32,000 bases of DNA from NCBI GenBank assembly GCA_023898645.1, contig CP060232.1, positions 120,001 through 152,000 of the forward strand. Reading direction: 5' to 3'. The position numbers were made by a program, and so were the translations under genes. Shown here one piece after another: positions 1-32,000 of this stretch. The stretch's first letter is position 1. Each line of letters opens with the position of its first letter. The notes beneath the pieces were generated by a model. The model did no database searches. It saw nothing but the letters and a program-made list of their open reading frames with translations, and was not told the DNA's origin. Origin of the DNA: Candidatus Saccharimonadota bacterium (GTDB lineage Bacteria; Patescibacteriota; Saccharimonadia; Saccharimonadales; Saccharimonadaceae).

Positions 1-1
1 G

Positions 2-1441
2 CTGTTTGATTCGATTGCTGCAGGTTTTTGTGTGGTTGAAGTGTTAGAAAACAAACAAGGAAAGGCGTATGATTACCGTTTTCTTGAAGTTAACCCTGCT
101 TACGAGAAAATGGTCGGAGTTTCTAATATGCAAGGCAAAACTTTACAACAGTTAACCCCAGCTGTATCTGATAAATGGGTAGATGTAGCCGCGGGTGTTG
201 CAGTGACAGGCAAAGACAGTCACGTTACCAGTTATTCGAGCTCAGTAGATAAATGGTTTGATGTGCACGTAATGAAGGTAGGAACGGGGAATGATAAAAC
301 GGTAGCTCTTTTGGTTCGGGATGTCACCGAACATAAAAACATCGAGCAAGAGCGAGAAGTATCTATGAAAAAGATTATTAGTACACTTGAATCTATCAGT
401 GATGCGTTTTTTCAGGTAGACGAAGAAGGCAATATCGTGCTAGTGAACGATGAATTTGTTCGCATGTCACGCATATCTAGGAAAAAGGCCCTTAGTAGTA
501 ATATAAAAAACGTGTTTTCTAGCGAAAGCTGGTTCCCGAAAAGGTATGAAATGTTTCAAAAGGTTATGGCGACAGGGCGGTCGGTGCACTATGTTGATTA
601 TTATGAGCGAAGGAAAATATGGGTTGATGTCCGAGCGTACCCTACGGAAGGTGGGGTGTCGTGGTTTATCAAAGATATAACTCAACAAAAAGTTGCTGAA
701 GAAAAACAAATAATGCTGACAAAGCTGTCTTTGGAGCGCGAAGAGCTGATTAAAATTGGTAGAGTTAAAGACGAATTTATCGGAATCGCCTCGCACCAAT
801 TGCGTACTCCAGCCACGGCCGTCAAGCAATATATAGGCATGTTGCTTGCTGGTTTTGGCGGCACTTTGAACGACGACCAAAGACAGTATCTGGAGACGGC
901 ATATGCAAGCAACGAACGCCAGATAAAGCTGATTAACGACTTACTAAAAACGGCACAAATCGATGCGGACACATATTCACTAAGTCGAAGTACACAGCAC
1001 ATTGCACCACTGCTTAAAAGTGCGGTTTTGTCGCACAAGCCTTACCTAGATAATCGACAACAGATTGTTGTCGTGAAGGATCAAAGTGACGGAGCAGAAG
1101 CAGATATCGACCCTATAGAAATAGATCTTGTTTTTGCAAATCTGCTAGAGAATGCCAGTAAATATAGTCCTAAAAAAAGTAAGATTACAGTAGCACTACA
1201 ACGCGAAGCAGACGTTCTTCGTATATCATTCTCAGACGAAGGTATTGGTATTCGCAAAGAAGACCAGGGCAAGATTTTTGACAAATTTACGCGAGTGCAC
1301 AATGAGCATTCCGACGCAGTGAGTGGCACTGGCCTGGGACTTTACTGGGTCAGGCAAATCGTACAAATGCATGGCGGTACGGTGACCGTGTCGTCAAGAT
1401 TACACAAAGGTTCAACCTTTACGGTAACGCTGCCGTTATGA
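2..1441 (+). CDS. Sensor histidine kinase, soluble PAS-PAS-HisKA-HATPase_c type (5' end cut by window edge)
   Basis: The frame is open from nt 2 (LFDSIAAGFCVVE precedes the first Met at 32), so the gene starts upstream of the window. PAS-like N-terminal half. H-box IASHQLRTPATAVKQY; ATPase boxes LENASKYSP, DEGIGI, GTGLGLY. No TM segments. TGA stop at 1439-1441. Confidence 0.85.
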   Translation: MFDSIAAGFCVVEVLENKQGKAYDYRFLEVNPAYEKMVGVSNMQGKTLQQLTPAVSDKWVDVAAGVAVTGKDSHVTSYSSSVDKWFDVHVMKVGTGNDKTVALLVRDVTEHKNIEQEREVSMKKIISTLESISDAFFQVDEEGNIVLVNDEFVRMSRISRKKALSSNIKNVFSSESWFPKRYEMFQKVMATGRSVHYVDYYERRKIWVDVRAYPTEGGVSWFIKDITQQKVAEEKQIMLTKLSLEREELIKIGRVKDEFIGIASHQLRTPATAVKQYIGMLLAGFGGTLNDDQRQYLETAYASNERQIKLINDLLKTAQIDADTYSLSRSTQHIAPLLKSAVLSHKPYLDNRQQIVVVKDQSDGAEADIDPIEIDLVFANLLENASKYSPKKSKITVALQREADVLRISFSDEGIGIRKEDQGKIFDKFTRVHNEHSDAVSGTGLGLYWVRQIVQMHGGTVTVSSRLHKGSTFTVTLPL

Positions 1442-1488
1442 ATCTACCCGTATATCGTGAGCGCCTCGAACCGACAGCGCAAGAGAAT

Positions 1489-1517
1489 TTGACCCAATCT
1501 ATAAACTGTTTTATAAT
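1489..1517 (+). promoter_or_regulatory. Sigma70-like promoter for the second kinase gene
   Basis: TTGACC (1489-1494), 17-nt spacer, TATAAT (1512-1517). The ATG at 1536 lies 18 nt downstream with no obvious SD. Confidence 0.6.
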
Positions 1518-1535
1518 AAGTATAAGTAGTAACTA

Positions 1536-3242
1536 ATGGTGAAGAAGCGAAATTTTAAAAGATCTGTAGCTAATGTATGGTCGCGCGTTAGGTCGCGTTG
1601 GCCAGCTTTATCGTACAGTGCTTTACCACTTATAGTGCTGGCTGGTTTTTCAATTACAGGCGTGGTGGGGTACGTTTATGTCTCCGCTAACTTAAATCAA
1701 TCACGCACACTTTCAACTCGTCAGCAGTTTAAAGATAATTTCCAACGCATTTCGATAGAACTCGACGCATACGCAAATTTGCTTAGAGGTGGTGCGGCCG
1801 AGATGCAGGGGGGAAGTGGCACTGAAGGTGCGTGGAGTGATTTCATCGCAGTTTACAAACTAAGAAAGAATTTTCCGGCTCTCGAAGCAATTGCCGTATC
1901 TAAAGGGACGGCGCTTCAGGAAACGACGTATGCGTATATAACGCCGCTGACGGTGTATACAAAACAGTTAATCGGTGTGAATCCTGCTCAAAATCCTACC
2001 GTAAAAACCGCTATGGAGGAATCTTTACAGACAGACAGCACCACATTGGCGGGACCAATACACAATGTGCTTACAACAAAAAACATAAAAGGTGTCCCTG
2101 CTGGAGTAAATGGATTTTATTTGGTTAAACCCTACTATAACAATGAGATGCCTCATGATACGTATGAGCAGCGCAGTAATGCATTACGAGGCTTTACCAT
2201 TGCTATGTTCCGAGGCGATGTATTTTTTAATGAGATTTACAAAAATATCGATCTAAATAACAAGGGACTTGCAGTATACCTGGACGATCCCGTACCGGAA
2301 AATCTCATGTACGATTCGGATCGTACTAGTGAAGCAAGTAAAACTACTAACGAGCAGAGGATTACACTGTACGGTCGAACAATCACCATTGTGTATACGC
2401 AAGATACATCAAAAATTGTGCCGTTTTCGGAAACATACTTGCCGGAGTACCTGTTGTTTATCGGGTTAAGTCTCGGCGTTTTCGTAAGTCTATTGTCTGG
2501 CTATATGCTTAGAAATCGTTATCGCATGCTCATGACACAAAAGGAGAGGGATGTTAATTTTGCCAAAGACGAATTGTTGTCATTGGCATCGCACCAGCTT
2601 CGGACACCGGCAACGGGCGTGAAGCAATATCTGGGTATGGTTCTGCAAGGCTTTTCCGGTGACATCAGTGAGCAGCAGCGAAAATACCTAGAGCAGGCGT
2701 ATAGAAGCAATAACCGTCAACTGCACATCATTAACGATATTTTACACTTGGCTAAGCTAGAGTCCGGACGAATTGTACTCGCGGAGCACAAATTTGATTT
2801 TGCCATCATGATACGGGAGGTGGTAGATGAGCAACAAAGTGATGCTGATAACGGCGGTATTTCATTGAAATTGACAGCACCATCCAAAGGTCTGATGATC
2901 GGCGATAGTCACATGTTACGCATGGTAGTCGAGAACCTCGTAAGTAATGGAATAAAATACACGCCGTCCGGAGGAGTTGTGTCGATACGGCTGGTGCGAC
3001 GAGGAGCACATTGGGTGTTGATGGTGAAAGATACGGGCGTTGGTATAGCCAAAAATGATCTGAAAAAGTTATTTAAGCAGTTTAGCCGCATAGTGAACCC
3101 GCGAAGTGATTTCGTGACTGGTACTGGCATAGGTTTATATCTGGCGCATCATCTGGTTGTCCTTCATGGTGGTACGATTAGCGTGTCGTCCGACGAGGGT
3201 AAGGGTTCTACGTTTGTTGTTCGTCTTCCTCGTAAGATGTGA
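1536..3242 (+). CDS. Membrane sensor histidine kinase with a large extracytoplasmic (CHASE-like) domain
   Basis: Two hydrophobic segments (about aa 30-52 and 300-325) bracket a ~250-aa domain. H-box LASHQLRTPATGVKQY; VSNGIKYTP, DTGVGI, GTGIGLY. The HisKA region is clearly paralogous to the upstream kinase. Confidence 0.85.
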   Translation: MVKKRNFKRSVANVWSRVRSRWPALSYSALPLIVLAGFSITGVVGYVYVSANLNQSRTLSTRQQFKDNFQRISIELDAYANLLRGGAAEMQGGSGTEGAWSDFIAVYKLRKNFPALEAIAVSKGTALQETTYAYITPLTVYTKQLIGVNPAQNPTVKTAMEESLQTDSTTLAGPIHNVLTTKNIKGVPAGVNGFYLVKPYYNNEMPHDTYEQRSNALRGFTIAMFRGDVFFNEIYKNIDLNNKGLAVYLDDPVPENLMYDSDRTSEASKTTNEQRITLYGRTITIVYTQDTSKIVPFSETYLPEYLLFIGLSLGVFVSLLSGYMLRNRYRMLMTQKERDVNFAKDELLSLASHQLRTPATGVKQYLGMVLQGFSGDISEQQRKYLEQAYRSNNRQLHIINDILHLAKLESGRIVLAEHKFDFAIMIREVVDEQQSDADNGGISLKLTAPSKGLMIGDSHMLRMVVENLVSNGIKYTPSGGVVSIRLVRRGAHWVLMVKDTGVGIAKNDLKKLFKQFSRIVNPRSDFVTGTGIGLYLAHHLVVLHGGTISVSSDEGKGSTFVVRLPRKM

Positions 3243-3299
3243 GAATTTATATCATTGAAGGTAACGAATGCGGTATACTGGAATATAGTGGAGAAATAA

Positions 3300-3683
3300 A
3301 TGACGAGTACAAATGACACACGATCGATCTTAGTTGTAGAGGATGAACCCGAACTAGCGGAAATTTACCGAGTACTATTGGCGCAAGCCGGGTACGACGT
3401 CACCGTTATGCATAATGGCAAAGACGCACTGAAATATACGTCTGAAAAATCACCTGATTTGATTTTGCTAGACCTTCGAATGCCAATTATGGACGGAGTC
3501 GAGTTTTTGAAGAAGTACGAATTGAAGGATAAGCACCCTAAAGTAAAGGTGGTGGTGTTTAGTAATTATGATATGCAAGACGAAATTGACGATGCATACC
3601 GATTAGGCGCAGAGCGATACGTGCTCAAGGCTTGGGCGTCACCCAAGGAATTACTTCAGATCGTCAAAGACAGCATTGGCTAG
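3300..3683 (+). CDS. Stand-alone receiver (CheY-like) response regulator with no output domain
   Basis: 127 aa: ILVVEDEP acidic pocket, LILLDLRMPIMDG phospho-acceptor Asp, VVVFSN, YVLKA lysine. GGAG lies upstream of the ATG. Confidence 0.9.
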   Translation: MTSTNDTRSILVVEDEPELAEIYRVLLAQAGYDVTVMHNGKDALKYTSEKSPDLILLDLRMPIMDGVEFLKKYELKDKHPKVKVVVFSNYDMQDEIDDAYRLGAERYVLKAWASPKELLQIVKDSIG

Positions 3684-3687
3684 ATAT

Positions 3688-3720
3688 AAAAACACCTTTC
3701 GTACGCGAAGGTGTTTTTGT
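3688..3720. terminator. Bidirectional rho-independent terminator between convergent genes
   Basis: aacacctt (3691-3698) pairs with aaggtgtt (3708-3715). It is flanked by an A-run upstream and a T-run downstream. Confidence 0.8.
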
Positions 3721-3731
3721 TTATGCATTCA

Positions 3732-4400
3732 CTAACTCTGTAGTCGTAGTCCGCGGAAGCTTTCATCGCCTAGTCGGCGCTCTAGTTCTGCGCGGTTAAT
3801 GGTATAGCCCTTGCTGTCATAATCAATAATCTTTTTGCGTTTAAGACGACCCAGCTCTACTGTGGTTGTTTCTCGGGTGAGCCCCATTAGGCTACCGAGA
3901 GTCGTGTGAGTTAGCCGTAGGTTGACGCGATAGACGCCTGGCGCTGTCTGCTTGCCATAACGGAACATTAGGTAGTACATCATCAAAAGTAGCTTTTCTG
4001 CAGCGCGTGACTGCTCTAAAGCGGTCACCTGCATAATCAGGCCCGTATAACCAGTCGCGAAATAATCGAACATGTATTGTTTTACCTCGGGATTTTTTTC
4101 CATGAGGTCGAGCAACACGGGTTTTTCAACAGTGAGTACTTCGGAATCTTCCATGGCTTCATAGTAAAAAAGCGTGCTTGAGGTTTTGCCGAATAGCCAC
4201 GACGCAGGAAATACATCACCCTTGGTTCGGAAACCGGCGATTTGTTCCTCGCCAAAGTTACCAAGGCGATACACTTTGAAGACTCCAGAGAGTACGATAT
4301 AGACCTGCCTAGGAACCTCGCCCTGATAAATCAAAATAGAACGTTTCTTTACGGCACGTCTTGTCGATTGGGTTGGAAGAAGGTCTGCTATACTTTCCAC
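3732..4400 (-). CDS. Crp/Fnr-family transcriptional regulator (cNMP-binding domain + C-terminal HTH)
   Basis: 222 aa. Beta-roll region (ILIYQGEVPRQVYIVLSGVFKVYR...), then an HTH (LTHTTLGSLMGLTRETTTVELGRLKRKKII). Confidence 0.8.
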   Translation of the reverse strand: MESIADLLPTQSTRRAVKKRSILIYQGEVPRQVYIVLSGVFKVYRLGNFGEEQIAGFRTKGDVFPASWLFGKTSSTLFYYEAMEDSEVLTVEKPVLLDLMEKNPEVKQYMFDYFATGYTGLIMQVTALEQSRAAEKLLLMMYYLMFRYGKQTAPGVYRVNLRLTHTTLGSLMGLTRETTTVELGRLKRKKIIDYDSKGYTINRAELERRLGDESFRGLRLQS

Positions 4401-4540
4401 ACTCTTATACTACCACTTTCAGCGGCTCCTGAATATTGCAGTTGCAAAAGAGTAAGATAAATTACAGCTTCATATTCACTGAAAATGTACGATAGTACGT
4501 AGCCTGACGTGAGTCAGTGGAGAATTTAGAAGGAGACGCG

Positions 4541-4768
4541 ATGCGAGCAAATGCAGACCATGACACTGTCGATGATAAGATCCACCATTTTATGGCACGG
4601 AAATCTCCACTCAGGACGCTAAGTAAGATGGTTGCCGATCGCCTGGCAGTGGCTCCGATGAGCGCTGGACGTAGCGATGACGGTATGACATACGAAGTGG
4701 CAGAGTGGCATCAAAAACGGTCATCATATCCATTACGAAAAGTAATGCTGAAAGTAAAGACGCTCTAA
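4541..4768 (+). CDS. Small hypothetical protein (75 aa)
   Basis: I prefer the ATG at 4541 because AGGAG (4531-4535) lies 5 nt upstream. The tracked GTG at 4517 has no SD. The ORF ends inside a terminator hairpin. No recognisable domain. Confidence 0.5.
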   Translation: MRANADHDTVDDKIHHFMARKSPLRTLSKMVADRLAVAPMSAGRSDDGMTYEVAEWHQKRSSYPLRKVMLKVKTL

Positions 4769-4780
4769 GGGGCGTCTTTT
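4756..4780. terminator. Bidirectional terminator shared by the small ORF and the phoU-like gene
   Basis: aaagacgc (4756-4763) pairs with gcgtcttt (4772-4779), followed by a T-run. The loop contains the TAA stop. Confidence 0.7.
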
Positions 4781-4794
4781 ACACATGTACGATT

Positions 4795-5757
4795 TTAATC
4801 ATTTTGGCGAACGCTTACCAGGTAGTCAATCATGCGTTCGGCAATATTCATGACATACCCTCGTAGCCGATCAAGACTGTCTTCGACGATGGCTCCTTCG
4901 TATGACTGTTTCATTCTCTTTGAACTGAAAATAAGTTGTTCAAGCTCATGATCTTTATCTAGGATTGCATGCGCTTTGTCTATGTCAAAGTGGAGAAGCA
5001 TCGTTTCGGTATCTTGCAGTAATTGCTCCGCACCTTTTTTGATGGAAGAAAAACTATGAGACAACTGTACGGGCTCGGTTCGGTCGTTTCCTGCTAGCTC
5101 GGCAATTTTGACGGCGTGGTCGCCAATACGTTCGATTTGTCCGGCGATGCTGCGATAAAAATCGGCTTTGGCAACGTCGTTATCGATCTTGCCGCCGAGA
5201 ACTTGTTGGAAGTGACGTTTGATAGCATAGACAATTTTGTTAACTTCGTGGTCGCGTTGTATGATGTCGGTCGCTAATTCTTTGTCGCCGTCTTGCGCAG
5301 CAACTAAAGCGTCCTCGAACATGCTACGTACCATCTGAAAGACGCCAATTGTGTTTTCAGGAATCGAAAATGACATTTCGTTGAGCAGAGTGCGAGCAAC
5401 GATAGTGTCAGATGTTTCTCGTACGATTTCAAACCCGAAAAATAAACGAATTGTCTGTCTGATGATTTGATTTTGTTCGGAAGTAATACGTTTGCTGGCT
5501 AGCTCAATACGGTCGGCGCCGGCTATATACGAACCAATCATTTCTCGTTCAATCCAACTACTGCTCTTGCCGTCGAGATCGAAGCGATAAATCAAATCAC
5601 GCTTGGTTCTTGATGCCGGCTGTATGGTTAATCCGCCTTTAGTCTCGTTAACAAACACCTCGTCTTTGCTACGGAGCGCCCATCGGTCTACCCAGGATTT
5701 AGGTAGTGTTAGCGTCAAGCTGCTTCCACCAGTTGCCTGTAATTTTCGTTTCTTCAT
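4795..5757 (-). CDS. phoU: PhoU-family phosphate regulator with an N-terminal AbrB/SpoVT-type DNA-binding domain
   Basis: N-terminus GGSSLTLTLPKSWVDRWALRSKDEVFVNETKGGLTIQP is a swapped-hairpin AbrB-like motif. Two PhoU repeats follow (IQRDHEVNKIVYAIKRHF; ERIGDHAVKIAE). Divergent from pstS. Confidence 0.8.
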   Translation of the reverse strand: MKKRKLQATGGSSLTLTLPKSWVDRWALRSKDEVFVNETKGGLTIQPASRTKRDLIYRFDLDGKSSSWIEREMIGSYIAGADRIELASKRITSEQNQIIRQTIRLFFGFEIVRETSDTIVARTLLNEMSFSIPENTIGVFQMVRSMFEDALVAAQDGDKELATDIIQRDHEVNKIVYAIKRHFQQVLGGKIDNDVAKADFYRSIAGQIERIGDHAVKIAELAGNDRTEPVQLSHSFSSIKKGAEQLLQDTETMLLHFDIDKAHAILDKDHELEQLIFSSKRMKQSYEGAIVEDSLDRLRGYVMNIAERMIDYLVSVRQND

Positions 5758-5829
5758 AATTTATATATATATCAAACTGTTAATTAATGCTACTTATTTG
5801 TAATTTTTACAGCGGTAGATAAAAAAGCG

Positions 5830-5856
5830 TTGACAGCAAGACGACGGCGATATAAT
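5830..5856 (+). promoter_or_regulatory. Candidate pstS promoter
   Basis: TTGACA (5830-5835), short 15-nt spacer, TATAAT (5851-5856). An AT-rich leader follows with ATTTGTA/TTACA repeats. AGGAGGG RBS at 5898-5904. Confidence 0.45.
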
Positions 5857-5907
5857 TTGTATATATAAATTACATTTAATATATATTTTTCATATATAGG
5901 AGGGTGC

Positions 5908-7017
5908 ATGAGTAAAAACACGGGGATGATTTCTGGCGTTATCGCGGTAATCGTAGTAGCGGCTGGGTTACTAGTTTTGACGAACAATAAATCAGACACA
6001 GACACAAACAAGAGCAACACGGCAGTAACCGTAACGGGCGCTGGTTCTACGTTTGCCGCTCCGGTTTATGGCCAGCTAGGCAAGGAATACAAAGACAAGA
6101 AAAACGTTACTATCAACTATCAGTCGGTCGGTTCTGGTGCTGGTGTAGCGCAATTTATCGCGAACACGGTGAATTTCGGTGGCACTGATGTTGCTCTGAA
6201 AGATTCAGAAGTGAGTCAAGCAAAAGTACACGGTGACCCGCTTAATATACCAGTATCGTTTGGTGCAATTACCGTGTCTTATAACTTGCCGGGCGTGAAA
6301 AGTGGTCTGAAACTCGATGGCTCGACAGTTGCCGACATATACATGGGTAAGATTACTAAGTGGAACGATTCTGCGATAACTACGTTAAATCCAGGCGTAT
6401 CTCTACCTGACATGGCAATATCGCCAGTATATCGTTCAGATTCATCAGGTACTACGGCACAACTTACTACATTCCTCGCTGACGAGAGTTCTGATTGGAG
6501 CTCACAGATTGGTAGCGACAAAACAGTCAAGTGGCCGGCAGGTACTGGTTCGAAAGGTAATGACGGCGTTGCCGCTACGACGAGCCAAACAGTTGGAGCG
6601 CTTGGTTACGTCGAACTGGCATACGCATTGCAAAATAATTTCACCGTTGCTTCGGTCAAAAATAAAATGGGCGAATATGTTGCTCCGTCGCTCGATACTA
6701 CGTCGAAAGCTGGCGATAACTTACCGAATCTACCCGAAGATTTACGATTCACTTCGATTGATTCACCGGCTGAAGGTGCGTATCCGATTGCATCTCCAAC
6801 ATTCATCGTTACGTATCAGGATGTCTGCAAGGCTGGAGCTGTTAAAAACGCGAACGAGGCTGGGGCTTTGAAAGGCTGGCTGGGTTACATACTGGGCGAA
6901 GGCCAGGTAAGTATGAAAAAGTTAGAGTACGCGCCACTAGCACCAAGCTTGCTAAAAAAAGCTCAAGCAAAGGTTGATAGTATGACATGCAACGGTTCTG
7001 CGATTCAGGCAAGGTAG
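5908..7017 (+). CDS. pstS: Phosphate ABC transporter substrate-binding protein PstS
   Basis: TGAGSTFAAPVY and SGAG motifs are typical of PstS. N-terminal hydrophobic anchor with no lipobox Cys. First gene of pstSCAB. Confidence 0.9.
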   Translation: MSKNTGMISGVIAVIVVAAGLLVLTNNKSDTDTNKSNTAVTVTGAGSTFAAPVYGQLGKEYKDKKNVTINYQSVGSGAGVAQFIANTVNFGGTDVALKDSEVSQAKVHGDPLNIPVSFGAITVSYNLPGVKSGLKLDGSTVADIYMGKITKWNDSAITTLNPGVSLPDMAISPVYRSDSSGTTAQLTTFLADESSDWSSQIGSDKTVKWPAGTGSKGNDGVAATTSQTVGALGYVELAYALQNNFTVASVKNKMGEYVAPSLDTTSKAGDNLPNLPEDLRFTSIDSPAEGAYPIASPTFIVTYQDVCKAGAVKNANEAGALKGWLGYILGEGQVSMKKLEYAPLAPSLLKKAQAKVDSMTCNGSAIQAR

Positions 7018-7023
7018 CAGAAC

Positions 7024-8019
7024 GTGCCGGTTACCGAGTCAGTGTTTGTCGAACTTCGAACCCGTGTCGCATATGCGACACGGGTTTGGAGCGGCGATAT
7101 GTTAATTCGCCGTGCTTTGCAATTTGTGGCTGTGGCCATCTTGGTTGTAATCGGTTATTTTTTTGTCCAGTTGATAGCCGCGTCATTGCCCGTGTTTGCC
7201 AAGATGAGTGTCGTAGGGTTCGTCTTTGAAAATAACTGGGATGTAGCACACGCGGTGTTCGGCGCCCTGCCACTTGTTGTCGGAACGGTAATTACGTCGG
7301 CTATTGCGCTAGTTATAGGCGTTCCTGTTGCAGTTGCGGCAGCACTCTTTATCACCGAGTTAGCTCCGGTGCGGATGCGAGGCGTGCTGGCGCTGCTACT
7401 CGACTTGCTGGCTGCCATTCCGTCGGTTATTTACGGTTTATGGGGAGTTTTTATTTTGATTCCCACGTTAAAGCCGGCAGAAGAATGGGTGGCGGCAACA
7501 TTCCACTACGTGCCGTTTATAGGCGGAACGGTCATTGGTCCGAATTATTTCGTTGCAGGTTTGATACTCGCGATTATGATCGTACCAATTGTATCTGCGA
7601 TTTCACGTGAGGTATTAGCGACAGTGCCGTTAGCAGAAAAGGAAGCCGCTCTGGCACTTGGCGCCACTCGATGGGAGATGATTCAGCTAGCCGTACTGCC
7701 GCATGCAAGGCCTGGTATTGTCAGTGCTTCGATGCTTGGATTGGGCCGTGCGATTGGTGAAACAATCGCCGTCACCTTAGTCATCGGCAACGCTGCAGTC
7801 ATAGGAGGCAGTCTGTTTTCTCAGGGATATACTTTGGCTGCTGTGATTGCTAATGAATTTGGCGAGGCGGGTGTAGGCACCATACACGCGTCAGCATTGA
7901 TTGCTGCTGGGCTGATATTGTTTGTCATGACGCTCGTTATAAATGGCGTTGCGCGAGCCGTGGTGTTGCAACGTACACAAAAACACAGTGGCTCCATAGC
8001 AGACAGGGTGGTGGCATGA
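7024..8019 (+). CDS. pstC: Phosphate ABC transporter permease PstC
   Basis: Multi-TM protein with the EAA loop [16 protein letters not shown]. The GTG start at 7024 is uncertain; an in-frame ATG at 7099 is an alternative. Confidence 0.85.
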   Translation: MPVTESVFVELRTRVAYATRVWSGDMLIRRALQFVAVAILVVIGYFFVQLIAASLPVFAKMSVVGFVFENNWDVAHAVFGALPLVVGTVITSAIALVIGVPVAVAAALFITELAPVRMRGVLALLLDLLAAIPSVIYGLWGVFILIPTLKPAEEWVAATFHYVPFIGGTVIGPNYFVAGLILAIMIVPIVSAISREVLATVPLAEKEAALALGATRWEMIQLAVLPHARPGIVSASMLGLGRAIGETIAVTLVIGNAAVIGGSLFSQGYTLAAVIANEFGEAGVGTIHASALIAAGLILFVMTLVINGVARAVVLQRTQKHSGSIADRVVA

Positions 8020-8876
8020 GCGTACTAGGAGTTGTGTCGGCTAGGCGACGTTGGACAAGTCGGATTCTGCACGGTGTGCTCATGACTGGTTTGATAGTAG
8101 CACTTACGCCGCTTGTTTTGGTGTTGGCATACGTTCTTGCGCGTGGATTGCCAGCGTTGAATCTGGAATTTTTTACGACTGATCCGACCGGTGCGTTTTT
8201 TGGCGACCAAGGAGGTATCCGCAGTGCGATAGTGGGTACACTTGAAATCGTTGGGCTGGCGATGTTGGTTTCCGTGCCAATTGGCATTGCGTTAGCTGTA
8301 TATTTGAATGAAATTGGACGTCAGTCACGGATGGCTGTTGCTGTCCGATATTGCATCGACGTTATGACTGGTGTGCCGTCGATTGTTTTTGGTCTATTTA
8401 TCTATACGGTTTTTGTTGTTGGCGGCATGGCTGCTGGCTTTGCCGCATGGAAAGGTGCCGTTGCACTCAGTCTGCTCATGCTGCCCATCGTAACGCGAGC
8501 GGGTGAGGTAAGTCTGGCGATGGTGCCAGATACGCTTCGCGAGGCGGCGCTGGCACTTGGTGCACCACGTTGGAAAGTTATTGGATATGTCGTGTTGCCA
8601 TCTGCATTGCCTGGCATGATGACAGGCGGCTTATTGGCAATCGCGCGAGCGGCTGGCGAAACAGCTCCGCTATTATTTACCGTACTTGGCGCACAGGTGA
8701 CGACGTTTGCTCTAGACCAGCAAATGAATGCATTGCCGCTACAGATATTTAACGATGTACGTCAACCAAGTAGCGCACTCGTGACTAGAGCGTGGGGTGG
8801 GGCGTTGACGCTTATATTATTGATTTTACTCGTAACGATAATTGCGCGCCTTAGCGCCAGGAGGATACGTTTATGA
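8016..8876 (+). CDS. pstA: Phosphate ABC transporter permease PstA
   Basis: ATGA overlap with pstC. EAA loop [15 protein letters not shown]. Six predicted TM segments. Confidence 0.9.
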
Positions 8877-9658
8877 TGACGAAAAAAAGTACGAATCAAG
8901 TAAAGGGTTTGGCGATGGGTGTTCATAATCTTCAGGCTTACTATGGTAATGCGGAGGCTGTTAAGAGTGTGTCGGTCGACTTTTTGCCAAATCAGATTAC
9001 TGCGTTAATCGGGCCTTCGGGTTGCGGCAAGTCGACGCTTGTACGTTGTCTGAATAGGATGCACGAGGAGATTCCCGGTACGTTCGTAAAAGGCAGGGTT
9101 CTACTTGACGGTCAAGATATTTACGACGATAGGATTGATCCGGTTGCGGTGCGACGGACGGTCGGCATGGTTTTTCAAAAGCCGAACCCGTTTCCGACAA
9201 TGTCGATTATCGAGAATGTTATGGCTGGGCCGCGCTTGTCTGGCGGTAATTCAGAAGATCTACGTAATCGGGCAGAGCGAGCATTAAAAGACGCTGGTTT
9301 GTGGGAAGAGGTTAAGCATAAATTGAACCGCCCAGCATCTGGCTTGTCTGGCGGTCAACAGCAACGTTTGTGTATTGCTCGCGCAATTGCACTTGAGCCA
9401 GAAGTGCTGCTGATGGATGAGCCATGTTCGGCGCTTGACCCAGTGTCAACGCGGCGTGTCGAAGAATTAATCATGAAGCTCAAAAATCGTTTCACGGTTG
9501 TGTTGGTGACGCACAATTTACAGCAGGCAGTGAGGGTAGCAGATCGGACGGCGTTTATGTTAGACGGTGAACTTATAGAAATTGCGCCTACTAAAAAACT
9601 TTTCGAAAAACCCAAAGATTACCGTACAAAGGAGTATGTGACCGGACGTTTCGGCTGA
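8873..9658 (+). CDS. pstB: Phosphate ABC transporter ATP-binding protein PstB
   Basis: Walker [10 protein letters not shown], signature LSGGQQQRL, Walker B LLMDEP, H-loop VTHN. 4-nt overlap with pstA. Confidence 0.95.
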
Positions 9659-9675
9659 TAAAATTCAATTCATAC

Positions 9676-9705
9676 TTGACATACTTTTCATACTTTTGCT
9701 AATCT
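9676..9705 (+). promoter_or_regulatory. Promoter of the AbrB-like/MFS unit, with a triple ATACTT direct repeat
   Basis: TTGACA (9676-9681), 18-nt spacer, TGcTAATCT extended -10 (TAATCT 9700-9705). ATACTT recurs at 9672, 9681 and 9690 with 9-nt spacing. Confidence 0.55.
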
Positions 9706-9728
9706 TGCTTGGAAAGGCAAGACTCTTT

Positions 9729-9974
9729 ATGCACCCAAGCAACAAGAAACTATATGGCACGGCAACAATTGGCAGTAAAGGCCAAGTCGTCATACCAGCT
9801 GAGGCTCGCGAAGAGTTGAATTTGCGACCAGGTGACCGACTTTATGTCGTGAGTGCCGGTGCGGGTGGCGTCGTTTTCCTGAAAGAGGAAATGTTGGAAA
9901 ACATCGTCGACCAAATGTCGCAACAGGTAGAGGGTTTCCGCGAGTACAAGAAGTACGGACGTAAAGAAAAATAA
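9729..9974 (+). CDS. AbrB/MazE/SpoVT-family small DNA-binding protein
   Basis: GTATIGSKGQVVIPAEAREELNLRPGDRLYVV is the looped-hinge-helix signature. I prefer the ATG at 9729 because the tracked start at 9696 falls inside the promoter. Confidence 0.75.
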   Translation: MHPSNKKLYGTATIGSKGQVVIPAEAREELNLRPGDRLYVVSAGAGGVVFLKEEMLENIVDQMSQQVEGFREYKKYGRKEK

Positions 9975-9997
9975 CAAAACGGTAAAGTGGAGAACGT

Positions 9998-11695
9998 ATG
10001 CACCATCATTTAGAGCTGCGCACAAAAGTGATCATTATGCTGTCTGTCATGGCCAGCATGTTTTTGGTAGCGCTAGACCAAACAATCATTTCGACGGCGC
10101 TTGGCAAGATCGTCGAAGAATTTAACGCGTTTGATTCACTTAGTTGGATCGTGACGGCATATCTACTGACAACGACCATAACGGTTCCGATCGCTGGTAA
10201 AATGTCTGACTTGTTCGGTCGTCGGACTGTGCTGCTAATAGGTGTGGCTGTATTTGCCACCGGGTCGCTAATGTCAGGTATGGCAGGTAGTGTCGAGCAG
10301 CTCGTTGTGTGGCGAGCGTTCCAGGGTATCGGCGGCGGTATCATTACTGCGAATGCCTTTACTATCATCGGCGACTTGTTTGCAGCTCGCGAGCGTGGCC
10401 GATGGCAGGGTATGATTGGCGCGGTATTTGGTTTGTCGTCACTTGTAGGGCCGCTGCTTGGAGGTTGGTTAACTGATCCGCACAATATACTTGGTCTGAC
10501 GACTAACTGGCGCTGGACACTGTGGATAAATGTACCGATAGGTATTGCGGCGTTCGCCATTATCGCAATCTTTTGTCCGCCATTGAAGCGCGACAAGAAG
10601 CCAGTCGTTGATTATGCCGGAGCGGCCCTGTTGACTATTGCCTTGGGTACATTAGTACTTGCAGTTGATAACACGGATCAGATATTTAAGGGTCTGCTGG
10701 ACAATACGAGCCTAACTCTCGTTAGTCTGCGTGTAATCATGTACTCTATCGTTGCCGTTTCTGTAGCTGCATTTGTGATGGTTGAGCGACGAGCGAAAGA
10801 GCCGATTCTTCCGCTTCGATTCTTCCGTAATCGTAATTACGTGTTAATTATGGGTATCGCTACATTGTTTGGCGCAGGATTCTTGGGATCGATCCTGTAC
10901 CTTACACAGTTTAATCAGCAGGTATTTGGCGCTTCGGCAACACAATCTGGTTTGATGTTGTTGCCAATGGTAGTTGGACTTATGATTACGGCTATCACGT
11001 CGGGTCAGCTTATATCACGAACTGGTAAATACAAGATATTTATGCAGGCCGGTATCGTATTAGCAACGGTGATGGTGGCTATGTTGACAACACTGACGCC
11101 AGATACCAAGTATGTCTACGAAGGGTTCCTGATGCTTCTGCTGGGTGCCGGACTTGGTGTTGTGATGCCAGTCATGAGCCTTGCGGTTCAAAACGAATTT
11201 GAGCAACACGACCTTGGTGTCGCGACAAGCTCTAGTCAATTGTTCCGTAGTCTTGGATCAACAATCGGAATTGCGATCTTTGGCGCATTACTGACCGCAG
11301 GATTAACGAACAGCCTTATTGGTATTCAGGATGACGCTTACCTTCAGGCTCTCAAGAAGAATCCAGAGGCAAGTAAGATTGGTAACTTTAATGACTCTAA
11401 TACACTTCTGACACTTAATATGCCTGATCTGAAAAACAAGATTACAGACGGCTTTAACGCGGGAATAAATAGTCAACCAAACTTGCCAGCACCAGTTAAG
11501 CAACAGGCGACAGAGAACTTTAAAAAAGAGCAGGCAGCGTATAGCGACAAGATCATAACTGCCTTTAGTGACAGTTTGCGCCGGCTATTCTTGGTATCGG
11601 CATTGTTAATGTTCGTCGCCACAATCCTAGTATTTATGATAAAGGAAAAGGAACTCAAGGCAGCTTCTCCCGATCAAGCACCAGGCGTTGCGTAG
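9998..11695 (+). CDS. MFS transporter, DHA2/EmrB-like (14-TM drug:H+ antiporter type)
   Basis: LDQTIISTALGKI and GKMSDLFGRR (motif A-like). 14 hydrophobic segments, with a hydrophilic insert before the last TM. Confidence 0.85.
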   Translation: MHHHLELRTKVIIMLSVMASMFLVALDQTIISTALGKIVEEFNAFDSLSWIVTAYLLTTTITVPIAGKMSDLFGRRTVLLIGVAVFATGSLMSGMAGSVEQLVVWRAFQGIGGGIITANAFTIIGDLFAARERGRWQGMIGAVFGLSSLVGPLLGGWLTDPHNILGLTTNWRWTLWINVPIGIAAFAIIAIFCPPLKRDKKPVVDYAGAALLTIALGTLVLAVDNTDQIFKGLLDNTSLTLVSLRVIMYSIVAVSVAAFVMVERRAKEPILPLRFFRNRNYVLIMGIATLFGAGFLGSILYLTQFNQQVFGASATQSGLMLLPMVVGLMITAITSGQLISRTGKYKIFMQAGIVLATVMVAMLTTLTPDTKYVYEGFLMLLLGAGLGVVMPVMSLAVQNEFEQHDLGVATSSSQLFRSLGSTIGIAIFGALLTAGLTNSLIGIQDDAYLQALKKNPEASKIGNFNDSNTLLTLNMPDLKNKITDGFNAGINSQPNLPAPVKQQATENFKKEQAAYSDKIITAFSDSLRRLFLVSALLMFVATILVFMIKEKELKAASPDQAPGVA

Positions 11696-11714
11696 TAGAA
11701 CAAATGAATAGCTT

Positions 11715-11747
11715 AAAAACCTCTCCGTGCAAAATGGGGAGGTTTTT
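11715..11747 (+). terminator. Rho-independent terminator after the MFS gene
   Basis: aaaaacctctcc / ggggaggttttt stem with a 9-nt loop and a T-run. Confidence 0.8.
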
Positions 11748-11818
11748 AAATTGAAATTAACGCTTGCGCTTTAAACAGATTGATTGCGTAGCCATAAGCA
11801 TGACCCCTGTTAATTGTA

Positions 11819-11847
11819 TTGACACGAAAGCCTCCAACTGCTAAGAT
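11819..11847 (+). promoter_or_regulatory. Orphan sigma70-like promoter with no annotated gene downstream
   Basis: TTGACA (11819-11824), 17-nt spacer, TAAGAT (11842-11847). It faces a ~350-nt ORF-poor, hairpin-rich stretch that ends at the 12168-12198 terminator. Confidence 0.5.
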
Positions 11848-12167
11848 TGTCTATGTGTTTCGCGCCAAAAACGAACAATAGTAATTAAAGGTCGAGAGTG
11901 GCGCGAAGATAAGTGTGTTAGAAAGTAAGGGAGTAAATAAACCTCATGCCAATAGCCATCAAGTTTGTCGCCAGTCGGCGCAAGCAGATAGCAGTGGATG
12001 TGGTGCCTGCCGAATGGCAACTGTATATCGCTCATTAAAAAGGAAGGGCATACCCTTCCAATCATCTATCGAAGTGAATTCGACAGATGATTTCCATCCC
12101 CTGAAGGCCATGCCAGGCATGGCTGCTCTAAGCAAAGACTGCTGAGAGACGAGGGCTAAAGTAGAAT

Positions 12168-12198
12168 AAAAACCGCTCCAAGGCACCGGAGCGGTTTT
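12168..12198. terminator. Bidirectional terminator (dsbA-like gene on the minus strand; orphan unit on the plus strand)
   Basis: aaaaccgctcc / ggagcggtttt stem with an 8-nt loop. A-run and T-run on opposite sides. Confidence 0.8.
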
Positions 12199-12216
12199 CA
12201 TTTGATACGAGAACGG

Positions 12217-12903
12217 TTACTTGAGAGCTTCGTCGATAGCCTTCTTTAGTTCGCTACCGTTACCATTTATGATACTTGAAGCGACCTTGTCGGAAACGGT
12301 GGTGCCGTTTAAGACAAATGTTGGTGTACCGGATACCTTTGCTTTGTTGCCGAGTGCCATGTCAAAAGTGATTTTCTTGTTGACGTTGTTTGCGCCCATG
12401 TCTGATTTGAATTTGTCGATGTTTGCTATGCCGAGCTGTTTGGCATAGTTGACGAAAAAGCCGGTTCGCTTGTCAATGGAAGCGCTCGACCAGTCATTTT
12501 GAGTCTCATATAATTTATCGTGCATTTCCCAGTACTTGCCCTGAAGTCCGGCTGCTTCGGCCGCTGCGGCTGCCGCCCTAGCATTCGGGTGCATAGTCGC
12601 AAGCGGGTAGTTGCGGAACACGAAGGTGATCTTCGATGCGTACTCAGAAGTAACTGATTTTACTTGCGGGAAGGCCTGTCCACAGTATGGGCATTCGAAG
12701 TCGCCGTATTCGACGAGAAGGACTTTGCCGTCTTTTTTGTCGAGTACGTGATCGGCGATATTGCCATTCGACGCGCTCGCAGACTGTATTTTGTTTTGGT
12801 CGATCTTGTCGACGTTGATTTTGTCTTTTTGCGATACAAAAATAAGCCCACCTAGGACCGCAACGCAAATGACAGTAAATATGATCCAAGTTTTTTTACT
12901 CAC
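12217..12903 (-). CDS. Membrane-anchored DsbA-family thiol:disulfide oxidoreductase
   Basis: N-terminal TM helix and thioredoxin-fold CPYC active site (FECPYCGQAFP). GTG start preceded by GGAGGA. Confidence 0.85.
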   Translation of the reverse strand: MSKKTWIIFTVICVAVLGGLIFVSQKDKINVDKIDQNKIQSASASNGNIADHVLDKKDGKVLLVEYGDFECPYCGQAFPQVKSVTSEYASKITFVFRNYPLATMHPNARAAAAAAEAAGLQGKYWEMHDKLYETQNDWSSASIDKRTGFFVNYAKQLGIANIDKFKSDMGANNVNKKITFDMALGNKAKVSGTPTFVLNGTTVSDKVASSIINGNGSELKKAIDEALK

Positions 12904-12963
12904 GAGATTCCTCCACTGGCTCAGGGCCGATTAACTCTCTCCATTATATAGTATAGTTAACGT

Positions 12964-13872
12964 ATGACAACGCTTTCGCTAATATTATGGTTCATCGTGC
13001 TGGTCTTGATGCTGGTGGTGCTTTCTATTCGGCCACAGCGTACGCGACATAGTTGGTCGGAACTCAACCGACGGGGTGATAAATCGACGATACGGCGCGA
13101 ACGACTACTAGGCGACGTCATGGCTCTAAGACGAGTGACTGTGGGGCTGCTTCTTGTTTGTCTGCTACTACTAGGTATGGCCATGTGGCAGGTGATGGGC
13201 ATTGTAGTCGTTGTTGGTGCATGGTTAGTAGCCGGTGCTGCTGCGAGATTGCAGCTATTGCATTCATTGGCTATGAAGCTTTACGCGCTACTGGAGCCGC
13301 AATTGCTAATGTTTGTTGAAAAGGTGCCGCTACTAGGTCAGCTATTTCGCGTCGACAAGTACGTGCCGCATGACCAGAGGCTAGAGTCGGTTGAGCACCT
13401 ACTCCAATTAGTAGATAGTTCAGGGCACGTCCTGACAGATGATCAGCGCGATATGGTTCGGCGGGGCGTCAATTGGCATACGACGGCAGTCGGATCAATC
13501 ATGGTTTCGGTAAAAGACATTATGAGCGTTAAGTACAATGAACTGCTTGGTCCGCTTGTGCTCGATGATTTGCATCGTAGCGGGCACAATCGATTCCCGG
13601 TGTTTCGCGGGTCAATCGACAACATTATAGGCATACTTGATATTACTGACCTTCTGGAAGTAAGCGCTACAAAACGATCGGAAACTGCTGAACAGACCAT
13701 GTCATCTGATGTACTGAGAATTGAGTTTGACGAACCGCTACCTGCAGCTATGGCGTTGCTGCAAAAGAGCCATCGGCACATGCTGATCGTGGTAGATGAG
13801 GGCGGACGGACGGCCGGATTGGTGACTCTCGCGGACATCGCAGGTTCGTTACTTGGCAAAAACAGAGGCTAG
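12964..13872 (+). CDS. CNNM/CorC-type membrane protein (TM region + CBS pair, no CorC_HlyC C-terminal domain)
   Basis: N-terminal hydrophobic helices, then a CBS pair (IMVSVKDIMSV...HNRFPVFRGSIDNIIGILDITDLL...HRHMLIVVDEGGRTAGLVTLADI). TATAGT lies 6 nt upstream of the ATG. Confidence 0.75.
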   Translation: MTTLSLILWFIVLVLMLVVLSIRPQRTRHSWSELNRRGDKSTIRRERLLGDVMALRRVTVGLLLVCLLLLGMAMWQVMGIVVVVGAWLVAGAAARLQLLHSLAMKLYALLEPQLLMFVEKVPLLGQLFRVDKYVPHDQRLESVEHLLQLVDSSGHVLTDDQRDMVRRGVNWHTTAVGSIMVSVKDIMSVKYNELLGPLVLDDLHRSGHNRFPVFRGSIDNIIGILDITDLLEVSATKRSETAEQTMSSDVLRIEFDEPLPAAMALLQKSHRHMLIVVDEGGRTAGLVTLADIAGSLLGKNRG

Positions 13873-14036
13873 AGCCTGTCAAAGAACTCAGTATTCTACC
13901 TATAAACCGTGTATTTTCGGTCGGATAACAGCCTGTAGTTTCGCGAGGTAGCTACGGCTACCTCTTGTCGCTTCAGGCTATTCCCAACTCGAAAATATAC
14001 AGTTTCGGTGACATAAGAGTTCTTAGATAGGCTCTA
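13870..14036 (+). repeat. Long (~167 nt) imperfect inverted repeat / extended hairpin with a C(UACG)G apex
   Basis: Complementary blocks are 13870-13877/14029-14036, 13882-13889/14017-14024, 13904-13919/13990-14005 (1 mismatch, 1 G-U), 13930-13935/13974-13979 and 13945-13952/13957-13964. The apical loop is tacg. Confidence 0.65.
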
Positions 14037-14056
14037 AAATGTTAAAATAACAAGAT

Positions 14057-15823
14057 ATGACACGAACACTATCTACTGATACGACAGGAAAAATTGGAGA
14101 AAACATAGAAGTAAGCGGTTGGGTTAATAGTCGCCGCGATCACGGCGGGCTTATTTTTGTTGATCTTCGTGACCATACTGGCATTGTTCAGCTAGTCATA
14201 AATCCTGAAAGTTCAGAGGCATTTTCTCTGGCCGAAACCATTCGCGACGAGTACGTTGTTACGGCGCGTGGCATCGTAAAGGAACGCGACGATAGTCTGA
14301 AGAATCCCCATATTTCCACCGGCGGAATCGAGATTGTGGTAAATGAGTTACGGCTGTTGAATAAATCAGAACCGCTACCTGTCAATGTGCATGACGACGG
14401 TCAGCAGTCTGGTGAGGAATTGCGACTGAAGTATCGCTTCTTGGACTTGCGAAGGCCAAAGATGCAGAATCTTCTGAAAGAGCGCGCGGAATATTACAAG
14501 GCCCTTCGTTCGTATATGGATGAAAACGATTTTACGGAAGTAACAACGCCGATTCTAGCAAACTCTAGCCCGGAAGGTGCCCGTGATTTTCTGGTACCAT
14601 CACGAGTGCATCCTGGTAAATTTTACGCTCTACCGCAGGCTCCACAGCAATTTAAGCAATTACTGATGGTCGGCGGCGTGTCTCGCTACTACCAAATTGC
14701 GACATGTTTCCGCGACGAAGATCCACGAGCGGATCGTTTGTACGGAGATTTTTATCAGCTCGATCTTGAAATGGCATTTGTAGAAGATGGCAACGGAGTA
14801 CGATCGACTATGGAACCGCTCATTACGCGACTAGTGACGGATTTTGCTAAAAAGGAATTTGTAAATGCTGAACCAGACGGCACCGTGAAGCGTCTGTCGT
14901 ACCAGGACTCAATCGAGACGTATGGCTCAGACAAGCCAGACCTGCGTTTTGATATGAAGCTTGTTGAGCTAAACGACGCGTTAGCGAATACCGAGTTTGG
15001 CGTATTTAAGAATGCCGAGGTGGTCAAGGCGATTTGCGTTAAGGGTGGAGCACAGCTAAGCCGTTCGCAAATCGATGGTTTTACCGAAATTGCCAAGTCT
15101 GAAGGTGCTGGCGGTTTGGCGTATATTACATACGAAAACGGCGAAGCAAAATCGCCAATCGCGAAGTTTTTGACTGGAGATGAATTGGCTGCTATCAAGG
15201 ATCGGACCGGTGCTGACGACGGCGATGCCGTGTTCTTTGGTGCCGATACTCGCAAGACAGTTAACAAAGTACTTGGTCGTTTGCGTAGCGAATTCGCTGA
15301 TCATTTTGGCCTGAAGGATCCAAATAAAGTAGCACTTGCATGGATTGTTGATTTTCCGTTTTATGAGCGTGATGAAAAAACGGGCAAGTTAGACTTTGGT
15401 CACAATCCGTTTAGTATGCCAAAGGGCGGACTAGAAGCTATCCGCGGCGACGACAAAGAATCAATTCTTGCCGATCAGTACGACATGGTCATGAACGGCT
15501 ACGAAATTTGCTCCGGTGCCGTGCGTAACTATGCACCCGATGTTATGTATGAAGCATTTGCTGCTGTCGGTTATGAAAAAGGTCATGTCGATGATCGTTT
15601 TGGTGCGATGATCAACGCGTTTAAATACGGTGCGCCGCCGCACGCAGGTTGCGCGTTCGGTATCGACCGTATCTTTATGGTGCTTATGGGTGAAGAAAAC
15701 ATACGCGAAGTAGTGGCATTTCCAAAGAATGGCTCGGGCGTAGATGCCATGATGGACTCACCAAGTGTGGTTGACGCTGCGCAACTTCAAGAGTTGTCCA
15801 TATCGGTGAATGAAAACGAGTAG
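14057..15823 (+). CDS. aspS: Aspartate--tRNA ligase (bacterial type)
   Basis: 588 aa. OB-fold N-terminus, class II motifs FRDEDPRADR and GCAFGIDRIFMVL, and the bacterial insertion domain. Confidence 0.95.
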   Translation: MTRTLSTDTTGKIGENIEVSGWVNSRRDHGGLIFVDLRDHTGIVQLVINPESSEAFSLAETIRDEYVVTARGIVKERDDSLKNPHISTGGIEIVVNELRLLNKSEPLPVNVHDDGQQSGEELRLKYRFLDLRRPKMQNLLKERAEYYKALRSYMDENDFTEVTTPILANSSPEGARDFLVPSRVHPGKFYALPQAPQQFKQLLMVGGVSRYYQIATCFRDEDPRADRLYGDFYQLDLEMAFVEDGNGVRSTMEPLITRLVTDFAKKEFVNAEPDGTVKRLSYQDSIETYGSDKPDLRFDMKLVELNDALANTEFGVFKNAEVVKAICVKGGAQLSRSQIDGFTEIAKSEGAGGLAYITYENGEAKSPIAKFLTGDELAAIKDRTGADDGDAVFFGADTRKTVNKVLGRLRSEFADHFGLKDPNKVALAWIVDFPFYERDEKTGKLDFGHNPFSMPKGGLEAIRGDDKESILADQYDMVMNGYEICSGAVRNYAPDVMYEAFAAVGYEKGHVDDRFGAMINAFKYGAPPHAGCAFGIDRIFMVLMGEENIREVVAFPKNGSGVDAMMDSPSVVDAAQLQELSISVNENE

Positions 15824-15894
15824 TTGTTATACTAACAACGTATGATGTTTAGTTAACAACACAATAGAAGTCTAATAAACGCTATAATAGAAGT

Positions 15895-16116
15895 ATGACT
15901 GACAGTACAGCTATCATCATTCTTCTGACCACGGCCGTTATATTGCTGTCGGTAATCGTAGTCGTGTTTCTCGGTGTCGTAACATTGTTGCTGTTTCGAG
16001 TTAATCGAATCATCAAGCACGTTGAAAGTGTCAGCAAAAATGTTGCAGAGGCTTCGGCGTGGTTTACGCCAGGCAAATTATTCAGTACGGTATTGGATTT
16101 ATTTAATCGCGATTAA
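15895..16116 (+). CDS. Small membrane protein (DUF948-like)
   Basis: 73 aa with one long N-terminal TM helix followed by an amphipathic tail. TATAAT (15883-15888) lies 6 nt upstream of the ATG. Sits upstream of a YtxH-like gene, the pairing seen in Firmicutes ytxG/ytxH. Confidence 0.6.
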   Translation: MTDSTAIIILLTTAVILLSVIVVVFLGVVTLLLFRVNRIIKHVESVSKNVAEASAWFTPGKLFSTVLDLFNRD

Positions 16117-16133
16117 CTCTAAGGAGGTACGAT

Positions 16134-16511
16134 ATGTCAAAACTATTTAAACTAACTATTGCGTCGATTGCTGGTTTTGCAGCTGGTATTTTGCTTGCAC
16201 CAAAAAGCGGTAAAGAAACGCGAGCAGACTTGAAAAAGAAGGCCGACGAGGCAAAGAAAAAGGCCGCTCAAAAGGCAGACATGCTGAAAGATGCTGCTGA
16301 TGAGAGCAAAGATACGCTTAAACATGGTGCAGACAGCGCTAGTAAAGAAGCTGTTGAATTTGGTCGTAGTGCCAAAGCTACTGCAGAGCGTATAGCCGCA
16401 GAGGCTGCCGAGTTAGGTGGTGAGGCTCGCACTCGAGCTCGTCGTGTAGCTGAAGAAGCAAAGAAGACTGCGTCGACCATACAAAAGGACGCCAAAGAAC
16501 ACTTACGATAA
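16134..16511 (+). CDS. YtxH-like (general-stress/LEA-like) membrane-anchored protein
   Basis: N-terminus AGFAAGILLAPKSGKETRADLKKKA is the YtxH signature. Lys/Ala/Glu-rich helical tail. AAGGAGG RBS. Confidence 0.75.
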   Translation: MSKLFKLTIASIAGFAAGILLAPKSGKETRADLKKKADEAKKKAAQKADMLKDAADESKDTLKHGADSASKEAVEFGRSAKATAERIAAEAAELGGEARTRARRVAEEAKKTASTIQKDAKEHLR

Positions 16512-16528
16512 ACCGATACATACTGGAT

Positions 16529-16556
16529 AAGAGCGTCCAAGTAATTGGGCGCTCTT
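16529..16556 (+). terminator. Possible terminator after the ytxH-like gene
   Basis: aagagcgtcc / gggcgctctt stem of ~10 bp including G-U. The T-tract downstream is weak. Confidence 0.45.
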
Positions 16557-16565
16557 GCGTTAGGA

Positions 16566-16594
16566 TTGACAAAAACCACGACAAGTATTAAAAT
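16566..16594 (+). promoter_or_regulatory. Sigma70-like promoter
   Basis: TTGACA (16566-16571), 17-nt spacer, TAAAAT (16589-16594). Confidence 0.55.
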
Positions 16595-16649
16595 AGGCGA
16601 CAATCCAGACGCAACACTGCGTTGGAAGAACCGAGAGGATGTGAGTAAC

Positions 16650-17123
16650 ATGAGTCAGTCGACTCTGGACCGTGATCTTCAATCAGGGACGAGTAACAAG
16701 ACGTATGAAACCGTGGTGATTGACGACCAGATCGTAGACCTCAAAGCAAATCAAACCGTTGAGTTTGCAGTTGATGACGAAACGACGATTTGTGTCGTCA
16801 CCCGCACGGGTAAGAGGGGCGACCCTCGAATCTTCGAACGTCTTCCGCTTCATGGTGACCTGCAGCAATATGTCGTCGTGCCGGCACGCGTCGTTTTAAC
16901 GAACGGCAAGCCGTATCATGGTGACAGATACACAGCAGTTGGCTATTGCGAGCGACTTCGAAAGCTGATTTTCCTTCACGATGCAATCGACAAATGGAGC
17001 ACCAGAGAGATTGTGTCATGGGCGGTGTACCGTTCCGACGGTCCATCAAAACAACACGATCTGGGCATCAAAGAGATTCGTGTTGTTCCGCTCGAAAGCA
17101 AGGAATCAAGTGTCTCTAGCTGA
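16650..17123 (+). CDS. Hypothetical protein (157 aa)
   Basis: I prefer the ATG at 16650, which has GAGAGGA upstream. The tracked start at 16545 would overlap the terminator and promoter. No recognisable motif. Confidence 0.6.
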   Translation: MSQSTLDRDLQSGTSNKTYETVVIDDQIVDLKANQTVEFAVDDETTICVVTRTGKRGDPRIFERLPLHGDLQQYVVVPARVVLTNGKPYHGDRYTAVGYCERLRKLIFLHDAIDKWSTREIVSWAVYRSDGPSKQHDLGIKEIRVVPLESKESSVSS

Positions 17124-17129
17124 CGACAA

Positions 17130-17163
17130 GTCCCCGTAATGGCAAATCTGTCATTACGGGGAC
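17130..17163. terminator. 12-bp hairpin between convergent genes
   Basis: gtccccgtaatg (17130-17141) pairs with cattacggggac (17152-17163). 10-nt loop. Confidence 0.6.
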
Positions 17164-17239
17164 CTCAACTCTTCCTCTCGGTTCTATATAATTCTTTATA
17201 AACCAGCTTGACTGGTTATTCATTTGGCCGACGAACCGG

Positions 17240-17872
17240 TTATGCTTCAAGAGGCTTAGTGTCGATACGCTCGTATGTGGTGTCAATATTTTTAGCAATC
17301 ATTGAAACCATACGGTCAACCATAGCCTTGCCGATGTCGGACAAGATTGCATCGTGGGTCGGAAAGGCTCGTTGCGGCTTAACGGTCTGTAGGAACTCGA
17401 ATGTTTCGCTAATTTTTAGCCACGGCGCGGCTACGGGTAGGGCAAGTATTTCGACGGGCTTGTTCGGAACAGTGAATGAATCGCCTGGGTAATATAGTCG
17501 TTCATTAATCATGACGCCAAGATTTGCAAACGTTGGCCAGCTTTCGGCAATAATCGCGTGTTTGCCGCCAACGAATTCGAGAGTAAAGTTATCCATTGTA
17601 AGTTTGTCGCCTGCGTTTACTATTTTGGTTTTGAACTCAGTAAGTTTGGCCGCGACATCTGGGTGGGCCATGACGATAGTTTCGGGGTTCTTGTCGAATA
17701 TTTGTTGCAAGTGCGCCGCAGTCATGTGATCGGCGTGTTCATGTGTAATGACGATACCGATAACATTGTCAGGAATCACAAGATCTGAACTATATTCGCC
17801 GGGATCAACGATTAATGATTTATTGTCATTTTCTACGACAAAACAAGCGTGTCCGAATTTGGTAATTTTCAT
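17240..17872 (-). CDS. MBL-fold metallo-hydrolase
   Basis: HxHxDH motif (ITHEHADH). 210 aa. GAGGAGG RBS. The ATG overlaps the msrA stop (TAATG). Confidence 0.85.
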   Translation of the reverse strand: MKITKFGHACFVVENDNKSLIVDPGEYSSDLVIPDNVIGIVITHEHADHMTAAHLQQIFDKNPETIVMAHPDVAAKLTEFKTKIVNAGDKLTMDNFTLEFVGGKHAIIAESWPTFANLGVMINERLYYPGDSFTVPNKPVEILALPVAAPWLKISETFEFLQTVKPQRAFPTHDAILSDIGKAMVDRMVSMIAKNIDTTYERIDTKPLEA

Positions 17873-18408
17873 TAGGCATGCTCCTCCTCTTTGAAATACT
17901 GCTTGTATGCATTTCGTGCTTTTACAATCTTCGGTTCGATAACAATCGAGCAGTAGCCATTGCCGGGATTATTGTTGAAATAATCCTGGTGGTAGTTTTC
18001 GGCGGGGTAAAACATGTTCAATGGTTTGACTTCTGTAACAATCGGATTGTTCCAGTGCTTTTTGGCACGCTCTATTGCCGATTTAAATGCTTCTTTTTGT
18101 GAATCATCAGCGTAAAACATAGCTGAACGATATTGTGTGCCGATGTCGTTGCCTTGTTGATTGAGTGTCGTAGGGTCGTGAATCAAAAAAAACAAATCGA
18201 GTATGACGTCACCCGGGACGATGGACTCATCGAACGTCACCTCTACTGATTCAGCGTGACCGGTTGAGCCAAGCGATACTTGGTCGTAAGTTGGCGTAGG
18301 TAAATCGCCGCCAGTATAGCCACTGACGACGTTTTCTACACCTTTAATCCGACGATAGACGGCGTCCAGACACCAGAAGCAACCGCCTGCAAGAGTATAA
18401 GTAGTCAT
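17872..18408 (-). CDS. msrA: Peptide-methionine (S)-S-oxide reductase MsrA
   Basis: GGCFWC active site near the N-terminus. I prefer the ATG at 18408 (MTTYTLAGGCFWC); the tracked start at 18438 would overlap the divergent gene. Confidence 0.9.
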   Translation of the reverse strand: MTTYTLAGGCFWCLDAVYRRIKGVENVVSGYTGGDLPTPTYDQVSLGSTGHAESVEVTFDESIVPGDVILDLFFLIHDPTTLNQQGNDIGTQYRSAMFYADDSQKEAFKSAIERAKKHWNNPIVTEVKPLNMFYPAENYHQDYFNNNPGNGYCSIVIEPKIVKARNAYKQYFKEEEHA

Positions 18409-18414
18409 AATACA

Positions 18415-18422
18415 AGTATACT
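18415..18422. promoter_or_regulatory. Palindromic AGTATACT that provides a TATACT -10 box on both strands
   Basis: Plus-strand TATACT (18417-18422) lies 7 nt before the ATG at 18430. Minus-strand TATACT (18420-18415) lies 6 nt before the ATG at 18408. Confidence 0.45.
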
Positions 18423-18429
18423 GGTATTT

Positions 18430-19221
18430 ATGAATCATGACGAATTTCAGAGGTTTATCCGCCAGCAGGGCGAGGAGCGATATCGTGATATGCCTTGGCG
18501 GCGCGACACACGACCGTATTATGTGTTGGTGAGCGAACTGATGCTACAACAGACACAGGTTGATCGCGTGATTCCTAAATTTGAAAATTTTATAGCAGAG
18601 TTTCCCGACGAGCAAACTTTGGCCATTTCGCCACTGGCTAACGTGCTTCGACTTTGGCAGGGGCTTGGCTATAATCGCCGTGCGAAATTTCTGCATGAAT
18701 CGGCAAAGAGAATCGTTGAGCTTGGTAGTTTTCCTACAGACGAAGCGGGTCTGGTGGCTTTGCCTGGCGTCGGAAAAAACACGGCAGGTGCGGTTATGGC
18801 GTATGCATATAATCAGCCAGCGATTTTCATAGAGACTAATGTTCGTGCGGTTTACATACATCATTTTTTCAGTAATAGCGAGCTAGTCGACGATAAGGAC
18901 ATTCACGAGCTTTTGGTTCAGACGATCGATCAAGAACGTCCACGCGAATTCTATTGGGCACTGATGGACTATGGAAGTTATTTAAAAAAACAAGGCGTTA
19001 CGCCAGAACGAAGCCGTCATTATAAAAAGCAGTCGCCACTAAAAGGTAGCGTACGTGAAGTTCGCGGACGCATTATAGCGGAACTTATCACAAGAGACCT
19101 TACGTTTGATCGGCTACGGCGAATTGTTGGTGACGATGGACGTTTTGAGCTGGCGCTTGACGGTTTAACTCACGACGGACTGGTGGTGAGAAACGGCAAT
19201 CAGATTCATTTGACCGCGTAG
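18430..19221 (+). CDS. HhH-GPD DNA glycosylase, MutY-like, without Fe-S cluster cysteines
   Basis: SELMLQQTQV (catalytic Glu context), LGYNRRAKFL, HhH LPGVGKNTAGAVMAYA. 263 aa with zero Cys. Confidence 0.75.
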   Translation: MNHDEFQRFIRQQGEERYRDMPWRRDTRPYYVLVSELMLQQTQVDRVIPKFENFIAEFPDEQTLAISPLANVLRLWQGLGYNRRAKFLHESAKRIVELGSFPTDEAGLVALPGVGKNTAGAVMAYAYNQPAIFIETNVRAVYIHHFFSNSELVDDKDIHELLVQTIDQERPREFYWALMDYGSYLKKQGVTPERSRHYKKQSPLKGSVREVRGRIIAELITRDLTFDRLRRIVGDDGRFELALDGLTHDGLVVRNGNQIHLTA

Positions 19222-19246
19222 TGATCATAAGGGATAATAGAGGACA

Positions 19247-19792
19247 ATGAAATTGAAAGCCTTGAGCCTTATCACAGGGGTAGTCGCCATCACCTTAGTG
19301 GGTATTGTGCCTGTGTTTGCTCAATCTACAACAACCATGACAGATTCGCACATCGCGAAGATCAAAATGAACTGCCAGACAGCGCGTGCGTCGCTGAGTC
19401 AGATTCACGCCAATGACGCACCTGTTTACATTAATCGTAATCAGACGTATTTTTCGATAGGCGACAAGATGATGGCAACGCTGAACAGTCGCTTGTCGTT
19501 AAACAGATACGATGCAAGTCAGCTCGTAAAGACGGCCAGCGACTACAATGATAGCGTTGGACAATTTCGCAATGCATACCGAAGCTATGATAATGCTATG
19601 ACGACTGCGATTAATACAGACTGCATGAAGCAGCCAGTTGGCTTTTATGACAGTGTGGCGGCGGCTCGTGCAGCCAGGCAAAAGGTTCACGACATCGTCG
19701 TCAAGCTGACGAGCGAAATCAGTCAATATCGGAGCGAAGTGCGAGCATTTGAAGCAAAAAACCTGTCTTCACCTACGGAGGGCCGACCATGA
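19247..19792 (+). CDS. Secreted hypothetical protein
   Basis: Signal-peptide-like N-terminus (ITGVVAITLVGIVPVFAQS). AGAGGA RBS. Its stop overlaps the next start (ATGA). Confidence 0.65.
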   Translation: MKLKALSLITGVVAITLVGIVPVFAQSTTTMTDSHIAKIKMNCQTARASLSQIHANDAPVYINRNQTYFSIGDKMMATLNSRLSLNRYDASQLVKTASDYNDSVGQFRNAYRSYDNAMTTAINTDCMKQPVGFYDSVAAARAARQKVHDIVVKLTSEISQYRSEVRAFEAKNLSSPTEGRP

Positions 19793-20163
19793 ACGAGCCG
19801 ACTGTATCAACGGACGAAGTAGCACCAAAAGCATGGTATCGGCAAGAACTTGTAGTGTTTATTTTTGGAAGTTTAATAATTGCCGGGGTATTGGTGATGC
19901 TCGGTTTGGGACTCTATGTGTCGAGTGGATCTAACTTGTTAGATGCAAGTCGGCCAGGTTTTAAGTCTGTTCGAAACGAAATTGACCAGTTTGATTCGTT
20001 CCAGACGTTTCCGTCTAGCGGTTCAGTTAGTCGTGACACGATTGATCAGTTTTTGAAGCTCTATGATAAGCAAGTTCAGCCTGTGACTGACAACGACGTT
20101 TACAATGCGAATACACTCGATGATCAGGTGTTGGGTATTGATGAGCCGTCGGCGGGTGAGTAG
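19789..20163 (+). CDS. Single-pass membrane hypothetical protein
   Basis: One TM segment (LVVFIFGSLIIAGVLVMLGLGLYV). Translationally coupled to the upstream gene. Confidence 0.6.
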   Translation: MNEPTVSTDEVAPKAWYRQELVVFIFGSLIIAGVLVMLGLGLYVSSGSNLLDASRPGFKSVRNEIDQFDSFQTFPSSGSVSRDTIDQFLKLYDKQVQPVTDNDVYNANTLDDQVLGIDEPSAGE

Positions 20164-20165
20164 GC

Positions 20166-20828
20166 ATGAGAATCGATCCCGATACGTTCGTCATTAAGCG
20201 GCGTCGCAAAAAATATAAGTTCGCGTTGTTTGCGAACTCGTCACTTTGTTATGAATTTGAAGATTGGAAGTCGCAAGCTGTTGACGCTATAGAGTTAGGA
20301 GCTGGCACGGGTCTATTTAGCGTTGAAATGGCGACCAAGCATCCAGAAAAGCAGTTTGTTGCCGTTGACGTAAAAGCCGATCGTCTGCAAAAAGGCGCGC
20401 GCGAGGCTGAAGCTCGCAATCTAACGAATATTCGCTTTATTCGTGCCCGTGCCGACCAATTGGGCGAGTTAGCACCAAAGCACTCGGTAGGCTCGCTATG
20501 GCTAACGTTTCCTGATCCGTTTCCGAAAAAGCGCGCGGCTGGTCGTCGTATGACGCACCCGCGCTTTTTAAGGATTTATGCTGAAGTGCTACGTTCAGAC
20601 GGTGCGTTCTTTTTAAAGCATGACAACCCAGAGTTTTTCCGGTGGAGTTTGGAACAAATAGTAGCCGAAAAGTGGCGCATCGAAGAATTGTCATTTGATT
20701 TGCACGAATCGAATTTATCTGAGGATTATAAAATCCTGACCACATATGAGCGGCGATGGCTAAATGAAGGGCTCTCAACGAATTTTGTACATGCCAAACA
20801 GCCCATGCTTGCACAAACCGACCGCTAA
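20166..20828 (+). CDS. trmB: tRNA (guanine46-N7)-methyltransferase TrmB
   Basis: SAM motif IELGAGTGLF, FPDPFPKKR and HDNPEFF are typical of TrmB. Confidence 0.85.
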   Translation: MRIDPDTFVIKRRRKKYKFALFANSSLCYEFEDWKSQAVDAIELGAGTGLFSVEMATKHPEKQFVAVDVKADRLQKGAREAEARNLTNIRFIRARADQLGELAPKHSVGSLWLTFPDPFPKKRAAGRRMTHPRFLRIYAEVLRSDGAFFLKHDNPEFFRWSLEQIVAEKWRIEELSFDLHESNLSEDYKILTTYERRWLNEGLSTNFVHAKQPMLAQTDR

Positions 20829-20912
20829 TATTTAACTTATACCACTGCGAATCAGTCATCGCTAATTTGGCGGTAGATAATGCAGTGTTTTTTGACAGAA
20901 GAGGTGAGTTAC

Positions 20913-21326
20913 GTGACGCAAATCATTTCGGATGGCGCGTTGTTTCATCATGCGCACGACAGTACGGGCAACGGCTATAACGCTTTTGTAAAAAAAGCAA
21001 TACAAGCTCAGAACGACGGCAGTCTTGCTGTGCTGAAAAGCGAGGTTGCTCGGGTTGCAAGTGACATCAATTTCAATCTGATGCAGGGTGACCGGATCGA
21101 CAAACGGATTAGCATGGCAAAATATCTTGCTAAGCAAAAGCTGATAGTCCCGATTCCCAATCGCTATATCGAGAGTGCAAATACAGGTGTCGTCAATAAA
21201 TGGTCAGTACACGACGAGCTTAAGGCGTGGGGTTTTGAGCCGACAATGCTTAAAATCAACATCAAGAAGCGTCGACGGTTTAACACACGTGAATGTTACG
21301 TTGAAATAACATTCAAGAAAAAGTGA
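20913..21326 (+). CDS. Hypothetical protein (137 aa)
   Basis: I prefer the GTG at 20913, with GAGGTGA 5 nt upstream. The ATG at 20880 is the tracked alternative. No recognisable domain. Confidence 0.5.
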   Translation: MTQIISDGALFHHAHDSTGNGYNAFVKKAIQAQNDGSLAVLKSEVARVASDINFNLMQGDRIDKRISMAKYLAKQKLIVPIPNRYIESANTGVVNKWSVHDELKAWGFEPTMLKINIKKRRRFNTRECYVEITFKKK

Positions 21327-21409
21327 TGTACTACGAGGCGGCGGGCTCACCCCTTCTGTCCTCGTCATTTGCTGTTGATTAGTCGACGTTAGAAGACGAG
21401 AGAAATTAT

Positions 21410-21973
21410 TTATTGGTGTTGCATCACCGTGTCGAGCCTGGGCAGGGCGATACCTGTGCCATAGATAAACGTGGTATTTCCGTAAGCGCGAAATCCGTAT
21501 GAGCCGAGCTCGATACGCCGGTATCTATCAACGATATCGTACGTATTTGGTCCGGTTTCTTCGACTTCCGTAACGATGAATTTTTTTAAAAACTCCCTAG
21601 CGTCGCGAATCATTTCTTTTAAATTTTCCTGTGTTGCATCGGTATTAATTAGTTCCAATTTCATGAAGTATGGGTGATGGAGTCTGTCGTATGATTTTTC
21701 TATGCGAAAGCACGGTGTTATACAGCAGGCCTTGGCTATGATTGCGCCACGACGCATTAATTCAATAAAACTTTGCTCTCCACTGCCCACGAGCTCCCCG
21801 TATTGAACCGATGTTCCGATTGCACCAACGGGCAGGGTGACGGCTAATGATTCGTGGCTCACGGCCCACGGCACTTCCATGTAGTGGTATCCGAGGTTTT
21901 CATAGTAATCGAGACCAGTGGTTAATTTTCGATAATCGATATGTCGTGGTTCGGTATAACTAACGCCTACCAT
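21410..21973 (-). CDS. Stand-alone mini class II aminoacyl-tRNA-synthetase-like catalytic core (187 aa)
   Basis: Motif-1-like GYHYMEVPWAV, motif 2 CFRIEKSYDRLHHPYFMKLEL, ELGSYGFR, motif 3 GTGIALPRLDTVM. GAGGAGGG lies 9 nt upstream of the ATG at 21973. Overlaps the upstream gene by 14 nt. Confidence 0.65.
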   Translation of the reverse strand: MVGVSYTEPRHIDYRKLTTGLDYYENLGYHYMEVPWAVSHESLAVTLPVGAIGTSVQYGELVGSGEQSFIELMRRGAIIAKACCITPCFRIEKSYDRLHHPYFMKLELINTDATQENLKEMIRDAREFLKKFIVTEVEETGPNTYDIVDRYRRIELGSYGFRAYGNTTFIYGTGIALPRLDTVMQHQ

Positions 21974-22292
21974 TTTCAAAAGCCCTCCTCGTAATTCGCG
22001 ACATTGTTATAAGATCTTCGATACTGTTTGATGGGTGATGTTTTTCCAGATAAAGCGCTATAGCGCCAATCAGATCGGACAGTTCGACAAGCGCCATGAT
22101 TTTCGCGTCTTGCCTTTCGGCGTCTTGCAGCTCGAGTACTTCCTCGAGAAGCTTGCTTGATTCTCCAATGACCCCTTTTGGTATTTCCATGAGATGATAG
22201 CCGGGTTTTTTAGCGGGTTTTTCGTACCTTGGCAATCCAGGTTCCTTTCTGTGCAATTTAGCGATCACATTATCAGCGTATCGTGATATCAT
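21960..22292 (-). CDS. HisE/MazG-like all-alpha NTP pyrophosphohydrolase-family protein
   Basis: GESSKLLEEVLELQDA ... MALVELSDLIGAIALYL is the E/D-rich helix pair typical of MazG/HisE. I prefer the ATG at 22292; the tracked start at 22295 is a TTG. Confidence 0.6.
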   Translation of the reverse strand: MISRYADNVIAKLHRKEPGLPRYEKPAKKPGYHLMEIPKGVIGESSKLLEEVLELQDAERQDAKIMALVELSDLIGAIALYLEKHHPSNSIEDLITMSRITRRAFENGRR

Positions 22293-22306
22293 CAAAGTAT
22301 CTAGTA

Positions 22307-22314
22307 AGTATAAT
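22307..22314. promoter_or_regulatory. Overlapping back-to-back -10 boxes in a 33-bp divergent intergenic region
   Basis: Plus-strand TATAAT (22309-22314) lies 11 nt before the ATG at 22326. Minus-strand TATACT (22312-22307) lies 14 nt before the ATG at 22292. Confidence 0.4.
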
Positions 22315-22325
22315 TTGACTCAAAT

Positions 22326-22997
22326 ATGGTTGATATAACAGTAGTAAAACATCACATTCAAAAAAATATCTTGAGTATTTTAATGCACCAAAAGATGGCG
22401 CGTTTTCGCGACATGCGGCCACCTCGTACCGACACCAATCTCTATAGCTACCACCTTGGTCAATTGTTAAAAGCTGGTTTGGTCAAAAAGACTGACGGCG
22501 GCTATACGCTCGACACTGCCGGCCTTGTGTACATAGACCGGCTTAATGCCGAAAAGCTTTTTGCGCGCCAACAGCCCAAAATCGTGACGATGCTCGTCAT
22601 CCAAAACAGTGACGGCGACGTACTTTTGCAGCGTCGAAGTAAGCAGCCATATATCGACCAGTGGTCGTTGCCACATGGTAAACTCCACATCGAAGATGCG
22701 TCACTGGAAGCTGCCGCAAAACGTGAGGCTGCCGAGAAGTTGAACGTTCATAATCAAGACATGAGTCATGCTGGCGATTGCTATATCCGTGTACGCTATG
22801 GAGATGGCGCCACGATAGTTACATTAGCCCATGTCTTTACGTTTAACCGCGATGACATAAAAACTACCGAACAGACCATTTGGGCGCGTCCGCATAAATT
22901 GCATACTATGGATCTTGCGCCAGGTATTACTGACGTTATCGCTCGGACATTTTTCCGCGACCCGTTTTATTTTGAAGAGTTCGAACAGTCTGTGTAG
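22326..22997 (+). CDS. Winged-HTH + Nudix-domain protein with a degenerate Nudix box (putative ligand-sensing regulator)
   Basis: N-terminal wHTH (ILSILMHQKMARFRDM...LYSYHLGQLLKAGLVKK). The C-terminal Nudix fold carries the box GKLHIEDASLEAAAKREAAEKL. This deviates from GX5EX7REUXEEXGU by a 1-residue shift, E to K and loss of the G. Confidence 0.7.
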   Translation: MVDITVVKHHIQKNILSILMHQKMARFRDMRPPRTDTNLYSYHLGQLLKAGLVKKTDGGYTLDTAGLVYIDRLNAEKLFARQQPKIVTMLVIQNSDGDVLLQRRSKQPYIDQWSLPHGKLHIEDASLEAAAKREAAEKLNVHNQDMSHAGDCYIRVRYGDGATIVTLAHVFTFNRDDIKTTEQTIWARPHKLHTMDLAPGITDVIARTFFRDPFYFEEFEQSV

Positions 22998-23027
22998 TTC
23001 GACTTTAAAGTCCTGTAGAATGAAAAC

Positions 23028-23363
23028 ATGAAAGAATATGGAGAAAAGGCGATTTCAACGCTGACGTCGAATCACGCTTACGGGAGTATTACGCCCGATC
23101 TCATGGCGCAGGTACTTGGCTTGGTCGGAGAAAGCGGTGAAGTGGCAGAAAAATTCAAAAAACTTGTTCGCGACAAGGGTGGTGAGATTTCCGAAGAGGA
23201 TAGACAAGAGCTGCTCAAGGAGCTTGGCGATATCCTGTGGTATGTTAATGCGGTATCAGTATTGCTTGGAAGCTCACTCGAAGAGACGGCATCGAAAAAT
23301 CTGGAAAAAGTATTGAGCCGAAAGGCTCGTGGAAAAACACATGGCAGCGGTGACAATCGCTAG
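23028..23363 (+). CDS. MazG-like nucleoside-triphosphate pyrophosphohydrolase (small YpjD-type)
   Basis: LVGESGEVAEKFKK and LKELGDILWYV are MazG metal-binding helices. TAGAAT (23016-23021) lies 6 nt upstream of the ATG. Confidence 0.75.
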   Translation: MKEYGEKAISTLTSNHAYGSITPDLMAQVLGLVGESGEVAEKFKKLVRDKGGEISEEDRQELLKELGDILWYVNAVSVLLGSSLEETASKNLEKVLSRKARGKTHGSGDNR

Positions 23364-24619
23364 GTTTTACGATCGGTATTTTTAACTTTTTCACGCAGCC
23401 ATTCGTCAATCGAGCCGGCACCCATGCAAAGAACTAGCGCACCACGGTCGCGCAGTTCCTGTATGTACCACCATAAATTGTCGTTAAGTTCCGCTTGATG
23501 CAGGGCGTGTCTGTTAGTGACGTTTACTGCGAGTTCTGCTGGAGTCAGGACGGGCTGGTCTTTGTCTTCGCGTGTCAGGTAAGTTGGCAACCAATAAACT
23601 TCACTAGTGCCTTCGAAGCAATCAGTGTACTGATCGACAAGCGAGTATTGTCGCATGTTTTGATGGGGCTGATACACGAGTACAACATCGTCGTTGAGTT
23701 CTCGAGCCATCTGTATTGTTGCTTTAATTTCAGTCGGGTGATGTCCGTAGTCGCTGTAAAGATTCGGCAATATCTGCTCAAATCGTCGGTCCGTTCCGGG
23801 GAAGTTATTGAGCGCGCCTGTCGCGTCGCCATCTATACCGAGTCTCTCTATGGCTTTAACGACTAAACTGGCATTTTGCCGATTGTGTTTGCCGGCAAGC
23901 GTGACGTTTGCTATGTTGCTGTCACTGAGTGCCCAAGTGTTTTGTGGCTGACCTAGTTTTTTGGCGTCATCTTGCCACAAAATCGTGAAATCGCTCTGGA
24001 CGACGAACTCCTGAAAAGCTGCGCGATATGATTCGCTTGTCGGATACGTGTCCGGGTGGTCGTAATCGAGCGAAGTTATGAGCGACAAATAAGGGCGGAA
24101 ATGCAGGAAGTTGCGATCGAACTCGTCGCATTCGTATATGAAATACTGACTGCCGGGTTCGTAATGACCGCTCGGTCCGAATGATAGCGTGGTGCCGACA
24201 GAATAGCTAACAGGAATGTTGAGATGTTTGAATGTCCAGACAGCCATGGCTGTGGTTGTTGTCTTGCCGTGTGTACCTGCGACGGCAATTAGCTTAAGGT
24301 CTTTGTCTTTTATGATATATGACAGCAGCTGGTCGCGCTTGGTTATTTTGATACCAAGCTCCCTTGCCGCCATTAACTCAGGGTTGCTGTCAGGTATACC
24401 AGATGAGTAAACGAGCCAGGTAATCGGTTGGATCGCATGTGCCTCACGAAGGAACGAGCCGTCTTGTTTGTAGTTGATCATTACGCCGCGCTCGTGAAGG
24501 TGCGTGGACATCAGACTCTCAGCCTGGTCTGATCCTTTGACTTGATAGCCGGCATCGAGTGCGATTTCAGCAAGCGGACCAAGTCCGACGCCGCCGATGC
24601 CGCAAAAGTATATATTCAT
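23360..24619 (-). CDS. murC: Mur ligase family, MurC-like (UDP-N-acetylmuramate--L-alanine ligase) or Mpl-like
   Basis: N-terminus FCGIGGVGLGPLAEIA and P-loop AVAGTHGKTTTTAM. 419 aa. No other mur/dcw genes are adjacent. Confidence 0.7.
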   Translation of the reverse strand: MNIYFCGIGGVGLGPLAEIALDAGYQVKGSDQAESLMSTHLHERGVMINYKQDGSFLREAHAIQPITWLVYSSGIPDSNPELMAARELGIKITKRDQLLSYIIKDKDLKLIAVAGTHGKTTTTAMAVWTFKHLNIPVSYSVGTTLSFGPSGHYEPGSQYFIYECDEFDRNFLHFRPYLSLITSLDYDHPDTYPTSESYRAAFQEFVVQSDFTILWQDDAKKLGQPQNTWALSDSNIANVTLAGKHNRQNASLVVKAIERLGIDGDATGALNNFPGTDRRFEQILPNLYSDYGHHPTEIKATIQMARELNDDVVLVYQPHQNMRQYSLVDQYTDCFEGTSEVYWLPTYLTREDKDQPVLTPAELAVNVTNRHALHQAELNDNLWWYIQELRDRGALVLCMGAGSIDEWLREKVKNTDRKT

Positions 24620-24700
24620 ACAAGTCTAGTATAGCGTGATATAAGCGTGAGCGCCAAGCGAATCATGCTATAATTTATCCAATATAGACGGTGGGACAAC

Positions 24701-25327
24701 GTGGCAGACAAACGAAAAGTTCGACACAGTATCAGACAGTTGCAGCATCTTAAGACGTGGCAGCTGCTTATTTTGTTGATGCTTGCGGGTTTTGTTACAG
24801 CGACATTTCTACGATTAAACAATATCGGGATGGAGCAGCGGAGAAGCGCTGTGCTGCAGGCTGACAAAACTGGTGACCAGAATGCCATCAAAGGTAGACT
24901 GTACGACCTGCAGCGTTACGTGACTGCACACATGAATTCTGACATGGGCTCGATCTACCTGGAAGGTCAATACCGCCGCGACACGCAGCAGGCCATAGAT
25001 TCTGCAAGCGGCGACAGTCCTAACGGTAATATTTACAAAAAGGCTCAGGATGTCTGCGCGCCAAAATTTACTCATTATTCATACGCTTACTTGCAGTGCA
25101 CTGTTAATTACTTGTCGCAATTCGGACCAGCAGATAGCCCGTCGTCGGACGTGAAGCTACCCAAGGCGGACGCCTATCGCTATAGTTTCATTTCACCTCT
25201 GTGGTCGCCAGATTTCGCCGGCTTTTCGATGCTATTTTGCCTGTTTATCGTATTAATTATTTTTACCCGTTGGATTACACTAGCAATCCTAAAAGCTATG
25301 CTAAAAATGCGTAACAGGGGACCGTAG
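24701..25327 (+). CDS. Hypothetical membrane protein (N- and C-terminal TM helices)
   Basis: GTG start with GGTGGGA upstream and a TGcTATAAT promoter-like box upstream. TM segments at about aa 20-40 and 175-195. Confidence 0.6.
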   Translation: MADKRKVRHSIRQLQHLKTWQLLILLMLAGFVTATFLRLNNIGMEQRRSAVLQADKTGDQNAIKGRLYDLQRYVTAHMNSDMGSIYLEGQYRRDTQQAIDSASGDSPNGNIYKKAQDVCAPKFTHYSYAYLQCTVNYLSQFGPADSPSSDVKLPKADAYRYSFISPLWSPDFAGFSMLFCLFIVLIIFTRWITLAILKAMLKMRNRGP

Positions 25328-25330
25328 GTG

Positions 25331-25359
25331 TTGACATGGGACGCCTGACACGGTAATCT
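25331..25359 (+). promoter_or_regulatory. Sigma70-like promoter
   Basis: TTGACA (25331-25336), 17-nt spacer, TAATCT (25354-25359). Confidence 0.6.
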
Positions 25360-25394
25360 AGCCTCTGTATAGCACTAAAGGAGGTATAAGACCA

Positions 25395-25601
25395 ATGGCT
25401 TACAAACACACTAACTCAAAGGGCGTGACCTACTACCTGCACAAGACTACTGTTACCTTGCGCGGCGGCAAACCACAGACTATCTTCTTCTTCGCTAAGG
25501 TAGAGAAGAACGAAAAAGGTGAACCAACTGATCTTCCAGAAGATCGCGTTGTCAAGGAAAACCCACGTAACGGTTTCCTAACCATCTCAAAGAAAAAATA
25601 A
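25395..25601 (+). CDS. Small basic hypothetical protein (68 aa)
   Basis: Strong AAGGAGG RBS, its own promoter and a strong terminator. No domain recognised. Confidence 0.7.
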   Translation: MAYKHTNSKGVTYYLHKTTVTLRGGKPQTIFFFAKVEKNEKGEPTDLPEDRVVKENPRNGFLTISKKK

Positions 25602-25622
25602 TACCTTTTGGTATACTTCCAG

Positions 25623-25656
25623 AACCGCCCCTTTCAACAGGGGCGGTTTGTTGTTG
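25623..25656 (+). terminator. Rho-independent terminator
   Basis: aaccgcccc / ggggcggtt stem with an 8-nt loop, followed by TTTGTTGTTG. Confidence 0.85.
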
Positions 25657-25809
25657 TAATCTGCGTATATCTTGTGGAAAAGGTATTGCAGCATGAGCGT
25701 AATAAATGGTAAACTCGATTCAAACAAACAGGTGCCAAATGAGCCGCGGGACGTTATATGCGTTCCGCGGCTCTTTATGTTACCGAGGTGAAAGTTTATA
25801 ATAGTAAGT

Positions 25810-25998
25810 ATGGACAAAGAGACATCGCCACCACCATCAGAAGACGAGCCAGAAGCCGTAATCATACCGTTTCCTGATGAAGATAAGGAATTAAAAGAAG
25901 CCATGAGTCGTCACCCTGCAAGGGGTACGAAAACCACAGCTGAAATATTAGCTCAGTTGGGACTGGATAATACACCCGACGACCCCGACACGGCTTGA
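25810..25998 (+). CDS. Small acidic Pro/Asp/Glu-rich hypothetical protein (62 aa)
   Basis: TATAAT (25797-25802) lies 7 nt upstream of the ATG, a leaderless geometry. Starts with MDKE like the next ORF. Low-complexity composition keeps confidence modest. Confidence 0.45.
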   Translation: MDKETSPPPSEDEPEAVIIPFPDEDKELKEAMSRHPARGTKTTAEILAQLGLDNTPDDPDTA

Positions 25999-26023
25999 GT
26001 ATTCATAATAGTTATGCTATAAT
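25995..26023 (+). promoter_or_regulatory. Sigma70-like promoter that places the TSS at or next to the ATG at 26030
   Basis: TTGAGT (25995-26000), 17-nt spacer, TGcTATAAT (TATAAT 26018-26023). The ATG lies 6 nt downstream. Confidence 0.6.
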
Positions 26024-26029
26024 ATATTT

Positions 26030-26320
26030 ATGGACAAAGAAAAGCCAAATCCCATACGAGAGGATTTAGGGTACGACCTACCACCGTCGGAAGAGATGAC
26101 GCTCGACCAGGCAAAGGCGTTGCATGCCCAGGGCTTGGGCGGCAAAAAGGCTGAACGGATCGTGAAACGCGAGCAGGATAGGCAATTTTTCGATAGCCAA
26201 CACGGTGTAGATTCGACTCTTCCGCCGTTAACGCCCGAAGAAGTTGAACGCAGCCATCGTGGACATGCGTTAGCTAGTGAGGCTCTGAAAAGAGCAAAAG
26301 AAAAAAAGAAAGACGACTAA
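26030..26320 (+). CDS. Small charged hypothetical protein (96 aa)
   Basis: Canonical promoter immediately upstream and a terminator downstream. Starts with MDKE. Confidence 0.55.
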   Translation: MDKEKPNPIREDLGYDLPPSEEMTLDQAKALHAQGLGGKKAERIVKREQDRQFFDSQHGVDSTLPPLTPEEVERSHRGHALASEALKRAKEKKKDD

Positions 26321-26340
26321 AATTCGTGAACGAAAGTAAA

Positions 26341-26367
26341 AGACCCCAAGCTAACGCTGTGGGGTCT
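26341..26367. terminator. Bidirectional terminator between convergent genes
   Basis: agacccca (26341-26348) pairs with tggggtct (26360-26367). T-rich on the plus side and A-rich (T-rich on minus) upstream. Confidence 0.7.
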
Positions 26368-26385
26368 GTATTTATCGACTGGCTT

Positions 26386-26787
26386 TTACCAATCGAGTCT
26401 TGGTTTGATGAAGTGCTTTTTGAAGTGGTCGCGTAGTCGCGTCCATTCATGCTCAAGTGCCGCCAAATAACTGGCTTTCTTGGCCTGTGCACCATCAGAA
26501 TAGCCGAAATTTTTCGTCAAATCTGATGCTACGGTTTGGAACGAAATTTCCGCTGGGTACGCCAGGCGGTTTACGTTTCGCAGATTACCGTAGATACGTT
26601 CCAGGATTGCCAAGCGGGCCTCAAGGTCCATCTGGACAAGCGCAGAATGGCTCTCGCGCATCTTGCGACGTATACTTGCGACTTCGTATTCGCAAAACGT
26701 CAGAATTTTTTCCACGATTATGCTGTCAGACGTCCATTCAATCGGTGCATACCGGTCCGTGCCATACAAATTTAACGGATATGCCAC
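26386..26787 (-). CDS. Hypothetical protein (~133 aa)
   Basis: I prefer the GTG at 26787, with AGGAG 8 nt upstream. The tracked GTG at 26796 abuts the SD. No domain recognised. Confidence 0.6.
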   Translation of the reverse strand: MAYPLNLYGTDRYAPIEWTSDSIIVEKILTFCEYEVASIRRKMRESHSALVQMDLEARLAILERIYGNLRNVNRLAYPAEISFQTVASDLTKNFGYSDGAQAKKASYLAALEHEWTRLRDHFKKHFIKPRLDW

Positions 26788-26920
26788 TTTTTTCACTCCT
26801 AAGACTCAAAGAACTAAACAGCAGTATCATACAACGAAAGTGACGTATATGCAACGTCAATTTTGCAAATCAATTTTATACAGAGTGATAACGATTAATT
26901 CTGCTTATTTAACTTTATTC

Positions 26921-26996
26921 TGGTGGGGCTGGTAGGAATCGAACCTACTACCAAGTGGTTATGAGCCGCCTGCTCTAACCGATGAGCTACAGCCCC
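26921..26996 (-). tRNA. tRNA with CAT anticodon: elongator Met or lysidine-dependent Ile2
   Basis: 76-nt cloverleaf: GGGGCTG/CAGCCCC acceptor, GCTC/GAGC D stem, GGCGG-CTCATAA-CCACT anticodon arm (one C-A mismatch), GTAGG-TTCGATT-CCTAC T arm. CCA is encoded. Confidence 0.9.
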
Positions 26997-27159
26997 ATGC
27001 CAGAATAAAACCAAATAAGCTAGTTAGCTCGTCTTTGTCTATTTTATCATCACTACGCTATATTTGTATGTTTTGAACAAATATATCACTTCATCGTCTC
27101 TGAAAAACTTGCATGAGCAATCTTTTCGCTTGTCTCCTAGTGTTATAATAGTAAAAACA

Positions 27160-27609
27160 ATGCAAAACAGACAAATAAAACGATTCATTTACACCGTTCG
27201 CCATCAGTATATGACGATGAACAATATGGTGCTTGCGGTGGCGGTGGTCATTGCCGTTGGCTGGGCGTGGTCGTCGGTTGAGGCGGTGCAACGTAACTAC
27301 CAGCTGCAAAAAGAAGTGAACGATAAGAGGCGTCAAGCGAAGCTCATTGAATTGCAAACCGAAAACCTGCAGTTCGAACAGAACTATTATAAGAGCAATG
27401 AATATCTTACGCTCGAAGCAAAGCGACGATTAGGATTGGTGGAACCGGGTGAAAAAGTTTTGATATTACCAGCGAACTCAGCTTCTGTCGTAGCAGAGGA
27501 TCAGGCCGAAAAGAACGCGGATACGTTGCTTCCAGATGACGTACCGCCCCCGCCGCCTCTTACCCAATGGCTTGATTTTTTGTTTGGTGCTAAGCCAAAC
27601 GCTCGATAG
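27160..27609 (+). CDS. FtsB/DivIC-like septum formation initiator family protein
   Basis: A single TM segment (MVLAVAVVIAVGWAW), then a coiled coil and EYLTLEAKRRLGLVEPGEKV. I prefer the ATG at 27160, 10 nt after TGtTATAAT (27144-27149); the upstream part of the tracked ORF covers the promoter. Confidence 0.7.
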   Translation: MQNRQIKRFIYTVRHQYMTMNNMVLAVAVVIAVGWAWSSVEAVQRNYQLQKEVNDKRRQAKLIELQTENLQFEQNYYKSNEYLTLEAKRRLGLVEPGEKVLILPANSASVVAEDQAEKNADTLLPDDVPPPPPLTQWLDFLFGAKPNAR

Positions 27610-27656
27610 GAGATTTGCAAAATCGGGCTTACGGTGATACCATAGTACTCACATGC

Positions 27657-27733
<77 letters not shown>

Positions 27734-27740
27734 GAAAAAT

Positions 27741-27766
27741 GCCTGTCAGAAAAGACAGGCTTTTTT
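27741..27766 (+). terminator. Rho-independent terminator after tRNA-fMet
   Basis: gcctgtc (27741-27747) pairs with gacaggc (27754-27760), followed by TTTTTT. An A-run upstream makes it potentially bidirectional. Confidence 0.85.
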
Positions 27767-27951
27767 CTTGGTTCTGGCGCCGATTGAATCTGCGACTTTT
27801 TGCGAAGCAAAAATGGTCGCAGGGTCGCGCAGTGAACGAAGTGAAAGAAAGCGCGAAGCATTTTCTTGAGCGAGTGAACGGAGGAGGCTTTAGCCGATAA
27901 TCCTACCCTGATCACTTCGTAAAATTAACAAAAAAGAGGAGAGAAGGCGCT

Positions 27952-27985
27952 ACTCGCGAGGAGGTACTGAAACCTCCTCGCGAGT
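27952..27985 (-). terminator. 13-bp perfect hairpin terminator for the minus-strand gene ending at 28001
   Basis: actcgcgaggagg (27952-27964) pairs with cctcctcgcgagt (27973-27985). The minus strand continues into ctcttttttgtt. Confidence 0.7.
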
Positions 27986-28000
27986 GCTACGCTGATATAT

Positions 28001-28375
28001 TTAGCATCTGCCGTTGCATCTTGCCATAATTCGATTGTAGTCGGCGAGGGCATTGAACCACATATTTTCTATCCAATTCAGGAAAACTTGTAGGGGTTGT
28101 GGGTCAGAGAAGCAGTCAAAATAGTCTGGTGCGTAGGCTACGGTTAGCACGATTTCTCTACCGCATGTCGTCTGAGTGACGAGTACTCCATCTGCATATA
28201 ACGTCTCGATCTTCCTTTTTATTTCGTTGAACTTTTCGAGCATCATGGACGCTTGAAATGAAAAGTGACGTCGACGTATAACTTGATGGTCGCAGTTGAT
28301 GCTCCCCCCGTAAGATATGGGCACGATCCTGACGGCTGCGTATACTTTTTCTTGTTGCATCGCCTTCTCTCTCAT
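28001..28375 (-). CDS. Hypothetical protein (124 aa; alternative ATG at 28360)
   Basis: Clean ORF with a terminator downstream. C-terminus ends ARCNGRC. No domain recognised. Confidence 0.55.
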   Translation of the reverse strand: MREKAMQQEKVYAAVRIVPISYGGSINCDHQVIRRRHFSFQASMMLEKFNEIKRKIETLYADGVLVTQTTCGREIVLTVAYAPDYFDCFSDPQPLQVFLNWIENMWFNALADYNRIMARCNGRC

Positions 28376-28382
28376 AGGTTTA

Positions 28383-28407
28383 CTCGTGATGCGCGGGGCA
28401 TCACGAG
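28383..28407 (-). terminator. 10-bp GC-rich hairpin between the flavoprotein gene and the downstream ORF (weak terminator or attenuator)
   Basis: ctcgtgatgc (28383-28392) pairs with gcatcacgag (28398-28407) around a 5-nt loop. No clear U-tract. Confidence 0.35.
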
Positions 28408-28491
28408 GTGCGACCGTGGAATTGTATCTACGGTACAGTACTATTTAATGCTTATGTCGAATTTGGGTCAGTGAGATAGGTAACAGTAACA

Positions 28492-29865
28492 CTATGATAG
28501 TTTGCTTGCGGCAACGCGAATAGCTTCCGACCAAGTCAGGAAGGCGTGGGGAGTGGCGGCAATTTGTGCGGCGGTGTGGCCGTATTTGATGGCCAGGGCA
28601 AGCTCATGAATCATTTCTTCGGCTCCTGGCGCCATGATTGTCGCTCCGAGTAGTACGCCCTTTTTATCGGTGATGAGTTTGACGAATCCGTCGTGGAAAT
28701 CGCTAACGTTGCTACGGGCGACTATGCTAAGCGGTGCCGTCGCTTTTTTGACATGCAGGTCACGACGTAGGCAATCGTCTTCGCTGAGGCCTACAGAAGC
28801 GATGGCAGGATAGGTGAAGACGACACGGGGCAAGGCAGTGTAGTCGGGGACTAGTTTGTTGCGAGACAGTATGTTTTGGGCGACTACCCTACTCTCTAGT
28901 AATGCAGCATGCGTGTAGCCGTGACGTCCGAGTACGTCACCCGTGGCGTAGATATGTTTCGTGCTTGTTTGTAGGTGATCGTTGACTATGATGCCTTTGG
29001 CCGTGTATTCGACGCCGGCGTTTTCTAGTCCTATGTCGACGTTTGGTGTTCGGCCAGCGGTAATCAAAACTTCATCAACGCGTAGGGAATGCTCATGGCC
29101 GCCGCGATTGTAGGTGACGCGGCGAGCAATGTTTTCGTTTTCGATGACGAGTGTGCGGGTTTGGGTGAGTACAGTGACATTTTTCTGCGTGGTTAGGATT
29201 TTTTCCATCAACTCCCCTGCCTCACTGTCGTAACCAGGAAGTAGGCGAGAAGCAATGTCCGCAATGTAGACTTTGGTGCCAAAGATTGCCATGAGTTGGG
29301 CGAGTTCTACACCAATGGGACCGCCGCCAACGATATATAGTGACTTTGGTGGTTTAAGAGACTCGAGTATGGTGCGGGGCGTTACATAATCCGCTTCGGA
29401 AAGTCCGTGGATGTCGGGGAGTGTCCATCCGGCGCCGGTTGAGATGATAAATGAAGCAGCCGAGTAGTTATGACGATTGACGCTTATTTCGTGCGGCGAC
29501 AAAAAGTGCGCTTTGCCTTGGAGTGTCGCGATGCCTTCGTTTTCATAATATTTGCGATTGCCACCTGCGCCTGTTCGTTTGACGGCCATGTCCTTCCAGT
29601 CACGAAGAGACGGGTAGTTGTAGCCGATTGAACTGGAGCGTAGCCCGAAGCGCGTGCCAAGGCGCGCTTGATCAAAAAGTTGTGCCGCCTGAAGCAATGC
29701 CTTGATGGGAACGTCACCCCAGTTTGGACTGGTGCCACCAAATGTGTCAGCTTCAACAATTGCAACTTTTTTGCCTTCTCTGGCGGCTATAGTTGCAGCT
29801 GCGCTGCCGCCGGCGCCACTGCCGATAACGATAAGGTCAAAATCAAACTTAAGTTTCTTGGCCAT
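28492..29865 (-). CDS. Class I pyridine-nucleotide-disulfide-oxidoreductase homolog (Lpd/GR/MerA fold) lacking the redox-active cysteine pair
   Basis: I prefer the ATG at 29865, with AAGGAG upstream. FAD motif GSGAGG, NAD(P) motif GGGPIG, YATGDV and the dimerisation domain are present. The expected GGTCxNxGCxPSK reads GGTSPNWGDVPIK. Confidence 0.8.
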   Translation of the reverse strand: MAKKLKFDFDLIVIGSGAGGSAAATIAAREGKKVAIVEADTFGGTSPNWGDVPIKALLQAAQLFDQARLGTRFGLRSSSIGYNYPSLRDWKDMAVKRTGAGGNRKYYENEGIATLQGKAHFLSPHEISVNRHNYSAASFIISTGAGWTLPDIHGLSEADYVTPRTILESLKPPKSLYIVGGGPIGVELAQLMAIFGTKVYIADIASRLLPGYDSEAGELMEKILTTQKNVTVLTQTRTLVIENENIARRVTYNRGGHEHSLRVDEVLITAGRTPNVDIGLENAGVEYTAKGIIVNDHLQTSTKHIYATGDVLGRHGYTHAALLESRVVAQNILSRNKLVPDYTALPRVVFTYPAIASVGLSEDDCLRRDLHVKKATAPLSIVARSNVSDFHDGFVKLITDKKGVLLGATIMAPGAEEMIHELALAIKYGHTAAQIAATPHAFLTWSEAIRVAASKLS

Positions 29866-29873
29866 AGGACTCC

Positions 29874-30158
29874 TTAGATAATGCTCCGATGATGTTGATA
29901 GAAATAGGCTGCTTCTGGGTGGTAACGGTTTAGGTGAGCACTGGCTATTCGACGTAGGTCGTGACTGGTGACGGCTGGTCTGGTGTCTAGCCACAATATG
30001 ACGGCGTTGGATACGTTTCTGGCGGTCATGTTGGCTTCGCCTTCGGGTGTACGAACGGATAGGCAAGCGGCACGAATACTTTGTAGCAATTTGTCCGTGT
30101 CGAACGTTTCGGTTTTGCGCCTACCGGATCTCTTTACTACGTCTACGTAAAGTCCCAT
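29874..30158 (-). CDS. Stand-alone ATP-cone domain protein (94 aa)
   Basis: VVKRSGRRKTETFDTDKLLQSIRAAC matches the ATP-cone N-terminal signature (V.KRdG..e.F...Ki...i..A). No Zn-ribbon and no catalytic domain. Confidence 0.7.
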   Translation of the reverse strand: MGLYVDVVKRSGRRKTETFDTDKLLQSIRAACLSVRTPEGEANMTARNVSNAVILWLDTRPAVTSHDLRRIASAHLNRYHPEAAYFYQHHRSII

Positions 30159-30925
30159 TACTGTGCTCCTATCGTGGAGGCAACGGCCACTGTGAGAACC
30201 TGCTCAACGTATACGTAGGCGGCTAAGATGATTAATCCGCTACCGGCAGCAAATTGCAAAAAGCGTTTGTTTGATTCACGCCAGTGTTGAATGCGGCTGA
30301 GCTTGTGTCCGCCACCGATCAGTATGCCGACGATCATAAGGGGCAAAATGGCAATGCCTGCGTAGAGTAGGACGCCGAGAAGTTGCCAGTCGGACGACAA
30401 TTGTATCAGGACGAGAGCGGCGATAGTCAACGGGGCAAAGGTGAAAAGAAACTCGGCGAAGATGCTGGTGAGTCCCAGGCCGAAAGCTTCTGCTGATTCT
30501 TTGGTTGCCTTTGCCCTATCGCCCAAAAAGCGGGCAAAACTGCGAGGGATCCAGAGTGACGTGCCAGATTCATGACGGAAGTAAAATAACCACACGGACA
30601 ACCCTACCCCGACTCCCCCGCCGGCGCATGCCGCCCAAACGAGTAGTGGAGTGCGAACGGGTAGGAGGGTGTTGAATGCGAAAGCAATAGAAGACAGAAG
30701 TAGGGCAACCATCACGCCAGCGCCTAATATGAAGCTGCCAGTCAGACGCATTAATCGTAGATGCGCTGTCTTGCGGCCGAGCGCATGACCACTCAGCAGG
30801 GTCAGCATACTGATACTCAGTTGGAAGCTGGCATGGCATACTGCCGCCAAAAGGACGATGGAGAACGAGGTGAGTAAGTCGAAACCGTGCATGTTTGTTT
30901 TTATCCTTTTGCATAATCTTACCAT
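30158..30925 (-). CDS. Polytopic membrane protein of unknown family (alternative ATG at 30892)
   Basis: About 7-8 hydrophobic segments. Its stop TAA overlaps the ATG of the ATP-cone gene (TAATG). Confidence 0.65.
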   Translation of the reverse strand: MVRLCKRIKTNMHGFDLLTSFSIVLLAAVCHASFQLSISMLTLLSGHALGRKTAHLRLMRLTGSFILGAGVMVALLLSSIAFAFNTLLPVRTPLLVWAACAGGGVGVGLSVWLFYFRHESGTSLWIPRSFARFLGDRAKATKESAEAFGLGLTSIFAEFLFTFAPLTIAALVLIQLSSDWQLLGVLLYAGIAILPLMIVGILIGGGHKLSRIQHWRESNKRFLQFAAGSGLIILAAYVYVEQVLTVAVASTIGAQ

Positions 30926-31043
30926 AAGTGTTACGTAGAGGTCAAAATTGATATAAATTCCTCAAAACACTATTGCTTATTTGTAAATTGTATGCTAATA
31001 TAACTTTAGGTTTTGATAAAAACAAAAAAAGGAAAAAATCATA

Positions 31044-31193
31044 ATGACACAAAAATCACAAAGGGTAAGTAAACTTGAGCAGGCACTCGATGCTCTCTCG
31101 CTGGCGACGTGGAATCGGCCTCGTTCAACCAACGAATTACAGGCCTTTTTGAACCGACGCGAAGCCGTTGTTGAAACAGTAGAAGCCGACTAA
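31044..31193 (+). CDS. Candidate small protein (49 aa), absent from the ORF track
   Basis: ATG at 31044 after AGGA-containing aaaaaggaaaaaa. Reads MTQKSQRVSKLEQALDALSLATWNRPRSTNELQAFLNRREAVVETVEAD. A terminator hairpin follows. Confidence 0.4.
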   Translation: MTQKSQRVSKLEQALDALSLATWNRPRSTNELQAFLNRREAVVETVEAD

Positions 31194-31215
31194 CAAAAAT
31201 AATTCTGAACGGATG

Positions 31216-31248
31216 AAGTCTCTCCTTAAAGGGGAGATTTCTTAGTTT
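31216..31248 (+). terminator. Rho-independent terminator
   Basis: aagtctctcc / ggggagattt stem (G-U included) with loop ttaaa, followed by a T-rich tail. Confidence 0.65.
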
Positions 31249-31296
31249 GACACAAGTGGTATGATTAAAGGTACAGATAAGTGAGGGGAGGTCGCA

Positions 31297-32000
31297 ATGA
31301 TCGAAATGGTACCACACGAAGATGATCATGGGCATGAGCATCACCACGTGACTGACTATGAACCAAAACCGGACTCTTTCAATGAAGTGGAGCCGATTAA
31401 CCCTGACCTACTCTCTTGGTACCAGCAACAAGACGAAGTAGTTTTTGACGTGGTGCCGCATAGTCATTTGGACTACGCTTGGTATCGTGATCGCGAGGCG
31501 TCAAAGATGCGCGAGATCGAGGCGTTCGTGAAGACTGTCAAAGTTGATCGTTTCACATTGGAGCAGATGATTACCGCCAAAGAATTTGTCGAAGGTGGCG
31601 GCAAGCGAGTTAAAGAAGATTTGCTTGAAATGATTCGTGATGAACGTATGGAGCTGATCGGGCTGTATATCCAGCCGGAAGTATTTCTGAGTCCCGAAGA
31701 GTCGACGTTTTGGAATATTGAATTTGGTCAAAGGGCCGCACGGGAGCTTGGCGGCAATCCATCTAGCGTGGCTTACATACCCGACACGTTTGGATTTCCA
31801 GACACGATGGCGACCATGCTGAAACACGCTGGTGTCGATTCGTTTCTGTTCGAGCGAGGCTTTGAGCAGATTGATACTATCGGAGCTATGTTCATGCTTG
31901 AAGGTCCGGATGGCAGCAAGGTGCTTGCTATGCCGATGCAAGGCGGTTACAGCAATGCCGGGGGACTAACGAGTGTCCATGACGTAGACCGTGAAGCGGT
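31297..32000 (+). CDS. Glycoside hydrolase family 38 (alpha-mannosidase-like), 3' end cut by window edge
   Basis: GGGGAGG RBS 6 nt before the ATG at 31297. The frame is open to the window end (I checked it codon by codon). GH38 N-terminal signatures VVPHSHLDYAWY and IPDTFGFP. Not in the ORF track because there is no stop in the window. Confidence 0.8.
   Translation, partial: MIEMVPHEDDHGHEHHHVTDYEPKPDSFNEVEPINPDLLSWYQQQDEVVFDVVPHSHLDYAWYRDREASKMREIEAFVKTVKVDRFTLEQMITAKEFVEGGGKRVKEDLLEMIRDERMELIGLYIQPEVFLSPEESTFWNIEFGQRAARELGGNPSSVAYIPDTFGFPDTMATMLKHAGVDSFLFERGFEQIDTIGAMFMLEGPDGSKVLAMPMQGGYSNAGGLTSVHDVDREA

Follow-up and report, generated by a model that had tools for sequence, protein, structure and literature searches.

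The locus considered here raises the question whether four small nucleotide-handling genes, two on each strand and standing back to back, make up one functional unit and which reaction such a unit could perform. It lies in a stretch of 32,000 nucleotides from a Candidatus Saccharimonadota bacterium (CP060232.1:120001-152000), the whole of which is called the window below, with MurC, TrmB and an HhH-GPD glycosylase as neighbours, all of them ordinary housekeeping genes. The original prediction, made from the sequence alone, described a compact and self-contained set of four genes making or removing an aminoacyl- or otherwise modified nucleotide, or aminoacylating a non-tRNA acceptor. All four open reading frames were found in their places, and the features on which the following analysis relies are these:

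21410..21973, minus strand: gene A, a free-standing 187-aa catalytic core of class II (IIb-like) aminoacyl-tRNA synthetase (aaRS) type
21960..22235, minus strand: gene B, a MazG/HisE-like, all-alpha subunit of NTP-pyrophosphohydrolase type, about 91 aa, start revised to TTG 22235
21983..21990, minus strand: Shine-Dalgarno sequence GAGGAGGG of gene A, 9 nt ahead of the ATG of A, within the 3' end of B
22236..22325: divergent control region of 90 bp between TTG 22235 and the ATG of gene C
22309-22314: TATAAT in the control region
22314-22324: palindrome TTTGACTCAAA, abutting the ATG of C
22326..22997, plus strand: gene C, 223 aa, N-terminal winged helix-turn-helix (wHTH) and C-terminal Nudix-fold domain
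23028..23363, plus strand: gene D, a canonical MazG-type NTP pyrophosphohydrolase of 111 aa, 30 bp downstream of C

The assignment of gene A as a 187-aa paralog of the class II aaRS catalytic core is borne out by structural modelling. Its AlphaFold2 model (pLDDT 95.1, pTM 0.91) adopts the class II aaRS fold with antiparallel sheet, and comparison with PDB by Foldseek returned 564 matches at E<=1e-3, the best 50 of which are without exception class II aaRS catalytic domains, those of PylRS, SerRS and PheRS-alpha matching with E values of 2e-9 to 5e-8 and TM scores of about 0.7. Among 45 family sequences the motifs GYxYxEVPW (motif 1), CFRxE...F (R90, F103) and GTGxALPR (R179) as well as D146/E155 are invariant or nearly so, and the SGEQ and ELGSYGxR segments are invariant. 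The invariant positions include R90 and F103 of motif 2, R179 of motif 3, D146/E155, S64/E66/Q67 and R162, which we take, as in other enzymes of this class, to bind ATP, Mg and the amino acid. With all aaRS catalytic motifs intact, the protein looks catalytically competent, while consisting of the core alone, with neither an anticodon-binding nor any other appended domain. Profile searches place it at the periphery of known families: PHROG 4806 matches with E=1e-32 and bears the label "histidyl tRNA synthetase", Pfam tRNA-synt_2 (PF00152) reaches 17.3 bits, which is below its cut-off of 25, and none of the NCBIfam aaRS equivalogs matches. The family profile finds aaRSs in PDB, all below threshold, whereas single sequences of A and B retrieve noise only. 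As its profile recovers only 1,585 clusters out of 1.84 billion, the A family appears, by sequence, to stand apart from true aaRSs, and the "histidyl-" and "seryl-tRNA synthetase" labels carried by its members in public databases are not supported. Nor does gene A belong to AsnA, EpmA or any other curated family of NCBIfam, in agreement with the view that it is not a known characterised enzyme.

Gene B had been described as a HisE/MazG-like protein occupying 21960-22292; the open frame and the fold call stand, and the start does not. The frame indeed extends past TTG 22235 to 22292/22295, but its first 19 or so codons are unconserved among 38 aligned homologues, which are 84-92 aa long and start about 10 residues ahead of an invariant PGYH. 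TTG 22235, preceded at 7 nt by AAGGA, yields a 91-aa product of the same form as these homologues and is most likely the true start. Judged by the same alignment, the 76-aa NCBI call is evidently too short, since it cuts off the conserved PGYH, so that gene B seems to be mis-started in this genome. The AlphaFold2 model consists of three helices with pLDDT above 90 from residue 31. Its Foldseek matches are headed by HisE (2a7w, 1yvw, 1y6x) and MazG (1vmg, 7yh5, 3cra) chains, which make up 6 of the 7 best and 7 of the 10 best, the matches themselves being weak (E 0.5-3 for the leading HisE and MazG chains, and 0.5-1.5 with TM 0.4-0.5 among the 10 best). PHROG 6408 matches gene B with E=9e-35. 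Pfam MazG and PRA-PH models do not match the window's gene B, PRA-PH being touched by 12 of the 38 family members at E<=0.05 and approached most closely by the Kabachok homologue with 20.0 bits against a cut-off of 21.3. The acidic motif EExxE..D / ExxD (E50, E51, E54, D57 / E70, D73) is invariant in all 38 sequences and presumably represents the paired metal-binding motif of these families. Taken together, these several weak, concordant and sub-threshold signals make a MazG/HisE-like identity the most likely one. Alignment of the B and D families by hhalign gave the right register without significance, and homology between the two is not claimed.

The stop codon of B (21960-21962) lies 11 nt downstream of the ATG of A at 21973, resulting in the 14-nt overlap originally described, and the Shine-Dalgarno sequence of A is confirmed to lie inside the upstream gene. 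The same overlapping arrangement is seen in gp197/gp196 of phage phi92 and in most of 107 loci with the order B>A. On this anatomy the predicted translational coupling of the two genes holds as the probable reading.

To find out how tightly the genes are associated, we surveyed 201 loci, which formed 146 clusters after grouping of A at 70% identity. B adjoins A or is fused to it in 140 of these clusters (105 with the order B>A, 20 with A>B and 15 with fused A-B; 6 have no B), the two genes share a strand in 191 of the 201 loci with half of the ten exceptions situated at contig ends, and all three look-ups anchored on B found A beside it or one gene away. Four candidate fusions with A at the C terminus (P0256, P0261, P0267, P0371) were rejected, their N-terminal extensions having no B motifs, and the genuine fusions appear to be of A-B order only. 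The linkage of B and A is above chance, and it extends over phages, bacteria and archaea: at 50% identity the A family falls into about 1,585 clusters, for the most part of large phages, CPR bacteria and DPANN archaea, so that the pair is not specific to Patescibacteria, large phages holding most of the members. Homologues occur in cultivable coliphages (phi92-like, rV5-like and Phapecoctavirus) and in Acinetobacter and Caulobacter phages. The functional core is thus an obligate pair of B and A, often fused, rather than four equal genes, and the self-contained unit initially envisaged gives way to this core with exchangeable, lineage-specific neighbours. Other expectations of the original prediction fared better: the genes are syntenic in at least six related genomes, profile and structure searches upheld all four fold assignments, and the combination matches no described pathway in the parts of the full-text literature available to us, where, a jumbo-phage comparative-genomics paper included, no account of the pair was found.

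Gene C retains the predicted combination of a wHTH with a degenerate Nudix domain. NUDIX (PF00293) is matched with 44 bits (cut-off 21.1), DUF7347 and HTH_20 weakly. In place of the catalytic Nudix box GX5EX7REUXEEXGU the family has REUxEK and the protein of the window REAAEK..N, all 11 orthologues carrying Lys where the EE pair has its second Glu. C is probably a ligand-sensing transcription factor of a non-catalytic Nudix type, in line with the nucleotide-sensing regulator suggested before. It stands divergently beside B-A, or beside B-A preceded by a CYTH-kinase gene, in 10 Saccharibacteria loci, an adjacency that persists down to about 38-40% identity of A and exceeds chance within this group. 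Gene D is a second MazG-like gene, as predicted (PF03819, 38.2 bits against a cut-off of 22; PHROG 229, E=1e-27), and is probably co-transcribed with C. It is a peripheral, local member of the neighbourhood: orthologues are confined to close relatives (L006, L012-L015 and L123), one viral lineage (L045 and L047) has a tandem-MazG relative 2.3 kb downstream of the start of A, and in L205 the position of D is held by a different house-cleaning NTPase, NTPase_I-T. PADLOC defence models have no match to A or B and only weak ones, to generic Nudix and small-protein models, to C and D, lending no support to a defence system at this locus.

With the start of B at TTG 22235, the gap between the divergent genes amounts to 90 bp and not to the 33 bp counted before. 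Of the overlapping back-to-back -10 boxes proposed for it, a TATAAT is present, but scanning for sigma-70 promoters and terminators yielded no more sites than in shuffled sequences, and an inverted-repeat search of the region gave none of 10 nt or longer. An element TTTGA(G/C)TCAAA occupies the same position in 7 orthologous intergenic regions, including those of L025 and L027, where it is still kept next to a C homologue of much lower score (111 bits compared with some 360, roughly one third); we infer from this conservation a putative operator. As gene C is not preceded by a Shine-Dalgarno sequence, its mRNA probably has little or no leader.

The neighbourhoods of the pair are heterogeneous, with no universal third gene, and consist chiefly, in independent lineages, of nucleotide-metabolism genes, to which tRNA arrays and RNA-repair genes are added in phages. 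In other CPR lineages NrdR replaces C at the divergent upstream position (9 loci, of both B>A and fused A-B architecture). The intergenic regions adjacent to NrdR contain no match of at least 13/16 to an NrdR-box consensus; shorter, AT-rich palindromes similar to CTATAT(A/G)TAG are present there. A CYTH-uridine-kinase occurs within the B-A operon at two different positions, and the fused A-B genes of DPANN-type loci are flanked by AAA_28-CYTH and by a MoaA/viperin-like radical SAM protein. Among phages, Phapecoctavirus and PsgM04F have NrdA, NrdD and a UvrD-type helicase on the flanks of the pair, and in viral L047 an active Nudix and a MazG gene come after it. ThyA and a dimeric dUTPase adjoin the pair in L203, where an HD_4 (RelA/SpoT-type) hydrolase is also near; in L207 a PurA gene overlaps the stop of A (B-A-PurA), the product being of the ordinary type with 45-47% identity to bacterial PurA; L205 contributes, beside NTPase_I-T, a nucleoside deoxyribosyltransferase and an extra Nudix, and dCMP deaminase is found near the pair in 7 loci. 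As phage nucleotide modules are large, adjacency in phages is weaker evidence than in cellular operons. A His-rich protein X, a putative metalloenzyme, accompanies B-A in 19 loci; it has no Pfam or NCBIfam family and no PDB relative detectable by profile, and calling it cupin-like from its HxH...H pattern is a guess. The window itself has no homologues of the CYTH-kinase, AAA_28-CYTH, radical SAM, X or NrdR proteins, and its locus is no compositional island.

What may the pair do? Tentatively, we propose a two-subunit enzyme that activates an amino acid, probably an Asp-like one, with ATP and joins it to an acceptor of nucleotide type; this seems to us possible rather than probable. B and A would act jointly as one enzyme, in some organisms as a single polypeptide, with A as the minimal adenylate-forming core of class II, subclass IIb-like. 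B would bind a (d)NTP through the EExxE..D / ExxD metal site and either cleave it to (d)NMP and PPi or hold the nucleotide, and A with ATP-Mg would activate an amino acid by adenylating its carboxylate. Judged by the class IIb-type S-x-E-Q and E-x6-R signatures, which we relate to residues in the active sites of AspRS, AsnRS and AsnA, the substrate would most likely be Asp/Asn-like. The activated amino acid would then be passed by A to the nucleotide-type acceptor, other than in conventional tRNA synthetase action, by a logic akin to MazZ and PurZ (NTP to NMP, then ligation of Asp) or to carboxylate activation of AsnA type. Since C, with its wHTH and a Nudix domain devoid of the catalytic Glu, is divergent from the pair and probably senses a nucleotide ligand, and D, a MazG house-cleaning enzyme, is positioned behind it, expression of the pair would be expected to track the nucleotide pool. 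The chemistry envisaged in the original prediction seems compatible with these gene contexts, the counterpoints being the tRNA arrays, YqeY, RNA ligase and RlaP nucleotidyltransferase near some of the pairs.

These counterpoints belong to the main rival, a reading directed to tRNA, which we consider rather unlikely. A-B would then be a minimal two-subunit enzyme resembling an aminoacyl-tRNA synthetase, which charges, re-charges, amidates or repairs the 3' end of particular tRNAs, with recognition limited to the acceptor end or provided in trans, e.g. by a YqeY/GatB-tail protein. The pair lies inside the tRNA array of Caulobacter phage CcrBL9, same-strand tRNA arrays enclose it in L043, L050, L051, L067, L073, L080, L101, L169 and L193, and tRNA genes are found within 6 kb in 24 of 80 IMG/VR loci, a count taken without whole-genome control; tRNA within 3 kb was in contrast found in none of 27 GTDB loci from cellular genomes, where the genes accompanying the pair in operons code for nucleotide enzymes and nucleotide-sensing regulators. 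The gene directly downstream of the pair in phi92, gp195, encodes a YqeY domain protein (PF09424; PHROG "tRNA amidotransferase"), an Rnl2-type RNA ligase (PF09414) is located a few genes upstream in one phage lineage, RlaP, an RNA-repair nucleotidyltransferase, is nearby in CR3 and PTH2 is 4.5 kb away in L207. While the intact aaRS motifs of A agree with such a role, inspection of the approximately 1,585 clusters by length or architecture revealed no domain that would bind the anticodon or RNA otherwise, A and B are both acidic, with median pI values of 5.2 and 5.6, and the obligate MazG-like partner has no obvious part in aminoacylation.

According to another reading, A is a miniature aspartate-ammonia ligase of the asparagine synthetase A type, or a similar enzyme amidating or ligating amino acids, which supplies symbionts or phages with an amino acid they cannot obtain, B being an accessory or regulatory subunit. 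It draws on the weak top NCBIfam match, archaeal-type asparagine synthetase A (NF005055, E=0.014), on the affinity to class IIb (D, K, N) in Pfam, where many members pass PF00152 (P0261 with 30.2 bits), and on the missing anticodon-binding domain, missing likewise in AsnA. We hold it to be improbable: the 14.4 bits reached with NF005055 are far below its cut-off of 389, AsnA chains are absent from the PDB profile matches and from the best 50 Foldseek matches, AsnA works without a partner such as A obligatorily has in B, at times as a fusion, and the neighbours are nucleotide rather than amino-acid genes. Very improbable, to our judgement, is an alarmone module in which A makes Ap4A-type or aminoacyl-adenylate-derived signals, with B, D and Nudix proteins responsible for their breakdown and C for sensing them. 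Class II aaRSs are known to form such signals in a side reaction, the Nudix and MazG families include hydrolases of Ap4A and alarmones, all components share nucleotide binding, and the regulators beside the pair, which in L203 has the HD_4 hydrolase nearby, possess domains that sense nucleotides (Nudix, ATP-cone). This case is purely circumstantial: it leaves an obligate 1:1 fusion of synthase and hydrolase without a reason, A and B are not matched by PADLOC, and the PurA, ThyA, RNR and tRNA contexts are explained no better than by the other readings. That the four are chance neighbours, house-cleaning or leftover genes without relation to one another, as the narrow distribution of D, its replacement by NTPase_I-T in L205, the ordinary flanks and the lack of a compositional island could suggest, is scarcely credible and for B-A refuted by the linkage in two orders and as fusions, the C-(B-A) adjacency being kept down to about 38-40% identity of A and the frames of B and A overlapping in the window with an internal Shine-Dalgarno sequence.

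Returning to the enzyme with a nucleotide-type acceptor, aaRS paralogues working outside translation are few (AsnA, EpmA, HisZ and amino-acid:carrier-protein ligases), and each of them brought new chemistry. The A family is large, compact and apparently uncharacterised, has a MazG/HisE-like partner and is distributed over large phages and over CPR and DPANN, the most reduced of cellular genomes. Should A be active, it would mark how small a natural class II catalytic core can be and bear on the debate about the minimal ancestral synthetase. With a nucleotide as acceptor, a new step in nucleotide salvage or modification of symbionts and phages would be at hand; with tRNA, a new kind of synthetase. 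As a bolder and unlikely conjecture, A-B might be the smallest natural class II aminoacyl-adenylate-forming enzyme, a core of about 185 aa needing a MazG/HisE-like subunit, which either acts on tRNA by the acceptor end alone, as a living "urzyme-like" synthetase of large phages, CPR bacteria and DPANN archaea, or makes unknown amino-acid-nucleotide conjugates for modification of nucleotides or of DNA/RNA. Owing to the homologues in cultivable coliphages and in Acinetobacter and Caulobacter phages, the question is directly testable.

Comparison with known systems delineates what is particular to the pair. AsnA, or the archaeal AsnRS-like asparagine synthetase, is likewise a free-standing class II core without tRNA-binding domain, shares class IIb-like signatures, and adenylation of a carboxylate is predicted for A as well; AsnA is however about 300-330 aa long against some 187 for A, and A differs also by its profile score, obligate partner and nucleotide/tRNA neighbourhoods. 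EpmA (PoxA/GenX), which together with EpmB and EpmC attaches beta-lysine to EF-P, is an aaRS paralogue with a non-tRNA acceptor, as predicted for A, and accessory enzymes are found in some operons of the pair, namely the radical SAM protein in DPANN loci and X in 19 loci. The radical SAM protein is, in contrast to that of the EpmA system, MoaA/viperin-like and about 240 aa long, not a lysine aminomutase; EpmA/PoxA and HisZ models of Pfam and NCBIfam do not match gene A at E<=1, and neither EF-P nor HisG is among the recurrent neighbour clusters. HisZ-HisG with HisE, of histidine biosynthesis, also has an aaRS-like protein, HisZ, and a PRA-PH/HisE-type pyrophosphohydrolase, working on ATP-derived nucleotides, in keeping with the best fold and profile matches of B and the PHROG label of A. 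HisZ is regulatory, whereas A keeps the catalytic residues and is nearer to class IIb, PylRS and SerRS than to HisRS, and the histidine-pathway reading was rejected as no neighbourhood has HisG or other his genes. For C the counterpart is NrtR, the Nudix-related transcriptional regulator that senses ADP-ribose: in each of them a degenerate Nudix domain is joined to a winged HTH, C being divergent beside nucleotide-metabolism genes. The match to the NrtR model (NF050029) is weak, E=3e-6 and 26.7 bits against a cut-off of 400, the HTH of C is N-terminal whereas NrtR has the Nudix domain N-terminal and the wHTH C-terminal, and no NAD genes are near C. The last system, MazZ-PurZ(-DatZ) of Z-genome phages, can serve as an analogy and not as one in which the pair has membership, because A is no homologue of PurA or PurZ and the DatZ/DpoZ context is absent; a Z-genome reading was rejected, the PurA of L207 being not PurZ-like. 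What the two have in common is a place among phage nucleotide genes, up to the B-A-PurA arrangement in one phage, and a logic in which a MazG-like step from NTP to NMP precedes ATP-dependent ligation of aspartate.

The four open reading frames that the original prediction had joined into a nucleotide-handling cluster at 21410-23363 are all present where it placed them, and with the start of B revised as argued below they are as follows:

21410-21973, minus strand: gene A, class II aaRS-like core, 187 aa from ATG
21960-22235, minus strand: gene B, MazG/HisE-like, 91 aa from the revised start, TTG 22235
22326-22997, plus strand: gene C, wHTH-Nudix, 223 aa
23028-23363, plus strand: gene D, MazG, 111 aa

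The proposed 14-nt overlap between B and A stands, the stop codon of B (21960-21962) falling within the first codons of A, and the Shine-Dalgarno sequence ascribed to A is found as GAGGAGGG at 21983-21990 of the minus strand, 9 nt 5′ of its ATG; taken together, these two features make the anatomy of translational coupling real. GC content over 21-24 kb (0.45-0.48) matches that of the remaining window, so by composition the cluster does not stand out as an island, and the genes around it are ordinary, a Mur ligase following D and TrmB together with an HhH-GPD glycosylase bordering the other end. The stops of D (end 23363) and of the convergent Mur-ligase gene (ORF 23360-24619, minus strand) overlap by 4 nt, and minus-strand terminator-like hairpins fall within the D coding sequence (23345-23363 area). 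Between TrmB and A lies a 148-aa ORF (20880-21326, plus strand) with no match in Pfam or PHROG, which is either an orphan gene or no gene; in L006, one of the collected A-carrying loci (denoted here by L numbers), a 162-aa gene without Pfam match is located between TrmB and the CYTH-kinase gene following A. Two divergent tRNA-Met(CAT) genes, 26921-26996 (minus) and 27657-27732 (plus), flank a 181-aa ORF (27064-27609), and an opposed tRNA-Met pair is also found about 5 kb from B-A in the relatives L014, L015 and L123. The exact protein A is publicly recorded as hypothetical protein H6797_00615 under Candidatus Nomurabacteria bacterium, and the closest genomic relatives of the locus carry the label Candidatus Saccharibacteria.

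B and A constitute an obligate pair reaching far beyond the window genome. HMMs of A and B were run over 201 A-carrying loci, drawn from GTDB genomes, metagenomes, IMG/VR and a phage collection, and located B on the same strand in 191 of them, with B preceding A directly in 107, following it directly in 28 and fused with it into one A-B ORF in 19; in the remaining 37 the genes are more than 150 nt apart, separated by an extension of B or by one intervening gene where inspected. Five of the 10 loci lacking B are at contig ends. After clustering of A at 70% identity, 146 clusters are divided into 105 with B>A order, 20 with A>B order, 15 fused and 6 without B, so that the co-occurrence of the two genes, posed as a check in the original prediction, is borne out; look-ups anchored on B found A adjoining or one gene off in 3/3 cases. 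In fused proteins the motif 3 helix of A runs into the GYH segment of B with almost no linker. Chance adjacency is excluded, and the occurrence of two gene orders and a fusion across viruses, bacteria and archaea argues strongly, on comparative grounds, for joint action of A and B; judged by this gene architecture, they probably form a complex. In phages, tblastn with A retrieved 276 records, encompassing phi92-like and Phapecoctavirus coliphages, rV5-like Vequintavirinae, Acinetobacter T4-like, Caulobacter phiCbK-like, Brevundimonas jumbo and Microcystis phages, where A is annotated as “hypothetical”, “histidyl tRNA synthetase” or “putative seryl-tRNA synthetase”; both synthetase labels are unsupported. 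In phi92, gp197 (“MazG-type fold”, 84 aa) overlaps gp196 exactly as B overlaps A in the window.

Assignment of A to the class II aaRS core, as originally proposed, is upheld by predicted structure and by motifs. Against Pfam, only class IIb tRNA-synt_2 responds, below threshold (17.3 bits, cut-off 25), and PHROG family 4806 is matched at 1e-32. The AlphaFold2 model built with 45 homologues (pLDDT 95.1, pTM 0.91) gave 564 Foldseek matches in PDB at E≤1e-3, the best being catalytic domains of PylRS, SerRS and PheRS-alpha (E from 2e-9 to 5e-8, TM about 0.7). Invariant or nearly invariant residues cover all three class II motifs (GYxYxEVPW, CFR90xE...F103 and GTGxALPR179) and further include the acidic pair D146/E155, S64-G-E66-Q67 and E155-LGSYG-x-R162. 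We take them to be ATP-binding arginines, the adenine-stacking Phe, Mg ligands and amino-acid-binding elements of class IIb type; the arginine equivalent to R162 presumably pairs with the Asp/Asn side chain in AspRS, AsnRS and AsnA. Modelled fold and motifs thus place A in the class II aaRS catalytic superfamily, and from its conserved residues we infer that it would be equipped for binding ATP-Mg together with an alpha-amino acid and for making an acyl-adenylate. Its family is discrete and stands well apart from true synthetases: out of 1.84 billion representatives, the profile collected 1,585 clusters, 1,423 of which score E≤1e-10, and nearly all members have 175-200 aa. A consists of the core alone, without appended domains, and carries nothing for recognising the tRNA body. 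Models for canonical aaRSs and for AsnA reject it, and EpmA and HisZ models in Pfam and NCBIfam do not match it, which sets aside identity with AsnA or EpmA, the examples of a characterised family that the original prediction had named as counting against it.

For B the proposed HisE/MazG-like nature is backed by weak but concordant signals of fold and profile and by acidic motifs, while Pfam thresholds are not reached. Window B has no Pfam match and is recognised by PHROG 6408 (9e-35). Its predicted structure comprises three helices (pLDDT >90 from residue 31), with top Foldseek matches, weak at E 0.5-3, including HisE phosphoribosyl-ATP pyrophosphatases (2a7w, 1yvw, 1y6x, 1yxb) and MazG proteins (1vmg, 7yh5, 3cra, 2yxh). 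Of 38 relatives, 12 show a marginal signal to Pfam PRA-PH (E≤0.05) and two to MazG; the score of the Kabachok homologue, 20.0 bits, is just short of the 21.3 cut-off, and the phi92 annotators arrived at their “MazG-type fold” label for the B homologue independently. Invariant E50, E51, E54, D57 and E70, D73 reproduce the paired acidic metal-site pattern of MazG type, and hhalign brings the acidic motifs of B and the D family in register with a score lacking significance. B is therefore best described as MazG/HisE-like and likely, if not proven, to belong to the MazG/HisE clan.

The 110-aa reading of B in the original prediction turned out too long: in the alignment of 38 homologues conservation begins at the invariant PGYH, residue 30 of that ORF, and homologues, typically of 84-92 aa, begin some 10 residues ahead of PGYH (e.g., MPHHEKTVPKPGYHL). 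The NCBI call (H6797_00620, 21960-22190, 76 aa, beginning MEIPKG) is too short because the conserved PGYH is cut off. TTG 22235, with AAGGA upstream at 7-nt spacing and a 91-aa product beginning MPRYEKPAKKPGYHL, is taken as the probable true start. The supposed 33-bp gap between B and C thereby grows to 90 bp (22236-22325), and the back-to-back -10 boxes read into it lose support, as a consensus promoter scan yields no more sites than shuffled sequence. TATAAT is found at 22309-22314, 11 nt ahead of the ATG of C; C has no Shine-Dalgarno sequence, and its transcript may be leaderless. The same region contains the palindrome TTTGACTCAAA touching the C start codon, and TTTGA(G/C)TCAAA abuts the start of C both here and in seven regions of orthologous loci, among them L025 and L027, which are distant; it represents a candidate operator.

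Both plus-strand proteins were called correctly. C passes the NUDIX model at 44 bits and carries a wHTH at its N-terminus, for which DUF7347 and HTH_20 give weak signals; its Nudix box reads REUxEK in 11/11 orthologues, Lys replacing the second catalytic Glu, and in the window Gly is lost too and spacing is off by one, so C is a candidate for a ligand-binding regulator rather than a hydrolase. D is a small MazG of canonical type (38.2 bits). Divergent C adjoins B-A directly in L006, L012, L014, L015, L025, L027 and L123, and in L013, L016 and L030 only a CYTH-kinase gene, co-oriented with B-A, lies between C and B; this synteny thus extends over 10 Saccharibacteria loci in all, down to about 38-40% identity of A. 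In other CPR loci, spanning both B>A and fused A-B architectures (L017, L018, L031, L034, L127, L132, L186, L206, L208), NrdR (Zn-ribbon and ATP-cone) is located divergently upstream, so that two unrelated nucleotide-sensing regulators hold the same position. The stretch separating NrdR from B in L206 and L208, at about 4560-4740, contains the short AT-rich palindromes CTATATGTAG and CAATATATAG, which we take to resemble the NrdR-box core; they score below 13/16 against the full consensus. D is confined to the closest relatives (L006, L012-L015, L123). Downstream of B-A on the viral contigs L045 and L047, an active Nudix hydrolase is followed by a tandem-MazG relative, and in L205 (A 57% identical) NTPase_I-T fills the slot of D, accompanied by a nucleoside deoxyribosyltransferase and a second Nudix; a house-cleaning NTPase beside C seems to be favoured, with D itself dispensable.

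Other partners vary as well. A CYTH and uridine-kinase-family protein belongs to the B-A operon, its gene following the pair in L006, L014, L015 and L205 and preceding it in L013 and L016, and fused A-B in DPANN-type loci is flanked by an AAA_28 kinase-CYTH protein and a radical SAM protein of about 240 aa, the nearest models of which are MoaA and prokaryotic viperin. In L019, L023, L024, L026, L178, L182 and others (DPANN or “Methanosarcinales” MAG contigs) these genes and a wHTH-like 281-aa protein form a conserved block, which by its content looks like a nucleotide-modifying operon. In 19 loci a His-rich protein X (about 190 aa, PHROG 4784) is encoded on the same strand, always directly after A or fused to the C-terminus of B, for example:

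L017, 6554-7153: X
L018, 6537-7235: X
L031, 3944-4762: X fused to B
16 more loci: X

Four His and two Cys of X are invariant (pattern FGLGFIQ...R.H.Y...HxHRYxF...H), and it has no relative by sequence in Pfam, NCBIfam or PDB; as a guess, it may be a metal enzyme or a cupin. The window contains no homologue of the CYTH-kinase, AAA_28-CYTH, radical SAM or X proteins. The observation underlying the original prediction was real and its folds and B-A linkage hold, while details needed correction and the self-contained system of four genes gives way, C being lineage-specific and D limited to close relatives: the unit is B and A with lineage-specific regulators.

We tentatively consider A-B as a two-subunit enzyme of nucleotide metabolism; its chemistry is proposed, in contrast to the conserved catalytic residues, the linkage of B with A and with regulators and the gene contexts, which are observed. 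B would process or present a (d)NTP or (d)NMP, and A would join an amino acid activated by ATP, probably an Asp-like one, to an acceptor of nucleotide type. In cellular genomes all operon partners and regulators of the pair are nucleotide-related. Phage neighbourhoods include NrdA, UvrD-type helicase, B, A, PHROG 15930 protein and NrdD in Phapecoctavirus and in PsgM04F, ThyA, B, A and dimeric dUTPase in L203, and DNA ligase, B, A and PolB in L202, with dCMP deaminase in 7 loci and NADAR in 8. In L207, a phage contig of about 107 kb whose A protein occurs on 18 contigs, B, A and PurA follow each other and, at 5001-6775, the stop of A overlaps the start of PurA; this full-length adenylosuccinate synthetase is 45-47% identical to bacterial PurA, and its reading as PurZ-like was rejected in favour of the ordinary type. 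The PHROG 15930 protein lies just downstream of A or A-YqeY in phi92-like phages and Phapecoctavirus (phi92 gp194, L003 5023-5973; L039 3537-4883; L041 3500-5002); its “ribonucleotide reductase” label has no Pfam or NCBIfam support and looks doubtful, and the protein may be another partner of the pair.

The main rival, tRNA-directed activity, is somewhat less probable than this reading and draws on a different set of phage contexts: the pair is inside a tRNA array in Caulobacter phage CcrBL9 and embedded in same-strand tRNA arrays in several distinct lineages, tRNA genes occur within 6 kb in 24/80 IMG/VR loci (counted without whole-contig control), phi92 gp195 adjoining A is a YqeY/GatB-tail domain protein, and an Rnl2-type RNA ligase in one phage lineage and RlaP nucleotidyltransferase in CR3 are encoded near the pair. 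No tRNA gene lies within 3 kb of the pair in any of 27 GTDB loci. Since the core of A is devoid of tRNA-body recognition, both subunits are acidic (median pI 5.2 for A and 5.6 for B), B carries a MazG-type metal site, partners and regulators are nucleotide-related and tRNA genes are absent nearby in GTDB loci, a nucleotide-metabolism enzyme is favoured. Lesser rivals, both improbable, are an AsnA-like amino-acid amidase and, marginally behind it, an ApnN or alarmone module.

The A-B family is large, apparently uncharacterised and experimentally accessible via cultivable coliphages. PADLOC has no model matching A or B. The pair is undescribed in the full-text literature searched and in a jumbo-phage comparative-genomics paper, silence there being no proof of absence, and to that extent the original statement that no described pathway was recognised holds. 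C is like NrtR in concept and differs from it by reversed domain order and by failing the NrtR model (26.7 vs 400 bits). The proposed A-B scheme would resemble the MazZ→PurZ logic of Z-genome phages as well as carboxylate activation of AsnA type. Among aaRS-like ligases outside translation, where we rate A, it is set apart by its minimal size, obligate MazG/HisE-like partner and distribution over phages, CPR and DPANN.

Follow-up and report, generated by a model that had tools for sequence, protein, structure and literature searches.

What does a class II aminoacyl-tRNA synthetase (aaRS) catalytic core do when it is cut to 187 residues and carries nothing with which to hold a tRNA? The question is raised by a gene in a 32,000-nucleotide stretch of contig CP060232.1 from a Candidatus Saccharimonadota bacterium (hereafter the window), in which, as an earlier reading of the DNA letters had noted, a standard AspRS is also encoded. 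That sequence-only reading placed the open reading frame correctly, while it did not state that the gene lies on the minus strand, and it missed both the family to which the protein belongs and the MazG/HisE-like partner of ~85 residues encoded beside it (Table 1). Because the core is half of a module that occurs as two genes or as a fusion, its functional reading changes.

Table 1. Features of the core–partner locus, in positions of the window
Feature	Position	Strand	Remarks
Core gene, class II aaRS-type catalytic core	21410..21973	-	ORF and translation, 187 aa
Core start and stop codons	ATG 21973-21971; stop 21412-21410	-	Read from sequence
Partner gene, MazG/HisE-like small subunit, all-alpha NTP pyrophosphohydrolase-type	21960..22235	-	phrog_6408, homologues, acidic motif
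Shine-Dalgarno-like GAGGAGG	21984..21990	-	10 nt upstream of core ATG, within partner 3' end
Divergent intergenic region	22236..22325		Between partner–core operon and wHTH-Nudix gene; presumed shared promoter/operator
wHTH-Nudix gene, 223 aa	22326..22997	+	N-terminal winged-HTH-like, C-terminal Nudix; divergent from pair
Canonical MazG nucleotide pyrophosphohydrolase, 111 aa	23028..23363	+	Pfam MazG E 1.7e-9; phrog_229

The five strings in which class II signatures had been recognized all occur in the translation, and in the order claimed: GYHYMEVPWAV (residues 28–38), GELVGSGEQSF (59–69), CFRIEKSYDRLHHPYFMKLEL (88–108), ELGSYGFR (155–162) and GTGIALPRLDTVM (172–184). Motif 1 is represented by P35, motif 2 by F89-R90-x-E92 … F103, and motif 3 by G172-x-G174 … R179; an alternative start codon, TTG, lies at 21979. 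Across 63 diverse members of the family (41–66% identity), P35, R90, F103, E107, E155, R162, G172-T173-G174 and R179 are invariant and E92 is invariant or nearly so; the segment S64-G-E66-Q67 is invariant too. The ATP-binding arginines of motifs 2 and 3 are thus in place, as R90 and R179. An AlphaFold2 model of the core (pLDDT 95.8, pTM 0.91) has its first helix from residue 14 and its last to residue 185; ~13 residues precede the motif 1 helix at the start of the protein, and 8 follow the motif 3 arginine at its end. When this model was compared with the PDB by Foldseek, 627 matches were obtained at E ≤ 1e-3, the best 50 of the 627 being all PylRS-derived or SerRS catalytic domains (top E 9e-10; query TM ~0.65–0.72), and matches in BFVD were members of the family itself and aaRSs of giant viruses; a class II fold had been claimed, and the prediction agrees. 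The model comprises the core alone, and neither Pfam nor NCBIfam searches found a domain beyond it, in keeping with the proposed lack of an anticodon- or tRNA-binding module; specifically, the N-terminal OB-fold anticodon-binding domain is absent by Pfam search and from the AlphaFold2 model. The alignment and the model together confirm what is predicted to be a complete class II aaRS catalytic core, with motifs 1–3 and with its ATP-binding arginines in place.

The best structural matches to the core, the PylRS catalytic domain (PylSc) and the SerRS core (E ~1e-9), are only distantly similar in sequence, at 16–20% identity. PylSc, to our knowledge the smallest class II catalytic domain that has been solved, has ~255–275 residues and charges tRNA(Pyl), and the extra helices and tRNA-binding elements of PylSc and SerRS are missing from the core. 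An affinity to class IIb, as the sequence-only reading supposed, does not stand out: weak HMM matches of family members are scattered over PheS, AsnS, archaeal AsnA, EpmA, AspS, PylS and SerS, the PheS, PylS and SerS models match about as well as the class IIb models, and the fold search favours PylRS and SerRS. Against the core itself PF00152 scored 17.2 bits (E 2.8e-3), below its cut-off of 25, which a few relatives just reach; this sub-threshold score is the sole point in favour of reading the gene as a pseudogene, a fragment or a chance ORF. All matches of core and partner to curated families lie below cut-off at the sequence level, and a profile of the core family reached at best E 0.015 against PDB sequences, with class II aaRSs making up 14 of the 15 matches. 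Motif 2 of the core (CFRxE) aligns with motif 2 of AspRS and SerRS. At low confidence (the core–AspRS alignment has an HHalign probability of 44%), SGEQSF aligns with the Q(S/A)PQ(L/Q)(Y/F) segment, including that of the AspRS in the window and of human AspRS; I70 falls where AspRS has K198, and this lysine is missing from the core.

Far from being a solitary oddity, the core belongs to a large family that is already catalogued, as PHROG 4806, though uncharacterised. A first search returned 330 homologues, and the family profile finds 1,592 clusters (50% identity), 1,431 of them at E < 1e-10; among the matches listed, nearly all homologues are 175–200 residues long. Their carriers are large phages, bacteria of the CPR and DPANN archaea. 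The ~1,600 clusters of like length, with their invariant catalytic residues, support the earlier view that the gene is intact and not a piece of a longer aaRS. A decayed aaRS fragment, a pseudogene or a chance ORF is ruled out by these clusters and residues together with the fold, the Shine-Dalgarno-like sequence and an operon or fusion that phages, bacteria and archaea all conserve, and we consider its probability to be close to nil. The phrog_4806 profile matches the core over profile positions 4–182 of 190 (E 1e-32) and is annotated as ‘histidyl/seryl tRNA synthetase’ in ~280 phage records; the PHROG names for 4806 and 6408 derive from remote homology, not from experiment, and the label on hundreds of phage genomes is almost certainly wrong. 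Searches of the full-text literature on aaRS-like proteins, phages, MazG, PRA-PH, CPR/DPANN and urzymes found no published description of the family, and it is not mentioned in a survey of jumbo phages (PMC7824862), in the dZ metaGPA preprint or in the 5-hydroxycytosine paper. To call the core close to the smallest conceivable in class II was an overstatement, since class II urzymes of ~81 residues, engineered or spontaneous, are reported to be active in vitro (PMC11602164). Such urzymes (HisCA, GlyCA) are minimal cores stripped of their tRNA-recognition domains (PMC11602164); they are engineered, save for one that is a single spontaneous ORF, have ~81–140 residues and lack motif 3, whereas the family described here is natural, selected and widespread, retains all three motifs and has a dedicated partner.

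The longest ORF of the partner gene reaches 22295 (111 residues). Its true start is probably the in-frame TTG at 22235, which follows AAAGGAA and yields a protein of 91 residues, like the homologues. With the stop codon at 21960–21962, partner and core genes overlap by 14 nt, and the position of the GAGGAGG sequence within the 3' end of the partner suggests that translation of partner and core is coupled. The conserved domain of the partner spans ~83 residues, from PGYH to NGRR, and is matched by phrog_6408 over positions 1–82 of 83 (E 9e-35); 318 homologues were found at 55–87% identity. In a first alignment (A2), K48, E51, E52, E55, D58, E71 and D74 are invariant, with the spacing EXXE-16-EXXD, and in a diverse alignment of 44 sequences (A3) the K, E, E, E … E, D series is again invariant and D58 nearly so. 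The acidic metal-binding motif of the superfamily, tested for as EXXE-(12–28)-EXXD, is present. Judged by sequence, a weak affinity points to HisE/PRA-PH as possibly its closest relative among curated families: PF01503 (PRA-PH) gave weak matches in 17 of 29 members (best E 0.0046, below cut-off), and the top matches to PDB entries, all weak, include, with the motifs correctly aligned, the MazG-like protein 1vmg (E 0.08) and HisE (2a7w, 1yvw and 1yxb; E 0.13–0.58). Comparison by hhalign with the family of the canonical MazG in the window was not significant, at E 0.32 for the single sequence and 0.05 for alignment against alignment, with low diversity on both sides. Core and partner are both acidic proteins, with median pI values of 5.3 and 5.5.

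How constant the association is can be seen from a census of 128 core-domain matches at 123 loci, several near-identical contigs included. In 56 matches the partner gene directly neighbours the core on its upstream side and in 23 on its downstream side, and in 16 the partner is fused to the C-terminus of the core; a further 26 have it on the strand of the core at a distance of over 100 nt, mostly within ~0.2–1.2 kb, and in seven it was not detected. Overall it is adjacent, nearby or fused in ~95% of loci. The natural fusions (among them P0124, P0150, P0156, P0226 and P0238), with the partner on the core C-terminus, come from DPANN archaea and from certain CPR bacteria. Fusion and near-universal adjacency indicate that the partner is integral to the system and not incidental.

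This bears directly on the possibility that the core is a minimal AsnA-type amidoligase, for example an aspartate–ammonia ligase, whose MazG-like neighbour is incidental. AsnA and the archaeal AspRS-like asparagine synthetase (AS-AR) do resemble the core as we read it: they too are class II cores without an anticodon-binding domain that work independently of tRNA, adenylation of a carboxylate followed by attack of a small nucleophile would be expected in both, and both have an arginine at the end of E-x-x-x-x-x-x-R (E155/R162 in the core), R162 standing at the position of the Asp/Asn side-chain-binding arginine. ELGSYGFR resembles ELSSMGIR, which we take to be the corresponding segment of E. 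coli AsnA; the archaeal AsnA model NF005055 weakly matches 14 of 63 members; and most amino-acid biosynthesis is missing from CPR and DPANN organisms, for which such an enzyme might be of use. The match to NF005055 amounts, however, to 14.4 bits, where the cut-off is 389, and the PheS, AsnS and EpmA models match the core family as often as the AsnA model or more. AsnA has ~295–330 residues, against ~185 in the core, and works without a MazG/HisE-like subunit, whereas here the fusions and the adjacency speak for an integral subunit, and a need for asparagine synthesis is hard to see in ~280 sequenced phages. We regard this reading as very unlikely.

That the core is almost constantly paired with, or fused to, an enzyme subunit would also be expected if it were a regulatory subunit comparable to HisZ, a non-catalytic sensor that turns the MazG/HisE-like pyrophosphohydrolase on or off upon binding ATP, an amino acid or both. 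Precedents exist for class II folds that do not catalyse: HisZ is a paralogue of HisRS that regulates HisG, and GCN2 and the accessory subunit of Pol gamma are further non-catalytic examples. The partner is, moreover, more conserved than the core (mostly 65–87% versus 41–70% identity in the homologue sets listed). Like HisZ–HisG, the present pair would form an obligate complex of a class II aaRS-like protein with an enzyme of ATP-derived nucleotides. The two systems differ in that HisG is a phosphoribosyltransferase and the partner of the core is of the pyrophosphohydrolase type, and in that HisZ has lost ATP-site residues, whereas in the core the motif 2 arginine and glutamate, the motif 3 arginine and the Mg/ribose-binding Glu155 stay invariant in a divergent family. 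HisG is absent among the recurrent neighbour clusters, and the neighbourhoods inspected hold no histidine-biosynthesis genes. With the catalytic residues so strictly kept, we think a HisZ-like role unlikely.

Gene neighbourhoods in cellular genomes point to nucleotide metabolism. The divergent arrangement seen in the window recurs at other Saccharibacteria loci. The wHTH-Nudix gene (Pfam NUDIX E 2.7e-11; DUF7347/HTH_20 weak) stands beside the pair in nine loci, with synteny kept in Saccharibacteria, and the canonical MazG gene in seven. Both belong to a conserved island of nucleotide-housekeeping genes, made up in Saccharibacteria of Nudix, MazG, deoxyribosyltransferase and ITPase genes. Directly downstream of the pair in these organisms are Udk-like kinases, and directly upstream of it in DPANN is an AAA_28 kinase, which in some cases carries a CYTH domain. 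At eight CPR loci NrdR is divergently adjacent, and 12-mers resembling the core of the NrdR box are enriched ~44-fold in the intergenic DNA that the two share (seven in 2,080 bp versus seven in 92,117 bp); a scan for the canonical 16-bp NrdR box (≤3 mismatches) gave nothing convincing, and no NrdR-box-like site was found near the pair in the window (22236..22325).

Phage loci have RNR, dNMP kinase and dCMP deaminase genes near the pair. Over all loci, cellular and phage, a nucleotide-metabolism gene lies within 6 kb in 37 of 121 (~30%), though in phages this proximity may be no more than that of an ‘early gene’ neighbourhood. One metagenomic phage carries a PurZ-like gene directly downstream of the pair; as this is the only such locus, a link to PurZ and the Z base was rejected as a general explanation. 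A YqeY-like gene (PF09424, 33.8 bits; cut-off 27) comes directly after the core in PaulScherrer, a phi92-like coliphage, and at one other locus (L102), and a YqeY link is likewise confined to phi92-like phages and that locus.

Could the pair nevertheless act on tRNA, as a split, minimalist charging or repair enzyme that contacts the acceptor end only and is supplied with tRNA binding in trans? The class II active site is complete, the pair lies inside arrays of tRNA genes at five viral loci (L045, L050, L051, L072 and L078), the YqeY-like protein could potentially bind tRNA, and urzymes of ~81 residues are reported to acylate tRNA in vitro (PMC11602164). The near-universal partner, however, is acidic and bears a metal-binding motif (EXXE..EXXD); it is not an RNA-binding module, and YqeY occurs in two lineages only. 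When 60 loci were scanned, some 40 proved free of tRNA genes up to 6 kb from the pair, and the tRNAs at cellular loci look incidental; the cellular carriers show synteny with nucleotide metabolism, not with translation, and in the window the standard AspRS is already at hand. Charging or repair of tRNA thus appears distinctly improbable. Since the core is nearly always found beside, or fused to, a partner that resembles nucleotide pyrophosphatases, it is more likely an enzyme of nucleotide metabolism than a tRNA charger.

From the fold and the conserved active site, from the pairing and fusion, and from the distribution among taxa and the neighbouring genes, we infer a catalysis, substrate, acceptor and physiological role as follows. 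We give about an even chance to the pair being a two-subunit, tRNA-independent, adenylate-forming enzyme in nucleotide-pool metabolism. The core would bind ATP in the canonical bent manner of class II, through R90 and E92 of motif 2, stacking on F103, E155 and R179 of motif 3, and would adenylate the carboxylate of a substrate resembling an alpha-amino acid. The alpha-amine of this substrate may be held by Q67, in the SGEQ segment aligned to QSPQ of AspRS, and by E107; R162 would take the position of the side-chain-binding arginine of AspRS, AsnRS and AsnA. The acyl-adenylate would then be resolved by a small-molecule nucleophile and not by tRNA. The partner, which keeps the full acidic metal-binding motif, may convert an NTP to NMP and PPi, or may hold a nucleotide for use as co-substrate or acceptor. 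The coupling chemistry is not obvious, because the PPi set free by an NTP pyrophosphatase would be an inhibitor of adenylation. As a whole, the module would serve the (deoxy)nucleotide pools of host-dependent replicators, namely large phages, CPR bacteria and DPANN archaea.

A more specific version, which we put forward as speculation that is probably wrong in its particulars, has a mononucleotide, made or held by the partner, take the place of tRNA as acceptor, so that an aminoacyl- or amido-nucleotide would result. Large phages, CPR bacteria and DPANN archaea would then have in common a ‘proto-aminoacylation’ or nucleotide modification that needs no tRNA, and its product might be elaborated further, in certain lineages, by a radical-SAM enzyme or an HxH…H metalloenzyme. 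The HxH…H motif belongs to a third (phrog_4784-like) domain, which had no match in a search of PDB sequences; to the eye only, the motif seems similar to those of cupins and cysteine dioxygenases.

Two known systems invite comparison with the proposed two-subunit enzyme. EpmA (PoxA/GenX, the EF-P lysine aminoacylase) can be likened to the core as a truncated core of class IIb type with an acceptor other than tRNA, and its model TIGR00462 gave weak matches in 11 of 63 core members. EpmA has ~325 residues, however, and acts on a protein, EF-P, whereas the partner of the core resembles a nucleotide enzyme; EF-P, EpmB and EpmC are absent among the recurrent neighbours of the pair. The phage pairs MazZ–PurZ and gp56–gp42, in which an NTP pyrophosphatase supplies an NMP-modifying enzyme, are similar in joining genetically a small, all-alpha protein of the NTP pyrophosphohydrolase type to an ATP-dependent enzyme. 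They differ in having no class II aaRS fold, which would be unprecedented in pathways of this type, and the pair described here is also carried by cells, namely those of CPR and DPANN organisms.

If our reading is true, the annotation of the hundreds of phage genomes in which the protein is labelled ‘histidyl/seryl-tRNA synthetase’ should be corrected. The family would then represent a natural, abundant and strongly selected class II core cut to ~180 residues, and, as minimal class II activation has been studied mostly with engineered urzymes, it would provide a native system in which to test it. We found no described counterpart for a class II adenylating core joined to a MazG/HisE-type pyrophosphohydrolase, which would make this a new combination of subunits. 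The restriction of the pair to phages, CPR bacteria and DPANN archaea, together with the genes linked to it (NrdR, nucleoside kinases, RNR), would then point to an unrecognised step in the nucleotide-pool metabolism of these replicators.

The open reading frame at 21410-21973, singled out in a sequence-only reading as a minimal class II aaRS core, is real, its coordinates having to be read on the minus strand, and all five motif strings recognized there occur in the same order in its 187-aa translation (hereafter the core). A Shine-Dalgarno sequence (GAGGAGG) stands 10 nt ahead of the ATG; initiation at a TTG two codons further up, in the same frame, would lengthen the product to 189 aa. The gene lies on a contig of 1.13 Mb. 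A 148-aa ORF convergent with this gene has no match in Pfam, NCBIfam or PHROG, and its relatives among the fetched loci are confined to near-identical contigs.

Evidence from sequence searches for a class II core is weak but consistent. The core scores E 2.8e-3 against Pfam PF00152, under the family cut-off, and E 0.015 against the archaeal AsnA model, while a 63-sequence family profile run against all PDB sequences gave 15 matches, 14 of them class II aaRS (SerRS, AspRS, PylRS, AsnRS), with motif 2 correctly aligned. A structural check, which the sequence-only reading had proposed, strongly favours a catalytic core of this class: with the family alignment as input, AlphaFold2 predicted (pLDDT 95.8, pTM 0.91) a helix, short strands, a helix, the two long motif 2 strands, a helix, four strands and a short C-terminal helix, and Foldseek returned 627 PDB matches at E ≤ 1e-3 (best 9e-10), the best 50 all being PylRS-derived or SerRS catalytic domains. 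Across relatives at 41–66% identity, the aligned residues that are invariant are those required by a class II active site: P35 of motif 1; C88-F-R90-x-E92 and then F103-x-K105-x-E107 in motif 2 and its second strand; E155-x-G-S-Y-x-x-R162; and Y171-G-T-G-x-A-x-P-R179 of motif 3. The likewise invariant S64-G-E-Q67 falls opposite the AspRS amino-group-binding motif QSPQ, with the window's genuine AspRS as with human AspRS, in low-confidence alignments. The core is thus shown to be minimal yet intact, its ATP and amino-acid site preserved; as had been supposed, its chain leaves no room for a tRNA-binding module.

The core would work in the manner of the tRNA-independent class II paralogues AsnA, EpmA, HisZ and the amino-acid:carrier-protein ligases. 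It scored as a member of none of those that could be scored, and the remark that they are longer was borne out, the core being about 100–150 residues shorter than any. An AsnA-like amino-acid amidoligase, to which the AsnA model score would point, is on these results very improbable; a purely regulatory role resembling that of HisZ is unlikely, set beside the preserved ATP and amino-acid site. ‘Smallest conceivable’ was too strong a description, activity having been reported for urzymes, engineered or spontaneous, of about 81 aa (PMC11602164); in contrast to these, the core family is natural, complete (motifs 1–3) and widespread.

The initial homology search yielded 330 relatives, of which almost all measure 177–214 aa, and an exhaustive profile search across 1.84 billion representative proteins identified 1,592 clusters (1,431 at E < 1e-10), the best 150 of which are overwhelmingly 175–200 aa. 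Instead of the fragment of a longer aaRS that had been allowed for, there is a family of similar-length clusters, and a pseudogene or fragment is excluded. The family is already catalogued (phrog_4806, E 1e-32, a profile of 190 positions) and functionally uncharacterized in the literature; full-text searches turned up no account of the family, nor of a MazG/HisE-like subunit paired with it. Because the collection scans used exact peptide patterns, taxonomic counts are lower bounds: at least 278 sequenced phage genomes, among them phi92-like and phAPEC8-like coliphages (at least 112 Escherichia records), T4-like Acinetobacter phages (at least 61), Caulobacter, Brevundimonas and Microcystis phages and jumbo phages; and at least 33 cellular loci (one genome per species), mostly from Saccharibacteria, whose MAGs are the window's closest relatives, other CPR phyla (Woesebacteria, WWE3, Magasanikbacteria, Spechtbacterales) and DPANN archaea (Woesearchaeota, Nanoarchaeota). 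Phage records name it either ‘histidyl tRNA synthetase’ or ‘seryl-tRNA synthetase’, or leave it as hypothetical; in these genomes the family is likely mis-annotated. In Caulobacter phages CcrPW and CcrColossus (L010, L055, L056) the protein, formerly in GenBank as ‘RNA polymerase alpha subunit C-terminal domain protein’, reaches 284 aa through an N-terminal extension of ~85 aa and an internal insertion, with the partner described below still a separate upstream gene; one viral contig carries two paralogues in tandem.

What escaped the sequence-only reading is that the core has an obligate MazG/HisE-like partner, found with 121 of 128 core-domain matches in 123 fetched loci: adjacent upstream in 56, adjacent downstream in 23, fused to the core C-terminus in 16, and encoded on the same strand at a distance above 100 nt (for most, within some 0.2–1.2 kb) in 26. 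It went undetected in seven, several at contig ends. The fusions, mostly in DPANN archaea with some in CPR bacteria, are Rosetta-stone evidence that the two act together. The distribution is confined to host-dependent replicators.

Public gene calls of 110 or 76 aa probably misplace the partner's start, which is probably the in-frame TTG at 22235, behind AAAGGAA; this gives 91 aa (homologues, 84–92 aa) and a 90-bp divergent promoter region, against 30 bp with the longest ORF. The partner (phrog_6408, E 9e-35) is more conserved than the core, with mostly 65–87% identity among the 120 homologues listed; K48, E51, E52, E55, E71 and D74 are invariant and D58 is so or nearly so. Its acidic pattern, EXXE-16-EXXD, is the metal-binding signature of MazG/HisE all-alpha NTP pyrophosphohydrolases. 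PF01503 (PRA-PH) gave weak matches in 17 of 29 members, and the ten best PDB sequence matches include the MazG-like 1vmg and three HisE structures, motifs in register; since each of these scores by itself falls short of significance, as does hhalign against the window's own MazG family, membership of the superfamily is probable rather than proven.

In cellular genomes the pair's neighbourhood is one of nucleotide metabolism; across all 121 loci tallied, 37 have a recognizable gene of this kind within 6 kb. In Saccharibacteria the pair lies in a conserved island with a divergent wHTH-Nudix gene (synteny kept in nine loci) and a canonical MazG, to which one lineage adds a nucleoside deoxyribosyltransferase, an ITPase/XTPase and a second Nudix; a 383–392-aa protein with a uridine-kinase-like domain often follows directly downstream. 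The domain order of the wHTH-Nudix protein is opposite to that of NrtR, and its Nudix box, by eye partly degenerate (REAAEKLNV versus REUXEEXGU), would fit a ligand-sensing regulator. Eight loci from other lineages of the CPR carry nrdR divergently beside the pair, and 12-mers resembling the NrdR-box core (ACTATATATAGT, ≤2 mismatches) number seven in 2,080 bp (260 bp upstream of nrdR) versus seven in 92,117 bp, an enrichment between nrdR and the pair of about 44-fold over the rest of the loci; such sites could act on nrdR, on the pair or on both. Upstream of the fused gene of DPANN and of two CPR loci stands an AAA_28 (NadR-type) kinase, in some cases with a fused CYTH domain. In eight loci (DPANN archaea, two CPR phyla; order swapped in WWE3) the fused gene is overlapped by a small radical-SAM gene, whose product of about 221–256 aa carries in most members the cluster motif CNxNCxFCY and is only weakly similar to MoaA, viperin and NrdG2. 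A third, uncharacterized accessory domain (phrog_4784-like, about 185 aa), absent from the window, stands next to the pair, or as a fusion with the partner, in eight loci of both CPR and phages; among the residues invariant in it are FGLGFIQ.K, H..H.HRY.F.S and another H further on, an HxH...H pattern that by eye looks like the 3-His pattern of a cupin or thiol dioxygenase, and it has no match in Pfam, NCBIfam or PDB.

Coordinates of features in the window and in fetched loci carrying the core gene (L numbers)
Feature	Location	Strand	Detail
Core gene	window 21410-21973	-	ATG at 21973, stop 21410-21412; 187 aa
Partner ORF	window 21960-22295	-	directly upstream of core, 14-nt overlap with its start
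wHTH-Nudix gene	window 22326-22997	+	223 aa; N-terminal wHTH-like region, C-terminal Nudix domain
148-aa ORF	window 20880-21326	+	
NrdR-box-core-like clusters	L006, L129, L131, L036, L038		promoter region shared by nrdR and pair
Radical-SAM gene	L018:6791-7474, L020, L025, L027:6758-7441, L031, L043, L033:5290-5967, L038		
phrog_4784-like, adjacent	L006:5567-6127, L015, L016, L097		
phrog_4784-like, partner-fused	L036:3965-4762, L066:5192-6001, L081:5175-6002		
Escherichia phage PaulScherrer/Bas60 cassette	L124:5753-10344		compact; partner, core, YqeY-like, 316-aa unknown, NrdD, NrdG
Tandem core paralogues	L054:5983-6570, 6583-7233		
Caulobacter phage core gene	L010:3743-4597		
CUA-anticodon tRNAs	L067:211-286, L102:12076-12151		amber-suppressor, ‘Pyl’
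Oddly shaped tRNA calls	L036:650-722, L081:411-486		

Recurrent phage neighbours are the RNR subunits NrdA and NrdB, dNMP kinase, dCMP deaminase, MazG, thioredoxin and glutaredoxin, with the RNR subunits NrdD/NrdG in phi92-like phages and a PurZ-like adenylosuccinate synthetase in one locus; these may reflect general early-region clustering. Two signals run counter to the nucleotide-metabolism context: the pair lies within tRNA arrays in five viral loci, and phi92-like coliphages have a YqeY-like gene after it. Both would suit a split minimal tRNA-charging enzyme, which we consider quite unlikely given that context. The YqeY-like gene of PaulScherrer/Bas60 is annotated ‘putative aspartyl/glutamyl-tRNA synthetase’. 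The CUA-anticodon and oddly shaped tRNAs in viral loci may be a hint that those phages recode stop codons.

The preserved site, the lack of a tRNA module, the partner, the distribution and the neighbourhood therefore make a predicted two-subunit, tRNA-independent adenylate-forming enzyme of nucleotide-pool metabolism the best-supported reading of the pair. In such an enzyme the core would use ATP to activate an amino-acid-like substrate at its carboxylate, and the partner would supply, hold or process a nucleotide (NTP -> NMP + PPi).
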